Positions 1 through 64,000 of a DNA stretch of 64,000 nt are shown here, piece after piece. The notes beneath the pieces were generated by a model. It saw only the letters and a list, made by a program, of their open reading frames with translations. It had not been told where the DNA came from and did not search any database. Position 1 is the stretch's first letter; the number at the start of each line of letters is the position of its first letter. This stretch comes from Candidatus Latescibacterota bacterium (GTDB taxonomy: Bacteria > Latescibacterota > UBA2968), in NCBI GenBank assembly GCA_965222605.1, contig OZ244960.1:3744001-3808000 (forward strand), read 5' to 3'. Made by a program: the position numbers and the translations under genes.

Positions 1-2
1 TG

Positions 3-893
3 TTGGGATGTGATGAGGCGCAGATCGTCAATGCATTGTCTCAGGTGTGGTGCGATTTGGGTCCTTTGCGAACTTATCGCCATGCACCCAATACTGGATC
101 GCGCAAGAGTTGGGCGGCGGGAGATGCTACTGCACGTGGCGTGTTTTTGGCATTGCAGACAAGACGCGGCGAAATGGGATATCCAAAGGCATTGTCTGCA
201 CCCGTATGGGGTTTTTACGACCGATTGTGGAATGGGGACCGGTTTCAGTTTCAACGTTTGTATGGTTCTTATGTGATGGAAAACGTTTTGTTCAAAGTGT
301 CTTTTCCTGCCGAATTTCACGCACAAACAGCGGTAGAAGCTGCGTTTGCGTTGCACAATGAGGTGGCACCGCGTTTGGAGGCTGTCGAGCGGGTGGTGAT
401 CGAGACGCACGAAGCCGCTATAAAAATTATCGATAAGACCGGTCCGCTGTACAATCCAGCAGATCGGGATCACTGTTTGCAATATATGGTGGCTATAGGG
501 CTGATTTCTGGCGTTTTGACCGCAGATGACTACGAAGAGGAGCGCGCAGATGACGAGCGTATTGATGCGTTGAGAGAGAAGATGGTGGTGACAGAAAACG
601 CGCGGTTTACGCGGGATTATCACGACCCACACAAGCGGTCAATTGCCAATACTGTGCAGGTGTTTTTCAAAGATGGATCGGCGACAGAGGCCGTGACGGT
701 TGAATATCCCATTGGGCATCGAAGAAGGCGGCAGGAGGCCGCGCCCTTGTTGGTGGAAAAGTTTGTGAAAAATATGACGACGCGGTTTGAGATGCGGCAG
801 GTGCAAGATATGTTGGCTGTGTTTGAAGGTTCGGATTTGGATACCATGCGCGTGTGGGAATTTATGGATATGTTGCACATCCGCGCGTCTTAA
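3..893 (+). CDS. prpD: 2-methylcitrate dehydratase (5' truncated by window edge)
   Basis: [48 protein letters not shown] and [11 protein letters not shown] are PrpD motifs. Confidence 0.93.
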
Positions 894-908
894 ATAGCGT
901 ATTTCCTA

Positions 909-937
909 TTGCACAATGGCGGGGTTCTGACTACATT
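909..937 (+). promoter_or_regulatory. sigma70-type promoter for the yebC-ruv operon
   Basis: TTGCAC-N17-TACATT upstream of the AAGGAG RBS. Confidence 0.5.
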
Positions 938-989
938 TGGATTGGGATATGGGATGTGAGAATACCACTGAATAAAGGAGTACGGCAGA

Positions 990-1739
990 ATGGCTGGACA
1001 TTCTAAATGGGCAAATATCAAGCATCGCAAGGGCCGTCAGGACGCGGCCCGAGGCAAAGCGTTTACCAAACTGATTCGAGAGATTACTGTGGCAGCCCGC
1101 GAGGGTGGCGGCGATGAAGCGAATAACCCTCGTCTGCGTGCGGCTGTCTCAGGTGCCAGGGCAGAAAATATGCCCATGATCAATATTGAGCGCGCGATTA
1201 AAAAGGGTACGGGAGAGCTTGAAGGCGAGTCTTATGAAGGTGCGATTTACGAGGGATATGGACCGGGCGGTGTGGCCGTGTTTGTTGAAACGCTGACAGA
1301 TAATCGAAATCGCACGGTATCTGAAGTGCGGCATTTGTTTAGCAAATACAATGGCAGTATGGCCGAAAGTGGTTCTGTGGCTTGGGTGTTTGAGCAAAAG
1401 GGTCTGATTTCTGTGTCCAAAGAGGGCGTGGAAGAAGAAGAGATGATGCTGATAGCTTTAGATGCTGGTGCCGAGGATATTGCAGAAGAAGAGAATATCT
1501 ATGAAGTTTATGCATCCCTGCCCGATTTTGAAAGCGTTCGCAAAGCGATTGAAGATGCGGGTGTCGAAATTGAGCGCGCTGAATTGACGCGCGTTCCGCA
1601 AAATACCGTGCCCGTTGAAGGCAAAACCGCGCAGCAATTATTGGCCTTGATGGAAATGCTCGAAGACAATGACGATGTGCAGCGGGTATATGCCAATTTT
1701 GAGATTGACGACAAAGAATTAGCAGTCCTGACAGTTTGA
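990..1739 (+). CDS. yebC: YebC/PmpR family protein
   Basis: [37 protein letters not shown]; typical position before ruvC. Confidence 0.96.
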
Positions 1740-1828
1740 TTTCCCCCTCCCAAATTTCTTGTCAGTCCCAGCCCGCTAGCTCCCCAGTTCACACTTCCTA
1801 CTTCACACTTCCACGAAAGGTGGTCCGC

Positions 1829-2449
1829 GTGATCATTCTGGGTATTGATCCGGGTAGTGTGGTGACTGGTTTTGGTCTGGTTGAGCACCAGAACCGGAAA
1901 AATCGGTTGCTGCAATGCGGCTGTATTCGGCCCGGTAACAAATTGTCTTTCCCCCGGCGCTTGCTTTATATCTACGATCACTTGCTCGCACTGGTCGCGG
2001 ATGCAGGCCCACATGAAGTCGCGCTTGAATCTGTTTTTTACGGTGTCAATACGCAATCGCTGATTAAGTTGTGTCAGGCGCGAGGGGCTATTGTGACGGC
2101 TCTGGCCAATTCCGATCTGCCCATTTCTGAATACGCGCCCCGCGAAGTAAAAAAAGCCGTTGTGGGCCGGGGCAGTGCGTCCAAAGAACAGGTGCAATTT
2201 ATGATCCAGCGGTTATTTGGCAAAAATGCACTGGATCAGACACTCGATGCGACAGATGCCGTGGCGATTGCCCTGTGCCACGCGCATCAGAAGGTTGCCG
2301 CGCGAGGGCCTGGAATACGGGAAAATAAACTGGCAGAGAAAATCGAGGCATTGAAGCAGGACGGCAGAGAACAAAGTCGATTTGATGAAAAACTCAAAGA
2401 AATCGGCGTGAATGCGAAGTCGCGGCGGCGATTGACAGGAGGGCGGTAA
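1829..2449 (+). CDS. ruvC: Holliday junction resolvase RuvC with basic C-terminal extension
   Basis: ILGIDPGS...TGFG, ALESVF, EYAPREVKKAVVG, DATDAVAIALCH; GTG start at 1829 after GAAAGG. Confidence 0.95.
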   Translation: MIILGIDPGSVVTGFGLVEHQNRKNRLLQCGCIRPGNKLSFPRRLLYIYDHLLALVADAGPHEVALESVFYGVNTQSLIKLCQARGAIVTALANSDLPISEYAPREVKKAVVGRGSASKEQVQFMIQRLFGKNALDQTLDATDAVAIALCHAHQKVAARGPGIRENKLAEKIEALKQDGREQSRFDEKLKEIGVNAKSRRRLTGGR

Positions 2450-2453
2450 TAAG

Positions 2454-3050
2454 ATGATTGCGTTTTTAGAAGGGCGACTGGTCGAAAAACATCCGACCCA
2501 TGTCATTGTCGATGTTCAAGGCGTGGGGTATCACGTCAATATTTCACTGTCGAGTTATGAATCGCTTTTGGTTGAGGATGGGCGCGTCAATGTGCTTACG
2601 CATCTCTATGTGAGGGAAGACGCGATGACGCTTTACGGATTTGCCTCGGTGTCCGAGCGCGATTTGTTTGAACGCCTGATTGGGGTTTCGGGTATTGGGC
2701 CACCGATGGCATTGAAAATTTTGTCCGGTATTCCCATTGCCGATTTCAGGCGGTTGGTTGCCGCAGAAGATGCTCAAGGGTTGACGCGCATCAAGGGTAT
2801 TGGTCAAAAACTCGCGCAGCGTCTGGTGCTGGAAATGAAGGACAAAATTGGCGATATTGCGCCAGAAGATTTTACATCCGATGCCGTGGGGCATGCAGAT
2901 CCGGATGTATTAGACGAAGCCGCTGCTGCCCTATCGGGTTTGGGCGCGAATCCGGTGCAGGCGCGCAAAATTGTTGCGACTGTTTTGCAGGAGATGGGCG
3001 ACGACGCGCCGATTGAGGAAGTGATTAGGCGGGCATTGAGGAGTATTTAG
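2454..3050 (+). CDS. ruvA: Holliday junction branch migration protein RuvA
   Basis: [25 protein letters not shown], HhH motifs GVSGIGP and IKGIGQK. Confidence 0.96.
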
Positions 3051-3070
3051 CAGTCATAAGGCCAACTTTT

Positions 3071-4096
3071 ATGGATGAACGATTTACCGATCCCGAATTT
3101 CAGGATGGCGACGAACTCGAGCGCGATCAGCGGATTCGTCCGATTCGATTTGACGATATGGTCGGGCAAGAAAAGGTGAAGACGAATTTGCGTATTGCTG
3201 TGGAGGCTGCGCGTCATCGCAATGAGGCTATGGATCACATTTTGTTGCACGGGCCTCCCGGCCTGGGCAAGACCACTCTGGCTTATGTGATAGCGCACGA
3301 GCTTGGGGTTGAAATTCAGGTGGCATCGGGGCCGATACTGGAACGCCCGGCTGATCTGGCGGGGATTTTGACGAATTTGAATGAGCGCGATGTGCTGTTT
3401 GTCGACGAGATCCATCGCATGAATCGGGTGGTAGAAGAACATCTGTATTCGGCAATGGAGGATTTTACGCTGGATATTATGATCGATAGCGGGCCGAGTG
3501 CCAGGTCGTATCAAATTCCGCTGGAACCCTTTACTCTGGTGGGCGCAACAACGCGAATGGGACTGCTCACAGCGCCGATGCGAACGCGCTTTGGTTTGCT
3601 GGAGCGGCTGGATTTTTACGCCCCCGAGGAGTTGCAGGCCATTGTGGTGAGGGCTGCGCGTATTTTGGGTATTGAGATTGAAGAGGATGCCGCGCGTGTG
3701 ATTGCCCACAGGTCGCGGGGAACAGCGCGCATTGCCGGGCGTCAGTTGTCGCGGTCTCGCGATTATGCACAGGCACGTGCCGATGGGATGATTACAGAAG
3801 AAGTTGCGGTTAAGGCACTGGCGTTGTTGGGGGTGGATGCAAAGGGGTTGGATGAAATGGATCGGCGATTATTGGAAACGCTGATCGATAAATTCGACGG
3901 GGGTCCCGTTGGTTTGAATAATTTGGGGGCTGCGCTGAGTGAAGAGACAGATACGCTCGAGGAGGTGTATGAACCCTATCTGATTCAGGAGGGGTTCCTG
4001 GTGCGCACGCATCGGGGGCGCCAGGCGACGGCGCGGGCGTATTTGCATTTGGGGAAAACGCCTCCGGAAGAGGGGTCACAAAATACGTTGTTTTGA
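3071..4096 (+). CDS. ruvB: Holliday junction branch migration helicase RuvB
   Basis: [33 protein letters not shown]. Confidence 0.97.
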
Positions 4097-4800
4097 GGTA
4101 TTGCAAGTTGACAAAAATTTTGGGTATTGAGACTTCAACACCGGTATGCAGTGTGGCTTTGGCCTGCGATGCACGCGTGGTTGTGGAATACACTTTGGAA
4201 TTGGGGTCACATCATTCGGAACGGTTGCAGCCGATGATTGAGATGGTGTTGCGAGAGGCGGGTGTAAGTGTTGGCGATCTGGATGGCGTGGCTGTGGCTG
4301 CTGGTCCCGGCTCGTTTACGGGGTTGCGTATCGGTATGGGCCTGGCGAAGGGGTTGTGTCGCGGTGCCGATCTTGTGTTTGTGCGCGTATCAACCCTTGC
4401 GGGCATGGCTTTTGGGGCAGGGGTAGAAGGGATGCCTGTTTGTCCAATGCTGGACGCTCGGCGAGGCGATGTGTATGCGGGGGTATATGATCTCGTGGCG
4501 GGGGATCCGATTTCGAGAATGCCCGATCGCGCAGATGCGGTTTCCAATTGGATCACACATCTGCCGCGTCCCGTGACCGTGGTGGGAGATGGCGCCTGGG
4601 CGCATCGCGATGTTATTGTCAATGCTTTGGGGCGAGATGCGTATTTTGTAAACGCAGCTCTGGGCCGCCCCACTGCTGGGGCTGTTGCCCTGCTGGGTCA
4701 GGCGCGTTGCGAACGGGGAGAGGTGGATGATATGGAGATGGCCGAGCCTTTTTATTTGCGGCGAACACAAGCAGAGCGCGTGCGAGGATTTGACAGGTGA
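4093..4800 (+). CDS. tsaB: tRNA t6A biosynthesis protein TsaB
   Basis: [38 protein letters not shown]. Confidence 0.93.
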
Positions 4801-5303
4801 TGGATAATCCGATGACGCCCGTGCTGGTGCAGATGATCCCTTCGCATCTCAGATGGGTTGTAAAAATTGAAAGGGCTGTTTTTCCCTCTCCATGGAAATG
4901 CCGCGATTTTGAGTTTGCGCGGGATCGCAAAAACGGCTTTTGCTGGGTGGTTATGGTGGAGCGCGAGATTGTGGGCTATGTCGTGGGTTTTTTGATTGAT
5001 CGGGAATTTCATCTGGCGAATTTCGCTATTGCGCCTGATTTTCAACAGAGGGGATTGGGAAGAAAGACGATAGAAGCTGTATTTGATCTGTTGGAGACAA
5101 AGGCGCGCGTGGTATCTCTGGAAGTGCGTATGTCCAATTGGGTTGCGATTGATCTCTATAAGAAGATGGGGTTTGAGACCATGGCGATTAGAAAAGCGTA
5201 TTATACACACCCTCGCGAAGATGCGCTCGTGATGTTAAAACCGCTCAATACCCGATTATCCGATTGGGTGTCGCAGATGTTTCAAAGCAAGCAGGGCGTT
5301 TAA
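4797..5303 (+). CDS. rimI: Ribosomal-protein-alanine N-acetyltransferase
   Basis: FPSPW, QQRGLG, LEVRMSN..AIDLYKKMGF, RKAYY..PREDALVM; follows tsaB. Confidence 0.88.
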   Translation: MMDNPMTPVLVQMIPSHLRWVVKIERAVFPSPWKCRDFEFARDRKNGFCWVVMVEREIVGYVVGFLIDREFHLANFAIAPDFQQRGLGRKTIEAVFDLLETKARVVSLEVRMSNWVAIDLYKKMGFETMAIRKAYYTHPREDALVMLKPLNTRLSDWVSQMFQSKQGV

Positions 5304-7259
5304 TTAGTCTCCCCAAAACAGATTGTGCCCTTGCCCGGGGAACCAGATGAGATCGACGCTCATGCTCACAATAAGCGATAGGGTGTATCCCACAATCATG
5401 CCGAAGAAAAAGGGTTTTGCCCTGCGATATAGTGCGATTCCTCCCAGGCGAAAAATAACAAATTTAATCAGCCAGGTCAGAAATATGGATAAAATAGCGG
5501 TGCGCGCCGAATAAAAGGTTACTACTGTAAAACCGATGGGATGGAGAGGCCACCAGGTGAACCGGTATTGGCACAGGGTTAAGATGCCCATTGCCAATGC
5601 GCCAAATACCGTAAATGCCATCCGAAGAACGTAATGGGTTTCTTTGCCAATGTCGCGGATGGACGATACAATGCCATCGTAATAACGCGGCGCGGCAACC
5701 CGAAACATGTACGAGCCAAAATTAAACGCGCCATCGGTATAGCCCAGATAAATTGTGGATGCGGCTGCTGCAATGAGCGAAAACACAAATGCAAATGCGA
5801 TGGTCAAGCCCAATACACGCGCCCGATTGCCCAGGCCGATACTCAACCGCGCGGCATGGGCGGCAGCGGGCATGGTAAAACTTTTGCCATTTTGATACAT
5901 GCTGCCCACTTGTTGCCGCACGACAATTGTGTTTGATGACAGTGAATCGGGGGGTGCGAATCCCATAATGCCCGTGCCCAGGCTGCTGGGCGATTCCAGG
6001 AATACGAGTCCGGTCATTGCTACGATTTTGGCAAATCCGGTGTAGAAAATAAACCAGAATACCGCGACCAATACCGCCCAAAATGGTGTCATCCCACCTT
6101 TGAACAACCAGAACATGATAAATAGCGCACAGGCGAGAAATGTGGTGACCGCTGTGCGGTAGGACATCAATTCGTTCCGGTCGTCCATATTTTTGGTCTG
6201 TCGAAATGCCTGTTGAAAGACTGCTTTCAGGTGGTGCCGCGCAATCCACAATCCCCACAGACAAAAGACGATAAATCCCCCCAATGCTTGCTGTCGCGTG
6301 CCGGCGAATTCGCCAAGGCCCTCGGCCAGGCCCAGGCGATTGGTCATCCCTATTTGTAGCCAGGTGAATATCCAGAATACCCAGATCGAAAATAAGACCT
6401 GCAAATCGGTAAAGTACGCAAATCCGATAATCAAAAAGTTGAGCCGTCCGTGCAAGAACGGCACGTATCGTCCCAATGAGATCGTGTGATTCTGAATCCC
6501 CACGGTAATCACGGGGAAGCTGGGGTCGAAGTAGCCGATGATGTACCACAGGACGATAACTGAGGGAATGGAAAAGCCAGCCCAGAATAGCGGCTGTTTC
6601 ATATATTCGGGAAATCCTTTTGGCCCCGCTGTTTCTGCCAATTCTTCGGCGACTTGTGCAAAGGGAAATGGCAACCGCTCTTGCTCGACCCATTGCCGGC
6701 GCAAGATCGTTGCCAATGCGACTGATCCCAGGCCAAGCGCAGCGATAAAGCTCAGCCACCAGAATGTGGGGCGTATCCAGATTGCCCAGGGAATTGTTGC
6801 GTTGCGAGGCAGGCCCTCGTAAAACCAGGCCAGTTGCTCTTCGGCATCTTCGACTACGAGATAGGGTTGAACGAGGCCAAAGACGTATTCTTCCCAGAGA
6901 TTTTCCGGCGTTGCCATGTAGTGCATTACGGCATAAGTCGCCAGTACGCGCCCCAGCAGTTCATTGATGGACATGCTCACGTAGCCCACGGCAAAAATGA
7001 AGATCAATTCCCAGGGTTGTAATGCACATCCCAGAGCGCGTAGCGTGGGATTTACGATAAAGATCAGTACCAAAAATGGCATAAAAATACCCATCGGTAT
7101 CATGCCTTCGACCAGTGATATGGTGTGCATGTAATGATGGGTATAGGGAATGATTGCGTTTATTGATACCGTGATAAACACGGCCAATGCAATTGCCCAC
7201 CAGGGCGATCGTTGCGTCAGGGATTGGGATTGGTGAATGTCGGTAGCACGAATTGACAC
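5304..7259 (-). CDS. Polytopic membrane protein, DUF6785/DUF6784-type putative peptide transporter
   Basis: Many TM segments; RRQWVEQERLPFP, WPLHPIGF and GGIALYRRAKPFFFG motifs. Confidence 0.7.
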   Translation of the reverse strand: MSIRATDIHQSQSLTQRSPWWAIALAVFITVSINAIIPYTHHYMHTISLVEGMIPMGIFMPFLVLIFIVNPTLRALGCALQPWELIFIFAVGYVSMSINELLGRVLATYAVMHYMATPENLWEEYVFGLVQPYLVVEDAEEQLAWFYEGLPRNATIPWAIWIRPTFWWLSFIAALGLGSVALATILRRQWVEQERLPFPFAQVAEELAETAGPKGFPEYMKQPLFWAGFSIPSVIVLWYIIGYFDPSFPVITVGIQNHTISLGRYVPFLHGRLNFLIIGFAYFTDLQVLFSIWVFWIFTWLQIGMTNRLGLAEGLGEFAGTRQQALGGFIVFCLWGLWIARHHLKAVFQQAFRQTKNMDDRNELMSYRTAVTTFLACALFIMFWLFKGGMTPFWAVLVAVFWFIFYTGFAKIVAMTGLVFLESPSSLGTGIMGFAPPDSLSSNTIVVRQQVGSMYQNGKSFTMPAAAHAARLSIGLGNRARVLGLTIAFAFVFSLIAAAASTIYLGYTDGAFNFGSYMFRVAAPRYYDGIVSSIRDIGKETHYVLRMAFTVFGALAMGILTLCQYRFTWWPLHPIGFTVVTFYSARTAILSIFLTWLIKFVIFRLGGIALYRRAKPFFFGMIVGYTLSLIVSMSVDLIWFPGQGHNLFWGD

Positions 7260-7265
7260 AATAGA

Positions 7266-8312
7266 TCAGGCTCCTTCTCCCGGAAATCCCTCTTTTCTAA
7301 TGCGTTCGCCCACTGCGAGCAATACGGGCACATCTTTTTCATCGAGTGATCCATCGGGCAGGGGACCGGAATTTAGCAATAAATTGCAACCGCCTTCCTG
7401 CGCTGTTGTCAATGCCTTCCAAACTTCTTCCTCATCTTTGTGGTGGCCTCCTTCGGCGAGATAGCCCCACGATACGCCCTTCCCACCTGGTCCAGAGCAC
7501 ATTGTCGTACAAATTTCCATGGGTTTGTGTGCCTGTTCTACGGCCTGATGTTCAGGTGCCTGAAAGTCTTCGGTGCCCAGCAAGCCCTGTTTGTAGGAGA
7601 CGAGTACCTGTGGTTGCATGTTGTGAATATAGTCGTAGAGTTCCTGACACTTAAATTTTGTGTTGTCGCCGTTGTTGAGAACGCCAATCCCATCCAGCCA
7701 GATTGCAGCTACGGGACCGTAATTTGTGAGTAGTTCTGTAATTTGCGCCTGCATAAAATCGAGATAGATTTGCAAGTTGTGCGCCGAACCCGTAGCATAG
7801 CTCGGTTCGGGTGGGTCGTATTTGGGTCTTGCTTGCCCCCCCCATTCGTCATTGTTGGGGGCATGTGGATGTTTCCAATCCCGTCCATGGGAATAGTACA
7901 AACACAAGCCGAGTGCGTGTCGATCACATGCTTCGGCCAGTTCTTTGATCAAGTCGCGGCCCGCCGGGGCATTGACACTGTTAAAATCCGTTTCCGCTGT
8001 GTCGAATAAGCAAAATGAATCGTGATGTCGCGTGGTGATATTGATGTATTTCATTTCGCAGTCAACGGCAAATTGTGCTATGCGCTCGGCATCGAAATTT
8101 TCAGCGGTAAAGTCGTTGATGAGTTTTGCATATTCGGCAACGGGAATGAGTTCTCGCAATTGCACCCATTCGTGCCGACCTATCAGAGAGTACAATCCAT
8201 AGTGTAAAAATAAACCGTAACGGGCCTCGCGGAACCATTGCAGTGCGGCAGCACGCGGATTATTGGCGTAAAGGTCGGCGTAATTTTTCAAATAATTGGG
8301 AGTATTGCTCAT
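7266..8312 (-). CDS. Alpha-L-fucosidase (GH29)
   Basis: WFREARYGLFLHYGLYS, TTRHHDSFCLFD, ELLTNYG..IWLDG, NLLLNSGPLPDG. Confidence 0.88.
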   Translation of the reverse strand: MSNTPNYLKNYADLYANNPRAAALQWFREARYGLFLHYGLYSLIGRHEWVQLRELIPVAEYAKLINDFTAENFDAERIAQFAVDCEMKYINITTRHHDSFCLFDTAETDFNSVNAPAGRDLIKELAEACDRHALGLCLYYSHGRDWKHPHAPNNDEWGGQARPKYDPPEPSYATGSAHNLQIYLDFMQAQITELLTNYGPVAAIWLDGIGVLNNGDNTKFKCQELYDYIHNMQPQVLVSYKQGLLGTEDFQAPEHQAVEQAHKPMEICTTMCSGPGGKGVSWGYLAEGGHHKDEEEVWKALTTAQEGGCNLLLNSGPLPDGSLDEKDVPVLLAVGERIRKEGFPGEGA

Positions 8313-8346
8313 GAGGATCTCCGCTGGTAAGTGGGTTCAGAATCGT

Positions 8347-9285
8347 CTATGCTTGTAAGAATTCAGGTACGCTGAAATACCGCTCGCCCGAGTCGCAGAT
8401 TATAGTTGCGACTCGCTTTCCCGGACCCAGGTCGCGGGCAATTTGCAGGGCAGCGAATACATTTGCCCCGGCTGATATGCCGGCCAGGATGCCTTCTTCG
8501 CGACCCAGTTTGCGAGCTGTTTTAATGGCGTCTTCATCGCGTACACATATTAGGGCGTCAAAAATATTGCGGTTGAGTACTGAGGGAATGAATCCTGCAC
8601 CGATGCCCTGGATGCCGTGTAGGCCGGCTTTTCCGCCCGATAGGACCGGGGATTTGGCGGGTTCGACGGCGATCACGCGTACGTGGTCTAATTCGGCTTT
8701 TAAGACCTCGCCTACACCTGTAATGGTTCCGCCCGTGCCTATTCCGGCTACAAAAGCGTCGAGGTGCCCGTCAACGGCTTCTAATATTTCTCGGGCGGTG
8801 GTTTGGCGGTGTATTTCCGGGTTGGCCGGGTTGTTAAATTGTTGTGGCATAAAGGTGGTTTCGGGTGACTTTTTTACGAGTCGTTCGGCTTCTGAGACGG
8901 CGCCGGACATGTCGAGATCGCCCGGTGTTAATATCAATTCGGCACCGTAACTTTCGAGCAGGTCGCGTCGCTCCCGGCTCATAGAATCGGGCATGGTTAA
9001 AAGCAGGCGATAACCTCGCGCTGTGGCAACCATTGCCAGACCAATGCCCGTGTTGCCGCTGGTCGGTTCGACGATGGTCATGCCCGGTTTTAAGTGTCCG
9101 TCGCGTTCTGCGGCTTCGATCATGGATAGGGCAATGCGGTCTTTTACCGTGCGGGCCGGATTTAGTGATTCCATTTTGACGACGACTTCGGCCATGTCGG
9201 ATGTCGCCAGACTGTTTAAGCGTATCAGGGGCGTGCCGCCGATCAATTGCATGAAATCATCGACAACTGCGTTGTTTTCAGGCAT
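8347..9285 (-). CDS. cysK: Cysteine synthase A
   Basis: KMESLNPARTVKDR (PLP Lys), EPTSGNTGIGLA, GIGTGGT, DSGERY. Confidence 0.92.
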   Translation of the reverse strand: MPENNAVVDDFMQLIGGTPLIRLNSLATSDMAEVVVKMESLNPARTVKDRIALSMIEAAERDGHLKPGMTIVEPTSGNTGIGLAMVATARGYRLLLTMPDSMSRERRDLLESYGAELILTPGDLDMSGAVSEAERLVKKSPETTFMPQQFNNPANPEIHRQTTAREILEAVDGHLDAFVAGIGTGGTITGVGEVLKAELDHVRVIAVEPAKSPVLSGGKAGLHGIQGIGAGFIPSVLNRNIFDALICVRDEDAIKTARKLGREEGILAGISAGANVFAALQIARDLGPGKRVATIICDSGERYFSVPEFLQA

Positions 9286-9300
9286 GTGTTTTTCCTTTTT

Positions 9301-9813
9301 TCACCATCCTCCCACCTGCGTTCGATCTACGACGTCTTTGGTGAGCATGTGCAGCGCATCGCCGATGCCCTTTGTGCGAGCGAGGTCGCGTTGGCTTGCC
9401 GCATCGTAAATGCCGTAACCGCGCATGCGGTCAATTTCCCAGAGTGTTTGCTTTTCCCGCGTATCGTAAAAGGCCATTTTTACAAAGACAGAAATTTGAT
9501 ATTGTTCGGCACCCGGTTGACCGCCATAGGTAAAGGGTTCTTCTTTGATTTCCAGTACAGTGCCTTGCAATACGGCATCGGCCTGGTCTTCTTCGACGAC
9601 GCGCAAGGCCGCATCAGAGACAAATCCCTGAATTAAGCTGTCTGTCAATGCCTGGTGAATACCGGCTTCGAGGCTTTCATTTTCGAGTAGAGGTACAGCG
9701 ACGGAGCGAATGCCACCACTGCCCGTGGCTGATGTGGAATAATAAGCACAACTCAAAGGTAGATACATAATGAGTAGTAAGCAATAAGCTGACCACTTGT
9801 TTGGCGCGCTCAA
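9301..9813 (-). CDS. LptE-like LPS assembly lipoprotein
   Basis: Lipobox LSC, IRSVAVPLLEN, ADAVLQGTV, C-terminal GGW. Confidence 0.7.
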   Translation of the reverse strand: MSAPNKWSAYCLLLIMYLPLSCAYYSTSATGSGGIRSVAVPLLENESLEAGIHQALTDSLIQGFVSDAALRVVEEDQADAVLQGTVLEIKEEPFTYGGQPGAEQYQISVFVKMAFYDTREKQTLWEIDRMRGYGIYDAASQRDLARTKGIGDALHMLTKDVVDRTQVGGW

Positions 9814-10172
9814 CTCTTTTCCTCCACTTCGTTCTCAGAGCTGTTATCTGGTGTCTGTTCCTCTTCTGGTGCTTGATCTTCAGAAGATTCGTCCTTTTTG
9901 AGTTCATCTATATAATTCATTCGCAGTTCAAATAAGGCGTGTTCCAGTAGTCTTTGCTCATTGTCGGTTAAGTTGCCTTTTGTTTTTTCGTCCAGCATGC
10001 CGAGGAGGTCAATCATGTTTTTGGCTTGTTCCAGATTGCGCTCGATCTGGTTGGTCATGGGATTCATCACTTTGCCCAGGTTTTGCAATGCCATGCCTTG
10101 AAACATCATGACCAGTTGCATGAATAGCAGTTCGTTTTGTTGATCTTGTGTCGGAATGTTTTGGTCGGCCAT
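9810..10172 (-). CDS. DUF1844 domain protein
   Basis: LGKVMNP...NLEQAKNMIDLLGMLDEKTKGNLTDNEQRLL..ELRMNY. Confidence 0.85.
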   Translation of the reverse strand: MADQNIPTQDQQNELLFMQLVMMFQGMALQNLGKVMNPMTNQIERNLEQAKNMIDLLGMLDEKTKGNLTDNEQRLLEHALFELRMNYIDELKKDESSEDQAPEEEQTPDNSSENEVEEKS

Positions 10173-10366
10173 TTCTGCGCTCTCCTTCCCGTTTTTGGTT
10201 GCGGATATAATTCCCTAATATTTCAAAACTTCGTATTGATGTCAAGGCGATGTTTGCTGTCTTGTGAATGTACGAGAAATACGCGCTTATCAGGTTGCAC
10301 AAAATTTTGATTGTGGGTATTTTTTATTATTAGCACGTCCAGTCTTTCTTATTCGGAGGATTTTCC

Positions 10367-10972
10367 ATGAGTGCGATTGCATTACAAACAGACCAAAATG
10401 CTCTTACGCTACATTTCGGGCCTGTATTGCGCATGGATAGGCATGAGTTTTTTGAATTCTGCCAGGCCAATCCCGATCTGAGAATGGAACTCACTTGCGA
10501 AGGAGATGTGATCATTATGCCGCCAACAGGGAGCAAATCTGGACAGCGGAACTTTGGACTTATTGGTCAATTTTATGCTTGGATGCAATCTGATGAAACG
10601 GGTTTTGGCTTTGATTCATCCGCGGGGTTCACGCTTCCCAATGGCGCTGTGCGTGTTCCTGATCTGGCGTGGATTCGCAAAGAGCGATGGGAAGTGCTTT
10701 CAGAAGATGAGCAGGAGGAGTTTGCTCCAATTTGTCCCGATTTCGTCGTCGAACTGCTTTCTCGAACGGATCGCCTTGATACCATAAAAGATAAGATGCA
10801 GGAATATATCGATAATGGCGCGCAACTCGGCTGGCTTATCGATCCGAGAGAGAGAAATATTTATGTTTATCGTCCAGATGAAGCGGTTATTTGTCTGTCC
10901 GATCCCGAGGTTGTCTCGGGCGATCCCCTGTTGCCCAATTTTGAACTCGATGTCCGCAGGCTCTGGGAATAG
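10367..10972 (+). CDS. Uma2 family (DUF820) putative endonuclease
   Basis: FDSSAGFTLPNGA, PDLAW, ICPDFVVEL, KMQEYIDNGAQLGWLIDP. Confidence 0.92.
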   Translation: MSAIALQTDQNALTLHFGPVLRMDRHEFFEFCQANPDLRMELTCEGDVIIMPPTGSKSGQRNFGLIGQFYAWMQSDETGFGFDSSAGFTLPNGAVRVPDLAWIRKERWEVLSEDEQEEFAPICPDFVVELLSRTDRLDTIKDKMQEYIDNGAQLGWLIDPRERNIYVYRPDEAVICLSDPEVVSGDPLLPNFELDVRRLWE

Positions 10973-10980
10973 GTAGCGAT

Positions 10981-11589
10981 CTACCTCAATGCGGTCTGCA
11001 GGTGAGCCAATACGGTTTCCGCATCGTTATACCCTCTGGTGATAAAGGTTACGGATGCGTTGTTCCTGACGACGAGACCTGGAAATTGATTGGCATTCAT
11101 CGATCGCCTGATGTTAAATCCATCCTGCATCTGCTGTTCTATTTCGGGTGAAGATAGGTCGCATGCAAACTGCTCTGTATCTAACCCGATTTCACCCGCT
11201 AATGCAACGAGGACTTCTACATCCGATGGGTTGCGCGCTTCCTGATAATAAGCGCGTTGAATGGCTTCAAACATCGCAGTGCCAGTTCCTTGATTTTGAG
11301 CCGCATAAAATGCCCTACAAGCGGGGTAGGTGCATCGCCGCGGTTTGCATTTTTCCCAAAAGTCCCAGTTAAAACGCGCGCCTGTTATCGCAGCGACTTC
11401 GCGCCATGCGCGCTGGATATGCGCGCGCACCGCATCGGGCATGAGGTCATCGGTGTCGCGTGCCAATCCACCCATGATATATACGGGTGACAATTCTTCG
11501 GGTAGGGCTTCTTTTACTTTTTCCAGTACTGGCTGAAATCCCCAGCACCAGGAACACATGGGGTCGGCGACGTAATAAAGTGTTTTCAT
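10981..11589 (-). CDS. DsbA family (FrnE-like) protein
   Basis: YVADPMCSWCWGF CxxC motif, GGLA, cis-Pro FP. Confidence 0.88.
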   Translation of the reverse strand: MKTLYYVADPMCSWCWGFQPVLEKVKEALPEELSPVYIMGGLARDTDDLMPDAVRAHIQRAWREVAAITGARFNWDFWEKCKPRRCTYPACRAFYAAQNQGTGTAMFEAIQRAYYQEARNPSDVEVLVALAGEIGLDTEQFACDLSSPEIEQQMQDGFNIRRSMNANQFPGLVVRNNASVTFITRGYNDAETVLAHLQTALR

Positions 11590-11693
11590 GGTTTTCTCCT
11601 GTTTTAAGTTTTATTTTTCAACATAATGAGAAAGTGATGTTTTGCCAAGATATCTAATCCCGACCTTTGTCGCCAAAGCCTCCCAAAAACTAT

Positions 11694-11722
11694 TTGCATC
11701 GCGTTCTCATGCGCCATATCTT
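11694..11722 (+). promoter_or_regulatory. sigma70-type promoter of the cox-like cluster
   Basis: TTGCAT-N17-TATCTT upstream of AAGGAGG. Confidence 0.45.
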
Positions 11723-11775
11723 GCGATAGAGTGTAAGTTTATTCCTTCTTCCCCCCCTTTACAAAGGAGGCTTGC

Positions 11776-12240
11776 GTGAAAATTGAAGTCACTGTGAACG
11801 GGGAGCATCAAAGCTACGATGTCGAACCGCGTATGTTGCTCGTGGATTTTTTGCGCGATGTCGTCGGGCTTACTGGCACGCACGTAGGCTGTGAGACCAG
11901 CCTTTGTGGCGCGTGCAGTGTGATGCTCAATGGAGATGCTGTCAAATCGTGTACGGTTCTGGCAGTGCAAGCCAATGGTGCCGAAATCACCACAATTGAG
12001 GGCTTTGCCCAAAATGGTGAATTGCACCCCATTCAGGAGGGCTTCTGGGAATGCCACGGATTGCAATGCGGTTTTTGCACGCCGGGCATGATTATTGCCG
12101 CGCACCAGCTTTTAGAACGCAATCCCAAACCCAGCGAAGCCGATATTCGACGCGGTATAGAAGGCAATCTGTGCCGCTGCACAGGGTATCAACACATTGT
12201 CGATGCGGTTCAATACGCGTCGAAAAAAATGACCACATAG
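11776..12240 (+). CDS. coxS: Molybdenum hydroxylase small [2Fe-2S] subunit (CoxS/CutS)
   Basis: [27 protein letters not shown]. Confidence 0.9.
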
Positions 12241-12250
12241 GAGGCGCCCC

Positions 12251-14584
12251 ATGCCTATTAGCAAAACTGTTGGCGCCCGTATTAAGCGCCGCGAAGACCC
12301 CCGACTGATCCAGGGCCTGGCACATTATGTCGATGATATCAGGCTGCCCAATATGTTGCATGTCGCGATTTTGCGAAGCCCTTATGCCCATGCGCGCATC
12401 AACAGCATCAATACCGATGCGGCTCAGAATTTCCCCGGTGTCAAGTCTGTTGTCACTGGCGATGATGTCAAAGACGTAATTGGTGGGATTCCCTGTGCGG
12501 CTACAGATCCGGCGGGATTTCCGGGTATTAAAGTGCCCCACCATCCCGTGCTTGCTACGGGAAAAGTGCGTTTTGTTGGTGAACCCGTCGTCGCTGTTGC
12601 AGCGACTGACGCGTACATTGCCCGAGATGCACTGGACTTGATCGAAGTCGATTACGATCCTCTCGATGCCGTCAACTCGGCCGAAACGGCTTTTGCCGAT
12701 GATGCGCCTATTATCCACGAAGATTGGGACGATAATATGGCTTTTACCTGGAGCATTGCCGGGGGCGATATTGACGCGGCTTTCGCCGAAGCCGATCAAA
12801 TTGTCAGCCAGCGCATTGATCATCAACGTCTGGTTCCCAATCCAATGGAAACGCGCGGTGTGGTTGCCCAATACCTGCCGGGCAAAGACCAGCTCAACTT
12901 GTGGTCATCCACGCAAATTCCCCATCTCTTGCGCACGCAAATATCCGTTATGCTCAATATGGCCGAAAACCATGTGCGCGTTATCGCGCCCGAAGTGGGC
13001 GGTGGCTTTGGCTGCAAACTCAATGTGTATGCCGAAGAAGCCCTGCTCGGGCACATGGCGAAATATCTCGTGCAACCCGTTAAATGGATTGAAGGCCGCC
13101 GTGAGAATTTTTTGCATACCATTCACGGACGCGACCAGACTGGGGATGTCGAACTCGCGGTCAAAAACGACGGCACGATCCTCGGTCTTAAATACACGGT
13201 CACGGCAGATGTGGGGGCTTATTATCAGTTGCTCACGCCAGCCATTCCCACGCTCACGGGTTTGATGCTGTGTGGTTCTTACACATTTAAAAATGTGCAG
13301 ATGAATCTCAAAGCCGCTTTTACGAATAAGATGTCGACTGATGCCTATCGGGGTGCGGGGCGTCCCGAAGCTACGTATCTCATCGAACGCATGATCGATG
13401 TGATGGCGCACGATCTGGATCTGGATCCTCTGGAGGTGCGGCGCAAAAACTTCATCGGTAAGGACGCCTTTCCTTATGAAACGGGAACTGCTGTGGCTTA
13501 TGATAGTGGCGACTATACGGCTGCGCTCGACAAGGCGCTTAAGATGGCGGATTACGAGGCTTTGCGCGAGCAGCAGGCCAAATTGCGCGAAGAGGGCCGA
13601 TACCTGGGTATTGGGTTTTCTACCTATGTGGAGATTTGCGGTATGGGTCCTTCTGCTGCGATGCCCGCTGGCGGTTGGGAAAGCAGCACGGTGCGCGTAG
13701 AGCCTACCGGCAAGGTAACAGTGCTCACGGGTGTATCGCCCCACGGGCAAGGGCAGGAGACGACGTTTGCCCAGCTTATTGCCGATGGTCTGGGCGTTGA
13801 TATTGACGATATTCGCATTATCCACGGCGATACCGATACGGTGCAATACGGCATTGGCACATTTGGCAGCCGCGCGACGGCTGTGGGCGGCACGGCGATG
13901 GTACATGCGATGGGTAAGGTGAAAGACAAAGTGATCAATATCGCCGCGCATCTGCTGGAGAGCAACCCGCAGGATATTGTGGTTGAAGATGGCAAATATT
14001 GTGTTCAGGGTGCGCCCGAGTCGGGTCTCACATTGAGCGAAATCGCGATGGTGGCTCATGTGGGTGTACAACTTCCCGAGGGCACAGAACCCGGTCTTGC
14101 CGAATCGCACTTTTTTGAGCCGCCAAACTTTACCTATCCCTTTGGTACGCACATCGCCGTGGTCGAGGTGGATGCCGATACGGGTGAGGTTGAGATGCAG
14201 CGTTATATCGCCGTTGATGATTGCGGGAATATTATCAATCCGTTGATTGTCGAGGGCCAGGTACACGGCGGTATTGCGCAGGGTGTGGGACAAGCCCTTT
14301 ACGAGGAAGCCATTTACGACGAAAGCGGGCAGATGATCACCGGTTCATTTATGGATTATGCCTTGCCCAAGGCGCACAACTTTCCGCGCTTTGAATTGGC
14401 GAATACGGTCACGCCTTCGCCCGTCAATCCAATGGGTGTCAAAGGTGTGGGCGAAGCGGGTACGATTGGTTCCACGCCCGCGATAGCCAATGCGGTGATT
14501 GACGCGCTAAAACCTTTTGGCGTGCGGCATATCGATCTGCCTTTGCGCCCTGAAAAACTCTGGAAACTCATGCAGGAGACCTAA
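12251..14584 (+). CDS. coxL: Molybdenum hydroxylase large subunit, form II CoxL-like
   Basis: RREDPRL, VGGGFGCK, active-site AYRGAGR (form II), HGQGQET, GTFGSR, GVKGVGEAG. Confidence 0.85.
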   Translation: MPISKTVGARIKRREDPRLIQGLAHYVDDIRLPNMLHVAILRSPYAHARINSINTDAAQNFPGVKSVVTGDDVKDVIGGIPCAATDPAGFPGIKVPHHPVLATGKVRFVGEPVVAVAATDAYIARDALDLIEVDYDPLDAVNSAETAFADDAPIIHEDWDDNMAFTWSIAGGDIDAAFAEADQIVSQRIDHQRLVPNPMETRGVVAQYLPGKDQLNLWSSTQIPHLLRTQISVMLNMAENHVRVIAPEVGGGFGCKLNVYAEEALLGHMAKYLVQPVKWIEGRRENFLHTIHGRDQTGDVELAVKNDGTILGLKYTVTADVGAYYQLLTPAIPTLTGLMLCGSYTFKNVQMNLKAAFTNKMSTDAYRGAGRPEATYLIERMIDVMAHDLDLDPLEVRRKNFIGKDAFPYETGTAVAYDSGDYTAALDKALKMADYEALREQQAKLREEGRYLGIGFSTYVEICGMGPSAAMPAGGWESSTVRVEPTGKVTVLTGVSPHGQGQETTFAQLIADGLGVDIDDIRIIHGDTDTVQYGIGTFGSRATAVGGTAMVHAMGKVKDKVINIAAHLLESNPQDIVVEDGKYCVQGAPESGLTLSEIAMVAHVGVQLPEGTEPGLAESHFFEPPNFTYPFGTHIAVVEVDADTGEVEMQRYIAVDDCGNIINPLIVEGQVHGGIAQGVGQALYEEAIYDESGQMITGSFMDYALPKAHNFPRFELANTVTPSPVNPMGVKGVGEAGTIGSTPAIANAVIDALKPFGVRHIDLPLRPEKLWKLMQET

Positions 14585-14587
14585 ACG

Positions 14588-15445
14588 ATGACCCCCTTTG
14601 ATTACCACGCACCCAAAACTTTGAGAAGCGCGATGCGTCTGGTACAGGAGTTCGGCGACGATGCCAAAGTACTGGCGGGCGGTCACAGTCTGATTCCGTC
14701 TATGAAATTGCGTCTTGCCGCGCCTTCGGTTGTTATTGACCTGGGCGGCATTGCCGGCTTAAAAAAAGTGACTGCGGGCAATGAGGCCATTACCATTGGT
14801 GCCCTGGCCACGCATTATGCTGTGGAAAGCCATCGCTTGTTGCCTTCAAAATGTTCACTCTTGCCCGAGACGGCAGCGGAAATTGGCGATATGCAGGTGC
14901 GGAATCGAGGCACTGTGGGCGGGAGTATTGCCCATGCCGACCCGGCTGCGGATTGGCCGGCGACCATGCTTGCCCTCGATGCACAATTCGATATTGCCGG
15001 TCCCAATGGTGAACGCACGGTTTCTGCGTCTGATTTTTTTCTGGATCTCTTTATTACAGATTTGCAACCCGGCGAGGTCCTCACGGGCATTCGCATTGCC
15101 ACTCCGCCCGGGAATTCGGGTGGTGCGTATGTCAAGATGCGACAGTCCGCGTCCGGTTTTGCTCTTGCGGGCGTTGCGGCTCAGGTTACTCTGGATGATG
15201 CGGGTAACTGCGCTTCTGTGGCTGTGGGTGTTACCGGTGTTGCGCCGGCGGCATATCGCGCCCATGCGGTCGAAGACGCACTTGTAGGGCAGGGTATTGA
15301 TGCTGTTGCCGATGCGGCAGCCCATGCGACGGATGGCGTGGAAGAGTTTCAGGGAGATCACCACGCTTCTGGCGATTACCGCGCCCATTTGGCCCGTTTG
15401 TTTGCACAACGGGCATTGAGTCGGGCAATTGAACGCGCAGCTTGA
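14588..15445 (+). CDS. coxM: Molybdenum hydroxylase FAD subunit (CoxM/CutM)
   Basis: LAGGHSLIP.MKLRLA, QVRNRGTVGGSIAHADPAAD. Confidence 0.9.
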   Translation: MTPFDYHAPKTLRSAMRLVQEFGDDAKVLAGGHSLIPSMKLRLAAPSVVIDLGGIAGLKKVTAGNEAITIGALATHYAVESHRLLPSKCSLLPETAAEIGDMQVRNRGTVGGSIAHADPAADWPATMLALDAQFDIAGPNGERTVSASDFFLDLFITDLQPGEVLTGIRIATPPGNSGGAYVKMRQSASGFALAGVAAQVTLDDAGNCASVAVGVTGVAPAAYRAHAVEDALVGQGIDAVADAAAHATDGVEEFQGDHHASGDYRAHLARLFAQRALSRAIERAA

Positions 15446-15449
15446 TTTC

Positions 15450-15490
15450 ACGGCCCTCTTCTCTTTTTGGGGAGAGGGCCGTTTTTTTTT
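15450..15490 (+). terminator. Intrinsic terminator between coxM and coxG
   Basis: ACGGCCCTCTTCTC-TTTTT-GGGGAGAGGGCCGT followed by a T-run. Confidence 0.75.
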
Positions 15491-15500
15491 AGGAGGCGTT

Positions 15501-15944
15501 TTGGAACTAACGGGTACACACACCATTGGCGCAAATGTTGAGCGCGCTTTTGCGTTGCTTATCGATCCCGAGGTGCTCGCTCGTTGTATGCCCGGTTGCG
15601 ATAAGCTGGAACACAGGGCAGATGGCGTTTATGACATGGCGGTTTCAGCAGGGGTTGGTCCCGTTCGCGGCAAATACACGGGTAGCGTCACTCTTTCAGA
15701 TATTCAACCGCCCGACCGCTATACAATGGTGGTCGATATCAAGGGCGTGACGGGATTTGTCAAGGGGCAGGGCGTTGTGGAACTCGCCCCTGAAGGCGAA
15801 AATACGCAGATTTCGTTTGAGGGTGATGTACAAATCGGCGGGCCAATCGCTGCTGTGGGACAGCGCCTGCACGCCAGCGCAGCCCGCTTGATGACCCGGC
15901 AACTCTTTGGCGCGATTGATGCGGAGGCGCGCGCGTCTGCTTGA
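15501..15944 (+). CDS. coxG: CoxG/SRPBCC family protein
   Basis: DPEVLARCMPGC, GVGPVRG, VQIGGPIAAVGQRL; TTG start after AGGAGG. Confidence 0.85.
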   Translation: MELTGTHTIGANVERAFALLIDPEVLARCMPGCDKLEHRADGVYDMAVSAGVGPVRGKYTGSVTLSDIQPPDRYTMVVDIKGVTGFVKGQGVVELAPEGENTQISFEGDVQIGGPIAAVGQRLHASAARLMTRQLFGAIDAEARASA

Positions 15945-15952
15945 GGGATAAT

Positions 15953-16219
15953 ATGCAAATGTACGGATATCAATGCGATTATTGTGATGGCACAGTACAG
16001 GCAAAGTCATTAGAAAACGAAGTATTTAAACACAAAAATGGATTTGTGATTTTAGAAGATGTCACTATCGGTGTTTGTGATTCGTGTGGCAATCGCTATT
16101 ACTCTGCAGAACTTCTGCACGCAGTTCACGATATTGCTACAGGTGTGCAGTCTCCTGAGAGAACAGAAAATATACCTGTTGCCCATTTTCCGAAGGCTGA
16201 ACAAGATGTCATTTATTGA
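15953..16219 (+). CDS. YgiT-type zinc finger (MqsA-like antitoxin family)
   Basis: CDYCDG...ILEDV.IGVCDSCGNRYYSA. Confidence 0.8.
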   Translation: MQMYGYQCDYCDGTVQAKSLENEVFKHKNGFVILEDVTIGVCDSCGNRYYSAELLHAVHDIATGVQSPERTENIPVAHFPKAEQDVIY

Positions 16220-16568
16220 TTGGGATAAATATCCCGCTAATGAAGTGGCGCCCGGCGTACGCCTTCGGACCCCTTATGGCGAAAATTTGATGCTCTCTCG
16301 CGTTGAATTTGATGCGGGTGCTGTTGTGCCGATGCACAGCCATCCCCACGAGCAGGGGGGGATGATGCTCGAGGGAAAGATGAAGTTTACTATTGATGGT
16401 GAGACCCGCACAGTTGAACCCGGCGAGGCCTTTCTCATTCCCGCCCATGTGCCACACCGGGCCGAGGCAGTAGATGGTCCCTGTGTCGCTCTCGATATTT
16501 TCTCGCCGATTCGCGAGGATTATGTCGAACTCGTCAACCGCTATATTCCTTCCGAAGATCAAACATAA
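16206..16568 (+). CDS. Cupin domain protein
   Basis: VPMHSHPHEQ..MLEG, IPAHVPH, LDIFSPIREDY. Confidence 0.9.
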   Translation: MSFIDWDKYPANEVAPGVRLRTPYGENLMLSRVEFDAGAVVPMHSHPHEQGGMMLEGKMKFTIDGETRTVEPGEAFLIPAHVPHRAEAVDGPCVALDIFSPIREDYVELVNRYIPSEDQT

Positions 16569-16684
16569 CATTTTCTATTCACGGATCGCTTATTGGTCTT
16601 TCAAATAAGTTTATTTATTCACTTAATCCAGAAGGTTTGGTTGTCATTACGCCAGTAATCCAGTCCGTCAAATAAGAACAACAA

Positions 16685-17536
16685 ATGTTAGCTAATTTTT
16701 TTGAGAGACCATTTATCTCGTCTTTCTTTTTTTTTCGTCCTTTCAAAGCCTGCCCGATAAAAAGGGTTTTGTGTCTTCTGATATTGCTGTTGGGATGTAC
16801 AGAGGGTTATGCGGCTGATGTGGGAGAGAAAGTAAAAAATCTCGATATCGGGACGTATGTCGAGGGTGCGTATTTTGTTGGTGAGCAAAAAAGGCGGTTT
16901 CGAGGCTATATCAATCGCACACAGGGGTATGCGGTTACAATTGTCACAGATCAATTGCCCTATAGACGCCGTATTATCTACCAGTCTATTGATCATCTGC
17001 GCGTAAAGAAGACGAAAAGAATCGCCGTGCAGTTTAACCCCCAGGCGCGTGGATTTTTGGCTCGGACTGGCGTTATACCCGGGCATCGAGCCGTTATTGG
17101 CATTGCGGAAGCAGCAGATAGCCGGTTTGCGGGTATTATTGCGAGTGTAAGCGACTCTTTGCTCGTTTTGGCAGATACGCATAAGCGCGATGAGCACAAA
17201 ACTTTGACAGTTTCAGAACTCGATCAACTGTCGATTAATCTGAGCAAGACATCCCATATCAGAAAGGGCTTCAAAGCCGGTCTGGTTACGGGTTTCTGTA
17301 TTGGTGTTATTTTTTCTTCGTCCGATTTGAATAATAGTACCGAGACCGGATGGTCAGCCCTTGCCAATATTGTTCTAAGTCCAGAAACGGTTGTTATTTC
17401 TGTGGTCGGTGCCGGTGTCGGCAGTATTATTGGCAAACTTGCCAGCTACGAGACCTGGCAATCTATCCCATTGGACCGCCTCAAATTCAACCGCTCTCAC
17501 ACGCCTTTGTCCCTCTCTGCATCTTATTCGTTTTAA
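16685..17536 (+). CDS. Hypothetical exported protein with glycine-zipper segments (start uncertain)
   Basis: Signal-like KRVLCLLILLLG, GFKAGLVTGFCIG and GAGVGSIIG zippers, terminal Phe. Confidence 0.55.
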   Translation: MLANFFERPFISSFFFFRPFKACPIKRVLCLLILLLGCTEGYAADVGEKVKNLDIGTYVEGAYFVGEQKRRFRGYINRTQGYAVTIVTDQLPYRRRIIYQSIDHLRVKKTKRIAVQFNPQARGFLARTGVIPGHRAVIGIAEAADSRFAGIIASVSDSLLVLADTHKRDEHKTLTVSELDQLSINLSKTSHIRKGFKAGLVTGFCIGVIFSSSDLNNSTETGWSALANIVLSPETVVISVVGAGVGSIIGKLASYETWQSIPLDRLKFNRSHTPLSLSASYSF

Positions 17537-17581
17537 TTGCTCGCCCATACCTCAATAATCCAGAGTCTAAATTTGCTTGTA

Positions 17582-17646
17582 TTGTAAATTTACAACAGGT
17601 TTGTAAATTTACATTGTTTTTTTCCAATAGTTTTGTAAATTTACAA
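17582..17646. promoter_or_regulatory. Three 14-bp palindromic operator-like sites TTGTAAATTTACAA
   Basis: Copies at 17582-17595, 17601-17614 (1 mismatch) and 17633-17646; the last ends 1 nt before ATG 17648. Confidence 0.75.
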
Positions 17647-17647
17647 T

Positions 17648-18829
17648 ATGAAAAATACTTTGTTAAAACGCCTTCTGGCATTACCCGATCGCTCATTTTT
17701 TCTTTTCGGACCGCGCTCAACAGGCAAAAGTACTTATTTGCGCCAGGTTTTGCCCGGTGCGATTTATCTCGATTTGCTCGATTCCTCACTTTACCTCGAG
17801 CTTTCTCAGTCGCCCCATCATCTCGAGGCTTTGATCGGCAATCGTCCAGAGCAGACCTGGGTTGTCCTGGATGAAGTTCAAAAAATTCCCGCTTTGCTAA
17901 ATGAGGTTCATCGGTTGATTGAAAACAAGCGGTGGCGGTTCGTGCTTTGCGGTTCTTCTGCACGCAAACTGCGCCGGGGTGGTACTAATTTGCTTGCTGG
18001 TCGCGCAATTACTCGCCATATGGAATCGTTTAGCAGCGCAGAACTCGGCGCGCTTTTTGATCTCGATTTTTCACTGCAATACGGCTTGTTGCCCACCGTG
18101 CAATTAGACCGCAAGTATGCCCGCGATATTCTCGATGCTTATGTTAATACCTATATTAGAGAAGAAATTAAAGAGGAGGGGATTGTGCGCAATCTGCCCC
18201 CTTTTCTCCGTTTTTTAGGTATTGCAGGTCAGATCAATGCCCAGCAGGTTAACGCGCAAAATCTCGCTCGAGATGCGGCGGTTTCTCGTAGCAATATCGA
18301 CATCTATTTTTCGATTCTTGAAGATACGCTTTTGGGGCACAAACTTTTGGCCTATCGCCCGAATATTAAAGTTCGGGAGCAAACCCGACCCAAATTTTAT
18401 TGGTTTGACCCGGGGGTTGCGCGTGCAGCAGCGGGATTGCTCGATGAACCGCTTGACCGCATCTGGTTGGGAACGGCTTTGGAAACTTTGATTTATCACG
18501 AGTTGCGCGTGTACAATCACACGCGAGAAAAACACCGTCCTATTGCATTTTATCGCACAGCTACAGGGGGAGAAATTGATTTTATTATTGAAACGCGCAA
18601 GCGAACGGTATCTTCTCGGGCGCATGTGGTATGTCTCGAAGTTAAGCTGTCTGATCAGTGGGATAGACGTTGGGAACGCCAGATGCGCGATATGAGTCAG
18701 TCTCCACAGATTTGCGTCGATCGCATGGTGGGGGTTTATACGGGCAAGCGGAGCTATCACTTTGATGGTGTGGATGTTTTGCCTGTCGCAGAGTTTTTGC
18801 AGCAGTTGTATCAGGGCGATATTTTTTGA
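17648..18829 (+). CDS. AAA_14 ATPase with DUF4143 / PD-(D/E)XK-like C-terminus
   Basis: GPRSTGKST, VVLDEVQKIP, LCGSSARKL, KFYWFDPG, EIDFII...EVK. Confidence 0.88.
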   Translation: MKNTLLKRLLALPDRSFFLFGPRSTGKSTYLRQVLPGAIYLDLLDSSLYLELSQSPHHLEALIGNRPEQTWVVLDEVQKIPALLNEVHRLIENKRWRFVLCGSSARKLRRGGTNLLAGRAITRHMESFSSAELGALFDLDFSLQYGLLPTVQLDRKYARDILDAYVNTYIREEIKEEGIVRNLPPFLRFLGIAGQINAQQVNAQNLARDAAVSRSNIDIYFSILEDTLLGHKLLAYRPNIKVREQTRPKFYWFDPGVARAAAGLLDEPLDRIWLGTALETLIYHELRVYNHTREKHRPIAFYRTATGGEIDFIIETRKRTVSSRAHVVCLEVKLSDQWDRRWERQMRDMSQSPQICVDRMVGVYTGKRSYHFDGVDVLPVAEFLQQLYQGDIF

Positions 18830-18843
18830 TAAGGAGTTTCAAG

Positions 18844-19773
18844 ATGGAATATCGGCAACTCGGCAATTCTGGGCTTCAGGTTTCGGCTATTGGGTTGGGG
18901 ACCAATAATTTTGGCAGGCGTCTTGATGCCAGGGGTACGGCGCGTGTTATGAATCAGGCGTTGGATGAAGGGATTACGTTTATCGATACGGCGAATATTT
19001 ATGGGGGGTCGCTGTCGGAGTCTTATATTGGCCGGGCGATCAGGGGCAAGCGCGATGCGTTTATCCTGGCGACCAAAGTGTCGATGAATATGGGCGATGG
19101 TCCCAATATGCGCGGCAATTCGCGTTACCATATTCTCAAAGAGGTGGAGGAAAGTCTCAGACGTCTCAATACGGATTATATCGATCTCTATCAGATTCAT
19201 CAGACCGATTCCAATACGCCTATTGAGGAGACTTTGCACGCGCTTGACCATCTCGTTTCTCAGGGCAAAGTGCGCTATATCGGCTGTTCCAATTTTATGG
19301 CGTGGGAGGTCTGCGAGGCCTTATGGACTTCGCGTGCGAAGAATTTGGTTTCATTTTCGACTGTGCAACCCCGATATAGTATGCTCGACCGCGAGGTTGA
19401 GGCCGAGCTTGTGCCTTTTTGCAAGTCTTATGGTATTGGCATTTTGCCCTATTTCCCCCTTGCCAGCGGTTTTCTTACGGGTAAATATCGCCGAGATGAA
19501 CCGCCGCCCGAGGGTACGCGTTTGGCAGAGAGAGACCGAGGTATGTTCACGGATAAAAATTTCGATATTATCGAAGCGTTGGAAAAATTTGCACAGGAAC
19601 GCGATCATACCATTCTCGATCTGGCTTTTGCCTGGCTTCTCGCCAATCCCTGTGTGTGTTCTGTGATCGCCGGGGCTACTACGCCCGATCAAGTCACGGC
19701 AAATGCCGCGACCGTTGGCTGGCATCTCAGTGATGAGGAGATGGCGGAGATTGATGAAATTCTCTCTCAATAA
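18844..19773 (+). CDS. Aldo/keto reductase
   Basis: LGNSGLQVSAIGLG, IDTANIY, LATK, DYIDLYQIH, PYFPLASGFLTGKY. Confidence 0.93.
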   Translation: MEYRQLGNSGLQVSAIGLGTNNFGRRLDARGTARVMNQALDEGITFIDTANIYGGSLSESYIGRAIRGKRDAFILATKVSMNMGDGPNMRGNSRYHILKEVEESLRRLNTDYIDLYQIHQTDSNTPIEETLHALDHLVSQGKVRYIGCSNFMAWEVCEALWTSRAKNLVSFSTVQPRYSMLDREVEAELVPFCKSYGIGILPYFPLASGFLTGKYRRDEPPPEGTRLAERDRGMFTDKNFDIIEALEKFAQERDHTILDLAFAWLLANPCVCSVIAGATTPDQVTANAATVGWHLSDEEMAEIDEILSQ

Positions 19774-19791
19774 TTTGAAAATGAAAAATAC

Positions 19792-19825
19792 AAAAAGGGA
19801 CGCGAACTGTTTCGCGTCCCTTTTG
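19792..19825. terminator. Bidirectional intrinsic terminator
   Basis: AAAAGGGACGCGAA-CTGT-TTCGCGTCCCTTTT between convergent genes. Confidence 0.85.
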
Positions 19826-19847
19826 TTTTGAGTATTACCTATAGCAC

Positions 19848-21131
19848 TCACTGTGTCTCGTTCATTCCAATGACCCACTGCAATTGATGCGCCATTGCCA
19901 CGCTGAAATCAGTGCCTAATCCCTTGCGTTCATATCGAATTTGTCCGTTCTGATCTATGATGCATGTATATGGAATCTCGTCGGATCCAAACGCTTTTCG
20001 CATTTCCAGATCGCCTAAAGCAAAGGTTAAAAGCGGTGCGCTCTGGTAGCGAAAGCTGGCGACCATATCCCGGCGCATTGAGCTATCCTGGTCGATATTT
20101 ACTGCTAAGAATTCAACATTTTGTTTGCTAAATTGCTCTTTGAGGTTTTGGAGATAGGGCAGTTCTTCAATGCACGGGTTGCACCATCCCGCCCAAAACG
20201 TTACGACCACTGCTTTGCCCTTTAAATCTGCTGAAGTGATTTTCTCACCGTCCAGTTTTTGGACTTCAAAGGTCGGTGCAGGGCGTGAAATGCGGTTTTT
20301 TTCGACGCGTTGGATAACTTTCTTATCCCACCCGGCTTTTAAGGCAGTATATGCTTTGCTCATTCCTGCGCCTGAACCGAACTTGCCGACATAAGCTTGG
20401 CTCCACAGTTCTGCGATATTCCGACGTATGGCTGAGGTTAGCAATAGTTCTGAGGCGAGTTCATAAGCCTTTGTCCATGCTTTTTGGTCGATATAGATCC
20501 GAAGCAAGCTGGTCTTTGCTTTATCTACAGATGCCTGCCGAGATGCCAGTTCCAGGTCGCCTAAATCCTTGCGGGTTTGCCAACCCCGAATCACGGTCTT
20601 TATTTCTTCGACAGCACGATCGTGTTGCCCAACGAGTTGGTGAGCACGCGCCAATAGATCGCGGCAGATTAGTTCACCTCGACCATTACCTCCCCATTTT
20701 TTTTGTTTCTGCAATGCTTCTTTTAATGCGTTTTGTGCATATAGAAGCGTTTTATCAGATCGAACTTCCTTATCTACGAGTACCCGAGCAGCCGTTTGGT
20801 AAGCACCGTTGGAATACATTTGCAATGCGAGCATTTTGTCAGATAGCTCTATCAACAGGTGTGGATCATCGGTGACATTCTGGTAATATTTCAATAGGGT
20901 GATGGAGATGTCGCCTTTTAGGAAGGTGTTGGGATAATCTGCAAGCAGTTGCTCAAGTCCCAATATGCCTTCCCAATACTGCTCTGGGGTCTCGGGACGG
21001 TATCCACCCGCAAATTGGCTGAATCGCTTCATTTCTTCTTTGGAATGGGTAGGTTGTTGTGCAAAGCACACGGAATATGCACTCAGGCACAATACCAGAC
21101 TCACTACCAGTTTGCACTTGTTGAAATACAT
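19848..21131 (-). CDS. Exported helical-repeat + TlpA/ResA-like redoxin
   Basis: Signal peptide, TPR-like helices, APTF..LDG, FWAGWCNPC, IPYTCIIDQNG. Confidence 0.8.
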   Translation of the reverse strand: MYFNKCKLVVSLVLCLSAYSVCFAQQPTHSKEEMKRFSQFAGGYRPETPEQYWEGILGLEQLLADYPNTFLKGDISITLLKYYQNVTDDPHLLIELSDKMLALQMYSNGAYQTAARVLVDKEVRSDKTLLYAQNALKEALQKQKKWGGNGRGELICRDLLARAHQLVGQHDRAVEEIKTVIRGWQTRKDLGDLELASRQASVDKAKTSLLRIYIDQKAWTKAYELASELLLTSAIRRNIAELWSQAYVGKFGSGAGMSKAYTALKAGWDKKVIQRVEKNRISRPAPTFEVQKLDGEKITSADLKGKAVVVTFWAGWCNPCIEELPYLQNLKEQFSKQNVEFLAVNIDQDSSMRRDMVASFRYQSAPLLTFALGDLEMRKAFGSDEIPYTCIIDQNGQIRYERKGLGTDFSVAMAHQLQWVIGMNETQ

Positions 21132-21139
21132 GCTGAGCC

Positions 21140-23032
21140 TCACTTTCTTTCTGTCCAAATTAGATTCTCTCTGCGACGCACGACATAAGGAGAATAAGGA
21201 GATCCCTGTAATGTGAAATCTCGTCCGGCTGCCATCTTCACCCAGTATGTTCCATTAGGTAATCCCCTTTTAGATAAGAACGCAGTATAAGAACCGGGTG
21301 CGTGTGTTTTATTGACTGGCCTGGCTACCATCATATTCTGATTATTGAAGAAAATGATTTCTACAAAGGCGGGGTGGAACCCTTCTGGAATCGAATACAC
21401 GATTTTCACCAGTGAATCTTGTGGCGAACTTTCTATTTTTAAGTCTATTGGATATTTGGGTTCTGTTCGATTCCTGTATAGCCAAATCAGATTCAATGAG
21501 CGTCGCACCGCATTTTCCTCTGATCGATTTGCTCTTAATCTCACAAAGTATGTTCCGTCGGGAAGTCCCCGTTTAGGCAAGAACGCGGTATAAGAACCGG
21601 GTGCGTGTGTTTTATTGACCGGTTTGGCCACCCTTGCGCCCTGAATATTGAAGAAATCGAGTTCTATAAAGACAGGGTCTGAATAAACCTTTCCTGGAAT
21701 CCAATACGCAATTTCCATTATTGGATCCCTCGGTGAACTTACTATTTTAAAGTCCATCTTTTGTTGTACATTGCCTCCATATTGATATCTGTATCTCCAA
21801 ACCAACTCCAATGCGTGATGTACCTCCTGATGTTCTTTCAGCGATTGCTGTGTTGCTGATAACCTCACTAAGTATCTTCCATCAGGCAATCTCCGTTTGG
21901 ATAAGAACGTCGTATAAGAACCCGGCGTGTGCATTTTATTGACCGGCTTGGCGGCCCTTGCCCCATGACTATTGTAGAAATCGATTTCTACAAAGACGGA
22001 GTCTGAATAAACCGCTTCTGGGATCCAATACACGATTTTCACCAGTGAATCTTGTGGCGTACTTTCCATTCTGAAGTCCAGTTTTTCTGTTTTTGTATCG
22101 CCGCTTGTATTGGAATCGGATTTGACTTCCTGTTTGACCTCTTGTTGCGAGGATTCTACGCCCTCTGTCTCGTCAGTTTTCTCAGGAATGGGTTGCTCAT
22201 TTTGAGCGGGTTCTTCCAATTCGAGCTGTATTTGAGACGTTTGGGACAATTCATTGTTTTCTTGTCCCCAATTCAACACTGCCGAAATCCCACCGAAATA
22301 CAATCCCGTTCCCGCGATACCTGCGCCGATGATACCCATTATTTTTATCATGCCTGTTCCTTTCAGTTTGGCGAGCAGACTCGCCTGCGTTGGCATTGCG
22401 TACAATAGCGGGGGTAATGCGGCCATTATTTTGCGCGTCAATTGGCGTGTCGGACGTTTTTCGCAGAGTGTGTCTTCTACCAGCGGTATCAATTCGTCGC
22501 GCAAGCGATTGCGTGCAACCTGAAGACGACCCGTTACTGTGCTTTCAGGGATGTCGAGAAAAACGGCGATTTCGGAATAGGTCATGCCTTCCATGTAGTG
22601 GAGCAATACCGCTTCCCGATAAATGTCTGGCAATGTATCAACGGCGGTTAGAACGGTTTCTTTAAGTTCGGATTTTTCCAGCACTTCGTCGGGTAGGTCT
22701 GGCAATGGAAATTCCGATATTTCAGGGGTTATATCCCGCGATGTGTCGTCAATTGAGATGATTGGACGCTTTTGCTGAAGCCATTTGTTCGACAAATTGA
22801 GTGCGATTCCCCGCAGCCAGCCTGCGAATTTTTCGGGCGATTTTAGAGACTTGAGATGCATGTATGCCTCCACAAACGCATTTTGAACGATGTCTTCAGT
22901 TGCGGAAAAATTGCGGATTCGACCAGCCACAAAGGCAAAGATGCGCCCTTGATATGCCTCGACCAGCGGTTCGTAAGCAGCCTGATCGCCAGCCAATATT
23001 TTTTGAACTTGCTCTGCATCGCGTTTGCTCAT
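21140..23032 (-). CDS. ECF sigma factor fused to a TM helix and three tandem CTD/FlgD-Ig-like repeats
   Basis: Sigma regions 2/4 (EDIVQNAF, FAGWLRGIA, LHYMEGMTYSEIA..TVTGRL), hydrophobic IMGIIGAGIAGTGLYFGG, three ~100-aa repeats. Confidence 0.85.
   Translation of the reverse strand: MSKRDAEQVQKILAGDQAAYEPLVEAYQGRIFAFVAGRIRNFSATEDIVQNAFVEAYMHLKSLKSPEKFAGWLRGIALNLSNKWLQQKRPIISIDDTSRDITPEISEFPLPDLPDEVLEKSELKETVLTAVDTLPDIYREAVLLHYMEGMTYSEIAVFLDIPESTVTGRLQVARNRLRDELIPLVEDTLCEKRPTRQLTRKIMAALPPLLYAMPTQASLLAKLKGTGMIKIMGIIGAGIAGTGLYFGGISAVLNWGQENNELSQTSQIQLELEEPAQNEQPIPEKTDETEGVESSQQEVKQEVKSDSNTSGDTKTEKLDFRMESTPQDSLVKIVYWIPEAVYSDSVFVEIDFYNSHGARAAKPVNKMHTPGSYTTFLSKRRLPDGRYLVRLSATQQSLKEHQEVHHALELVWRYRYQYGGNVQQKMDFKIVSSPRDPIMEIAYWIPGKVYSDPVFIELDFFNIQGARVAKPVNKTHAPGSYTAFLPKRGLPDGTYFVRLRANRSEENAVRRSLNLIWLYRNRTEPKYPIDLKIESSPQDSLVKIVYSIPEGFHPAFVEIIFFNNQNMMVARPVNKTHAPGSYTAFLSKRGLPNGTYWVKMAAGRDFTLQGSPYSPYVVRRRENLIWTERK
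21143..22085 (-). repeat. Three ~300-bp intragenic tandem repeats
   Basis: Near-identical GTATAAGAACC.G..GCGTG..TTTTATTGAC.GG blocks near 21285, 21588 and 21912. Confidence 0.85.
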
Positions 23033-23070
23033 TGGAACTCCAAATAGACGACTGTTGGTGTTTGGCTACT

Positions 23071-23132
23071 GGGGACGGTCCCCGTGCCGTCTGTCATCGC
23101 GGCATGTTTTTAGCCGCGATCCAGAAGGTTTT
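23071..23132. repeat. Composite REP (A: GGGGACGGTCCCCGTGCCGTC + B: GTCATCGCGGCATG..TAGCCGCGATCCAG)
   Basis: Near-identical copy at 24260-24329 and variant at 51240-51301. Confidence 0.85.
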
Positions 23133-23223
23133 TAGCTAACCGCTGACCGCTTGTTTTTCCGACCGCTATATATATGTGACTCCTGAGTGCGGATTTCTAA
23201 ATAAAAATTTCGCCATAATATTC

Positions 23224-23254
23224 AAAAGCCCTGTATCTTGACTCACAGGGCTTT
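23224..23254 (-). terminator. Probable terminator of the PhyH gene
   Basis: AAAGCCCTGT-loop-ACAGGGCTTT. Confidence 0.6.
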
Positions 23255-23279
23255 CTGGTTTTGATAGGCGTAGTGCGAT

Positions 23280-24119
23280 TTATCCACGCGATGGCTCGGA
23301 CATTTCTTTTCTTGCGTGAGCGGAGAGTTCGGCGAGGTGACCGTCGTGCGCCATGACTTGTGTCAGATGTTTTTTGCGTTCGGGACCAGCGGTTGCGAGC
23401 ATGATTTTTCCGTAAGCGCGATCATTCCAGAACCGCGCGCGTGCGGCAATCTGTGTTTTTAACTGTGCAATGTGTTCTTCGTCTTCAGGGAAGCGTTCGC
23501 TACAATTAATGGTGAACATTCGCCGACGTGAACTGCCGCCAAAGGCCGCGTGTTTCAGATTGTGGTTGAATACGACGACATCGCCCGGATTGGTTTCCAG
23601 TGCTAACGCGGGCACGTCCTGACCGTGAATGCCCCATTGCGCGTGAGAATTTCGGACGGTTTTTTCAATCTCGTTTGCATATTGATCTGCGAGATGGTGA
23701 CTTCCCGGTATGATGCGCAAACAACCCGTGTCGCGCGTCAGGGGATCCAGGTACAGGGCAATTTTTACAAATCGAATTTCCTTGCCCCAGCCGTCCGAAT
23801 GCCATTGCGTGTCTCCGGCATAATAATTTCCGTCTGACCCCATGTAATTGAAGTTTTCACCCAATAGTCCAGCCAGGATCCCGTTGATCCGCGGATCATC
23901 CAATAGGGCGCACAGCCGTTCGTGCTGGTCGATAAATGGCACGATGCACGATCGCCGCATGCCGTCGTGCGGTTGCCCATTGTGTCCCCCACCCCGTTGG
24001 CTCCATACGGCTTCAAATACATCGATAATTTCGTCGATGCAATCTGTTAATAACCCCGGAAACGCGAGAAATCCAAAGGTATCAAAAAACGATTTTTTTT
24101 GATCGGTGAGGATGACCAT
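23280..24119 (-). CDS. Phytanoyl-CoA dioxygenase (PhyH) family 2OG-Fe(II) oxygenase
   Basis: FDTFGFL, WHSD, LYLDPL...GCLRIIPGSH, GDVVVFNHNLKHA..RR; ATG 24119 after AAGGAG. Confidence 0.88.
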   Translation of the reverse strand: MVILTDQKKSFFDTFGFLAFPGLLTDCIDEIIDVFEAVWSQRGGGHNGQPHDGMRRSCIVPFIDQHERLCALLDDPRINGILAGLLGENFNYMGSDGNYYAGDTQWHSDGWGKEIRFVKIALYLDPLTRDTGCLRIIPGSHHLADQYANEIEKTVRNSHAQWGIHGQDVPALALETNPGDVVVFNHNLKHAAFGGSSRRRMFTINCSERFPEDEEHIAQLKTQIAARARFWNDRAYGKIMLATAGPERKKHLTQVMAHDGHLAELSAHARKEMSEPSRG

Positions 24120-24240
24120 CGCTTGCTCCTTGTAGTTGACGTATGGAGAAACTTCTGTTAAATTGAAGCGTTGATACCTGTAGTACAGGTAATACATTCA
24201 GGGTTGCAATTGTGATTATCCTGTGCGGTATATGAAAGTC

Positions 24241-24329
24241 GTCATCGCGGCGTGTTGTTGTAGGGGACGGTCCCCGTGCCGTCCCGTGCGTCATCGCGGC
24301 ATGATTTTAGCCGCGATCCAGAAGGTTTT
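24241..24329. repeat. Composite REP (partial B + A + B)
   Basis: GTAGGGGACGGTCCCCGTGCCGTCCCG followed by GTCATCGCGGCATGATTTTAGCCGCGATCCAG. Confidence 0.85.
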
Positions 24330-24477
24330 GACCGCCCACTACACCATCACTTAATATATATTCACTTCCACCAATATATGAGGATAAATACCATGCGCCA
24401 ATATCTATTATCCATCCCGATAATTCTACTCCTGCTCGTTGGGTCTGCTTCTGCGCAAACGGTTAATTTTTCTCTAA

Positions 24478-25404
24478 GAAGCTGTTTTAAAACTATTGTG
24501 AGTGAAGAAAAGGGTTGAAAAAGCGTATTCATCTGTCCAAATTCAGGTTATGCAAATCACCCTGAAACGAAAGGACAAAGATGAATACGCAAAGAGAATA
24601 TCCGACAAATGTCACCCAAGCGCAATGGCAACTGCTGATCCCCTTGCTGCCCAAACGCAAATGGCGAAAAGGAGGTCCCGGACGCCCTCCTGCCAATTTG
24701 CGCCAAGTGTTCAATGGCATCCTGTATCTGACGAAGACCGGCAGCCAATGGCGCATGCTACCCCATACCTTCGGCTGCTGGCAGACCGTGTATGGCTATT
24801 TCAATCGTTGGCGCGAGCAAGGCATCTTTGAGCAGGTGCAACAGGCACTCACGCGGCGAGAAAGAAAACGGCAGGGACGTAAGCCTACCGCATCAGCAGG
24901 CTGCATTGACAGCCAAAGTGTCAAGACAGCAACACAAGGAAAATCAAAAGGTTATGATGCTGGAAAAAAGGTCAATGGACGCAAACGCCATCTTCTCGTT
25001 GATACCCTCGGACTCGTCATCAGCACCTATGTCTCGCCTGCTGATCTCCAAGACCGTGATGGCTTAAAGCAGGTGCTCAATCAGTATTTTGACACGGGAG
25101 AGACACGCTTACGCAAGCTATGGGTCGATGGCGGCTATCGCGGTGAAGACCTCAAGAAATGGGTCGCTGCTAAGAAGCAGACGCATAAGATTGATCTTGA
25201 GGTTGTCACCCCAAAAGGCAAAGGCTTTCAACTCGTCAAACGTCGGTGGGTCGTCGAGCGCACCTTTGCCTGGTTATTTAATTTTCGCCGACTATCAAAG
25301 GATTATGAAGACTTGACCGACAGTAGTGAAGCCTTTATTTACATCGTTATGATTTACCTCTTAATCAACAGACTCGCTTAAGCGAGGGGTTTTAAAACAG
25401 CTTC
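24478..25404 (+). mobile_element. IS5 family element (IS1031-like), 927 bp
   Basis: Perfect 16-bp TIRs GAAGCTGTTTTAAAAC / GTTTTAAAACAGCTTC; TAA target duplication at 24475-24477 and 25405-25407. Confidence 0.95.
24581..25381 (+). CDS. IS5 family transposase, intact
   Basis: GSQWRMLP..FG.WQTVYGYF, IDSQSVKT, GRKRHLLVDTLG, WVDGGY, RRWVVERTFAW. Confidence 0.95.
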   Translation: MNTQREYPTNVTQAQWQLLIPLLPKRKWRKGGPGRPPANLRQVFNGILYLTKTGSQWRMLPHTFGCWQTVYGYFNRWREQGIFEQVQQALTRRERKRQGRKPTASAGCIDSQSVKTATQGKSKGYDAGKKVNGRKRHLLVDTLGLVISTYVSPADLQDRDGLKQVLNQYFDTGETRLRKLWVDGGYRGEDLKKWVAAKKQTHKIDLEVVTPKGKGFQLVKRRWVVERTFAWLFNFRRLSKDYEDLTDSSEAFIYIVMIYLLINRLA

Positions 25405-25484
25405 TAACGGGCCTCGACGGCAAGACATATAGTGCCTCTGACTATCGCGGCAAAGTGCTCGTGCTTGCGATCATCGGGCATACC

Positions 25485-25517
25485 TGACCGTTCTGTAGAG
25501 CGGCGGGTCCGTCACTC
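25485..25517 (+). promoter_or_regulatory. In-frame UGA (Sec) plus bacterial SECIS-like hairpin
   Basis: TGA, 10 nt, then GAGCGGCG-GGTC-CGTCACTC hairpin with a GGTC apical loop. Confidence 0.7.
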
Positions 25518-26639
25518 GAAACATTCTGGGAAAAATATAAAAACAACCCCAATGTTAAGATGCTCGGTCTTGATGTTTGGGGTGGCAGTCAGTCGCAGGT
25601 TCAGGCTTATAAGGACGCGGCACAAGTCACCTTTCCCCTGCTTATAGGAGCGAGTCGTTCTATTGCGCCCTCGCATGATTATCTCCTTGTAGTTGGTCCC
25701 GATGGGACTGTGAAATTGTCAAAAAGCAGTCTGAAATCATCCATTTCTGCTGCGGCAACGGCAACATTGGTTGATGATCTGGAAAAACAAATACCCGCAA
25801 GTGTGCCGACGATCACTGTGCAGCAAACGGCAGTTGATTTCGGCACTATTGACACGGGTCAAACAGGTCAACAGACGATTACGATTACGAACACGGGAAC
25901 TGCGCCTCTGGAGATTACAGGTATTCTGAGTGATGTGTCGGGTTTGACGTTTGAACCTTCTACATTTACACTATCTCCCAACAGTTCACAGACAGTTACG
26001 ATTATGTTTCCGAGTTCGACAGTGGGCACTTTTTCGGGGAATATCAATATTTCGAGTAATGACCCCGATCGTGCAACCCAGACACTATCCGTTTCTGTGA
26101 TCGTCCAACCGCCACCTGCGCCGACGATCGCTATTCAGGAACAATCAATTGATTTCGGCACGATTGACGCAGGTCAAACAGGTCAACAAACTATTACGAT
26201 TACGAATACGGGTACTGCGACTCTTGAGATAACGGGTATTGAGAGCAGCGATGTGCCGGGTTTGACGTTTGATCCTGCGATGTTTACACTGGAACCCGAC
26301 GGTTCACAGACAGTTATGATCGCTTTTCCGAGTTCGACAGCGGGCACGTTTTCGGGTAATATCAATATTTTGAGTAATGATCCGAATAATGCAAAACAGA
26401 CATTATCCGTTTCTATAATAGTCAAGGTTTCTTCTGCCAACCCCAAGGCCGATTTTGATGGCGATGGCGTGGTTGGTATTACCGATTTTCTCTTGTTTGT
26501 GGAGGCATTTGGATCAACCGATTCCAAATTCGATATCGATGGCGATGGCGTGGTTGGTGTGACCGATTTTCTCCTTTTTGTGGAGGCATTTGGAAAAAAG
26601 GTTGACGGATAGGTCGGCTTTTGAGTTGCGACTTTCGGC

Positions 26640-26668
26640 TTGACACCTGTAGCGTAAATTTCTATGTT
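26640..26668 (+). promoter_or_regulatory. sigma70 promoter of the T-box/pheST transcript
   Basis: TTGACA-N17-TATGTT. Confidence 0.7.
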
Positions 26669-26677
26669 TTGCCTTCA

Positions 26678-26943
26678 AAGCTATGAAGGAGAAAAGTAGC
26701 CTGTTTCCAACTGCACAGAGAGGATGTGTCCTGGGCTGAAAGCACATCTGCAGGATGCACAGGTGAAGTTCCCTCCCGAGCTGCAAAGCCGAATGGAAAG
26801 ACAGTTTCTTAGTAAGCCGAGCCGGTGGGTCCGCCGACAATGGACAGGATGGTGACAGCCATCTACTGAGTGGTGCTTTTAAGCGCAAATAGGGTGGTAC
26901 CGCGGAAAGCTCTTTCGTCCCTATGATGACGAAGGGGCTTTTT
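26678..26943 (+). ncRNA. T-box riboswitch, Phe (UUC) specifier
   Basis: AGTAG, AGAGAG and GGCTGAAA stem I motifs; GAAG-TTC at 26769-26771; T-box AAATAGGGTGGTACCGCG at 26887-26904; terminator AAAGCTCTTTCGTC..GACGAAGGGGCTTTTT. Confidence 0.92.
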
Positions 26944-26974
26944 GTTTTTTATACTAACATTGGAGTTTCTATTA

Positions 26975-28513
26975 ATGGATCTCGCATCTTTACATGCTCT
27001 CGAAATTCGCATTTTGCGTGCATATAAAAATAATGCCAGTGCCGAGCAGTCCGATGCACAACTTCAAAAGGGCGCGGGCATTGGCGAAGGACAGGTTCGG
27101 CGCGCGGTTGAGTGGCTGATTTCCAAGCAATTGCTCGAAGTTACTGGAGAAAATACGCGCGTGACTGTTTCGCTTACGGAAGTGGGACGGGATTTTGCCT
27201 CAAAGGGCGCGACGCCAGAGACGGCACTTTTGACCCGGGCGAGCGCAGAGCGCGTTGGGATTCAAGATTTGCAAGCCGACGAGCGTTTTGACAGAGGTGC
27301 CTGGGGTAGTGCATTTGGCGGTTTGAAAAAGGATGGCATCATTGATCTGGACAAAGGGGCTATTGTTATTGTCGATGCAGATCGCGCTTCTTTTTTTGTT
27401 GATCGACTGATGCCAGAACTTTTTGCGAAATTTTCCGATACTGGAATTGAGATCGGTGATTTCCCCAGTGATATTGTCCAATATATTGAAGCCCATGCCC
27501 GAAAACGCGGCGGGGGCAGGGGACCTGTTCGTTTAGACGAGCGCACGGAGCGGATTTATCGCCTGACTGAAGAAGGACAGCGCGTGCTTGTGGAGGTTGT
27601 TAAAGCCAATCTCACGGGTGATGAAATTTCTCGTCTCACGCCCGAAATGATTCAGAAAGGCACATGGCAGGGTGCGTCTTTTCGCCGATATGATCTGTCG
27701 ATTAAGCCGCCGCGGGTGCTTATTGGGAAGCACCATCCCTATCGGGCTTATCTGGACAATGTGCGGCGCCGGTTGATGGCACTCGGTTTTGAAGAGATGA
27801 AAGGTTCGCTGGTCGAAACCGAGTTTTGGAATATGGATGCCCTTTTTATGCCGCAGTTCCACGCGGCACGCAATATTCACGATGCGTATTATGTGACGGA
27901 GCCGACGCGATCCCGAGAGGCTGAAGAACCCCATTTTTCGAGGGTGGCTGAGGCGCATCAAAATGGGGGCGAAACAGGCTCGCGTGGGTGGCGATATGAG
28001 TTCAATCCCGCACAGTCGCGTCGCCTTATTTTGCGGAGTCAGGGCACCGCGCTTTCGGCGCGTACGCTTGCTTCAGAGCCAAATATCCCGGGCAAGTATT
28101 TCGCCCTTGCCCGTTGCTTTCGGCCGGATGATGTCGATGCCACGCACGCAGCGGATTTTTTTCAGGCTGAGGGTATTGTGTTGGGCGAGGAAATAAATTT
28201 TCGCAGTTTGCTCGGTTTGCTCAAGCTGTTTGCCCTTGAGATCGCGCAGGCCGAAGCCGTGCGCTATGTGCCCGATTATTTTCCTTTTACCGAGCCTTCG
28301 GTCGAACTTCAGGCGAAGCATCCTGTTCTCGGCTGGATTGAGCTTGGCGGTGCGGGTCTTTTCCGTCCTGAACTCACCCGACCTCTGGGCGTGGATGTGC
28401 CAGTTATTGCCTGGGGGTTGGGGGTTGATCGCATGGCGATGGTCGCGCTGGGTATTAACGATATACGCGATTTGTTCAGTACGGATTTGGATTTGGTTAG
28501 AAATACGCGATAG
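26975..28513 (+). CDS. pheS: Phenylalanine-tRNA ligase alpha subunit, archaeal/eukaryotic type
   Basis: ~512 aa with long N-terminal wHTH-like region; FWNMDALFMPQFHAAR, CFRPDDVDATH, YFPFTEPS, AWGLGVDR. Confidence 0.92.
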   Translation: MDLASLHALEIRILRAYKNNASAEQSDAQLQKGAGIGEGQVRRAVEWLISKQLLEVTGENTRVTVSLTEVGRDFASKGATPETALLTRASAERVGIQDLQADERFDRGAWGSAFGGLKKDGIIDLDKGAIVIVDADRASFFVDRLMPELFAKFSDTGIEIGDFPSDIVQYIEAHARKRGGGRGPVRLDERTERIYRLTEEGQRVLVEVVKANLTGDEISRLTPEMIQKGTWQGASFRRYDLSIKPPRVLIGKHHPYRAYLDNVRRRLMALGFEEMKGSLVETEFWNMDALFMPQFHAARNIHDAYYVTEPTRSREAEEPHFSRVAEAHQNGGETGSRGWRYEFNPAQSRRLILRSQGTALSARTLASEPNIPGKYFALARCFRPDDVDATHAADFFQAEGIVLGEEINFRSLLGLLKLFALEIAQAEAVRYVPDYFPFTEPSVELQAKHPVLGWIELGGAGLFRPELTRPLGVDVPVIAWGLGVDRMAMVALGINDIRDLFSTDLDLVRNTR

Positions 28514-28529
28514 GATAGCAGGAGTAAAA

Positions 28530-30251
28530 ATGCCAATAATTACAGTCAATAAACCCGATTTTGAACGTCTTGCAGGGCAGGCTTATTCTTTGGAGAGCCT
28601 GAGTGCTGCGCTTGAAACTGCCAAGGCAGAAATCGATGCTGAAGAGGGCGATACACTCCGTATTCAGCTCAAAGATACGAACCGCCCCGATCTCTGGTCG
28701 GCAGAGGGGCTTGCGCGGTTGCTCAAAAGCCATCGGGAGAATGTTCAACCGGATTATGTTTTTTTTGATGCGTCTGGCGTATCGCAGGAACGGGAGGTTA
28801 TTGTCGATGCCGGATTGCGAAATATCCGTCCCTTTATTGCCGCTTTTGCATGTGAAGGGATTGCGATTGATGATGCGGCACTTGACGCGCTTATCGAGGC
28901 GCAGGAAAAACTCGCCGATGGGTATGGGCGCGGTCGCAGCGTTGTTGCGATTGGGATTTACGATGCGTCCGATATTGTGTATCCGGTGCGATACGATGCG
29001 GTTGATCCCGATGCGACGGCTTTTATTCCTCTGGAGTTTGAGGAGGAGATGTCTTTGCGACAGATTTTGTCCGACCATCCCGCGGGCAGGATGTATGCAC
29101 ATCTTCTCGAAGGTAAGGATAAGTTTCCCCTGATCCGCGATTCGCGCGGCGAGGTTCTTTCCATGCCTCCGGTGATCAATAGCCAGAGCCTGGGGCGCGT
29201 TGAAGTGGGGGATACGTTTTTGTTTTGCGAAGCAACGGGGCCTGAACTCGATGCTATTCTCCTGTCTATGGCGATTATGGCGGTCAATATGGCTGACCGG
29301 GGCGGTCGCATTTATCCCGTAACCGTGCGCTATCCATATCACACGCCAAGAGGGCAAGTTCTGACCTGTCCGTATGATCTGACCGAGCCAGTGCAGGTGG
29401 ATGTAGATGAGATTTACAAAGTGGTTGGGTCACATATTTCGATGGGGCAGATTCAGACCGCGCTCACGGCAATGGGTTATCGGGATATCGATGTACAGGG
29501 CGGGCGTATCAGCGTGTGCCCAGCACCTTATCGCGACGATATTTTGCATCCCGTAGATATTGTGGAAGATGTTGTGATCGGTGTGGGATACGAGGCTTTT
29601 GAACCCGAGATGCCCCGGGATTTTACGGTTGGCAAAGCCGCGCCAGAAGAGGATCTCGCAGACCAATTTCGCAATCTCATGGTTGGGAGTGGATTTCAAG
29701 AGGTCTTTTTGCCTATTCTTTGTTCTCAAAAAGAACAGACCGTGGATATGAATAATCCGGATGCAAAGATTATTTCGATTTCAAATCCCATGTCCGAAAA
29801 TTACAGCGCGATTCGAGGAGCGCTGCTGCCCGGTTTGCTCAAGACCGAAGCGACAAGCCGCCGCGCGCTGTATCCGCATCGGATTTTTGAGGTGGGTGAA
29901 GTGGGGGTTCTCGATCCCGGGGAAAATTACGGCACGCGTACAGATATTCATCTTTGCGCGCTCGAAGCGAGTGACGAAGCCAATTTGTCTGGCGTTCAGA
30001 GCTATCTCGAGGTGTTATCCTATTATTTTAACTTTGAATACAATATTGCGCCGATTGATCATCCCACATTTTTGCCCGGTCGCAGTGGCGAGATCCGCAT
30101 AGGCGAGCGCGTTTACGGGCTTATTGGCGAAGTGCATCCCAGCGTTCTCGAAATCTGGGGTATAAATTATCCCGTTAGTGCATTTGAGGTTGATATTCGC
30201 ATTGTATCCAAACGGGCGGGCACAGGGGCACCGCCCCTACATAAGGATTGA
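28530..30251 (+). CDS. pheT: Phenylalanine-tRNA ligase beta subunit, archaeal/eukaryotic type
   Basis: MPIITV start, NRPDLWSAEGLAR, VLSMPPVINS, YRDDILHPVDIVED; ~573 aa, no OB or FDX-ACB domain evident. Confidence 0.9.
   Translation: MPIITVNKPDFERLAGQAYSLESLSAALETAKAEIDAEEGDTLRIQLKDTNRPDLWSAEGLARLLKSHRENVQPDYVFFDASGVSQEREVIVDAGLRNIRPFIAAFACEGIAIDDAALDALIEAQEKLADGYGRGRSVVAIGIYDASDIVYPVRYDAVDPDATAFIPLEFEEEMSLRQILSDHPAGRMYAHLLEGKDKFPLIRDSRGEVLSMPPVINSQSLGRVEVGDTFLFCEATGPELDAILLSMAIMAVNMADRGGRIYPVTVRYPYHTPRGQVLTCPYDLTEPVQVDVDEIYKVVGSHISMGQIQTALTAMGYRDIDVQGGRISVCPAPYRDDILHPVDIVEDVVIGVGYEAFEPEMPRDFTVGKAAPEEDLADQFRNLMVGSGFQEVFLPILCSQKEQTVDMNNPDAKIISISNPMSENYSAIRGALLPGLLKTEATSRRALYPHRIFEVGEVGVLDPGENYGTRTDIHLCALEASDEANLSGVQSYLEVLSYYFNFEYNIAPIDHPTFLPGRSGEIRIGERVYGLIGEVHPSVLEIWGINYPVSAFEVDIRIVSKRAGTGAPPLHKD
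30213..30241 (-). repeat. REP-like palindrome inside the 3' end of pheT
   Basis: Reverse complement TGTAGGGGCGGTGCCCCTGTGCCCGCCCG matches REP family A. Confidence 0.65.
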
Positions 30252-30254
30252 ATT

Positions 30255-31445
30255 ATGGACAAACTCAAAGTTGGCATTCTGGGTCTCGGTCGCGGTTTTA
30301 CGCATTTCAGAAATTTTCTCGCTCTTGAAGAGGCAGAGGTTATCGGTGCTTGCGACCGCTTTCCGCGTTTGAGAGAACGCGCCGAGCAACATTTAATATC
30401 GGTTGGTGCATCGGCTCCGATTTTGCCTGAATTTGACGATTTGCTCGATCTCAAACCCGATGCTATTGTGGTTGCGACGAATGGCAAATTGCAGGTCGAA
30501 CACGGCTGTGAGGCCATGCGTGCGGGTTGTCATGTGCTTTCCGAAGTTCCCGGTGCTTATACGCAAGAAGAGTGTATGAATTTGCGCCAAATCGTTGAAT
30601 ACACGGGCAAAACGTATATGCTGGGAGAAAATACTTGCTATTGGGATTTTTTTCGCTATTTCCGCAAGTGGGTTGCCGAAGATCGCTTTGGTCCCATTTC
30701 TATTGCCGAAGGTGAATATATTCACCATTTGCCGGCTACGCTTTTTCGCCCCGATAGTTCGCGTTATACACCGACTCGAGCGCGAGCTGCTGGTCATACT
30801 GATACGAGGCCGATCTGGCGCGCCGACCAACCTCCTATTCAATATCTGACACATGACCTGGGGCCATTGCTCGAAGTGCTTGATGACCGCTGTATTTCTG
30901 TTTCTTGCCGCAGCGCGCCATTCCGAAGTGCCGACGCGCCTTTGCGTTCCGACGGACAAATCGCGGTGTTCGAAACAGCGAAGGGTGCGCTTATCAAGAT
31001 TATGGTTACGCTGAATACGGCCCGGCCTTCTGAACATCGCTATCGCATCTTTGGCGTTGAGGGCGGTGCCGAATGGTTTAGCTATGAAAAACTCGCCCGT
31101 CGCTTTTCGCGGGGTGCGGATCATCGCAGTGGTTGGGAGGTTCTGCCTGTTGGCCTGGGAGCGCTTGGCGATGATACTTCTGCAGGGCACGGCGGTGCGG
31201 ACTTAAAACTCGCCCGCCATTTTACACAGTCTATTCTCGATGGCAAACCATCGCCGATTGATGTGTATCGCGCTATTGAATACTGCTTGCCGGGGATTCT
31301 GGCAAATAAATCTGCGGAGTTGGGCGGTGCGCCAGTTCCCATTCCGGATTTTCGCCTCACGCCATTTGAACACACAATTTTTTGGGATAGTTTGGGCCTT
31401 CCCGAACGCGATCCAGAGTCCCGGCCTTATCAGCCGCTTGAGTAG
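30255..31445 (+). CDS. Gfo/Idh/MocA family oxidoreductase
   Basis: KVGILGLGRG, HVLSEVP, AEGEYIH, YLTHDLG, GHGGAD. Confidence 0.88.
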   Translation: MDKLKVGILGLGRGFTHFRNFLALEEAEVIGACDRFPRLRERAEQHLISVGASAPILPEFDDLLDLKPDAIVVATNGKLQVEHGCEAMRAGCHVLSEVPGAYTQEECMNLRQIVEYTGKTYMLGENTCYWDFFRYFRKWVAEDRFGPISIAEGEYIHHLPATLFRPDSSRYTPTRARAAGHTDTRPIWRADQPPIQYLTHDLGPLLEVLDDRCISVSCRSAPFRSADAPLRSDGQIAVFETAKGALIKIMVTLNTARPSEHRYRIFGVEGGAEWFSYEKLARRFSRGADHRSGWEVLPVGLGALGDDTSAGHGGADLKLARHFTQSILDGKPSPIDVYRAIEYCLPGILANKSAELGGAPVPIPDFRLTPFEHTIFWDSLGLPERDPESRPYQPLE

Positions 31446-31468
31446 ATCGCGGTTAGAGTTGTATTGAC

Positions 31469-31504
31469 AAAAAAATCCGAATCGTTGCGATTCGGATTTT
31501 TTTT
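31469..31504. terminator. Bidirectional intrinsic terminator
   Basis: A-run, TCCGAATCG-TTG-CGATTCGGA, T-run, between convergent genes. Confidence 0.88.
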
Positions 31505-31526
31505 ATAGAGATGAAAAGGGTAAGTA

Positions 31527-34391
31527 TTAGAACCGAACATGCAAGCTGCTTGTAATCAGGCGTCCGATCCAGGGCGCACCGATAAGTGATTGATATTCCT
31601 GGTTTAGCAAATTGCTGGCATTCAAATTTAAGGAGGTGCTGAAGCGATCTTTTGAAAGAGGCAACTGATAAGTGATATTCAAATCCAAAACAGTATGAGC
31701 ATCTACATTGCCGACATATATACCCGATTGCATTGGAAAACCATCGCGGTAGCGCAATTTTCCTCGGAACGTGAGCGGTACATTGGGCAGTTGACAATCG
31801 ATACCGATATTAAATTTGTGCCTGGGGGCATTGAGGGCAATGTCGCCGATGTTGTCTAAGTTGGGGAATAAGTCCTCGCTGACATAGGAGTAATTGCCTG
31901 TAAAAGCCCATATTTCGTTTGGGTAATAAGCAAACGATAGATCGGCACCGTAGAGTGTGATGTTGCCAAAATTGCGAGGTGCGACCATTACTGCAGTGGG
32001 GTCTGCTGACTGTTCAGGCGATATGGTGCCAAAGGGAATCATCGCAGCGTTGGATACAAATAACTGCGTCAATTCATCTACTCCTGTCCCATTGCCATTG
32101 CCTACCAATCCAAACTCTGGCTCGTTGAGCTGATCTAAAAGAATAAGGGCAAGTGCGAGACTTGCATTGGCGGGGTCTTTCAATTTTTCGGTAATCCCGT
32201 CTGTTAAAGCCTCGGCTAAAGGTCCGGGGGCGAGAAATACGTTGGGCGTTTCAATTCGCAACGGGCTGACAAAATTTTTGATCCTGGTTTGATAGACATC
32301 TGCTGCCAGAATGAGTTTGTTTTTGACAATGCCTTTGTATCCCACTTCAACGGTTTCTGAGATGGTCGGTCCGATTTTTTTTATGTCTGTCACTGCGTTG
32401 GCGAGGTCGGAGATGGAATCGAAACCCTGCGTTTCTGTATTCAGTATTGCAGCTATATTTTGCAGATCCGGTAGTGTCTCTGGAATAATCCCGGGAAAGG
32501 TTTCGACGAGTTTTTCGACCATCGCAGCAGCTTGATCTTGTGGTAGGCCAAGCCCGTCTGCGAGAAGCTCTGTTGCGAGAGGTTCCAGTTCTGCCAATAG
32601 GCCGTTCAGTATTACCCCTCTGGCAACGTTCCACATCAAATTGGTGCCCTGCGGATCGTGCAGAGAGAAATAGTGATCATTTGGCAGACCCGCTGCGGGC
32701 GCAAATGGCGTCCGAAACATGGGTAGCCCATTGCCGTCTCTGCGAAATGTGAATCCGGTCTCGGCTGTGCCCTGGGCGCGAAGGTCAATTGCTGGACTAA
32801 ATGCCAACATCGGGCCGAAATTTGTCCCCAGCCCAAAGACATCGGGGACACCGATCCGGTCTAAAAACAAGTCAGTGGTTTCGGGTGTGCTAAATGCGCG
32901 GTTATAGGTCAATCTCAGGGCGTTGGCCTGCGTGGGTTTGATGACCAGTGCCGCGCGGGGTGAAAAAAATGGGTTTTCAATATGAGTGTGTTTGTCTATG
33001 CGTCCGGCTAATACCAAATCCATCTGATCGCTCAGGTTTGTTTCACTTTGCAGGTAGATCCCGTATTCATCGGTGTTATCATTTTCTTCATGCATGCCAC
33101 TTATTGTTCCACCTGTCTTGGGCCGGGTTAGCAGCACATCAGCACCATAAGCAAAGTGTTGTTTCTGTCCCAGGCTGGTATTGTGTTGCAATTGCATGAC
33201 TAGCAAATGTGAATTATCTACAATTAGATCGCCGGCTGTGATCAGTTCCGTATCACCCGCATTACTGGTGTTGTAGAAGATTTGTGCAAACCACCCGCGA
33301 TACAACAGGCGGCCTTGATAAAAATTATAGGTCCAGTCTTTGCCCTGGCCCACACCTAAATCCGTCTGTTGAAGACCGCTCATTTTTGAATGGCCCACCG
33401 TCCCTATAAGTGTCAATTCATCAGTTGGTCGGAAATCGAGCCTGAATTCCCCAGTTGTCCTTTCTGCGCTGTAATCTCGTGGATTTTTACCGCGTGCTGC
33501 CACTTCCAGGGAATCGACATATTCCCAGTCATGGGTTGCTGCATATCCACCCGAAATTTTGATCCCGATCTTGTTGTTGAGACTGCTGGCATGCCGCAGT
33601 GATAATTTTCGCACACTGCGCTGACCGCCAGATATAGAAATTGTATTGCCTTCTGATCCAAATGGTGAGCGGGTAATAATGTGCATCACGCCATTGGCGC
33701 TGTTGGGACCGTAAAGCGCGGATCCGGGTCCCAGAACGATTTCAATGCGCTCGATGTCGTCACTGGTAAGCGGGATTATATCATAAGCATTGAGGCGCAG
33801 CGATGGAATGCGGGCAATGCGATTGTCAACGAGTGTGAGCAATGCGCCGGAAAATACACTGTTGAATCCGCGAATCACCATGCTGCCTTGCGAAATGCCC
33901 GTTTGAGCATAGTCAACGCCGGGCAGGGTCTTGACATATTCACTCATTGTCAAGACTTCTCGATTTCTGATTTCAGTTGCATCGACCGTTGCTATCGAAG
34001 CAGGCGCGTCCAGGGCTTTTTCTTGTTTGCGCGATGCCGATACCACGACCTGTTGGCCAATGAGAGCTACGGCGGTCAGACTAAAATTTCGCGTCATACT
34101 TTCGCCAGCGCGGATTTCTACGCCGGATGCAACCATGGTTTCATATCCGATATAACTGATGGTGATTTCGTAAATGCCCGACGGCAAGCGGTCGATGCGA
34201 TAGATCCCCTGGTCATTGGTGATTGCTCCCCGGATGCCTTCAATGGCCGGTCCTTTGACTATGATATTAGCACCGAATAAGATTTCTCCGTCCTCGGTTT
34301 CTACTTTTCCAGTCAAGCTACCCATATTCTGAGCGGCAATCGAGTAAGCACTCCACAGTACGAAAACAAGGATATACAATACACGCATCAA
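31527..34391 (-). CDS. TonB-dependent receptor (paralog 2)
   Basis: Signal peptide, carboxypeptidase-regulatory-like domain, VVVSASR, IERIEIVLGPGSALYG, NLLN..Y, terminal F. Confidence 0.92.
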   Translation of the reverse strand: MMRVLYILVFVLWSAYSIAAQNMGSLTGKVETEDGEILFGANIIVKGPAIEGIRGAITNDQGIYRIDRLPSGIYEITISYIGYETMVASGVEIRAGESMTRNFSLTAVALIGQQVVVSASRKQEKALDAPASIATVDATEIRNREVLTMSEYVKTLPGVDYAQTGISQGSMVIRGFNSVFSGALLTLVDNRIARIPSLRLNAYDIIPLTSDDIERIEIVLGPGSALYGPNSANGVMHIITRSPFGSEGNTISISGGQRSVRKLSLRHASSLNNKIGIKISGGYAATHDWEYVDSLEVAARGKNPRDYSAERTTGEFRLDFRPTDELTLIGTVGHSKMSGLQQTDLGVGQGKDWTYNFYQGRLLYRGWFAQIFYNTSNAGDTELITAGDLIVDNSHLLVMQLQHNTSLGQKQHFAYGADVLLTRPKTGGTISGMHEENDNTDEYGIYLQSETNLSDQMDLVLAGRIDKHTHIENPFFSPRAALVIKPTQANALRLTYNRAFSTPETTDLFLDRIGVPDVFGLGTNFGPMLAFSPAIDLRAQGTAETGFTFRRDGNGLPMFRTPFAPAAGLPNDHYFSLHDPQGTNLMWNVARGVILNGLLAELEPLATELLADGLGLPQDQAAAMVEKLVETFPGIIPETLPDLQNIAAILNTETQGFDSISDLANAVTDIKKIGPTISETVEVGYKGIVKNKLILAADVYQTRIKNFVSPLRIETPNVFLAPGPLAEALTDGITEKLKDPANASLALALILLDQLNEPEFGLVGNGNGTGVDELTQLFVSNAAMIPFGTISPEQSADPTAVMVAPRNFGNITLYGADLSFAYYPNEIWAFTGNYSYVSEDLFPNLDNIGDIALNAPRHKFNIGIDCQLPNVPLTFRGKLRYRDGFPMQSGIYVGNVDAHTVLDLNITYQLPLSKDRFSTSLNLNASNLLNQEYQSLIGAPWIGRLITSSLHVRF

Positions 34392-34448
34392 ACCCTCCTT
34401 ATCGCAATGGTCCGGATTTTTCTTTATGGAGAAGGGACTGGGAAAGTA

Positions 34449-37307
34449 TTAGAACCGAATATTCAGGCCAGTTAAGACCAGGCGTCCAATAAATGGCGCA
34501 CCGATAAATGATCGATATTCCTGGTTTAACACGTTGCTGGCTTCCACATTCCATGTGGTCTTGAAGCGATCATTTGAAAGTGGCAACTGATATGCGAAAT
34601 TAAGGTCCAATACAGTATAAGCATCTACATCGCCGACATATATACCCGATTGCATTGGAAAACCACCGCGATAGCTCAATTTTCCACTAATCTTGAGTGG
34701 TGTATTGGGCAGTTGGCAATCGACACCGATGTTAAATTTGTGTCTGGGGGCATTGAGGGCAATGTCGCCGATGTTGTCTAAGTTGGGGAACCAGTCTTTG
34801 CTGACATAGGAGTAATTGCCGGTAAAAGTCCACATTTCGTTTGGATAATACGCAAACGATAGGTCAGCACCGTAGAGCGATATGCGACCAAAATTGCGAT
34901 ATGCGACCATCACCGCAGTGGGGTCTGATGCCTGTTCGGCAGATATGGTGCCAAAGGGGATCATCGCGGCGTTGGATACAAATAACTGCGTCAATTCATC
35001 TATGCCTGTGCCATTGCCATTGCCAACCAGGCCCAAATCCGGCAGGTTGAGCTGATCTAAAAGACCGATGGCAATTGCGAGACTTGCATTGGCAGGGTCT
35101 TTCAATTTCTCGGTAATTCCGTTTGCCAGAGCCTCGCTCAAAGGACCGGGTGCGAGAAATACACTGGGTGTTACAATCCGCAACGGGCTGGTGAAATTTC
35201 TTTTTTTGTTTAGATAGACATCGGCTGCCAGAATCAGTTTGTTATTGATGACGCTTTTGTATCCCACTTCAAAGGTTTCTGTGGTGGACGATCTGATTTT
35301 TTTTATGTCTGTCACTGCATTGGCGAGGTCGGGCACGGGATCAAAACTCCGCGTTGCTGTATTTAGTGTCCCGGCCGCATTTTGCAAGCCCGGCAGTTGT
35401 TCGGGAATAACCTTGGGGAAGTCCCCGACCAGTTGTGCGGCTACCGCAGCAGCTTGATCTTGTGGTAGCCCAAGCCGCTCTACGAAAAGCCCTGTTGCGA
35501 GAGGTTCCAGTTCCGCCAAAAGGATATTCATTATTACCGATCTGGCAACGCCCCACATCAAATTGGTGCCCTGGGGATCGTGCAGAGAGAAGTAGTGATC
35601 TTTTGACAAGCCCGCTATGGGCGCGAAGGGCGTCCGAAACAGGGGTAGCCCATTATCGCCTTGAGGAAATGTGAATCCGGTCTCGGCAGTGCCCTGTGCG
35701 CGAACGTCAATTGCTGGACTAAATCCCAATACCGATTGAAGTGCTCCCAGCCCAAAGGCATCGGGAACGCCGACCCGGTCTAAAAATAAGTTGGTGGTTG
35801 AGGGCGTGCTAAATGCGCGGTTATACGTCAATCGCAGGGTGTTGAGCGGCGAGGGTTTAATGACCAGTGCTGCGCGGGGTGAGAAAAACGGGTCTTCAAC
35901 ATGACTGTGCTTGTCAATGCGTCCGGCCAATACCAGATCGATTTGATCGCTCAGGCTGGTTTCACTTTGCAGGTAAAACCCGTATTCATCGATGTTATCA
36001 TTGTCTTCATGTATGCCACTTATTGTGCCCCCTGTCACGGGTCGGGTTCGCAGCACGTCAGCACCATAAGCAAAGTGTTGTTTCTGTCCCAGGCTGGCAT
36101 TGTGTTGCAATTGCAAGACCATCAAATGTGAATTATCTACAATTGGGTCGTCGGGTATGAGCAATCTCGTTTGACCTGCGTTACTGGCGTTGTAGAAGAC
36201 TTGTGCAAACCACCCGCGATACAGCAAGCGTCCTTGATAAAAATTATAGCTCCAGTCTTTTGCCTGGCCCGCGCCCAAACCCGTCAATTCAATGCTGCTT
36301 CTTTTTGTATAACCCGTTGATCCTATGATCGTCAGGTCATCTGTTGGTCGAAAATCGAGTCTGAGTTCCCCCATTGTCGTTTTTGAGTTGTAATCGCGTG
36401 GATTAAAACCGCGCGATTCCACTTCCAGAGGATCGATGTATTCCCAGTCATGGGCTGAACTATGCACACCCGAAACTTTGATCCCGATCTTGTTGTTGAG
36501 ACTGCTGGCGTGCCGCAGTGATAATTTTCGCACACTGCGCTCGCCGCCAGATATCGAAATTGTATTGCCTTCCGATCCAAATGGTGAGCGGGTGATAATG
36601 TGCATCACGCCATTGGCGCTGTTGGGACCGTAAAGCGCGGATCCGGGTCCCAGAACCACTTCAATGCGCTCAATGTCGTCACCGGTAAGGGGGATAAAAT
36701 CAAAGGCATTGAAACGCAGCGAGGGAATGCGGCCAATGCGGTTGTCAACGAGTGTGAGCAGTGCGCCAGAAAATACATTGTTAAATCCGCGAACCACCAC
36801 GTTGCTTTGTGAAATGCCTGTTTTAGAAAAGTCCACGCCTGGTAGGGCTTTGATATGCTCAGTCGGCGACAAGACTCCCCGATCTCTGATTTCAGATGCA
36901 TCGACCGTTGCTATCGAAGCAGGCGCGTCCAGGGCTTTTTCTTGTTTGCGCGATGCCGATACTACGACCTGTTGACCAATAAGGGCTACGGCGGTCAACT
37001 TGAAATCTCGCGTTATACTTTCGCCAGCGCGGATTTCTACGCCGGATGCAACCATGGTTTCATATCCGATATAACTGATGGTGATTTCGTAAATACCCGG
37101 CGGCAAGCGGTCGATGCGATAGATCCCCTGGTCATTGGTGATTGCGCCCCGTATGCCTTCAATGGCCGGTCCTTTGGCTATGACATTGGTCGCGAATAAT
37201 GCTTCTCCCGTCTCATCTTCCACTTTTCCAGTCAAGCTACCCATATCCTGAGCTACGACCGAGCAAGTACTCCACAGTAAGAGAAAAATTACACCCAATG
37301 CACGCAT
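34449..37307 (-). CDS. TonB-dependent receptor (paralog 1)
   Basis: Same architecture; highly similar to 31527-34391. Confidence 0.92.
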   Translation of the reverse strand: MRALGVIFLLLWSTCSVVAQDMGSLTGKVEDETGEALFATNVIAKGPAIEGIRGAITNDQGIYRIDRLPPGIYEITISYIGYETMVASGVEIRAGESITRDFKLTAVALIGQQVVVSASRKQEKALDAPASIATVDASEIRDRGVLSPTEHIKALPGVDFSKTGISQSNVVVRGFNNVFSGALLTLVDNRIGRIPSLRFNAFDFIPLTGDDIERIEVVLGPGSALYGPNSANGVMHIITRSPFGSEGNTISISGGERSVRKLSLRHASSLNNKIGIKVSGVHSSAHDWEYIDPLEVESRGFNPRDYNSKTTMGELRLDFRPTDDLTIIGSTGYTKRSSIELTGLGAGQAKDWSYNFYQGRLLYRGWFAQVFYNASNAGQTRLLIPDDPIVDNSHLMVLQLQHNASLGQKQHFAYGADVLRTRPVTGGTISGIHEDNDNIDEYGFYLQSETSLSDQIDLVLAGRIDKHSHVEDPFFSPRAALVIKPSPLNTLRLTYNRAFSTPSTTNLFLDRVGVPDAFGLGALQSVLGFSPAIDVRAQGTAETGFTFPQGDNGLPLFRTPFAPIAGLSKDHYFSLHDPQGTNLMWGVARSVIMNILLAELEPLATGLFVERLGLPQDQAAAVAAQLVGDFPKVIPEQLPGLQNAAGTLNTATRSFDPVPDLANAVTDIKKIRSSTTETFEVGYKSVINNKLILAADVYLNKKRNFTSPLRIVTPSVFLAPGPLSEALANGITEKLKDPANASLAIAIGLLDQLNLPDLGLVGNGNGTGIDELTQLFVSNAAMIPFGTISAEQASDPTAVMVAYRNFGRISLYGADLSFAYYPNEMWTFTGNYSYVSKDWFPNLDNIGDIALNAPRHKFNIGVDCQLPNTPLKISGKLSYRGGFPMQSGIYVGDVDAYTVLDLNFAYQLPLSNDRFKTTWNVEASNVLNQEYRSFIGAPFIGRLVLTGLNIRF

Positions 37308-37421
37308 AACGCCTCCTCAATATTTTTTTCAGCTTTTAATAGCTACCATAATTACTTTGAAATAATAGAGAAAATAAATACAAATGTCACGAACAAAAGC
37401 AGCGATCAGGAGCCATGCCTC

Positions 37422-37547
37422 TCACGACATAAAGACATATTTGAGAATAAAAATGATAGCCAGCACATCTATGAGCGGATGCACTTCAGAGCCTTTTTTG
37501 CTCAATCGCTTGATTATGGGATAGGCAATAAATCCGAGAGCCAGTCC
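37422..37547 (-). pseudogene. C-terminal remnant of an NCS2 (AzgA/PbuG-like) nucleobase permease
   Basis: Translates to GLALGFIAYPIIKRLSKKGSEVHPLIDVLAIIFILKYVFMS*; no upstream gene body. Confidence 0.65.
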
Positions 37548-37584
37548 ACGTGATTTTTTCTATTCTCATTTTTTTCTTTTTATA

Positions 37585-37630
37585 GGTGAGACGTTAAAGG
37601 CAGTGAGACGAAAGAGGTGAGACGTGAGAG
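37585..37630. repeat. Short GTGAGAC(G) repeats
   Basis: Three full copies plus one partial copy. Confidence 0.55.
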
Positions 37631-37810
37631 GGGGTAGGGTCGTCTTACCTTTTATGTTTTACGTCTTAGATGCGCTTTACATGATACTTGCGTCTGCTCT
37701 TAAATGCAATTAGATTGAAAACTATTGCGCGATAGGTTTGGGTATTTTGCCGAGCACGCCGACGTCAGCAGTTCAAGGGATGTGTCTCACACACACGCAG
37801 GGGAGTTGCC

Positions 37811-38581
37811 ATGACCGAAGATATTGGCCCTTTGCTGAACCACTGGCCGTATGACCCAAAAAACAGCATTCGCAAAATTTTCTCGTCCAAAGGCGTTGAA
37901 AAAATCCAGGTGCGCATAGATCAAGGTCCATTTCAAGGCATTCTACAGATGGAACTCGACGGGCGTCCCGATGGCCGCAGACCGCACAATAGCGCGTTTG
38001 TTCTGGATCATTTTACCGGTAGGCTACGTCGTTTTATTAAAGAACACGGTACATCCGATGGTTTTTCACTGAAAAAGGCGCACTGTCGTGAACTGTTTGA
38101 TGAGAGCCGACTGCTCTACGAGCGATATGTTTTTTTGCTCCAAATACGAGACTATGACCGCGTTATTCGCGATACACAGCGCAACATGGAGCTATTTCGT
38201 TTTGTCAACCAATACGCTGCCGCGGAAAATGACCGTCTCAATCTCGAAAAATGGTGGCCTTATGTTTTGCGAATCCACGCGATTGCGCGCGTGATGATTG
38301 CATCGCAAGAGAACGATTTTACGAAGGGCATCCAAATTATTCGAGATGTGCTCGATAAGATCGAAAATCTGGAAGAAGTAGATGCAGAAGAATTTGCCGT
38401 TGAAAAAAAACGCTCTGTTGAATCTCTGCACGAATTGCTCGACGAACTCGAGCAACAGCGCCCCCTCACGGAATCTGAACGCCTGAAGAAAGAATTGCTC
38501 GAAGCGATTGACAACGAAGAGTTTGAACGCGCTGCCGAGCTTCGAGATCGCATTAATATGATGGGTGAGAAGGATGGGTGA
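37811..38581 (+). CDS. Conserved protein with a C-terminal UVR (UvrB/UvrC) motif
   Basis: GILQMELDGRPDGRRP; C-terminal AIDNEEFERAAELRDRI. Confidence 0.8.
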   Translation: MTEDIGPLLNHWPYDPKNSIRKIFSSKGVEKIQVRIDQGPFQGILQMELDGRPDGRRPHNSAFVLDHFTGRLRRFIKEHGTSDGFSLKKAHCRELFDESRLLYERYVFLLQIRDYDRVIRDTQRNMELFRFVNQYAAAENDRLNLEKWWPYVLRIHAIARVMIASQENDFTKGIQIIRDVLDKIENLEEVDAEEFAVEKKRSVESLHELLDELEQQRPLTESERLKKELLEAIDNEEFERAAELRDRINMMGEKDG

Positions 38582-38662
38582 GAGGTGCGAGAAGCGAGTT
38601 TTCTTGACAGAACAGGACTAAGCCTGTATCTTTTTTTTCTCACTGAAAGAGAGCACAGAGTT

Positions 38663-38743
38663 ATGACACGTCAGATCACCACATCCCACATTGCAATTAC
38701 AACGGCTGTTGTAGGCCGTGTTGTAGTACTTGTACCTATGTGA
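38663..38743 (+). CDS. ilv leader peptide MTRQITTSHIAITTAVVGRVVVLVPM
   Basis: 26-aa ORF rich in Val/Ile/Thr/Leu codons directly upstream of the attenuator and ilvB. Confidence 0.85.
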   Translation: MTRQITTSHIAITTAVVGRVVVLVPM

Positions 38744-38812
38744 TGGTGGGATTATTGTATCGCAAAAACATCTTAATCCCGTCATCGCTACAATGCAATG
38801 GCGGTTTTTTTT
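38742..38812 (+). promoter_or_regulatory. Attenuator (antiterminator/terminator) of ilvB
   Basis: GATGGTGGGATTA pairs TAATCCCGTCATC, which overlaps terminator CCGTCATCGC/GCAATGGCGG-T8. Confidence 0.82.
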
Positions 38813-38866
38813 GTTTGACAAAGGACGCACGCGCAGGTGTGCTCCGATCTCAAGGAGATTTTTGCA

Positions 38867-40642
38867 ATGGCGAGCAAATCCCAGATTCCGGCATCCGGCA
38901 ATGGCACAACTACCTCTGGCGAAATGAGAGGTGCCGATATTCTGGTTGAATGTCTCATCCGCGAGGGGGTCGAAGTTCTCTTTGGCTATCCCGGAGGGGC
39001 CAGCATGGAAATGCACCAGTCCCTCACGCGCTCCAATATCCAGGTTGTGTTGTGCCGGCACGAACAGGGCGAAATTTTTGCGGCTGAGGGATATGCCAAA
39101 GCCTCGGGCAAAGTCGGCGTGTGTATGGCAACTTCTGGACCGGGTGCTACCAATTTGGTCACGGGGCTGGCAGATGCCAAAATGGACTCTGTGCCGCTTG
39201 TTGCCATTACGGGTCAGGTCTCTACTGCTGTTATTGGTCGCGATGCGTTTCAAGAGACCCCGATTATTGAAGTTACGCGGCAGATTACCAAGCACAATTA
39301 TCTCGTAGATCGCATTGAAGATATTCCCCGCGTTGTCAAAGAGGCGTTTTACGTTGCCTCTTCTGGGCGGCCCGGTCCTGTGCTGATTGATGTTCCCAAA
39401 AATGTGCAGCAAAGTGCTTGCGTGCCCGATTTTCCAGAGACGGTTTCCATTCGCAGCTATAACCCCAATCATATGCACGCCAGCCGCGCGCAAATTCAAG
39501 AGGTCGCCCAGGCGATTTTAGAATCCAAACGCCCGCTTATTTATGCCGGTGGGGGGATTGTGACTTCCGGAGCGTCGGAAGAACTCCGCGCGTTTGCCCG
39601 GAAAACACGCATCCCCGTGGCACAGACTCTGATGGGTCTGGGTGTTTTTCCGCAAACAGATCCCCAGTCTTTGCAAATGCTGGGTATGCACGGGTCGGTT
39701 TACGCCAATTACGCCATCAATCACGCCGACTTATTGCTGGCATTTGGGGTGCGTTTTGATGATCGGGTGACGGGTAAGCTCGAAGAGTTTTGCAAACACG
39801 GTCGCATTGTGCATATCGATATTGATCCTTCTGAGATTAATAAAAACAAGGTCGCCCATTTGCCGATTGTGAGCGATATTAAATATGCCCTACAAGAGCT
39901 AAACAGTGTTGTTGTACCGGGCGATTATCAGGCCTGGTGTGATGAGATTGAAACGTGGCGGGAGAAATATCCCTTCAATTACAAGGATGTGGAAGATGTT
40001 ATTTTGCCCCAGTATGCGATTGAGATGCTCTATAAGATGACGCAGGGTAAGGCCATTATATCCACAGGGGTGGGGCAACACCAGATGTGGGCGGCGCAAT
40101 TTTACCCTTTTGATGAGCCGCGCCGTTGGCTCACGTCGGGTGGTTTGGGGGCGATGGGTTTTGGTTTGCCCGCTGCGCTGGGGGCGCAGTTGGCTTTTCC
40201 CGATGCGCTGGTTATTGATATTGATGGCGATGGCAGTTTTGCGATGAATGTGCAGGAGTTGGCGACGCTTCATGCGGAGAAAATTCCCGTCAAGACTATG
40301 ATTCTCAACAATCAGCATTTGGGCATGGTGGTGCAATGGGAGGATCGTTTTTACAAGAGCAATCGCGGGCATACGTTTATTGGCGATCCGGAAGCAGCGC
40401 AGGCGCATGAAGATATGAGTATTCCGCCTGGTCATGCCATTTTTCCCGATTATGTGACGGTAGCAAAGGGTTTTCGCGTGCCTGCTGAACGGGCGGAACG
40501 CAAGGAGGATCTCGTGCCGGCTATTGATCGCATGATTTCTTCTAATGGTCCCTATTTGCTCGATGTGGTTGTGCCGTATCAAGAGCATGTGCTGCCCATG
40601 ATTCCTTCGGGTATGACGTTTGCCGATATTATTACGGAGTGA
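38867..40642 (+). CDS. ilvB: Acetolactate synthase large subunit, biosynthetic type
   Basis: [57 protein letters not shown]. Confidence 0.95.
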
Positions 40643-40658
40643 GCATCTGTGTTGCCGG

Positions 40659-40693
40659 AAATGGACATTGCTCAAAGCGATGTCCATTTTTTT
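40659..40693 (+). terminator. Intrinsic terminator of ilvB
   Basis: AAATGGACATTGC-TCAAA-GCGATGTCCATTT followed by T-run. Confidence 0.85.
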
Positions 40694-40702
40694 ATTTTAT
40701 AG

Positions 40703-40731
40703 GGAACGCGAGTGCTGATCTCGTGGTCTAA
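40703..40731 (+). promoter_or_regulatory. Possible ECF-type (autoregulatory) promoter
   Basis: GGAAC-N18-GTCTAA upstream of the ECF gene. Confidence 0.45.
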
Positions 40732-40819
40732 TCCTGCGAAACGGATAGACGCACAGGCGCACGCGCAGCATGGCGTAGTCATACCCTACAACGGATGGCT
40801 GCTATAGGAAAAAGATAAC

Positions 40820-41413
40820 GTGGCTGATTTTGAAGAACGGGATCTGATTCGTCAATGCCAAAAGGGCGATGTGCAAGCTTTCCGCCAGTTGGTTGAACGT
40901 TATGAAGACCGAATTTACGGTCTGGCGTGTTCGATTCTCGGCGATAGCGAGATGGCAAAGGATGCGGCGCAAGAGGCGTTTATTAGAGTGTATAGAGCAT
41001 TGGGAAAGTTTGAAGGTCGGTCGAGTTTTTACACGTATTTGTATCGCATTACCACTAATGTTTGTCTCACGTTTGCCCAGCGCGAGCAACGGCGGCCCGA
41101 TCGTGTTTCTATAGAGGGGATGCAAGAGGCGAGCGATATAGCACTGGATCGATTTTTGGGTACGGATGAACCGCAAAATGATATTGAGCGCATTGGTTTG
41201 CGCGAGGAGATTCAGAGGGTGCTCAATTACCTTTCGCCCGAGCATCGCGCGGTGGTGATTCTGAAAGATATAGAGGATCTTTCTCAAGAAGAAATTGCCG
41301 ATGTTTTAGATGTTTCCGTCGGCACTGTTAAATCGAGACTTTCGCGAGCACGGGCGCGTTTACGCGATTTGCTTATGCCGCTGTACCGCGAATGGCAAGG
41401 AGTGGATATATGA
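40820..41413 (+). CDS. ECF sigma factor (RpoE/SigW-like)
   Basis: DAAQEAFIRVY, SSFYTYLYRI, EEIADVL..SVGTVKSRLSRAR. Confidence 0.93.
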   Translation: MADFEERDLIRQCQKGDVQAFRQLVERYEDRIYGLACSILGDSEMAKDAAQEAFIRVYRALGKFEGRSSFYTYLYRITTNVCLTFAQREQRRPDRVSIEGMQEASDIALDRFLGTDEPQNDIERIGLREEIQRVLNYLSPEHRAVVILKDIEDLSQEEIADVLDVSVGTVKSRLSRARARLRDLLMPLYREWQGVDI

Positions 41414-41808
41414 CTGATCGCGATAAATTATTGCTCTATGTTGACGGTAATCTGTCTGCAGAAGACAGGCGCGAAATTGAAGCGCGGATAGCAGAAGATG
41501 CTGAGTTTCGCGCGGAATACGATTTGCTTCGCCATGTGCAGAGACGCCTGAGTAAGCGTCCGATGGATTCTTCGCCGGGGCTGTGGGATGGTATTCAGGC
41601 ACAGATTCAAGAAGAGAGCTTATGGAATAGCCTGGTCTGGGCGGGCAAACGCCTTGTGCCATTGGCCGCTGCCGCTGCTGTTATTTTTATGGTGCTGATA
41701 GATAATGGAAGTACTGAGGCAAATACGGTGTCGGATTATTTCGATTCGCAAACCGAGATGGTGCTGTCAGAGGTGCAACCCGATAGCCTGATTATCTATC
41801 CGGAGTAA
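41410..41808 (+). CDS. Putative membrane anti-sigma factor
   Basis: LLLYVDGNLS..DRREIEARI anti-sigma-like domain lacking the HxxxCxxC ligands; TM helix; 4-nt overlap with the sigma gene. Confidence 0.75.
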   Translation: MTDRDKLLLYVDGNLSAEDRREIEARIAEDAEFRAEYDLLRHVQRRLSKRPMDSSPGLWDGIQAQIQEESLWNSLVWAGKRLVPLAAAAAVIFMVLIDNGSTEANTVSDYFDSQTEMVLSEVQPDSLIIYPE

Positions 41809-41829
41809 ACAACCGCAAAAGGAACTATC

Positions 41830-42258
41830 ATGATTTCTTTTTCACCTCGCACACAGGCCATTCTTTTCTTTATGGGTATTTTTGCCCTGGGGTTGGTGTG
41901 TGGCGTTGTTGCCGAGCGCAAGTTCTTGCGTCAGCCAGGTCCGCGTGGACGGCCTTATGACTACAATCGCATGATTGAACGCTTGAGCGATGATCTCGAT
42001 TTGTCGGACGAGCAAAAGAGTGCTGTGCGGGCTGCATTTCAGGAACACCGGCGCGAGATTGATACGATGCGCCGACAAATTGGCGAAGATATGCGGTCTC
42101 AAGAGCAGAAATTGCGCGAGAAATTGAAGACGATTCTCACGCCTGAGCAGTTTGAAAAATTTGAGGAAAATAATAGACGTCGAGGATTCCGCGGCCGAGG
42201 TGGCGGCCGCCGAGGTCCCCCGGGAGACCGTCCACCCGGTTCCCGCCGAGGACCATGA
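41830..42258 (+). CDS. Spy/CpxP-like periplasmic protein
   Basis: N-terminal TM, LDLSDEQ and ILTPEQ (LTxxQ) motifs. Confidence 0.75.
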   Translation: MISFSPRTQAILFFMGIFALGLVCGVVAERKFLRQPGPRGRPYDYNRMIERLSDDLDLSDEQKSAVRAAFQEHRREIDTMRRQIGEDMRSQEQKLREKLKTILTPEQFEKFEENNRRRGFRGRGGGRRGPPGDRPPGSRRGP

Positions 42259-42393
42259 TTCGCGGCTTTCGCGTTGTGAACAGACGCCGGCCTGAGCACA
42301 GCCGAGGGTTGTTCGATGTTTTACCACAGACAGACAGTATTCGGGGAAATTCCCTCGCTTTCTGCTGCTGTTTAATCAAGAGGAGTAAATATC

Positions 42394-43065
42394 ATGAAAC
42401 GCAAAATTATCTACGCAGTTATCGGTGTTTTCGTTATTGGAGTTATTGGAAGTGTCGCTTTTGTGAAACATGCAGAGGCGCAAAGGGCCAAACGCCGCGG
42501 TATGCGCGGTATGGCGGTGCTGAAGTTGACGGATGAGCAGAAGGAGAAGATGTCTGATCTGCGTTCTGCCCATCAAAAAGCGATGATCGATTTGCGCGCG
42601 GCACACGCGAAAACGCGGATTGATTTGGGTGTGATTCGCAAGCAGGACAGTCCATCGGCTTCGGATATTCAGGCCAAGATCGATGTGATGATGGCGGCGC
42701 AGGGCAAAATTATGGCGCGCGAAATTCAGCACGGCATGGAGATAAAAAATTTGCTGACCGCTGAACAAAAGGAGAAACTCGGTGAGATGCGCGGCAAACG
42801 AGGGGGGCGCAAGGGGTTTCGCGGTCGCGGGGGACCTGGGTTCAGGGGACGCGGTGGTCCGGGTTTCAGAGGCCGTGGGGGACCTGGGTTCAGAGATAAC
42901 GATGGTCCCCGGTTCAGAGGACGCGGTGGTTTCCGCGGTCGCCGAGGTGGAGATCACGATCGGACTAAAAAGAAATCTGAGACGGAGGAAAAGTCTGAGA
43001 TGAAGGAGAAGTCCGAGATGAAGGAGAAGTCTGAACATCACAGTGAAGAGTCATCAGAGATGTAG
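42394..43065 (+). CDS. Spy/CpxP family protein with GFRGRGGP and EKSEMK repeats
   Basis: Signal peptide, LKLTDEQ and LLTAEQ motifs, low-complexity tail. Confidence 0.8.
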   Translation: MKRKIIYAVIGVFVIGVIGSVAFVKHAEAQRAKRRGMRGMAVLKLTDEQKEKMSDLRSAHQKAMIDLRAAHAKTRIDLGVIRKQDSPSASDIQAKIDVMMAAQGKIMAREIQHGMEIKNLLTAEQKEKLGEMRGKRGGRKGFRGRGGPGFRGRGGPGFRGRGGPGFRDNDGPRFRGRGGFRGRRGGDHDRTKKKSETEEKSEMKEKSEMKEKSEHHSEESSEM

Positions 43066-43118
43066 TGCATCGCTGTCTGGTATGAACTGGCCTGAGGAGC
43101 GGCCAGTTGTACCCCGTC

Positions 43119-43145
43119 GTAGGGGACGGTCCCCGTGCCGTCCCG
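43119..43145. repeat. REP family A copy
   Basis: GTAGGGGACGGTCCCCGTGCCGTCCCG, identical to 24260-24286. Confidence 0.85.
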
Positions 43146-43176
43146 TCCACAATCCAGTTTATCATTTGAACGCATA

Positions 43177-43209
43177 AGCGCGGCGGGTTTTTCCCCGTCG
43201 CGCTTTTTT
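43177..43209 (+). terminator. Intrinsic terminator of the ECF-Spy operon
   Basis: AAGCGCGGCGGG-TTTTTC-CCCGTCGCGCTT-TTTT. Confidence 0.8.
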
Positions 43210-43358
43210 ATTGGCATAAAAATTGCATTTGTTCCTATACTGAATACAATCCCCGTTAAAACCGCGCTTGCGTGTGGCGTTTTCGCAACAGGTGTGAATT
43301 TGATTCACACGCGAAGAGCGGTTCTAATCGGCTTTCAATATTTCAACAAAGGACAGCT

Positions 43359-44159
43359 ATGATTCGTACTATTTTTTTAAGTATAGGCTTTTTTATTTGT
43401 GTTATTTTTTCGTGTGTTGTGCAAGCGCAGGATCGCGTTGCCGTGGATATGGGGGGCGATTGGTTGCGACGCGATTGGGACGATTGCAGCGAGAATGTTA
43501 CGGGGCAACATCGAGATGGCGTGTTTGCGATTCGCAGCGATCATGCGGCGGCGCTTTTCTGGCAGGTGCCTACAAAAAATGGCACGGCGTTGTCAATTGA
43601 TCGCAGTCAGGGTTGGATCAGACGCTGTGACCGGCCGCCCAGGGGATTTGGAAAGGATGTTCGTGAACAGGCGCGGGGGCAGTATGATCTTATATCTGCA
43701 ACGGAGTATCCCTATATTTCGTGGCGCTGGCGGGTCAGCAACACGATTGATGATAGCGGTACGGCGGATCACAAAGGCAAGATTAAGAAATCGGGCGATG
43801 ATTTTGCAGCTAAGATCGGTATTTCGGTTCTCAATACCAGAGGGAAGTTGCGGGAAATTGCCTATCTCTGGACGCGCACTATACCCGAGGAGACTTCGCT
43901 GACACAGGTGACATCTGTTGCACTGGGCATTGTCAAATATAAGTGGTATCGCATTGTTGCCGAGAGCGGGGATCAAAATGCGAATCAGTGGGTTGGGGAG
44001 TCGCGCAATTTTTACAGGGATTTCAAACGCTTTTATCCCGATGAAGAACCCGCTGAGATTGTGCGCGTGTACCTTATGTCTGACTCGGATAATACGGGTA
44101 GTAGGGTGACGGGTGCGTTTGCGGATATCATGTTTCATCGAAAGCCTCCCGGTAATTAG
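43359..44159 (+). CDS. DUF3047 domain exported protein
   Basis: PYISWRWRV, DDFAAKI, IAYLW, W.GESRNFY.DFKRF, LMSDSDNTG. Confidence 0.8.
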   Translation: MIRTIFLSIGFFICVIFSCVVQAQDRVAVDMGGDWLRRDWDDCSENVTGQHRDGVFAIRSDHAAALFWQVPTKNGTALSIDRSQGWIRRCDRPPRGFGKDVREQARGQYDLISATEYPYISWRWRVSNTIDDSGTADHKGKIKKSGDDFAAKIGISVLNTRGKLREIAYLWTRTIPEETSLTQVTSVALGIVKYKWYRIVAESGDQNANQWVGESRNFYRDFKRFYPDEEPAEIVRVYLMSDSDNTGSRVTGAFADIMFHRKPPGN

Positions 44160-44165
44160 TAGGCT

Positions 44166-44194
44166 TTGACATTCGGCTTGCTATACCATATCTT
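44166..44194 (+). promoter_or_regulatory. sigma70 promoter upstream of the two-gene module
   Basis: TTGACA-N17-TATCTT. Confidence 0.6.
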
Positions 44195-44230
44195 TTGCTC
44201 ATTCCTATGTGGATACAGGTGATATTGTTT

Positions 44231-44414
44231 TACGTCATGTGTGACTTCATAATCAGTGGTCAGTTGCCCTGTCATTCTGAGCGGAGCGCAGCGGAGTCGA
44301 AGAATCTGCTGCTTGAACGGTGTGCATAGGTAAAAGATGCTTCGTCAGCCTATCGGCTTCCTCAGCATGACATAGCGTAGTAGCACATTCACTTTTAAAG
44401 TCACACATCGCGTA
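44231..44414. mobile_element. MITE/REPIN-like element containing an inverted REP doublet
   Basis: Outer IR TACGTCATGTGTGACTT / AAGTCACACATCGCGTA; inner GTCATTCTGAGCGGAG..GAAGAATCT / AGATGCTTCG..CTCAGCATGAC. Confidence 0.65.
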
Positions 44415-44422
44415 TTGTTTTT

Positions 44423-44680
44423 ATGAATGAGGAAAAAAGACGAAAAAATGAGCGCAAGTTTCGCCAGTGGATATCTCTATCAGGTGGTGGACGGCGTTAT
44501 TCTTATGACGTGCTGAGTCGTAGAAATGGATGGAAAGCTCGATATATCAAAGATGTGAATGCCGATGAAGAAACAGTGCGTTTTTGGCAGGAAATTTACG
44601 ACGACCATGGAACATTGGTTGAAATTCATCAGAAGTTTCCAGAAGATACGGGGCATCAACAGATAAAGGATAAGGTATGA
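44423..44680 (+). CDS. Small basic hypothetical protein, putative toxin
   Basis: 85 aa, GGGRRYSYDV..GWKARYIKDV..FWQEIYD..VEIHQKFP; ATGA overlap with the next gene. Confidence 0.65.
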   Translation: MNEEKRRKNERKFRQWISLSGGGRRYSYDVLSRRNGWKARYIKDVNADEETVRFWQEIYDDHGTLVEIHQKFPEDTGHQQIKDKV

Positions 44681-44940
44681 TTACGCGGGATGTTTTGGCT
44701 GATCGCTTAAAATTTTATCTCAACGGACAACTCTCGCTTGAATCACTTGTGTCCTGGGCTGAAGATGCGATGATGGAAGGGGAATTTGAGGAAAGAGATT
44801 TGCCGTTGATTCGCGATATTGTTGCTAAGTTGGGTGTTTCAGATGTTGCGGCCTTTGGCTTGACCTGGGAAGATGCGCGGTCCATGTTGGAGGCTCTTGG
44901 TTACCGTCCAAAGTTATCTTTTGAAATGATGGAGAGGTAG
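44677..44940 (+). CDS. Small acidic hypothetical protein, putative antitoxin/immunity protein
   Basis: 87 aa helical, YLNGQLSLESLVSWAE; translationally coupled to the upstream gene. Confidence 0.65.
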   Translation: MITRDVLADRLKFYLNGQLSLESLVSWAEDAMMEGEFEERDLPLIRDIVAKLGVSDVAAFGLTWEDARSMLEALGYRPKLSFEMMER

Positions 44941-44996
44941 TTATACTTTTGTCAGGCTGATGCTTTTTGTGCTGAAGACCGGCGCGAAAAACCCGC

Positions 44997-45025
44997 TTGA
45001 CTTTGCCAAAGCCCCGATATATCTT
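44997..45025 (+). promoter_or_regulatory. sigma70 promoter of the leader-VOC transcript
   Basis: TTGACT-N17-TATCTT. Confidence 0.6.
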
Positions 45026-45066
45026 CTGCATCATTCAGTTTGATTCGCAGATATAGTGAGATTAAC

Positions 45067-45252
45067 ATGATTTTTGCAACCCACCAGAATAATACCCAAC
45101 AGATGATGGATAGCTGCGCCAGCAGTGCAACTGCGCAGATGTCATTTATCCGTGCCATTGGTCATGTGTGCCCGGATGGTGGATCGAATCTCGCGGTTTT
45201 CACGGGTAATGACAAAAATATTATTGGCGGGTTCAAAATGAGACAGACTTAA
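45067..45252 (+). CDS. Putative 61-aa leader peptide or small protein
   Basis: ORF between promoter and terminator; its 3' codons carry the antiterminator arm. Confidence 0.5.
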   Translation: MIFATHQNNTQQMMDSCASSATAQMSFIRAIGHVCPDGGSNLAVFTGNDKNIIGGFKMRQT

Positions 45253-45278
45253 ATGTAAATCATAGTCTTGCAAAAACG

Positions 45279-45310
45279 AACCCGCTGAAGATACTTCGGC
45301 GGGTTTTTTT
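45279..45310 (+). terminator. Leader terminator upstream of the VOC gene
   Basis: AACCCGCTGAAG-ATA-CTTCGGCGGGTT followed by T-run. Confidence 0.85.
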
Positions 45311-45350
45311 ATTGGTGGTTAGACCCCTTCGGGGAGAAAGGACATGCAAG

Positions 45351-45812
45351 GTGGAATCCGATTTCGACTACCAGATGCCGTCCTATACAACACTGATGGT
45401 TCACGATCTCAACATATCCACACGCTGGTATTGCGATACGCTCGGTTTTTCCCTGGTTTCACAGATGCCGGGTGCTAATGGCGATCCCATTATGTCGCAT
45501 TTGCGGTGGGCGCCCCATGCGGATTTGATTTTGATGGAGGAGGGGCCAAATGTTTTGATTTCAAGCACCCGGGGCGCGGGTGTTACGCTCAATTTTACGG
45601 TGTTGCGCGAATCGGTTGATGCGATTGCCAAACGGGTGCGACGCGATGGCAATGTCCAGATTTCCGGTCCGCACGATCGCCCGTGGAATGCGCGAGAGGT
45701 TATTGTGATAGATCCCAATGGGTATCGGCTCAATTTCACAGAGCCGCTACGCGCACCTATTGATGGCGATGATTTGATGAATGAGGTTATAAAAGAAATC
45801 ACTTTGAACTGA
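45351..45812 (+). CDS. VOC (glyoxalase/bleomycin resistance) family protein
   Basis: LMVHDL..STRWYCDTLGF, GPHDRPWNAREVIVIDPNGYRLNF. Confidence 0.85.
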   Translation: MESDFDYQMPSYTTLMVHDLNISTRWYCDTLGFSLVSQMPGANGDPIMSHLRWAPHADLILMEEGPNVLISSTRGAGVTLNFTVLRESVDAIAKRVRRDGNVQISGPHDRPWNAREVIVIDPNGYRLNFTEPLRAPIDGDDLMNEVIKEITLN

Positions 45813-45833
45813 TATTTCAGGAGATGCAGACTT

Positions 45834-47414
45834 ATGCCCGAATTGTCCTGGTCTTTTCCGTATCCTTCCCAACGCATGCCGGTTATGGCGCGCAATGTGG
45901 TTGCGACGTCTCAACCGCTGGCTGCTCAGGCGGGGTTGCAGATGTTGCAAAAAGGTGGCAATGCTGTAGATGCGGCTCTGGCGACAGCCATGGCGCTTAC
46001 TGTTGTTGAACCCAATATGAATGGTATAGGCAGCGATGCATTTTGCATTTTGTGGGATGGTGAACAAATATATGGTCTCAACGCATCGGGGCGTTCCCCA
46101 AAAGCGTGGTCGTCCGAATTATTTGCAGCGTATGCTCAGATGCCCCAGCGCGGTTGGGATGCCGTGACTGTGCCCGGCTGTGTTTCGGCGTGGGTTGCGC
46201 TTTCAGAGCGGTTTGGCAAGTTGCCGTTTGAGGCGTTGTTTGAACCCGCGGTTCATTATGCCCGCAATGGTTTTGGGGTTTCGCCTATTACGGGACATAG
46301 CTGGGCACAGGCTGTGTATAATTACGGCGATATGCCCGATTGGATGGCGACTTTTGCACCCCGGGGCCGTGCGCCTAAGATTGGTGAAAAATTTGTGTGT
46401 GGCGCGCAGGCGCGTACGCTTGAACGCATTGCGGAGACAAGAGGAGAGGCTTTTTATTCGGGCGATCTGGCAGAAAAGATCGTTGCGCATGCAAAACGCA
46501 CTGGCGGTGCGATGACAGAAGAAGATCTGGCAGAGCATCGGGCAGATTGGGTGGATACGATGACGATGGATTTTGGGGATTATTCGCTGCACGAAATTCC
46601 GCCGAATGGTCAGGGTATTGCGGCGCTTATTGCACTGGGCATATTGGAGAATTGGGATCTGTCCGGGTATGCTGTTGATTCGGCAGATAGCTTACATCTT
46701 CAGATTGAGGCGATGAAGTTGGCGTATGCCGATACGCACAGGTACGTATCTGATCCGAATACGCGGGATATTGAGTACGCGCAATTGCTCGATCTGGATT
46801 ATTTGGCTCAGCGCGCCAGGTTGATTGATCTGAAAAGGGCGGGGGTGCCCACTTTTGGCATGCCGCGTGGCGATACGGTTTATCTCACGGCTGCAGATGA
46901 AGATGGGATGATGGTTTCGTTTATTCAGTCCAATTATATGGGTTTTGGCTCTGGTATTGTGATTCCGGATACGGGTATTAGCATGCAAAATCGGGGCGCG
47001 GGTTTTGTTCTGACAGAGGGCCATCCCAATCGCGTGGATGGGGGCAAGCGACCGTATCACACGATTATTCCGGCGTTTGCGACCCGAGAGGGTCAACCTG
47101 TGATGTCATTCGGCGTTATGGGAGGGCATATGCAGCCGCAAGGTCACGCGCAGATGATGATTCGAATTTTTGCTTATGGTCAAAATCCGCAGGCTGCGTG
47201 CGATGCGCCCCGATGGCAGGTTTTTGGCGGCTTGGGTGTGGGTATTGAGCCCGGCGTGGATGCGGGTGTGCTCGACGATCTTCGCGCTCGCGGGCACGAT
47301 ATTCAAATTCCGCCGACTATTGGATATGGCGGGGGTCAACTTATTTATAAACTGGACGATGGTTATTGCGCGGCTTCCGATCCTCGCAAGGATGGTCTGG
47401 CAGTGGGGTATTGA
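45834..47414 (+). CDS. Gamma-glutamyltransferase family protein
   Basis: VATSQPLA, GGNAVDAA, PPNGQG, autocleavage GD/TVYL, RPYHTIIP, GVMGG.MQPQGH. Confidence 0.92.
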   Translation: MPELSWSFPYPSQRMPVMARNVVATSQPLAAQAGLQMLQKGGNAVDAALATAMALTVVEPNMNGIGSDAFCILWDGEQIYGLNASGRSPKAWSSELFAAYAQMPQRGWDAVTVPGCVSAWVALSERFGKLPFEALFEPAVHYARNGFGVSPITGHSWAQAVYNYGDMPDWMATFAPRGRAPKIGEKFVCGAQARTLERIAETRGEAFYSGDLAEKIVAHAKRTGGAMTEEDLAEHRADWVDTMTMDFGDYSLHEIPPNGQGIAALIALGILENWDLSGYAVDSADSLHLQIEAMKLAYADTHRYVSDPNTRDIEYAQLLDLDYLAQRARLIDLKRAGVPTFGMPRGDTVYLTAADEDGMMVSFIQSNYMGFGSGIVIPDTGISMQNRGAGFVLTEGHPNRVDGGKRPYHTIIPAFATREGQPVMSFGVMGGHMQPQGHAQMMIRIFAYGQNPQAACDAPRWQVFGGLGVGIEPGVDAGVLDDLRARGHDIQIPPTIGYGGGQLIYKLDDGYCAASDPRKDGLAVGY

Positions 47415-47439
47415 ATATGCGGAATAAGGTGTTGTAATC

Positions 47440-48174
47440 ATGAGCAAACGCAAAGATACAGCCTGGCAGGCGCGAGATCTGGCGCAGAAATATCTCAAGA
47501 ATATCCGGCAGGCAATTCCGCTGTCCGACGAACAGATTGCCGTTATGTGCCGGGTAATCAATGCGGATGATCACAGGGTAAATACTGTGCTCGATCTGGG
47601 ATGTGGTGATGGCATCCTCGGCGCTGCGGTTCTTGAACACCACCCGGATGCACGCGGCGTTTTTGTGGATTTTTCTGAGGCTATGATTGAGGCAGCGCAG
47701 AAACGGTTTGCGGGGACGGCCTCACAGCATCGTTTTGTTATTGGCGATTATGCGATGTCCGACTGGATCAGTCTGGTTGCAGATGACGCGCCTTATGATG
47801 CGATTGTATCGGGTTTTTCGATTCATCACCAGAGCGATGAACGCAAGCGCGAGGTTTATGGCGAGATTTTCGATCTGCTATCTCCCAATGGCGTGTTTGT
47901 CAATGTCGAGCATGTTCGCTCGCCGTCGAAGTGGGTTGAGTCGCGTTTTGCCGATCGCTTTATTGACGCGCTTTATGATTCTGTCACGCGGCGAGACCCA
48001 AATGCATCTCGCGATGAAATTGCACGGGCTTATTATTATCGCGATGACAAACAGGCGAATATTCTCGCGTCTGTTGAAGATCAATGTGAATGGCTCAGAG
48101 ATATTGGTTTTTCAGATGTAGATTGTTATTTCAAGCTTTTTGAACTCGCTGTTTTTGGTGGGAGAAAAATTTAA
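47440..48174 (+). CDS. Class I SAM-dependent methyltransferase
   Basis: VLDLGCGDG, VDFSEAM, YDAIVSGFSIHH. Confidence 0.9.
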   Translation: MSKRKDTAWQARDLAQKYLKNIRQAIPLSDEQIAVMCRVINADDHRVNTVLDLGCGDGILGAAVLEHHPDARGVFVDFSEAMIEAAQKRFAGTASQHRFVIGDYAMSDWISLVADDAPYDAIVSGFSIHHQSDERKREVYGEIFDLLSPNGVFVNVEHVRSPSKWVESRFADRFIDALYDSVTRRDPNASRDEIARAYYYRDDKQANILASVEDQCEWLRDIGFSDVDCYFKLFELAVFGGRKI

Positions 48175-48184
48175 TTAAAACTGG

Positions 48185-48283
48185 ATGAATACTATGTATA
48201 TGCACTATTTCCAAATCTCTCAGTTCACAGGCAATAATAATGACGATAATAATCCGATCCGGCGACGGGCTGGACCGGCATAG
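48185..48283 (+). CDS. Asn/Asp leader peptide MNTMYMHYFQISQFTGNNNDDNNPIRRRAGPA
   Basis: Seven consecutive Asn/Asp codons at 48233-48253; alternative ATGs at 48194 and 48200. Confidence 0.82.
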   Translation: MNTMYMHYFQISQFTGNNNDDNNPIRRRAGPA

Positions 48284-48343
48284 GTCGTCTTGTGCCATCA
48301 TGAAAGTGCCCGTTGTCGAAGAATGCGACAACGGGCTTTTTTT
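48260..48343 (+). promoter_or_regulatory. Attenuator of aspS
   Basis: Terminator GCCCGTTGTCG/CGACAACGGGC-T7; CGGCGACGGGC (48260-48270) pairs the 5' arm 11/11 with 2 G-U. Confidence 0.85.
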
Positions 48344-48368
48344 GTACCTAAATCAAAAGGAATTTGTC

Positions 48369-49676
48369 ATGAAATACATAGCAATATCTGAACTGTCCAA
48401 ACACATCGGCCAAAACGTTACGCTTCAGGGATGGGTGCATACCCTGCGAGACCAAAAGCATGTCCAATTTCTCATTTTGAGAAATCGCACGGGAAGTGTA
48501 CAGGTTGTTCACGAAAAGACAGGGGCGTTGGCAGGGCAGGTCTCTGCACTTACGCGAGAATCGGCGATAGCCATAAGCGGGCGCGTTGTCGAAAATTTGA
48601 GTGTTCGTCTGGGTGGTGTTGAAATTCAGCTTGCGGAGTTGCGCGTTGTCAATGTAGCCGAATCCCCGTTACCCCTGGATCCGTTTTCCGAAAATGCATC
48701 GGGTATAGATCATAGGCTGGACTGGCGGCATATTGATCTTCGCGTTCCGCGAAATCGGTTGATCTTTGAGATACAGACCACTGTTGAAAGGGCTATGCGC
48801 GAGTACTGGATGCGGAATCATTTTATTGAAATCCACTCGCCCAAATTCATGGGTACAGCCAGTGAATCGGGGGCTGAATTGTTCGCGCTGCCGTATTTCA
48901 ATACCACAGCTTATCTGGCGCAATCGCCCCAGTTTTACAAACAGATGGCGATGGCGTCTGGTTTTGATCGCGTGTTTGAGATCGCGCCCGTTTTTCGCGC
49001 CGATCCCTCGTTTACTTCGCGCCACACGACAGAGTTTACCAGTGTGGATGTTGAGATCGCATGGATTGATGGTCACGAGGATGTGATGGCGTGCGAAGAA
49101 GCGTGGCTCCAGCATGTCATTCAAGTAGTGCGAGAAAAACACGGTGACGCTATTGCCGAAAATTACGGTGTTGAAATTATGGTGCCGGCGGTGCCTTTTC
49201 CGCGCGTTACAATGGCCGAGGCATTGGCAGTGTTGTCTGAACTGGGCCACACGCCAGAGCGGGAAGGCGACCTCGATCCAAAAGGCGAACGTTTGCTCGG
49301 TGAATATATCCGGAAGACTCAGGGATGCGATTATGTCTTTGTGATAGACTACCCGGTGTCTGTGCGGCCATTTTATCACATGCGTCATGCAGAACACCCC
49401 GAGTTGACCAGGAGCTTTGACCTTCTCTGCCATGGTGTGGAGATCACTACAGGGGCGCAGCGCGAACACCGTCCCGATGTTCTGAAAGCGCAGGCAAGAG
49501 AGAAAGGGCTGGATTTAGAGACTATCCAATTTTATCTGGATTTTTTTAAGTACGGATGTCCACCGCATGGGGGATTTGGTTTTGGCCTGTCGCGCCTGCT
49601 TATGGTTATGCTCGGATTGTCCAATGTGCGCGAGACGACCTTTTTGTCTCGCACGCCCAATAGATTGCATCCATAA
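48369..49676 (+). CDS. aspS: Aspartate-tRNA(Asp/Asn) ligase, archaeal-type, probably non-discriminating
   Basis: 435 aa, no GAD insert; GWVHTLRD, YLAQSPQFYKQ, FRADPSFTSRH, GAQREHR, YGCPPHGGFG. Confidence 0.9.
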   Translation: MKYIAISELSKHIGQNVTLQGWVHTLRDQKHVQFLILRNRTGSVQVVHEKTGALAGQVSALTRESAIAISGRVVENLSVRLGGVEIQLAELRVVNVAESPLPLDPFSENASGIDHRLDWRHIDLRVPRNRLIFEIQTTVERAMREYWMRNHFIEIHSPKFMGTASESGAELFALPYFNTTAYLAQSPQFYKQMAMASGFDRVFEIAPVFRADPSFTSRHTTEFTSVDVEIAWIDGHEDVMACEEAWLQHVIQVVREKHGDAIAENYGVEIMVPAVPFPRVTMAEALAVLSELGHTPEREGDLDPKGERLLGEYIRKTQGCDYVFVIDYPVSVRPFYHMRHAEHPELTRSFDLLCHGVEITTGAQREHRPDVLKAQAREKGLDLETIQFYLDFFKYGCPPHGGFGFGLSRLLMVMLGLSNVRETTFLSRTPNRLHP

Positions 49677-49710
49677 AAAAATCCCCGGCAGTTCAAAGCT
49701 GTCGGGGATT
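49675..49710. terminator. Terminator between convergent aspS and DUF2442 genes
   Basis: A-run, AATCCCCGGCAG..CTGTCGGGGATT. Confidence 0.75.
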
Positions 49711-49729
49711 CGTCTCAGAAGGTAATTTT

Positions 49730-50026
49730 TTATTTTGTCCGCGTCGCCAACCAGCGCTGAATAGACTGCTTACTCTCGCTGCTATGCCTACCAGCCAACA
49801 AACCTTCAATACCGATATGCTCATCCAAATCAGGCCATTCAATAGCATATCCATCGCCTAACAACTGCCAGTTTTGCCGCTCCGCATTTGTTCCATGCAT
49901 CAGACGAGGATACCATTTAAAAGGAATGGAAAAACTACGCCCATCCTCTAACGATACGATAAACTTTCTATCTTCCATTTGAACATCAATAGCTACAGGT
50001 TCAATTTCAAGCATTAAAGTGGTCAT
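49730..50026 (-). CDS. DUF2442 domain protein (putative antitoxin)
   Basis: VSLEDGR..SIP..WYPRL..T..ERQNW...IEWPDLDEHI.IEGLLAG. Confidence 0.9.
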   Translation of the reverse strand: MTTLMLEIEPVAIDVQMEDRKFIVSLEDGRSFSIPFKWYPRLMHGTNAERQNWQLLGDGYAIEWPDLDEHIGIEGLLAGRHSSESKQSIQRWLATRTK

Positions 50027-50048
50027 GCCACGCCTCCAAAAATCTTTG
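50007..50048 (-). pseudogene. C-terminal remnant of the DUF4160 partner gene
   Basis: QRFLEAWHDHFNA* overlapping the DUF2442 start, directly after a TTGACA-N17-TATATT promoter (50081-50053). Confidence 0.55.
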
Positions 50049-50230
50049 GAGAAATATAGCCCAACGCCTTTTCAATGTCAATTAATCGCCAAATACTCAA
50101 CGCTTCACTCCGTATCAAGCGGGGCCCCATTTGTGGATGTTTGTGCTGCGCTGTACTTGAGTATTGCGTAATATCAGTTTTTAATTTTAATTTTTGATTG
50201 AGGTGGGTATTACATGAGAGAGGAGATTTT

Positions 50231-51226
50231 ATGCGTCAATACGATGTATATGGGCTGGGCAATGCGCTGGTGGATATCCAGTTTCGGGTTGACCCGTCAT
50301 TTTTTGAAGCGATGGGGATTGATAAGGGTGTGATGACGCTGATTGACGGAGATCGCCAGCGCGCGTTGATCGATGCTTTGGGTGGGAAAGAGATGGCGCG
50401 TTCGTCGGGTGGTTCGGCAGCCAATACGATGATCGCGTTGGCCAATTGTGGTGGAAGGGGATATTATGGATGCAAAGTGGCCGAGGATGCAGATGGCGAG
50501 TTTTATCTTCGCGATCTCAGTGCTGCGGGGGTGGCGTCCAATCCGTCACATCTCGGGCAGGGGGTTACGGGCAAGTGTCTGGTGATGATTACGGAGGATG
50601 CGGATCGCACGATGAATACATTTTTGGGGATTACGAGTACGTTTGGTGTGGCGCAGGTTGAGGATGCTGTGATTGCCGACAGTCAGTTTATTTATATCGA
50701 GGGTTATCTAATTGCAGCAGACGATGGCTTTGAAGCGGCACAGGTGGCGCAAAAGGTGGCGCAGGAGCACGGTACAAAGGTCGCGCTCACTCTGAGCGAT
50801 CCGTCTATTGTGGCTGCTTTTAAGGATCGGATGACCGCATTGGTCGATGCAGGCGTGGATATGCTGTTTTGCAATGAGGATGAAGGCAGGATATTTACCG
50901 GTGCCGAGACAACGGAAGAGGCTTTTGGCGCATTGCGCCAACGAGTAGGCGGTTTGGCTCTGACGTATGGTGCTGACGGTGCCCGGGTCTGCGACGGTGG
51001 TGATGTGTTGCATGTACCGGGTTTTGAGGTAGATGCTGTGGATACCAATGGCGCAGGTGACTCGTTTGCCGGCGCGTATTTGTTTGCTGTGACCCAGGGT
51101 TACGACACGGCTCAGGCTGCGAGGCTCGCAACGTATGTGTCCTCGCGCGTTGTCGCCAAATACGGTCCGCGTTTTGAAAGAAAATTGAATGCGGTAGAAG
51201 TCAACCGGATTTTAAAAATGCATTAA
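50231..51226 (+). CDS. Adenosine kinase / PfkB family kinase
   Basis: GLGNALVDI, SGGSAANT, DADRTMNTFLG, FCNEDE, VDTNGAGDSFAG. Confidence 0.9.
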   Translation: MRQYDVYGLGNALVDIQFRVDPSFFEAMGIDKGVMTLIDGDRQRALIDALGGKEMARSSGGSAANTMIALANCGGRGYYGCKVAEDADGEFYLRDLSAAGVASNPSHLGQGVTGKCLVMITEDADRTMNTFLGITSTFGVAQVEDAVIADSQFIYIEGYLIAADDGFEAAQVAQKVAQEHGTKVALTLSDPSIVAAFKDRMTALVDAGVDMLFCNEDEGRIFTGAETTEEAFGALRQRVGGLALTYGADGARVCDGGDVLHVPGFEVDAVDTNGAGDSFAGAYLFAVTQGYDTAQAARLATYVSSRVVAKYGPRFERKLNAVEVNRILKMH

Positions 51227-51239
51227 CCTTACCATCAAT

Positions 51240-51301
51240 GTAGGGGCGAGGCATGCCTCGCCCGTGTCCGTCATCGCGGCAAGGTTTTAGCCGCGATCCA
51301 G
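51240..51301. repeat. Composite REP (A variant + B)
   Basis: GTAGGGGCGAGGCATGCCTCGCCCG followed by GTCATCGCGGCAAGGTTTTAGCCGCGATCCAG. Confidence 0.8.
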
Positions 51302-51723
51302 TGGTTTTGATTGCTATTTTTTAAAAGCTCTGTGAGTTCTATGAATCCAAATAGTTGTCCTGTTACATACTTTAACAAATTTTTCGTTGACAAGGTTGTT
51401 TTAACTCTATTATTTATATCCGCTTACGCTTAATATAATGTTTTAGAAATTCTTATTTTGAGCGTTTTGTTCGATAAGATTTTTGAATGCACATTTTTTC
51501 ATAAAACATTGTTTTGTAATGAAATATATGTAATTCTGGGTCTGTTGAGATTATTTTTTGCACGCAAAAACGCAAGATAATTTCGATTTTCAACATGGTC
51601 TTAAATGCTTTTTTTGAGGACTAATTTGCTTTGCCGTGTACTTTATAAATCGCTTGTCTTGCCTTTTATTGGGCATTATACTATTCCCTCTTTTTAGCTC
51701 ACTCCAAACCGAAGGAGGCACTT

Positions 51724-52539
51724 TTGAAAAGATTTTTAGTTTTGTACGCCGGGGTTTTCTTATTTGCTGTATCTTCCGCCGATGCCCGCGATGCAGACCT
51801 GTGGGCTATTGGCGGATTGGTGAACTATCATCAGCCAACGGGTCCTTTGAGCGGCTGGTACGCTGGTGATTTGAAGTTCGGCTTGAATGTGAGTTATGTG
51901 GTTTCTCCGCGTTTGACCACAGAGGTGGAGTATCACTACTCGAAGTTTCGCAAGTCAAATCTGCCCGGTCGCACGTTCGAATATAGAGGTCGTCAGGTCT
52001 CAAGCCCTGAGGCCGATTCAGAGATGACCTGGAATAGCGTGGCCTCGAACTGGCTGTGGTTTTTCAGGGAAAATGCCGAGACAATGTCCGAACGGAAGTG
52101 GTCGCCTTATCTGGGTTTGGGGCTTGGTTTTTACGATTATAGCCACAAGGTGAAGCATGGCTTGATTATCCCAACCAATCCCAATATTCCCAATGAGGTG
52201 GATGATGGACGCGTGCAAGTTCTGCTGGTGTATCCCGGCAGTCCGGACTTAGATGCTTCGACTATGACCGAAGCGCAAAAGAACAGCATTGGTCTGATTG
52301 TCAATGGCCAGGTGTTATTGTATGGGAAGGAACCCACAGAGGATACGCGAACAGCGTGGACAATTCCCGTGAGTGCGGGTTTTGAGGGATCGCTGGGTTC
52401 TTCTTATGGGCTTGATTTTCGCGTGCGCTACAATCTTATCTTTGGCGAGGTCAATCCATTGACCGCCTGGGATTTGCACAAGGCGTTTCCAATAGGGACA
52501 GTGGATGCTGGTGTGAGTTTTAAATATTATTTCGAGTAA
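51724..52539 (+). CDS. Small outer-membrane beta-barrel protein
   Basis: Signal peptide, WSPYLGLGLGFY, LDFRVRYNLIF, AGVSFKYYF. Confidence 0.75.
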   Translation: MKRFLVLYAGVFLFAVSSADARDADLWAIGGLVNYHQPTGPLSGWYAGDLKFGLNVSYVVSPRLTTEVEYHYSKFRKSNLPGRTFEYRGRQVSSPEADSEMTWNSVASNWLWFFRENAETMSERKWSPYLGLGLGFYDYSHKVKHGLIIPTNPNIPNEVDDGRVQVLLVYPGSPDLDASTMTEAQKNSIGLIVNGQVLLYGKEPTEDTRTAWTIPVSAGFEGSLGSSYGLDFRVRYNLIFGEVNPLTAWDLHKAFPIGTVDAGVSFKYYFE

Positions 52540-52609
52540 TGAGCGATTCAGTTCTTCAGTATGAATGAACTGGACAATCCCACTCACCATTTTTTATGGA
52601 GGGTCGTAA

Positions 52610-55600
52610 ATGAGCAAGCGACTATTGTGTTGTTTGGGTCTGTTGAGTGCTCTGGTGATCAGCACCGGGTTGGCCTACGCGGGCACTACGGGTAAAATCA
52701 GTGGACGGATCACTGAGGCTACAGGTGGTCCACTGCCCGGTGCCAATGTGGTGATCGATATCGATGGCGTGAAACGCGCCGGGATCACCGATGAGAACGG
52801 CGAATACTTCATCATTAATATTCCACCAGGGGTCTATGATATTGAAACGGTGATGATGGGGTATTCAAAGTCTGTTCGCACAGGTGTGATAGTCAATGTT
52901 GACCATACCACGACGTTGAACTTCGAGATGCAGGAAGAAGCGCTGCAATTGGGCGAGATGATCGTCGTTGCCGAGCGTCCGCCGGTGGAGCACGACAAGA
53001 CGGAGAGTAAGTCCGTTATTACGGCAGAGGAAATCGAGTCGTTGCCGATTATCCGAGAAATGTCGGACTTTGTGGAGTTGCAGGCGGGCGTGACCCCCGA
53101 TGACGCAGAGAGCGTTCGCGGCGGCAATTTCTGGGAGACGGCGTATATGGTTGACGGGGTGCGCGTGGTGAACAACGATGGCCGCGCCGGATTTACGCGG
53201 TTTCAGGGCGTGAACACGAGTGCCGTGCAAGAACTGACGGTGTTGAGTGGTGGGATGAACGCGGAGTATGGCAATGCGGGTTCTATCGTTTCGGTGGTGA
53301 CCAAAGAAGGTGGTCAAAGGTACACGGGTAGGGGTGAATATCGCATTACGCCTCCTGGACAAAAGCACTGGGGCAACAATGTGTATGAATCGCCCGTGCA
53401 TCGCGGCAGGATGCAGTGGGGCAATAGCGAGTGGGAAAACTTGCAAGCGTGGTACCCGGGTCCCGATGGTATCCTGGGATACGACAATCAGACGGGAGAG
53501 ATAACTGATCCTCAGTTTGCCGCCGACGATGTTCAGCGCAAAGTTCATATCCGTCAGGATTACACGGGTGTGTGGGGCGGTCGCGGCGAAGCAATGCTGG
53601 GCGGCCCGATTATGAAGAAGATGGGCTTCACGCTGACGTCTTCGATGAATCGCAATCCATCGTCTTTGCCCGCGCCCACGGCGGTATCATTGTTCAATAA
53701 CCGCACGAACTTAAAGCTGACATATCGCCCGGGTAACAACGTCAAATTTAACTATGGTTCTCTGTTCAATCATCGGTCGCGGTACAATGCGGGCGTTATT
53801 CGGCGCATTGAACAGGGGTCGCGCAAGAATATGAACTCTTCTGGTCGCAACCTCTTTGTGCCCTCGGAATACTCGGGAGCGGGCAAGCGGCGCACGCGCG
53901 ATTTTTTGAATTACGCGTCTTTGACGCACACGCTATCAGCGCGCACCTTTTACGAAATTCGGTTCTCGTATTCCCGCACATCTGAAGTGAATACGGAACT
54001 GCCTTTCAATACAGATCAGCCTTATATCGAGCCGGGTATTGGCAATGACTCTGGCTGGTTTTACGTTGGCCGCCCGGTGGTGAACTGGACAAATTCAGAG
54101 CGCGATCGCTATCAGCTCAAGGTCGATTATTCGAGCCAGGTGACCAAGGGGCACTTCATCAAAACGGGTGTTGACTTTTTGTTCTACGACAACTGGGGTT
54201 TTACGCGCAACAAAAACGACTTCAGGGGTTTGATTGAGCAGTATTACAGCCAGTTCAACAATCCCAATGTCGGTGTGGTGCCGCGCCAGTATGCCGTGTA
54301 TTTCCAGGACAAGATGGAGTTTGAAGGAATTGTGGTGAATGTGGGCTTGCGCGGGTTGCGCTGGAGCCCGAATACCGAGATGCCGCAGGCAGCGTATTTT
54401 ATCCCATTTTACAAATATCACGATCCGACAAAGGTCGAGGGCATTCCGACCTATCGTCCGGAATCAATCCATGTGTTTTCGCCGCGCGTGGGTGTGTCTC
54501 ATCCGATTACGGAGAGCAGCGCGATGCACTTCACCTTTGGCAAGTTTGAACAAATCGAGCAATTCTGGTGGATTTTCTCACACAGCTACCGCACCGAAGA
54601 AGAGTTTCTGGATATAAACCAGAATGGTCGGATTGATGAGTCTGAGATAAACAACTCACTGGATGTTGTAGATGCGGGGCAGTGGGGATGGCCGAAGATC
54701 AAGCCACTCGTGACCACGAGTTTTGAAGTGGGTGCAGACTGGAACTTCATCACGGATTATACGGCTGGCTTGACGGCGTATTACAAGCAACAGGTCTTCC
54801 GCCGCAGCGGCGGCGCTTACGGGATGCAAGAGCAGGGTTTGCAGCACAACCGAACCGTGCGAGCATCGGGTCAGACGAATAACCGGGACACGCGCGGCTT
54901 TGAGTTGTCGGTAAAAAAGAAATTCAACTACATGACGGCGTTCACGATTGCCTACAATGTGCAGTGGGTTGAAAATGGTCAGTCTGGTGTTCGCGGCAAT
55001 CACTATATCAATGCAGACAGACTGGCGACAAAGAATCCGTCGAACTTTGGCAACTATGCCGGTTATATCGACAATGATGGCAACTTTTTGTCGCATTACT
55101 GGTATGAGTGGACACACGATTCCAATGGCGACGGTGATTTTATTGGCGAGGGTGTTGTTGGTCCCGGTATTGTCAATGGCAGCGATACGGGCGAAGAGTT
55201 CCCGCGGCCCATGGATGGCATTACGCGCTTTGAACGGGCACGATCCTTTGGCAGCTCGGCGCGCAATCAGATCGAACAGATCGAAGATGGTGTTGGGCGC
55301 AATAACTGGTCGCTGGATAATGAAAACAGCCTGATCAACTGGGATGGCAAAGGTGGCTCGACCTGGTTGCAGCGCAACAACCAGTCTCAGGAGTTTCGGC
55401 CTGCCAACCTGAATCGCACCAATTTTGGCACGGTGACCTTTATGTTTTCCTCGCCCGGAAAATTTGGGCCGCGGTTTGTGGGTTTCCATCCGTTTGAAAA
55501 TCTGCGCCTGAATGCGGTGTATCGCCTGTTCACGGGGCGCAGATTTTTCTATTCACCCCCAGAAAAAGGCGGCGAAGGGTTCTACAATGGCCCGATCCAC

Positions 55601-55885
55601 ACGCGTACAGATATCAACTTTGAGAAGACATTTAAATTCAACAGGCGCGCGAGCCTGACGACTTTCTTCGAAGCCTTTAATCTGTTCAACCAGAAAGATC
55701 CGCACATCAGTTATCGCGTGGATAATCAGTTGGTGGAAGTGGGTGCCGAGTACGTGGAATGGGGTGTGATTTACACGCCATTGCCGGACAATCCCGAATA
55801 TATCCAGTATGGCGATGTGGGTGACTATCTGCGCCAACAGGATTCACCTCGCGAGTTCCACTTTGGTTTGCGGATGAAATTCTAA
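52610..55885 (+). CDS. TonB-dependent receptor
   Basis: AGTTGKISG, LPGANV, VRGG..ETAYMVDG, GGMNAEYGNA, FSPRVGVSHPIT, PREFHFGLRMKF. Confidence 0.9.
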   Translation: MSKRLLCCLGLLSALVISTGLAYAGTTGKISGRITEATGGPLPGANVVIDIDGVKRAGITDENGEYFIINIPPGVYDIETVMMGYSKSVRTGVIVNVDHTTTLNFEMQEEALQLGEMIVVAERPPVEHDKTESKSVITAEEIESLPIIREMSDFVELQAGVTPDDAESVRGGNFWETAYMVDGVRVVNNDGRAGFTRFQGVNTSAVQELTVLSGGMNAEYGNAGSIVSVVTKEGGQRYTGRGEYRITPPGQKHWGNNVYESPVHRGRMQWGNSEWENLQAWYPGPDGILGYDNQTGEITDPQFAADDVQRKVHIRQDYTGVWGGRGEAMLGGPIMKKMGFTLTSSMNRNPSSLPAPTAVSLFNNRTNLKLTYRPGNNVKFNYGSLFNHRSRYNAGVIRRIEQGSRKNMNSSGRNLFVPSEYSGAGKRRTRDFLNYASLTHTLSARTFYEIRFSYSRTSEVNTELPFNTDQPYIEPGIGNDSGWFYVGRPVVNWTNSERDRYQLKVDYSSQVTKGHFIKTGVDFLFYDNWGFTRNKNDFRGLIEQYYSQFNNPNVGVVPRQYAVYFQDKMEFEGIVVNVGLRGLRWSPNTEMPQAAYFIPFYKYHDPTKVEGIPTYRPESIHVFSPRVGVSHPITESSAMHFTFGKFEQIEQFWWIFSHSYRTEEEFLDINQNGRIDESEINNSLDVVDAGQWGWPKIKPLVTTSFEVGADWNFITDYTAGLTAYYKQQVFRRSGGAYGMQEQGLQHNRTVRASGQTNNRDTRGFELSVKKKFNYMTAFTIAYNVQWVENGQSGVRGNHYINADRLATKNPSNFGNYAGYIDNDGNFLSHYWYEWTHDSNGDGDFIGEGVVGPGIVNGSDTGEEFPRPMDGITRFERARSFGSSARNQIEQIEDGVGRNNWSLDNENSLINWDGKGGSTWLQRNNQSQEFRPANLNRTNFGTVTFMFSSPGKFGPRFVGFHPFENLRLNAVYRLFTGRRFFYSPPEKGGEGFYNGPIHTRTDINFEKTFKFNRRASLTTFFEAFNLFNQKDPHISYRVDNQLVEVGAEYVEWGVIYTPLPDNPEYIQYGDVGDYLRQQDSPREFHFGLRMKF

Positions 55886-55957
55886 AGCTTAGCTTTCAGC
55901 GGTCAGCAGTCAGTGGAAAAGCCGATTGCTGACCGCTATTTAATAAGGAGTTAGCTT

Positions 55958-58702
55958 ATGCAACGGATATTTAAGAGATTTACGCGGGTGTTGCTCGCCT
56001 TTGTGGTGCTGTGGGGTGCATCGGAGTTGTGGACAGTGATCGATGCCGACGCGCAGCAGCGCACGCGCCGCCGCACAAGCGCACGCGCGAAAGTCTGGTT
56101 GTCAATGCGCAACAATGGCACCCTGGGGCACTCGCTGGATGGTGGCAGCACCTTTGGTGTTGAAGTGGGCATGAATTATCCCGCGCGGTGGGCCTCGACC
56201 TATGCGTCTGGCATTATAGGCCGCGTGAATCGGCCGGACAATTCGCGGGGCAATGGCGTGTGGGTGATGGCGCGCACAGATGACGGACGCAAGTTCGTAT
56301 CTCAAGGAGGCCCCCGCCAGCCGACCGCAGACATTTTTCCGATCCAGCACAATCCGCGCAACAATATCGAGAGCATTGGGCCGATCTGGCGGTCTGTGTG
56401 GCGTACTGGTGCTCGTCCATTTAACCTGTACAATTACGCACAGAGTGCCGCACTGTACTGGCCCCGCATGAGAAATATGAAGATCACGCACAATTTTGTG
56501 AATGGCGAGCCTGTGGAATACCAGTATGCTGTCGGTACTTATGGTGGCCTGGGACAACGCGGTTTTCCACCAGGGCCAGAAAAAGTGGAGCCAATGGATT
56601 ATTACAACTGGGGCTATGGGTTTTATCCGCTGAACAAAGAGGCATTCAAGCAGATGCTGGTGTCTTCTTATAAAACGCCTCGCGCCGGGTTGAATCAGAT
56701 GCGGTCAAATGGCGTCAAGCCCAATAATCCGCGCTTGTCGCCCGAGTTGTTCAGTGAGAATACGATGGTGACGGGCTGGTCGCAGGCTTCGGGTATTACG
56801 GTGAAGCGGATGATCCATGCGTATTCCACGCCGGGCGCGGATAATGATGTGATGATCCCCGTACCAACTCCTAAAGGCAAGCAATCTTCGATTATGACCA
56901 CGGGGGATTACGATGACTTTTTGCTCACGGAGATGGAGTTCTGGAATAATGGGGATACAGATGGCGATGGCAAGGCAGACGCCGGATATCCCAAACAACT
57001 CGACGAAGTTTATATTGTGGTCAAAAACGCATTCGTCACCAGCAGGACCGGTGCTGAGTGGGTGCCTGCTGGCGGATCGAACTCGAATGCGTGGAATTTC
57101 GTTCAGCCCTCGACGCAAGACGATTACTGGCGCTATACGCAGGCGGAGAATTACGAGCATCCGGAATATGCCTACAACTACAAGGGTGCGCCTATGCACC
57201 TGACGTATGTGTATGATGGCGATGCCGTTGCGCGATTGTGGAATGACTACGGAGAGCCTTATACCCGGTCCCGCGCCCAGCATCAGTACGTGTCAACGTC
57301 CAATTTTAAGGATGGCACTTTGCTTTCTCCGCAGTATTTCGGCATGATGCCCATTGCGACTGGCACATCCGATCATCCGTTTAATGCACTGGACCGCAAA
57401 GGCGGTTATGTGAGGCCGCAAGGTCCACAGCCGCACACCGTGCTCAGGTGGCACATGTATTCTTCGGCTCTGGGCGATGATCCCCATGGGGGCACACACG
57501 GCGAGAATCAATTGTTTGACATATACAGCGATGCTGCCGGGCAGGTCGGAGAAAATGAGACCGACCGGATGGTTCAGAGCCACGACAATGACGAATTGGG
57601 TGCGTGGATCGATGCACAGGTTTATGGTCCTTATACCCTGGGTCTTGGCGACAAAGCCAAAGTGGTGATTGCTTATGTGGGGGGTATGGCGCCCAATTCG
57701 GCCAAGTATCGCATGGATACCGGGAATTATGCGCGTCCCTACGAGTGGAATTGGCAGCAACAGAGCCTGGTCAATGAATTGGAATTGGGTCTGGAAGCGA
57801 TCCATGCACACGGCAATGAAGCGCAAAAGCTGTATGACCTGGGCTTTGACGGGCTTAACCAACCGCCCGATGTGAAGGTTAATGGGCTGACGAACTTAAA
57901 CGGCAATATCGAACTGAACTGGTCTGGTGTTGCCGATACGGCGATCGATCCAGATCTGGGGCGTCCCGATGTGCTGGGTTATCGGATCTATCGCTCTGAT
58001 TTTATGCGGGCCGGGCCGTGGGAATTGCTGGCGACGATCCCCAAAGCTGAGGGACCCGAAGGCGAACGCCAGTTGCTCGCAGGTGCGCCCGCAGGTGCTG
58101 CTTTTCTCAATCAGCCCTGGGCAGAAGGTCAGGAGGATCCTGCCGAAGCCGAGGTCGATGGTCCCTTCCGCTGGGGCACCTATCAGTTTATCGATCCAGA
58201 ACCCGATATCGGTTTTATTCACCACTATTCGGTACGCGCTTATGACGAGCAGGGCCTGGAAACCGGACATTCTGATCAGCGCAATCAGTACTTATGGCCG
58301 GTCGGTGGCGTTGTACCTCGTTTGACCTCTGCATTGCTCAACCATGAAAACGAAACCATGTCGCTGCCGATTCGGGTGGTGCCCAACCCCTGGGTACAGG
58401 GCAGGGATGAGCACAGCTATGGCGCGCCTCGCATCCGGTGGGTCAATGTGCCGAGCAGGTGTACGCTGTACATTTATACGCTGACGGGCGATCTGGCATG
58501 GCGCCAGACTTTTGATACGCTCGACCCTCAGCGGGGCAATCCGGTGGCGCGCGGCGAGATCGAGTGGGATACGCACACGGTGGGTTTGAATGCCAATACG
58601 CGCGGTCGTCTCAATGCCGGTACGTATATCTGGGCGATTGAGTCGCACCATCCCGCGAGTGAGGGGCAGATCCAGAAGGGTCTGTTTGTGATTGTCAATT
58701 GA
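55958..58702 (+). CDS. Large secreted protein with FN3-like domain and T9SS-CTD-like tail
   Basis: Signal peptide; IELNW...GYRIYRS..YSVRAYD; IRVVPNPW..NVPSRCTLYIYTLTGDL..WD..AGTYIW..KGLFVIVN. Confidence 0.75.
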   Translation: MQRIFKRFTRVLLAFVVLWGASELWTVIDADAQQRTRRRTSARAKVWLSMRNNGTLGHSLDGGSTFGVEVGMNYPARWASTYASGIIGRVNRPDNSRGNGVWVMARTDDGRKFVSQGGPRQPTADIFPIQHNPRNNIESIGPIWRSVWRTGARPFNLYNYAQSAALYWPRMRNMKITHNFVNGEPVEYQYAVGTYGGLGQRGFPPGPEKVEPMDYYNWGYGFYPLNKEAFKQMLVSSYKTPRAGLNQMRSNGVKPNNPRLSPELFSENTMVTGWSQASGITVKRMIHAYSTPGADNDVMIPVPTPKGKQSSIMTTGDYDDFLLTEMEFWNNGDTDGDGKADAGYPKQLDEVYIVVKNAFVTSRTGAEWVPAGGSNSNAWNFVQPSTQDDYWRYTQAENYEHPEYAYNYKGAPMHLTYVYDGDAVARLWNDYGEPYTRSRAQHQYVSTSNFKDGTLLSPQYFGMMPIATGTSDHPFNALDRKGGYVRPQGPQPHTVLRWHMYSSALGDDPHGGTHGENQLFDIYSDAAGQVGENETDRMVQSHDNDELGAWIDAQVYGPYTLGLGDKAKVVIAYVGGMAPNSAKYRMDTGNYARPYEWNWQQQSLVNELELGLEAIHAHGNEAQKLYDLGFDGLNQPPDVKVNGLTNLNGNIELNWSGVADTAIDPDLGRPDVLGYRIYRSDFMRAGPWELLATIPKAEGPEGERQLLAGAPAGAAFLNQPWAEGQEDPAEAEVDGPFRWGTYQFIDPEPDIGFIHHYSVRAYDEQGLETGHSDQRNQYLWPVGGVVPRLTSALLNHENETMSLPIRVVPNPWVQGRDEHSYGAPRIRWVNVPSRCTLYIYTLTGDLAWRQTFDTLDPQRGNPVARGEIEWDTHTVGLNANTRGRLNAGTYIWAIESHHPASEGQIQKGLFVIVN

Positions 58703-58728
58703 TCATTGGTCATTATTGAGGAGCAATT

Positions 58729-59736
58729 ATGAAACATTTGATTTGGATAGTAGCTGTCGCGCTTTTTCTCAGCCCTCAAAGTGCCCTGGCCCAGGATGTG
58801 GAAGGCCTCGAGAATCTGGAACCCATAGCTGCGGAAGGGCACTTTCGCTCGGAAGGCGATAAGGGCAACCGCATTGCGCGCAGTGGCTTCGCGCTTTTGA
58901 AGATTTCGGCATCTGCACGCCTGGCAGGTATGGCCGATGCCAATGTGGGCACGTCGCGAGATATTCACTCGATATTCCAGAATGCAGCCGGATTGGTGCA
59001 TATCGACAATATGGCATATCTGGCCTCTTATAACGAGTGGCTGGTGGGCACCAAGATGGGGGCTGGGGGTTTTGCCTATCGCATTCCCGTGGGCGTTGTG
59101 GGTATTGCCTTCCGCACATTTACCTATCCCGATGTGGAAGAGACCACGCCCTTGCAACCCGATGGCACGGGTCGCACTATCCAACTCGGAGATTTTTCGG
59201 TTGCGGCGTCTTTTGCCAAGCAACTGACCGATAAGTTTTCGCTCGGTTTTCGCCTGCGCTATGTGCGGTCACAGCTTCATATCATCAATGTGAGTTCCAC
59301 GACTTTTGACATTGGCACGATCTTTTACACGGGTTTCAAGAGTCTGCGCGTGGGCATGACCATCAGCAACCTGGGTGGCAATAAGGAAGTGCTGACCGAG
59401 GATTATCGCCTGCCGTTTTTCTACAATCTGGCTGTTGCGATGGAATTGCTTGGCAAGCAGGGCGATCCGCTTTATCTGACGGCTGCTTATGAGCATGTGT
59501 TTTTCCGCGATTATGGAGAGCGCGATCACATTGGTGGTGAGTTGTGGATACAAAATCTGCTGGCACTTCGCGCCGGTTATAAGTTCAAGTACGATGTGGA
59601 GAGCTGGAGCGTGGGGGCGGGTGTGAATCTCAGTGTGAGCGAAGAGCGCAAGATTAGTGTGGATGTTTCGTATAGCGATATCGGCGGTGTGATCAAAGAG
59701 CGACCGCTGCGTTTGACGCTTTCGGGAACCTTCTAA
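58729..59736 (+). CDS. PorV/PorQ family outer-membrane protein
   Basis: FALLKISASARLAGMADA, SIFQNAAGL, FDIGTIFYTG, LALRAGY. Confidence 0.82.
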   Translation: MKHLIWIVAVALFLSPQSALAQDVEGLENLEPIAAEGHFRSEGDKGNRIARSGFALLKISASARLAGMADANVGTSRDIHSIFQNAAGLVHIDNMAYLASYNEWLVGTKMGAGGFAYRIPVGVVGIAFRTFTYPDVEETTPLQPDGTGRTIQLGDFSVAASFAKQLTDKFSLGFRLRYVRSQLHIINVSSTTFDIGTIFYTGFKSLRVGMTISNLGGNKEVLTEDYRLPFFYNLAVAMELLGKQGDPLYLTAAYEHVFFRDYGERDHIGGELWIQNLLALRAGYKFKYDVESWSVGAGVNLSVSEERKISVDVSYSDIGGVIKERPLRLTLSGTF

Positions 59737-59759
59737 AGATGAACAGGAGGAATCACAAG

Positions 59760-61085
59760 ATGCGTAAGTTTTTATTATTTTGTCTGATTGGTGTGTTGGG
59801 CGCGGCGGGATGTACTCGAGATATCCCAACTGAGCCTGCCGAAGAGTGGCGCGGCAGCTACCGGCTGATTTCTGGGACGAATGGTGGAAGTGCCATAGAT
59901 GTTGCGGACCCGCCTCATGGCACGCCCCGGCATATCATTTTTACGGCACCAGCAGCAGATTATGGCACGGTGGTATTTGTGTATAATCCGCCGCTTACAG
60001 CACCGCCAATGGCCTCGGTGACGTATGAGAAGACCATGCGGCATTATTGGCGTTCAGTAGATGGCACGCGCGACCAGCTTCGCATTGAATATGTTCAAAA
60101 CAATAGGGAGCGCATCCGGTTGTCGCTCGGTGCATTTTATATTTGGCAGAGCACTCCCAGGTTGCCGCTGGCCGGTGAATTTCCCAACGATATACGCAAT
60201 GTCTATAACAGTCCGTTTCCGCCGAATGCGTCTCAGGCATTGAACCAGCCCCATACTTTGATACGCCTGCTGCCCGGAGCCGAGGAACATAGTAATGTGA
60301 GGGTGTTGGGTAATGGGCGCATTCGCATTTCGATTGCCAACGATCAGAGGCCAGACAACCGCTCGTTTGATAATCGCAACAACCGAACAGCCATTTGTTT
60401 CCAGAGTCCATGGCCGTGGGAAGATCCCCGCCCCCATCGCATGATGATGTGGGTGCAGGACGGTCAAGGCGTACGCTATGGCATGTATGCCCCCCCGGCT
60501 GATGTGGTTGCCGAACTGGAGGACCATTCGCCACCGTATTCCGGCACATGGTTTTTGCAAGATTCTCATCTCAATGGCACGTGGATGGATCCCGAAGCCC
60601 CATTCCCGAGTATTCCGGCTTCACTGGATATCCAGTGGATACCTGTTCTGGAGCGGCGCAGTCCTCGCCACCGCGCGCCATCTGGCCATGTGCCAGCCGC
60701 TGGCGTGGTGGATCCCCTCGTCGAGAATGGCGTGGTCATAGAACAGGGTTTGGTGGAAATCACGTTTGCCAGGCCGCTTGAGTTTTCCACGCACGCCGAT
60801 GAAGCCCGGTTCTTCAACAGACGCGCGGGATATGTTGTTCAAAATGGCGTGCCCGTGCTCAATGGCACATTGCGGGGTGGTTCGCCTGATGGCGTGAATC
60901 TGACTTATGTGACGGCGTCCGATGTGGATTTCAGCAAAGAGGGCGATATTTTGACCGTGAATCTGACGCAGGGCGGCGGGTCTTATATCCTGCAATACAG
61001 GCAAGCCCCTTTGAATCCTCAGCAACTGGAAGGCTTTGGGGTTGACTCGATTGTTGTGAAGCCCGTTCCGGCAGATTTGTTCTGA
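59760..61085 (+). CDS. Hypothetical lipoprotein
   Basis: MRKFLLFCLIGVLGAAGC lipobox; AGGAGG RBS. Confidence 0.7.
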   Translation: MRKFLLFCLIGVLGAAGCTRDIPTEPAEEWRGSYRLISGTNGGSAIDVADPPHGTPRHIIFTAPAADYGTVVFVYNPPLTAPPMASVTYEKTMRHYWRSVDGTRDQLRIEYVQNNRERIRLSLGAFYIWQSTPRLPLAGEFPNDIRNVYNSPFPPNASQALNQPHTLIRLLPGAEEHSNVRVLGNGRIRISIANDQRPDNRSFDNRNNRTAICFQSPWPWEDPRPHRMMMWVQDGQGVRYGMYAPPADVVAELEDHSPPYSGTWFLQDSHLNGTWMDPEAPFPSIPASLDIQWIPVLERRSPRHRAPSGHVPAAGVVDPLVENGVVIEQGLVEITFARPLEFSTHADEARFFNRRAGYVVQNGVPVLNGTLRGGSPDGVNLTYVTASDVDFSKEGDILTVNLTQGGGSYILQYRQAPLNPQQLEGFGVDSIVVKPVPADLF

Positions 61086-61095
61086 GAAGAGAGAA

Positions 61096-61140
61096 TTGTA
61101 TAAAGTTGTATAGTGTTGTATATAATTGTATAATTGTATT
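61096..61140. repeat. Degenerate TTGTATA repeats
   Basis: About five TTGTAT(A) units. Confidence 0.5.
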
Positions 61141-61166
61141 GTTCCATTAGGCATTGTGATATATTT

Positions 61167-61356
61167 TATATACTGATGTTACGCATGTCAGGCGTTTTGT
61201 CATGCTGAGCGGAGTGGAACGGAGCCGAAGCATCTGTTCCACCTGCGTTAGTAGTAGATGAACTGCTATCGCAGTTGTACACCGCTCCTTCGACTACGCT
61301 ACGCTCAGAATGACAGGCACATTATATTGTGCCTATGCGTAACGTTCAGTTATATA
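61167..61356. mobile_element. MITE/REPIN-like element containing an inverted REP doublet
   Basis: Outer IR TATATACTGATGTTACGCAT / ATGCGTAACGTTCAGTTATATA; inner GTCATGCTGAGCGGAG..GAAGCATCT / CTTCGACT..GCTCAGAATGAC. Confidence 0.7.
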
Positions 61357-61403
61357 GAAGACTTTTATACTATTCCCACTGGGAATTTTCAAGGAGGTTT
61401 GCT

Positions 61404-63191
61404 ATGCTATTTCGCCTTTCACTCATTGTTCTGTGTTGCGGCGCGCTGCTTGCGGGTGCGGCGAATGCTGAATTGCAACTGCCCTACAAGGCAGAGGGGC
61501 TGAGTAAGGAGCAGGCTGCAGCGTATCTTCTGGAGCGTTTTGCCTTTGGTGCGCGTCCAGGTGAAGTGGAAAAAGTGGTGCAGATGGGGCCAGAGAAATG
61601 GCTGGCACAGCAGTTGGCAGGCAATTTGTCGGATGCGGCGTTGGATAAACGATTGGAAGCATTTCCCGCGTTGAAAATGACGCAGTCTGAGATGGCCGCA
61701 GTTTATTTGCAAAATGGCCGGCTTCGCAATATGATGAAGAAAGAGGGGATAATTGATCCCGCAAAGACGCCTCGCAAAGAGATGAATGAAAAGATGAAAG
61801 CGTATCGCGAGAAGCACGGGTTGCGTCCTTATGGCGTGCTTTCCAATCAGGAACTGAAGGGTCAGAAGGTGATGCGGGCGGTGTATAGCGAGAACCAGCT
61901 CACCGAGGTGATGACGGATTTCTGGTTTAATCATTTCAATGTGACCACGCGCGATGGTGGGGCGCGCAGTCGCACGCTTTCTTATGAGCGCGATGCGATT
62001 CGCCCCAATGTGTTGGGCAATTTCCGCACGATTTTGGGTGCGACGGCCAAGCATCCGGCGATGTTGTATTATCTGGACAATGCACAGTCGCGTATGGCAC
62101 CGCCAGAGCAGCAGAATCAGCCCAAGCCCGAGCCTGTGAAGGAGATGGCAGCAGGCGAGATGGGTATGGATGGCGGTATGGATGGTGGGATGATGGGTGA
62201 GACGGCAAAGGCTCCTGAAAAGGCTCCCGCAAAGGCGCAGACGCCTCCAAGACGCAAGCGCAAGTACGGTTTGAATGAGAATTATGCGCGCGAGTTGATG
62301 GAGTTGCACACCCTGGGCGTGGATGGTGGGTACACGCAGCGTGATGTTACCGAGGTTGCGCGTGTGTTGACCGGATGGGCTGCGGCGCCTTATGGCAATG
62401 GGCGAAAAAATATCGACAAGCAAATCGCCAGGGGCAGTAAAAACATCATTCGTCAGGGCGAATTTGTATTCCGCACATCCTGGCACGATCAAAATGCCAA
62501 GGTGGCGTTGGGTGAGACATTCCCCGCAGGAGGTGGTATAGAAGAGGGCGAGCGCGTTTTGGATATGCTGTCTAAGCACCCTTCAACCGCGCGGTTTATT
62601 TCGACCAAGTTGGCGCGTCGGTTTGTCAACGATGTACCGTCAGATGATCTGATTGATCAGATAGCCGAAACCTTTACCAGGACCGACGGGGATATCGCTG
62701 CTGTGGTGGCTACATTGGCTCAGTCCCGCGTGTTTTGGGTCGAGGCGAAAAAGCGCAGCAAGATGAAGTCGCCGTTTGAGCTGGTGGTGAGTTCTCTTCG
62801 CGCATTGGAAGCGGATGTGAAGAATCCGCAGCCGATGATGACCTGGTTTAACCGCATGGGCGAGCCCCTGTATGGTTATTTGCCGCCTACGGGTTTTCCG
62901 GATTATGCCGAGTCGTGGGCAAATTCGGGTACGCTGATCGCGCGAATGAATTTCGGCGTGCGTCTGGCTACGGGTAGAATTAACGGGGTGACGCTGAAGC
63001 GATTGTCCAGGGATAGCGATGGTCTGACAACGGATGAGGCATTGGCGATGTATAGCAAGTTGCTATTGCCGGCACAGGATACCAGTGCTATTGCGTCCGA
63101 GGTGAAAGAGACGATTCCAGATGATGCCGAACGCAAAGATATTCATGTGGTTAGTATGTTGCTGGGGTCGCCGGAATTTCAATACCGATAA
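61404..63191 (+). CDS. DUF1800 family exported protein
   Basis: QLTEVMTDFWFNHFNV, HPAMLYYLDN, NENYARELMELHTLG, HPSTARFISTKLARRF, SPEFQYR. Confidence 0.92.
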   Translation: MLFRLSLIVLCCGALLAGAANAELQLPYKAEGLSKEQAAAYLLERFAFGARPGEVEKVVQMGPEKWLAQQLAGNLSDAALDKRLEAFPALKMTQSEMAAVYLQNGRLRNMMKKEGIIDPAKTPRKEMNEKMKAYREKHGLRPYGVLSNQELKGQKVMRAVYSENQLTEVMTDFWFNHFNVTTRDGGARSRTLSYERDAIRPNVLGNFRTILGATAKHPAMLYYLDNAQSRMAPPEQQNQPKPEPVKEMAAGEMGMDGGMDGGMMGETAKAPEKAPAKAQTPPRRKRKYGLNENYARELMELHTLGVDGGYTQRDVTEVARVLTGWAAAPYGNGRKNIDKQIARGSKNIIRQGEFVFRTSWHDQNAKVALGETFPAGGGIEEGERVLDMLSKHPSTARFISTKLARRFVNDVPSDDLIDQIAETFTRTDGDIAAVVATLAQSRVFWVEAKKRSKMKSPFELVVSSLRALEADVKNPQPMMTWFNRMGEPLYGYLPPTGFPDYAESWANSGTLIARMNFGVRLATGRINGVTLKRLSRDSDGLTTDEALAMYSKLLLPAQDTSAIASEVKETIPDDAERKDIHVVSMLLGSPEFQYR

Positions 63192-63211
63192 ATCGGAAAG
63201 GAGATAGCATT

Positions 63212-64000
63212 ATGGAATGGAATCGAAGAGCATTTATGAAGGGCAGCGGATTGGCCTTGTTTTCGGCATCGTTTGGCGGTACGCCGCTGTTCTTGAGCCG
63301 TGCGGCTGATGCTGCGAATAATCCGCTGGCACATAGCCGTCGCAAAGTGCTGGTGACGATTTTCCAGCGCGGGGCAATGGATGGGTTGATGGCGGTGACG
63401 CCATTTAACGATACCGCCCTTGCCGAGGCGCGCCCCAATTTGTTTATGAATTTGACCGATCCGGAAAACAAGCTGACGGATCTGGATGGTCGGTTTGCAT
63501 TGCATCCCTCTCTTGTGGAACTGGCACCGCTGTACAAGGAAGGTCGTCTGGCTATTGTACACGGTATAGGTTCGCCGAATAAGACGCGGTCGCACTTTGA
63601 TGCGCAGGATTACATGGAGAATGGGACGCCTGGTGTGAAAGGGACGACGTCGGGTTGGCTCAATCGGGCTGTGGGTTTGCTCGGTCACGAGGGCACGCCC
63701 TTCCGGTCTGTGGCATTGACGAAAGCATTACCGCGCTCATTTTACGGGAAGACGCCTTCGATTGCAGTGGATGATTTGCGTTCCTTTGGCATTCAGGTGC
63801 CGAATAATCCGCAGGCGACCGAACAGATGGAGGCAGGGTTTGAGTCGATGTATGCGCGGAGTGCCAAACGTCTGGTTCAGAAGGTGAGCACAGAGAGTTT
63901 TGAAGCGATTGAGATGTTGGAAAAAATCGGTGTGAGGAATTACAAACCCGTTGAGGGCGCGAAATATCCCAATACAGCATTGGGTCGTCGGATGCAACAG
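63212..64000 (+). CDS. DUF1501 family Tat-exported protein (3' truncated)
   Basis: NRRAFMK Tat motif, LVTIFQRGAMDGL, LHPSL, TRSHFDAQDYMENG, GWLNR; follows DUF1800. Confidence 0.9.
   Translation, partial: MEWNRRAFMKGSGLALFSASFGGTPLFLSRAADAANNPLAHSRRKVLVTIFQRGAMDGLMAVTPFNDTALAEARPNLFMNLTDPENKLTDLDGRFALHPSLVELAPLYKEGRLAIVHGIGSPNKTRSHFDAQDYMENGTPGVKGTTSGWLNRAVGLLGHEGTPFRSVALTKALPRSFYGKTPSIAVDDLRSFGIQVPNNPQATEQMEAGFESMYARSAKRLVQKVSTESFEAIEMLEKIGVRNYKPVEGAKYPNTALGRRMQQ

What the first reader, a model, noticed from the sequence alone, without database searches (positions are those of the whole stretch)
48185..49676. Asn/Asp leader-peptide attenuator controlling an archaeal-type aspartyl-tRNA synthetase
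Seen: an unannotated 32-codon ORF contains AAT AAT AAT GAC GAT AAT AAT (NNNDDNN). It is followed by a perfect 11-bp terminator with T7, and CGGCGACGGGC inside the leader pairs fully with the terminator 5' arm. A ribosome reaching the stop would mask that arm and favour termination; one stalled at Asn/Asp would leave it free. Known: ribosome-mediated attenuation is classical for trp/his/ilv/thr/leu and E. coli pheST, whereas aspS/asnS are typically T-box controlled in Firmicutes. I do not recall an Asn/Asp leader peptide on aspS. Inference: the 5 Asn + 2 Asp codons sense both products of a non-discriminating AspRS/GatCAB route. The His in GWVH fits non-discriminating enzymes, although the L1-loop Pro is absent.
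Basis: partly seen in the sequence, partly recalled or inferred. Interest (0 to 1): 0.88.

Follow-up and report, generated by a model that had tools for sequence, protein, structure and literature searches.

The report
Asparagine-sensing leader attenuator with arrest motif
A tiny upstream gene rich in asparagine and aspartate codons, followed by a switchable transcription stop signal, very probably controls an extra aspartyl-tRNA synthetase in a group of uncultured Latescibacterota, and it also ends in a conserved peptide motif known elsewhere to freeze ribosomes.

Summary
A short ORF (48185/48194-48283) encodes NNNDDNN, then PIRRRAGP. An 11-bp/T7 terminator (48308-48343) lies 25 nt before an archaeal-type AspRS (48369-49676). 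The RRRA codons (48260-48270) pair with the terminator's 5' arm.

Comparative data support a ribosome-mediated attenuator:
- The leader, terminator and gene occur together in three families of one Latescibacterota class.
- The leaders have a Shine-Dalgarno sequence and ATG.
- In the core, variation is at third codon positions.
- Compensatory changes occur in both terminator and antiterminator.
- The motif has decayed where the gene is a pseudogene.

No Rfam family matches. None of 74 more distant AspRS homologues has such a leader.

RAGP is the SecM-type arrest core and is the most depleted R/A/G/P permutation in this genome's proteome.

In folding with a masked ribosome footprint, stalls in the Asn/Asp run allow the antiterminator to form. 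A ribosome on RAGP abolishes it. In 8 of 12 leaders a ribosome at the stop codon no longer does.

I infer two stalls: a hunger stall turns the gene on and a programmed arrest turns it off.

Not shown: translation of the leader, arrest, response to starvation, and tRNA(Asn) charging. The enzyme is accessory.

The parts
48183..48185 (+). weak Shine-Dalgarno-like GGA, 8 nt before the conserved leader start
   Evidence: Orthologues of family f2 have GGAG or AGGAG 8-9 nt before their ATG.
48194..48283 (+). leader ORF, 29 codons plus TAG, counted from the start conserved in the genus. The longest form starts at 48185 and has 32 codons.
48233..48253 (+). run of 7 sensing codons: AAT AAT AAT GAC GAT AAT AAT (NNNDDNN)
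   Evidence: An Asn-dominated run of NAY codons is kept in all 13 non-redundant leaders.
48254..48277 (+). conserved peptide core P-I-R-R-R-A-G-P, ending in the SecM-type RAGP arrest core. The Gly codon is 48272-48274 and the Pro codon 48275-48277.
   Evidence: Variable alignment columns by codon position: position 1, 1 of 8; position 2, 2 of 8; position 3, 8 of 8. Conservation ends at the Pro.
48242..48289 (+). hairpin A, the region 1:2 anti-antiterminator of the genus. Stems: 48242-47 with 48284-89, 48254-56 with 48276-78, 48258-63 with 48269-74.
   Evidence: Other lineages use a different upstream partner for region 2.
48260..48270 (+). region 2, the antiterminator arm CGGCGACGGGC (the RRR and A codons). 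It pairs with 48308-48318.
   Evidence: 95.2% of cells paired and 3 pairs changed on both sides, against 26-59% paired in slid controls. Also.
48308..48343 (+). intrinsic terminator: region 3 at 48308-18, loop, region 4 at 48326-36, T7 at 48337-43
   Evidence: 96.8% of cells paired, 5 pairs with compensatory changes
48357..48361 (+). Shine-Dalgarno AAGGA of the AspRS gene
48369..49676 (+). archaeal-type aspartyl-tRNA synthetase (AspRS2), 435 aa. This is the regulated gene and it is monocistronic.

Best explanation
This is a ribosome-mediated (leader-peptide) transcription attenuator. It sets the expression of an accessory archaeal-type AspRS according to the supply of charged tRNA(Asn) and tRNA(Asp).

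Shown by sequence and comparison:
- A 29-44-codon ORF with a Shine-Dalgarno sequence and ATG carries an Asn-dominated run of 7-8 NAY codons.
- The codons that follow (I-R/Q-R-R-A) form region 2. Region 2 can pair either with a lineage-specific upstream strand (region 1) or with the 5' arm of an intrinsic terminator (region 3).
- Regions 3 and 4 form the terminator just before the gene.

Inferred mechanism:
1. When Asn-tRNA or Asp-tRNA is scarce, the ribosome stalls in the run. Region 2 stays free, the 2:3 antiterminator forms, and RNA polymerase reads into aspS2.
2. If the enzyme charges tRNA(Asn), the extra AspRS then makes Asp-tRNA that GatCAB can convert to Asn-tRNA without free asparagine.
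3. When supply is good, the ribosome runs on to R-A-G-P. There the nascent chain arrests it, with Gly in the P site and Pro in the A site.
4. The arrested ribosome sits directly on region 2, so the terminator forms and transcription stops.

The arrest step is the least certain part, at about 0.55. The attenuator as such is about 0.85.
For: Linkage of leader and gene:
- 19 of 20 AspRS2 loci found by protein search in relatives carry the leader with RAGP. The exception is a pseudogene.
- The leader is also present in a third family, in G077.
- A leader-pattern scan of 168 genomes of the phylum hit 28 genomes and 29 places, against 2 control hits. 24 places are leader-type. 23 of these precede aspS2 and 1 is a remnant in G011 where the gene is deleted.

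Coding signature:
- Family f2 leaders have GGAG or AGGAG 8-9 nt before the ATG.
- In the P-I-R-R-R-A-G-P core the variable alignment columns are 1 of 8 at codon position 1, 2 of 8 at position 2 and 8 of 8 at position 3. The next codon varies at all three positions.
- The tails after Pro differ: A*, AYA*, WFGS*, WHT*, KCA*, NGS*, IYA*, IYG*, IDG*, WF*.

RNA switch:
- Terminator: 96.8% of cells paired, 5 pairs with changes on both sides.
- Antiterminator: 95.2% paired, 3 pairs with changes on both sides, one of them achieved through an R-to-Q codon change. Slid controls give 26-59%.
- The two duplexes have similar strength. In 4 lineages the antiterminator is the minimum-free-energy fold.

Geometry (12 leaders, transcript cut before region 4, ribosome footprint masked):
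- The antiterminator forms with the A site anywhere up to about the second-last run codon.
- It is lost from P-I through RAGP.
- In 8 of 12 leaders it re-forms when the A site reaches the last codons or the stop. Only a ribosome held at RAGP covers region 2 in those leaders.
- In G026 the ORF has no stop after RAGP and would read through the terminator.

RAGP as an arrest core:
- It is the SecM core. B. subtilis YwcI arrests at RAGP with Gly in the P site (PMC10987492, passages; PMC12992588, sections 13 and 15 plus passages).
- In this genome's proxy proteome RAGP occurs 8 times against 38.2 expected (0.21). That is the lowest of the 24 permutations, which range from 0.37 to 0.97. RGPP occurs 0 times against 22 expected.

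Natural controls:
- In genus g3 the aspS2 gene carries stop codons and the motif has decayed to RRWRPP or RRRRHP.
- 0 of 74 metagenomic AspRS homologues (57-64% identical) have both an N/D run and a terminator upstream.
- No Rfam family matches.

Physiology. The genome has AsnRS, a bacterial-type AspRS, GatB, and one tRNA(Asn) and one tRNA(Asp) gene. No AsnA was found and no AsnB match exceeds its cut-off.
Against: - Nothing has been shown experimentally: not translation of the leader, arrest, termination, or a response to Asn or Asp.
- tRNA(Asn) charging by the enzyme is unproven. The Pro before the GG of the L1 loop, which I recall as required in archaeal-type non-discriminating AspRS, is missing here. 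Orthologues have a Pro at another position.
- The enzyme is dispensable. Seven of the 21 genomes of the genus (G000 included) lack it and 4 of these also lack AsnB. AsnRS is in 39 of 41 relatives.
- RAGP alone is often not enough. [quoted passage not shown]
- The RRRA codons are also the antiterminator strand, so part of their conservation is an RNA constraint.
- Known RAPP-like arrest peptides are mostly secreted or membrane proteins released by a pulling force. This 29-44-aa peptide has no such segment.
- At equilibrium, on the full transcript, the terminator wins at every ribosome position in 4 of the 7 leaders tested: G000 (the only genus-g1 member tested), G024, G036 and G077. The model therefore needs kinetic, co-transcriptional folding and an assumed footprint.
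- The Shine-Dalgarno sequence of the leader in this genus is weak.
- In family f2 up to half of the run is His codons (15 of 104 positions overall). Asn/Asp sensing does not explain this.
- Contigs from four RNA-library runs cover both the leader and the gene of relatives, but none bridges the terminator. Contigs cannot show RNA ends.
Confidence: 0.8

Rival explanations
1. It is a classical attenuator only. The ribosome simply reaches the stop codon, as in trp or his leaders. PIRRRAGP is conserved because its codons must form region 2 and the 1:2 stem, not because the peptide does anything.
For: - The RRRA codons are the antiterminator arm and covary with the terminator.
- The third positions of the Ala and Gly codons take part in lineage-specific 1:2 pairings.
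- In the genus of the window the stop is only one codon after Pro. A ribosome at the stop still masks region 2 there (G000, G001, G023).
- RAGP alone often does not arrest (PMC10987492, passage).
Against: - First and second positions of the Ala, Gly and Pro codons never change in 17 sequences. Third positions of Ala and Gly take all four bases; that of the final Pro is G or A. The pairing partner of this stretch differs between lineages.
- Conservation stops exactly at Pro.
- In 8 of 12 leaders a ribosome at the stop codon no longer masks region 2.
- G026 has no stop at all.
- RAGP is the most avoided permutation in the proteome.
Confidence: 0.3
2. It is a pure arrest-peptide switch that does not sense Asn or Asp. 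The N/D/H-rich stretch would be the 'N-terminal adjacent region' that makes RAGP arrest in the tunnel. The element would then report something else, such as overall translation capacity, Pro-tRNA or EF-P status, or a small molecule bound in the tunnel.
For: - RAPP-like cores need an adjacent upstream region of variable sequence (PMC12992588, section 15).
- The residues next to the core, N-P-I, are well conserved.
- His and one Tyr replace Asn or Asp in family f2, which keeps polar NAY-encoded residues.
- In family f2 leaders the untranslated RNA is predicted to be in the ON form.
Against: - The positions of N, D, H and P within the run shift between lineages. This is expected for codon counting and not for a fixed tunnel contact.
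- Asn makes up 52 of 104 run positions, my own tally from the peptides.
- The regulated gene is an enzyme that acts on tRNA(Asp) and possibly tRNA(Asn).
- A run of 7 N/D is almost unique in the genome.
Confidence: 0.12
3. There is no leader regulation. The hairpin is the terminator of the upstream methyltransferase gene. AATAAT inside the 'ORF' is the -10 box of the aspS2 promoter (promoter-like site at 48224-48253).
For: - TTCACA-18-AATAAT scores 10 of 12.
- The methyltransferase gene ends at 48174.
- An RNA-library contig runs from that gene into the leader.
Against: - A promoter at 48224-48253 would still lie upstream of the terminator.
- Only 25 nt separate the T-tract from the ATG, which leaves no room for another promoter.
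- The upstream gene differs between members of the genus, yet the leader and terminator always travel with aspS2.
- The -35-like hexamer and the AATAAT are not kept in other families, whereas the reading frame, start and RAGP are.
- Promoter-like sites in the region are no more frequent than in shuffles: 4 against 4.5.
Confidence: 0.03

Closest known systems
Classical leader-peptide attenuators (trpL, hisL, leuL, thrL, ilv leaders; pheM-pheST of E. coli). Recalled textbook knowledge, not from a call.
   Same: - A short translated ORF with a run of codons for the sensed amino acid.
- Alternative 1:2, 2:3 and 3:4 RNA pairings.
- An intrinsic terminator before the regulated gene.
- pheST shows that an aminoacyl-tRNA synthetase can be controlled in this way.
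   Different: - The sensed residues are Asn and Asp (plus His in one family). My three literature searches found no described leader of this kind.
- The host is Latescibacterota.
- The target is an accessory archaeal-type AspRS.
- The peptide ends in a conserved arrest-type motif placed on region 2.
SecM and other RAPP-like arrest peptides (ApdA, ApdP, ApcA, YwcI, CruR). Sources: PMC12992588 sections 13 and 15 plus passages; PMC10987492 passages; PMC10951299 search listing only.
   Same: - The C-terminal core R-A-G-P is identical to SecM and YwcI.
- Conservation ends at the Pro that would sit in the A site.
- The motif lies a few codons before the stop of a small upstream ORF.
- The motif is avoided in the host proteome.
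   Different: - There is no signal peptide or membrane segment, so no obvious pulling force for release.
- The peptide is only 29-44 aa long.
- The proposed output is intrinsic termination, not unmasking of a downstream ribosome-binding site.
- Arrest would give the OFF state.
- It is combined with a starvation-codon run.
TnaC and SpeFL (arrest peptides that control Rho-dependent termination) and drug-sensing leader peptides that drive transcription attenuation (ermK, vmlR, bmrCD). Recalled, not from a call.
   Same: A stalled ribosome on a leader ORF decides whether transcription continues into the downstream gene.
   Different: - In those systems the stall is ligand- or drug-induced and turns the gene ON.
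- Here the proposed arrest is constitutive and turns the gene OFF.
- The ON signal here is a hunger stall further upstream.
T-box riboswitches on aspS and asnS of Firmicutes (recalled)
   Same: They have the same regulatory purpose. Uncharged tRNA leads to read-through of a terminator before a synthetase gene.
   Different: - There is no T-box match in Rfam.
- The element is too short.
- Its conservation pattern is that of a coding sequence.
AspRS2 of Thermus thermophilus and Deinococcus radiodurans, with GatCAB (PDB 1N9W; the physiology is recalled from Becker and Kern 1998 and Min et al. 2002)
   Same: - The same gene set is present: a bacterial AspRS, an archaeal-type AspRS2, AsnRS and GatB.
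- No AsnA was found and no AsnB match exceeds its cut-off.
- There is a His at the GWVH position.
   Different: - The enzyme is accessory in this genus.
- The L1-loop Pro is not at the Thermus position.
- I know of no leader-peptide control described for the Thermus or Deinococcus genes (recalled, not searched specifically).

Membership tests
Ribosome-mediated (leader-peptide) transcription attenuator | Short ORF with a ribosome-binding site and start codon just upstream of the regulated gene | tested here: met
   ORFs of 29-44 codons up to the Pro. An ATG is conserved. GGAG or AGGAG lies 8-9 nt upstream in family f2, and a weak GGA in the window's genus. Translation itself is not shown.
Ribosome-mediated (leader-peptide) transcription attenuator | Cluster of codons for the amino acid related to the regulated gene | tested here: met
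   NNNDDNN in the window. In 13 non-redundant leaders the 8 codons before P-I hold 52 Asn, 19 Asp and 15 His out of 104, my tally. Only 2 such runs exist in the genome.
Ribosome-mediated (leader-peptide) transcription attenuator | Intrinsic terminator between the leader and the gene | tested here: met
   11 bp plus T7. Conserved, with 5 compensatory pairs.
Ribosome-mediated (leader-peptide) transcription attenuator | Antiterminator that shares a strand with the terminator and overlaps the end of the leader ORF | tested here: met
   48260-70 pairs with 48308-18. 95.2% of cells are paired and 3 pairs are changed on both sides, against 26-59% in slid controls.
Ribosome-mediated (leader-peptide) transcription attenuator | Anti-antiterminator (1:2) pairing that a stalled ribosome disrupts | tested here: inconclusive
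   A strong hairpin A exists in the window's genus. Other lineages use different and often weak upstream partners. No common alignment was possible.
Ribosome-mediated (leader-peptide) transcription attenuator | Read-through rises when the cognate charged tRNA is limiting | not testable with these tools
   This needs reporter or in-vitro assays. RNA-library contigs cannot show RNA ends.
RAPP-like (SecM-type) ribosome arrest peptide | Conserved C-terminal core R-A-P-P, R-G-P-P or R-A-G-P, with the last Pro as the final conserved residue, near the ORF end | tested here: met
   RAGP is invariant in 17 of 17 aligned leaders. The next codon is variable at all three positions. Tails are 1-4 residues.
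RAPP-like (SecM-type) ribosome arrest peptide | Motif selected against in the host proteome | tested here: met
   RAGP 8 observed against 38.2 expected, the lowest of 24 permutations. RGPP 0 against 22 expected (proxy proteome of 3970 long ORFs).
RAPP-like (SecM-type) ribosome arrest peptide | Ribosome stalls with the residue before the last Pro in the P site and Pro-tRNA in the A site | not testable with these tools
   This needs toeprinting or peptidyl-tRNA detection.
RAPP-like (SecM-type) ribosome arrest peptide | Secretion signal or membrane segment that provides force-dependent release. This is typical of the known members, not strictly defining. | tested here: not met
   By inspection of the peptides there is no hydrophobic segment. 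The peptides are 29-44 aa up to the Pro.
T-box riboswitch | Match to the T-box covariance model, with specifier loop and T-box sequence | tested here: not met
   No Rfam match at E up to 10 in the window region, nor at E up to 0.1 in 6 orthologous loci, apart from one unrelated sub-threshold sRNA hit.
Non-discriminating archaeal-type AspRS (AspRS2) | Family-model match. His at the position of Thermus AspRS2 GFLH. Pro before the GG of the anticodon-binding L1 loop (determinants recalled from Charron 2003 and Feng 2005). | tested here: inconclusive
   NF003483 503.5 bits and TIGR00458 406 bits, both over their cut-offs. His is present. The Pro is absent (L) in the window. Orthologues read NP.V[RK]LGG. 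tRNA(Asn) charging is not testable here.

The most novel reading that the evidence does not exclude
The element would be a two-stall attenuator. A hunger stall on Asn/Asp (NAY) codons switches the gene on. A programmed SecM-type RAGP arrest of a tiny cytosolic peptide parks the ribosome on the antiterminator strand and switches it off.

That would be the first arrest peptide used as the termination lock of an amino-acid attenuator. It would also be a RAPP-like arrest with no secretion-linked release.

A bolder extension concerns the run itself. In family f2 it consists almost only of NAY codons (Asn, Asp, His, Tyr), the codon set read by queuosine-34 tRNAs, and tgt is present. The run may therefore report the state of that whole tRNA group rather than asparagine alone.
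Probability: 0.45. Interest if true: 0.8.

Novelty: new variant of a known kind. Interest (0 to 1): 0.66.

Why it matters
- It would add asparagine/aspartate to the short list of amino acids sensed by leader-peptide attenuation. It would do so in an uncultured phylum where no gene regulation has been studied.
- It gives a regulatory argument that an accessory archaeal-type AspRS serves as an inducible, asparagine-independent route to Asn-tRNA.
- The conserved RAGP end suggests that nascent-chain arrest can be built into an attenuator to hold the ribosome on one RNA strand. Work on arrest peptides has linked RAPP-like motifs mainly to secretion, metal and redox genes (PMC12992588) and has left open how arrest would regulate other genes.
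- The whole element is about 160 nt long and can be tested in E. coli extracts.

Tried and rejected
- Rfam: the window region and six orthologous loci match no family. A T-box or known riboswitch is rejected.
- Promoter reading of AATAAT: rejected, because it is not conserved outside the genus and lies upstream of the terminator anyway.
- Other RAGP, RAPP or RGPP small ORFs followed by terminators in the own genome: 72 small ORFs and 8 with a hairpin, but only the aspS2 leader is convincing. I found no family of such leaders in this genome.
- Global pattern scan of 185,579 species genomes: 48 loci.
  - 19 are leader-type. 17 of them carry Latescibacter* in the record title, one is titled Gemmatimonadota and one only 'bacterium'.
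  - 18 of the 19 are followed by AspRS2.
  - The other 29 are chance matches inside long GC-rich frames with no AspRS2.
  - Those figures were miscounts. The figures here are recounted.
- Metagenome relatives of the enzyme (best 80 kept of 580):
  - One search examined 73 loci and dropped 7 with under 200 nt held upstream. R[AGS][GP]P occurred in some frame in 7, and none was leader-like.
  - One search examined 74 loci and dropped 6 with under 250 nt upstream. One had an N/D window without a terminator, two had a terminator-like hairpin without an N/D window, and none had both.
- Complementarity of AspRS2 with AsnB is only partial, so 'sole route to asparagine' is rejected.
- Equilibrium folding of the full transcript with a masked ribosome does not reproduce switching in 4 of the 7 leaders tested (G000, G024, G036, G077). 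Only the truncated-transcript model does.
- Public RNA runs: small shares and contigs only. No contig bridges 48303-48354. This is neither support for nor evidence against termination.
- Supplementary files of papers were not opened. The appendix lists of genes downstream of RAPP/RGPP uORFs in PMC12992588 might include synthetases, and I could not see them.
- Literature searches for a prior description returned only unrelated papers. The library lacks most subscription journals.
Full report
**1. What is in the window**

On the + strand an ORF runs from 48185 to 48283 and encodes MNTMYMHYFQISQFTGNNNDDNNPIRRRAGPA*. It contains seven consecutive Asn/Asp codons at 48233-48253.

Twenty-four bases after its stop lies an intrinsic terminator. 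Its arms are 48308-18 and 48326-36, giving 11 pairs, 8 of them G-C. The loop is 7 nt and seven T follow. The AspRS gene starts only 25 nt after the T-tract, at ATG 48369, behind AAGGA.

CGGCGACGGGC at 48260-70, the RRR and A codons, is complementary to the terminator's 5' arm with two G-U pairs. The duplex energy is -22.3 kcal/mol, against -23.0 for the terminator arms.

The minimum-free-energy fold of 48175-48372 is a hairpin across 48242-48289 plus the terminator, with z = -3.54 against shuffles.

A run of 7 or more N/D occurs only twice in the six-frame translation of the whole 6.34-Mb genome.

**2. The gene and the genome**

The 435-aa protein matches the NCBIfam equivalog 'aspartate--tRNA(Asn) ligase' at 503.5 bits, cut-off 353. 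Its best solved relatives are the archaeal-type AspRS entries 3NEL and 1B8A, and Thermus AspRS2, 1N9W.

The genome is one contig, 98.7% complete. Record titles of near relatives name Latescibacterota. The genome also holds:
- AsnRS, at 554 bits.
- A bacterial-type AspRS of 591 aa next to hisS.
- EpmA.
- GatB, at 577 bits.
- One tRNA(Asn) gene and one tRNA(Asp) gene.

No AsnA was found. The best AsnB-family match scores 126-131 bits, against a cut-off of 267. This gene set resembles the Thermus/Deinococcus arrangement, which I recall rather than tested.

The enzyme is nevertheless accessory.
- In the genus it is present in 14 of 21 genomes, counting G000.
- AsnB over its cut-off is found in 1 of those 14, and in 3 of the 7 genomes without the enzyme. 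Four genomes have neither.
- AsnRS is present in 39 of 41 relatives.

Whether the enzyme charges tRNA(Asn) is open.
- It has the His of Thermus AspRS2, where the discriminating Thermococcus enzyme has Trp.
- It has Leu where Thermus has the Pro before GG.
- Orthologues read NP.V[RK]LGG.

**3. Conservation of the leader**

A protein search in 41 relatives found the gene in 20. Of these 20 loci, 19 carry the leader with RAGP upstream. The exception, G022, has a stop codon inside the gene and a decayed motif, NPIRRWRPP.

A scan of 168 genomes of the phylum for the codons of P-I-(R/Q)-R-R-A-G-P hit 28 genomes and 29 places. The reversed control pattern hit 2.
- 24 places are leader-type. Of these, 23 stand before aspS2.
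- In G011 the leader and terminator remain but the gene is deleted.
- 5 places are chance matches inside long GC-rich frames.

A protein search of the same 168 genomes found the gene in 37, in families f1, f2 and f3 but in 0 of 76 genomes of f4. Fetching further upstream regions gave these results:
- G077 (f3) has a leader, ...LNPNPNSNFDNCAIRRRAGPWF*, with a terminator.
- G079 and G086 have none.
- The 40%-identical AspRS genes of small genomes have none.
- In G089 the gene carries stops and the motif has decayed to NPIRRRRHP.

The scan of one genome per 185,579 species found 48 loci. Nineteen are leader-type and 18 of those are followed by the gene. The other 29 are chance hits with no such gene.

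Eighty metagenomic homologues of the enzyme, 57-64% identical, served as an unbiased outgroup. Of the 74 with at least 250 nt upstream, none has an N/D run together with a terminator. The element is thus specific to one Latescibacterota class and is linked to this gene clade.

**4. The ORF is coding**

Family f2 leaders have GGAG or AGGAG 8-9 nt before an ATG, giving 44 codons up to the Pro. The window's genus has a conserved ATG, at 48194 in the window, with a weak GGA.

In an alignment of 17 leaders the eight core codons P-I-R-R-R-A-G-P vary at 1 of 8 first positions, 2 of 8 second positions and 8 of 8 third positions. The Ala and Gly codons use all four third bases. The codon after Pro varies at all three positions.

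The tails after Pro are A*, AYA*, WFGS*, WHT*, KCA*, NGS*, IYA*, IYG*, IDG* and WF*.

The run before P-I holds 52 Asn, 19 Asp and 15 His out of 104 positions in 13 non-redundant leaders. This is my tally. The positions shift between lineages.

**5. The RNA switch**

On the same alignment the terminator has 96.8% of cells paired and 5 pairs with changes on both sides. The antiterminator (columns 52-62 with 115-125) has 95.2% paired and 3 such pairs. One of these is an Arg-to-Gln codon change that restores pairing. Slid controls give 26-59%. The sequences are related, so these counts overstate independence.

Region 2 is sequestered by a strong local hairpin in the window's genus. In other lineages the strand just upstream of the run does this. 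In four lineages the antiterminator is even the minimum-free-energy fold of the whole leader.

**6. Ribosome geometry**

I masked an assumed footprint, from 13 nt before the P-site codon to 12 nt after the first A-site base. I then folded the transcript cut just before region 4.

In 12 leaders the antiterminator (10-11 pairs) forms with the A site anywhere up to about the second-last run codon. It disappears from P-I through RAGP.

In the 8 leaders with tails of three or four codons it re-forms when the A site reaches the last codons or the stop. In G026 the frame has no stop after RAGP and would run through the terminator.

On the full transcript at equilibrium, switching is seen only in three f2 leaders of the seven tested. 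The model is therefore kinetic, and it is an inference.

**7. RAGP**

The papers I read state the following:
- RAGP is the C-terminal core of the SecM arrest sequence.
- It adopts the same conformation at the peptidyl-transferase centre as RAPP.
- The Arg is irreplaceable.
- B. subtilis YwcI arrests at RAGP with Gly in the P site.
- RAPP-like motifs are avoided in bacterial proteomes.
- The core needs a permissive upstream region.
- Most RAPP-like segments taken from ordinary proteins do not arrest.

Sources: PMC12992588, sections 13 and 15 plus passages; PMC10987492, passages; PMC10951299, search listing only.

In a proxy proteome of this genome (3970 long ORFs) RAGP is found 8 times against 38.2 expected. 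That is the lowest of the 24 permutations of these four residues. RGPP is found 0 times against 22 expected.

Three things argue for selection on the peptide: the sharp end of conservation at Pro, the third-position pattern, and the decay of the motif in pseudogene loci. The placement of the would-be arrested ribosome on region 2 gives a reason for that selection.

**8. Mechanism proposed**

Shown: the anatomy, its conservation and the covariation.

Inferred:
1. A hunger stall in the run frees region 2, which gives antitermination and expression of aspS2.
2. With enough charged tRNA, the ribosome reaches RAGP and arrests on region 2, and the terminator forms.
3. The extra AspRS relieves the shortage, through GatCAB if the enzyme accepts tRNA(Asn).

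Unexplained: the His (and one Tyr) codons of family f2, which keep the run almost purely NAY. This is the codon set of queuosine-34 tRNAs, and tgt is present.

**9. Comparison and novelty**

The element works like the trp, his and pheST leaders, and it meets the sequence-level features of that class. It also carries the core feature of RAPP-like arrest peptides but lacks their secretion or membrane context.

It is not a T-box.

My searches found no description of an Asn/Asp leader peptide, nor of an arrest motif built into an amino-acid attenuator. The library is incomplete and supplements were closed. I rate it a new variant of a known kind.

**10. Expression data**

Contigs from four metatranscriptome libraries cover relatives of both the leader and the gene, at 90-97% likeness. 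None bridges 48303-48354. Contigs cannot show RNA ends and no DNA run was laid beside them, so this adds nothing either way.

**11. Verdict**

- Attenuator: about 0.85.
- Functional RAGP arrest: about 0.55.
- Non-discriminating activity of the enzyme: open.

Noticed in passing
L041 (G011) and L084: A member of the genus keeps the leader ORF and terminator intact. The aspS2 coding sequence is deleted down to its last few codons and the downstream hairpin. This looks like a recent loss of the regulated gene.
   Followed up: partly
L024/L114 (G022), L109 (G089): In genus g3 the aspS2 gene carries in-frame stops. The leader's RAGP has decayed to RRWRPP or RRRRHP while the Asn-rich part is still recognisable. 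These genomes have one to three AsnB genes over the cut-off (G022).
   Followed up: partly
L007, L009, L018 (between terminator and aspS2); window 61172-61242: Three members of the genus have an insertion of about 90 nt between the terminator and the aspS2 ribosome-binding site. Its core is a dispersed short repeat with 11 matches in the own genome, one of them in the window.
   Followed up: partly
leaders of G037, G083, G085, G084, G040 (L020, L035, L037, L058, L033): The 7-8 codons before P-I are almost purely NAY codons: DHNNDEHN, YNDNNNHN, NHNHNDHN, DHHNNHHD, DHNNNHHG. His is as frequent as Asn in some. This is the codon family read by queuosine-34 tRNAs, and tgt is present in the own genome. 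Unexplained.
   Followed up: partly
window 48203-48220 and the N-terminal part of all leaders: A second weakly conserved peptide motif lies near the N terminus in all three families, [YFHST]-[QRHS]-I-[ATSN]. Examples are YFQIS, IFRIT, VYRIA, IHSIA, IHQIA and TSIS. Its distance to RAGP varies from 20 to 33 residues. It could be a peptide signal or an RNA signal.
   Followed up: no
window 48298-48307 with 48362-48372, and 48337-48344 with 48354-48361: In the minimum-free-energy fold of the read-through RNA, the flanks of the terminator hairpin pair with the AspRS start codon region. The U-tract pairs with the AAAAGGA Shine-Dalgarno stretch. This could be a second, translational layer of control. 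Its conservation was not examined.
   Followed up: no
window 48224-48253: There is a promoter-like site, TTCACA-18-AATAAT (10 of 12), inside the leader ORF. It is not conserved outside the genus.
   Followed up: yes
whole genome G000: RGPP is absent from 3970 long ORFs against 22 expected, and RAPP is at 0.34 of expectation. This Latescibacterota genome shows the same avoidance of arrest-prone motifs that has been reported for cultured phyla.
   Followed up: partly
window 49681-49709: A hairpin, ATCCCCGGCAG...CTGTCGGGGAT, lies directly after the AspRS stop. It is preceded by an A-run and lies before a convergent 98-aa ORF (49730-50026, - strand). It is probably a terminator shared by the two genes, so aspS2 is monocistronic.
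   Followed up: no
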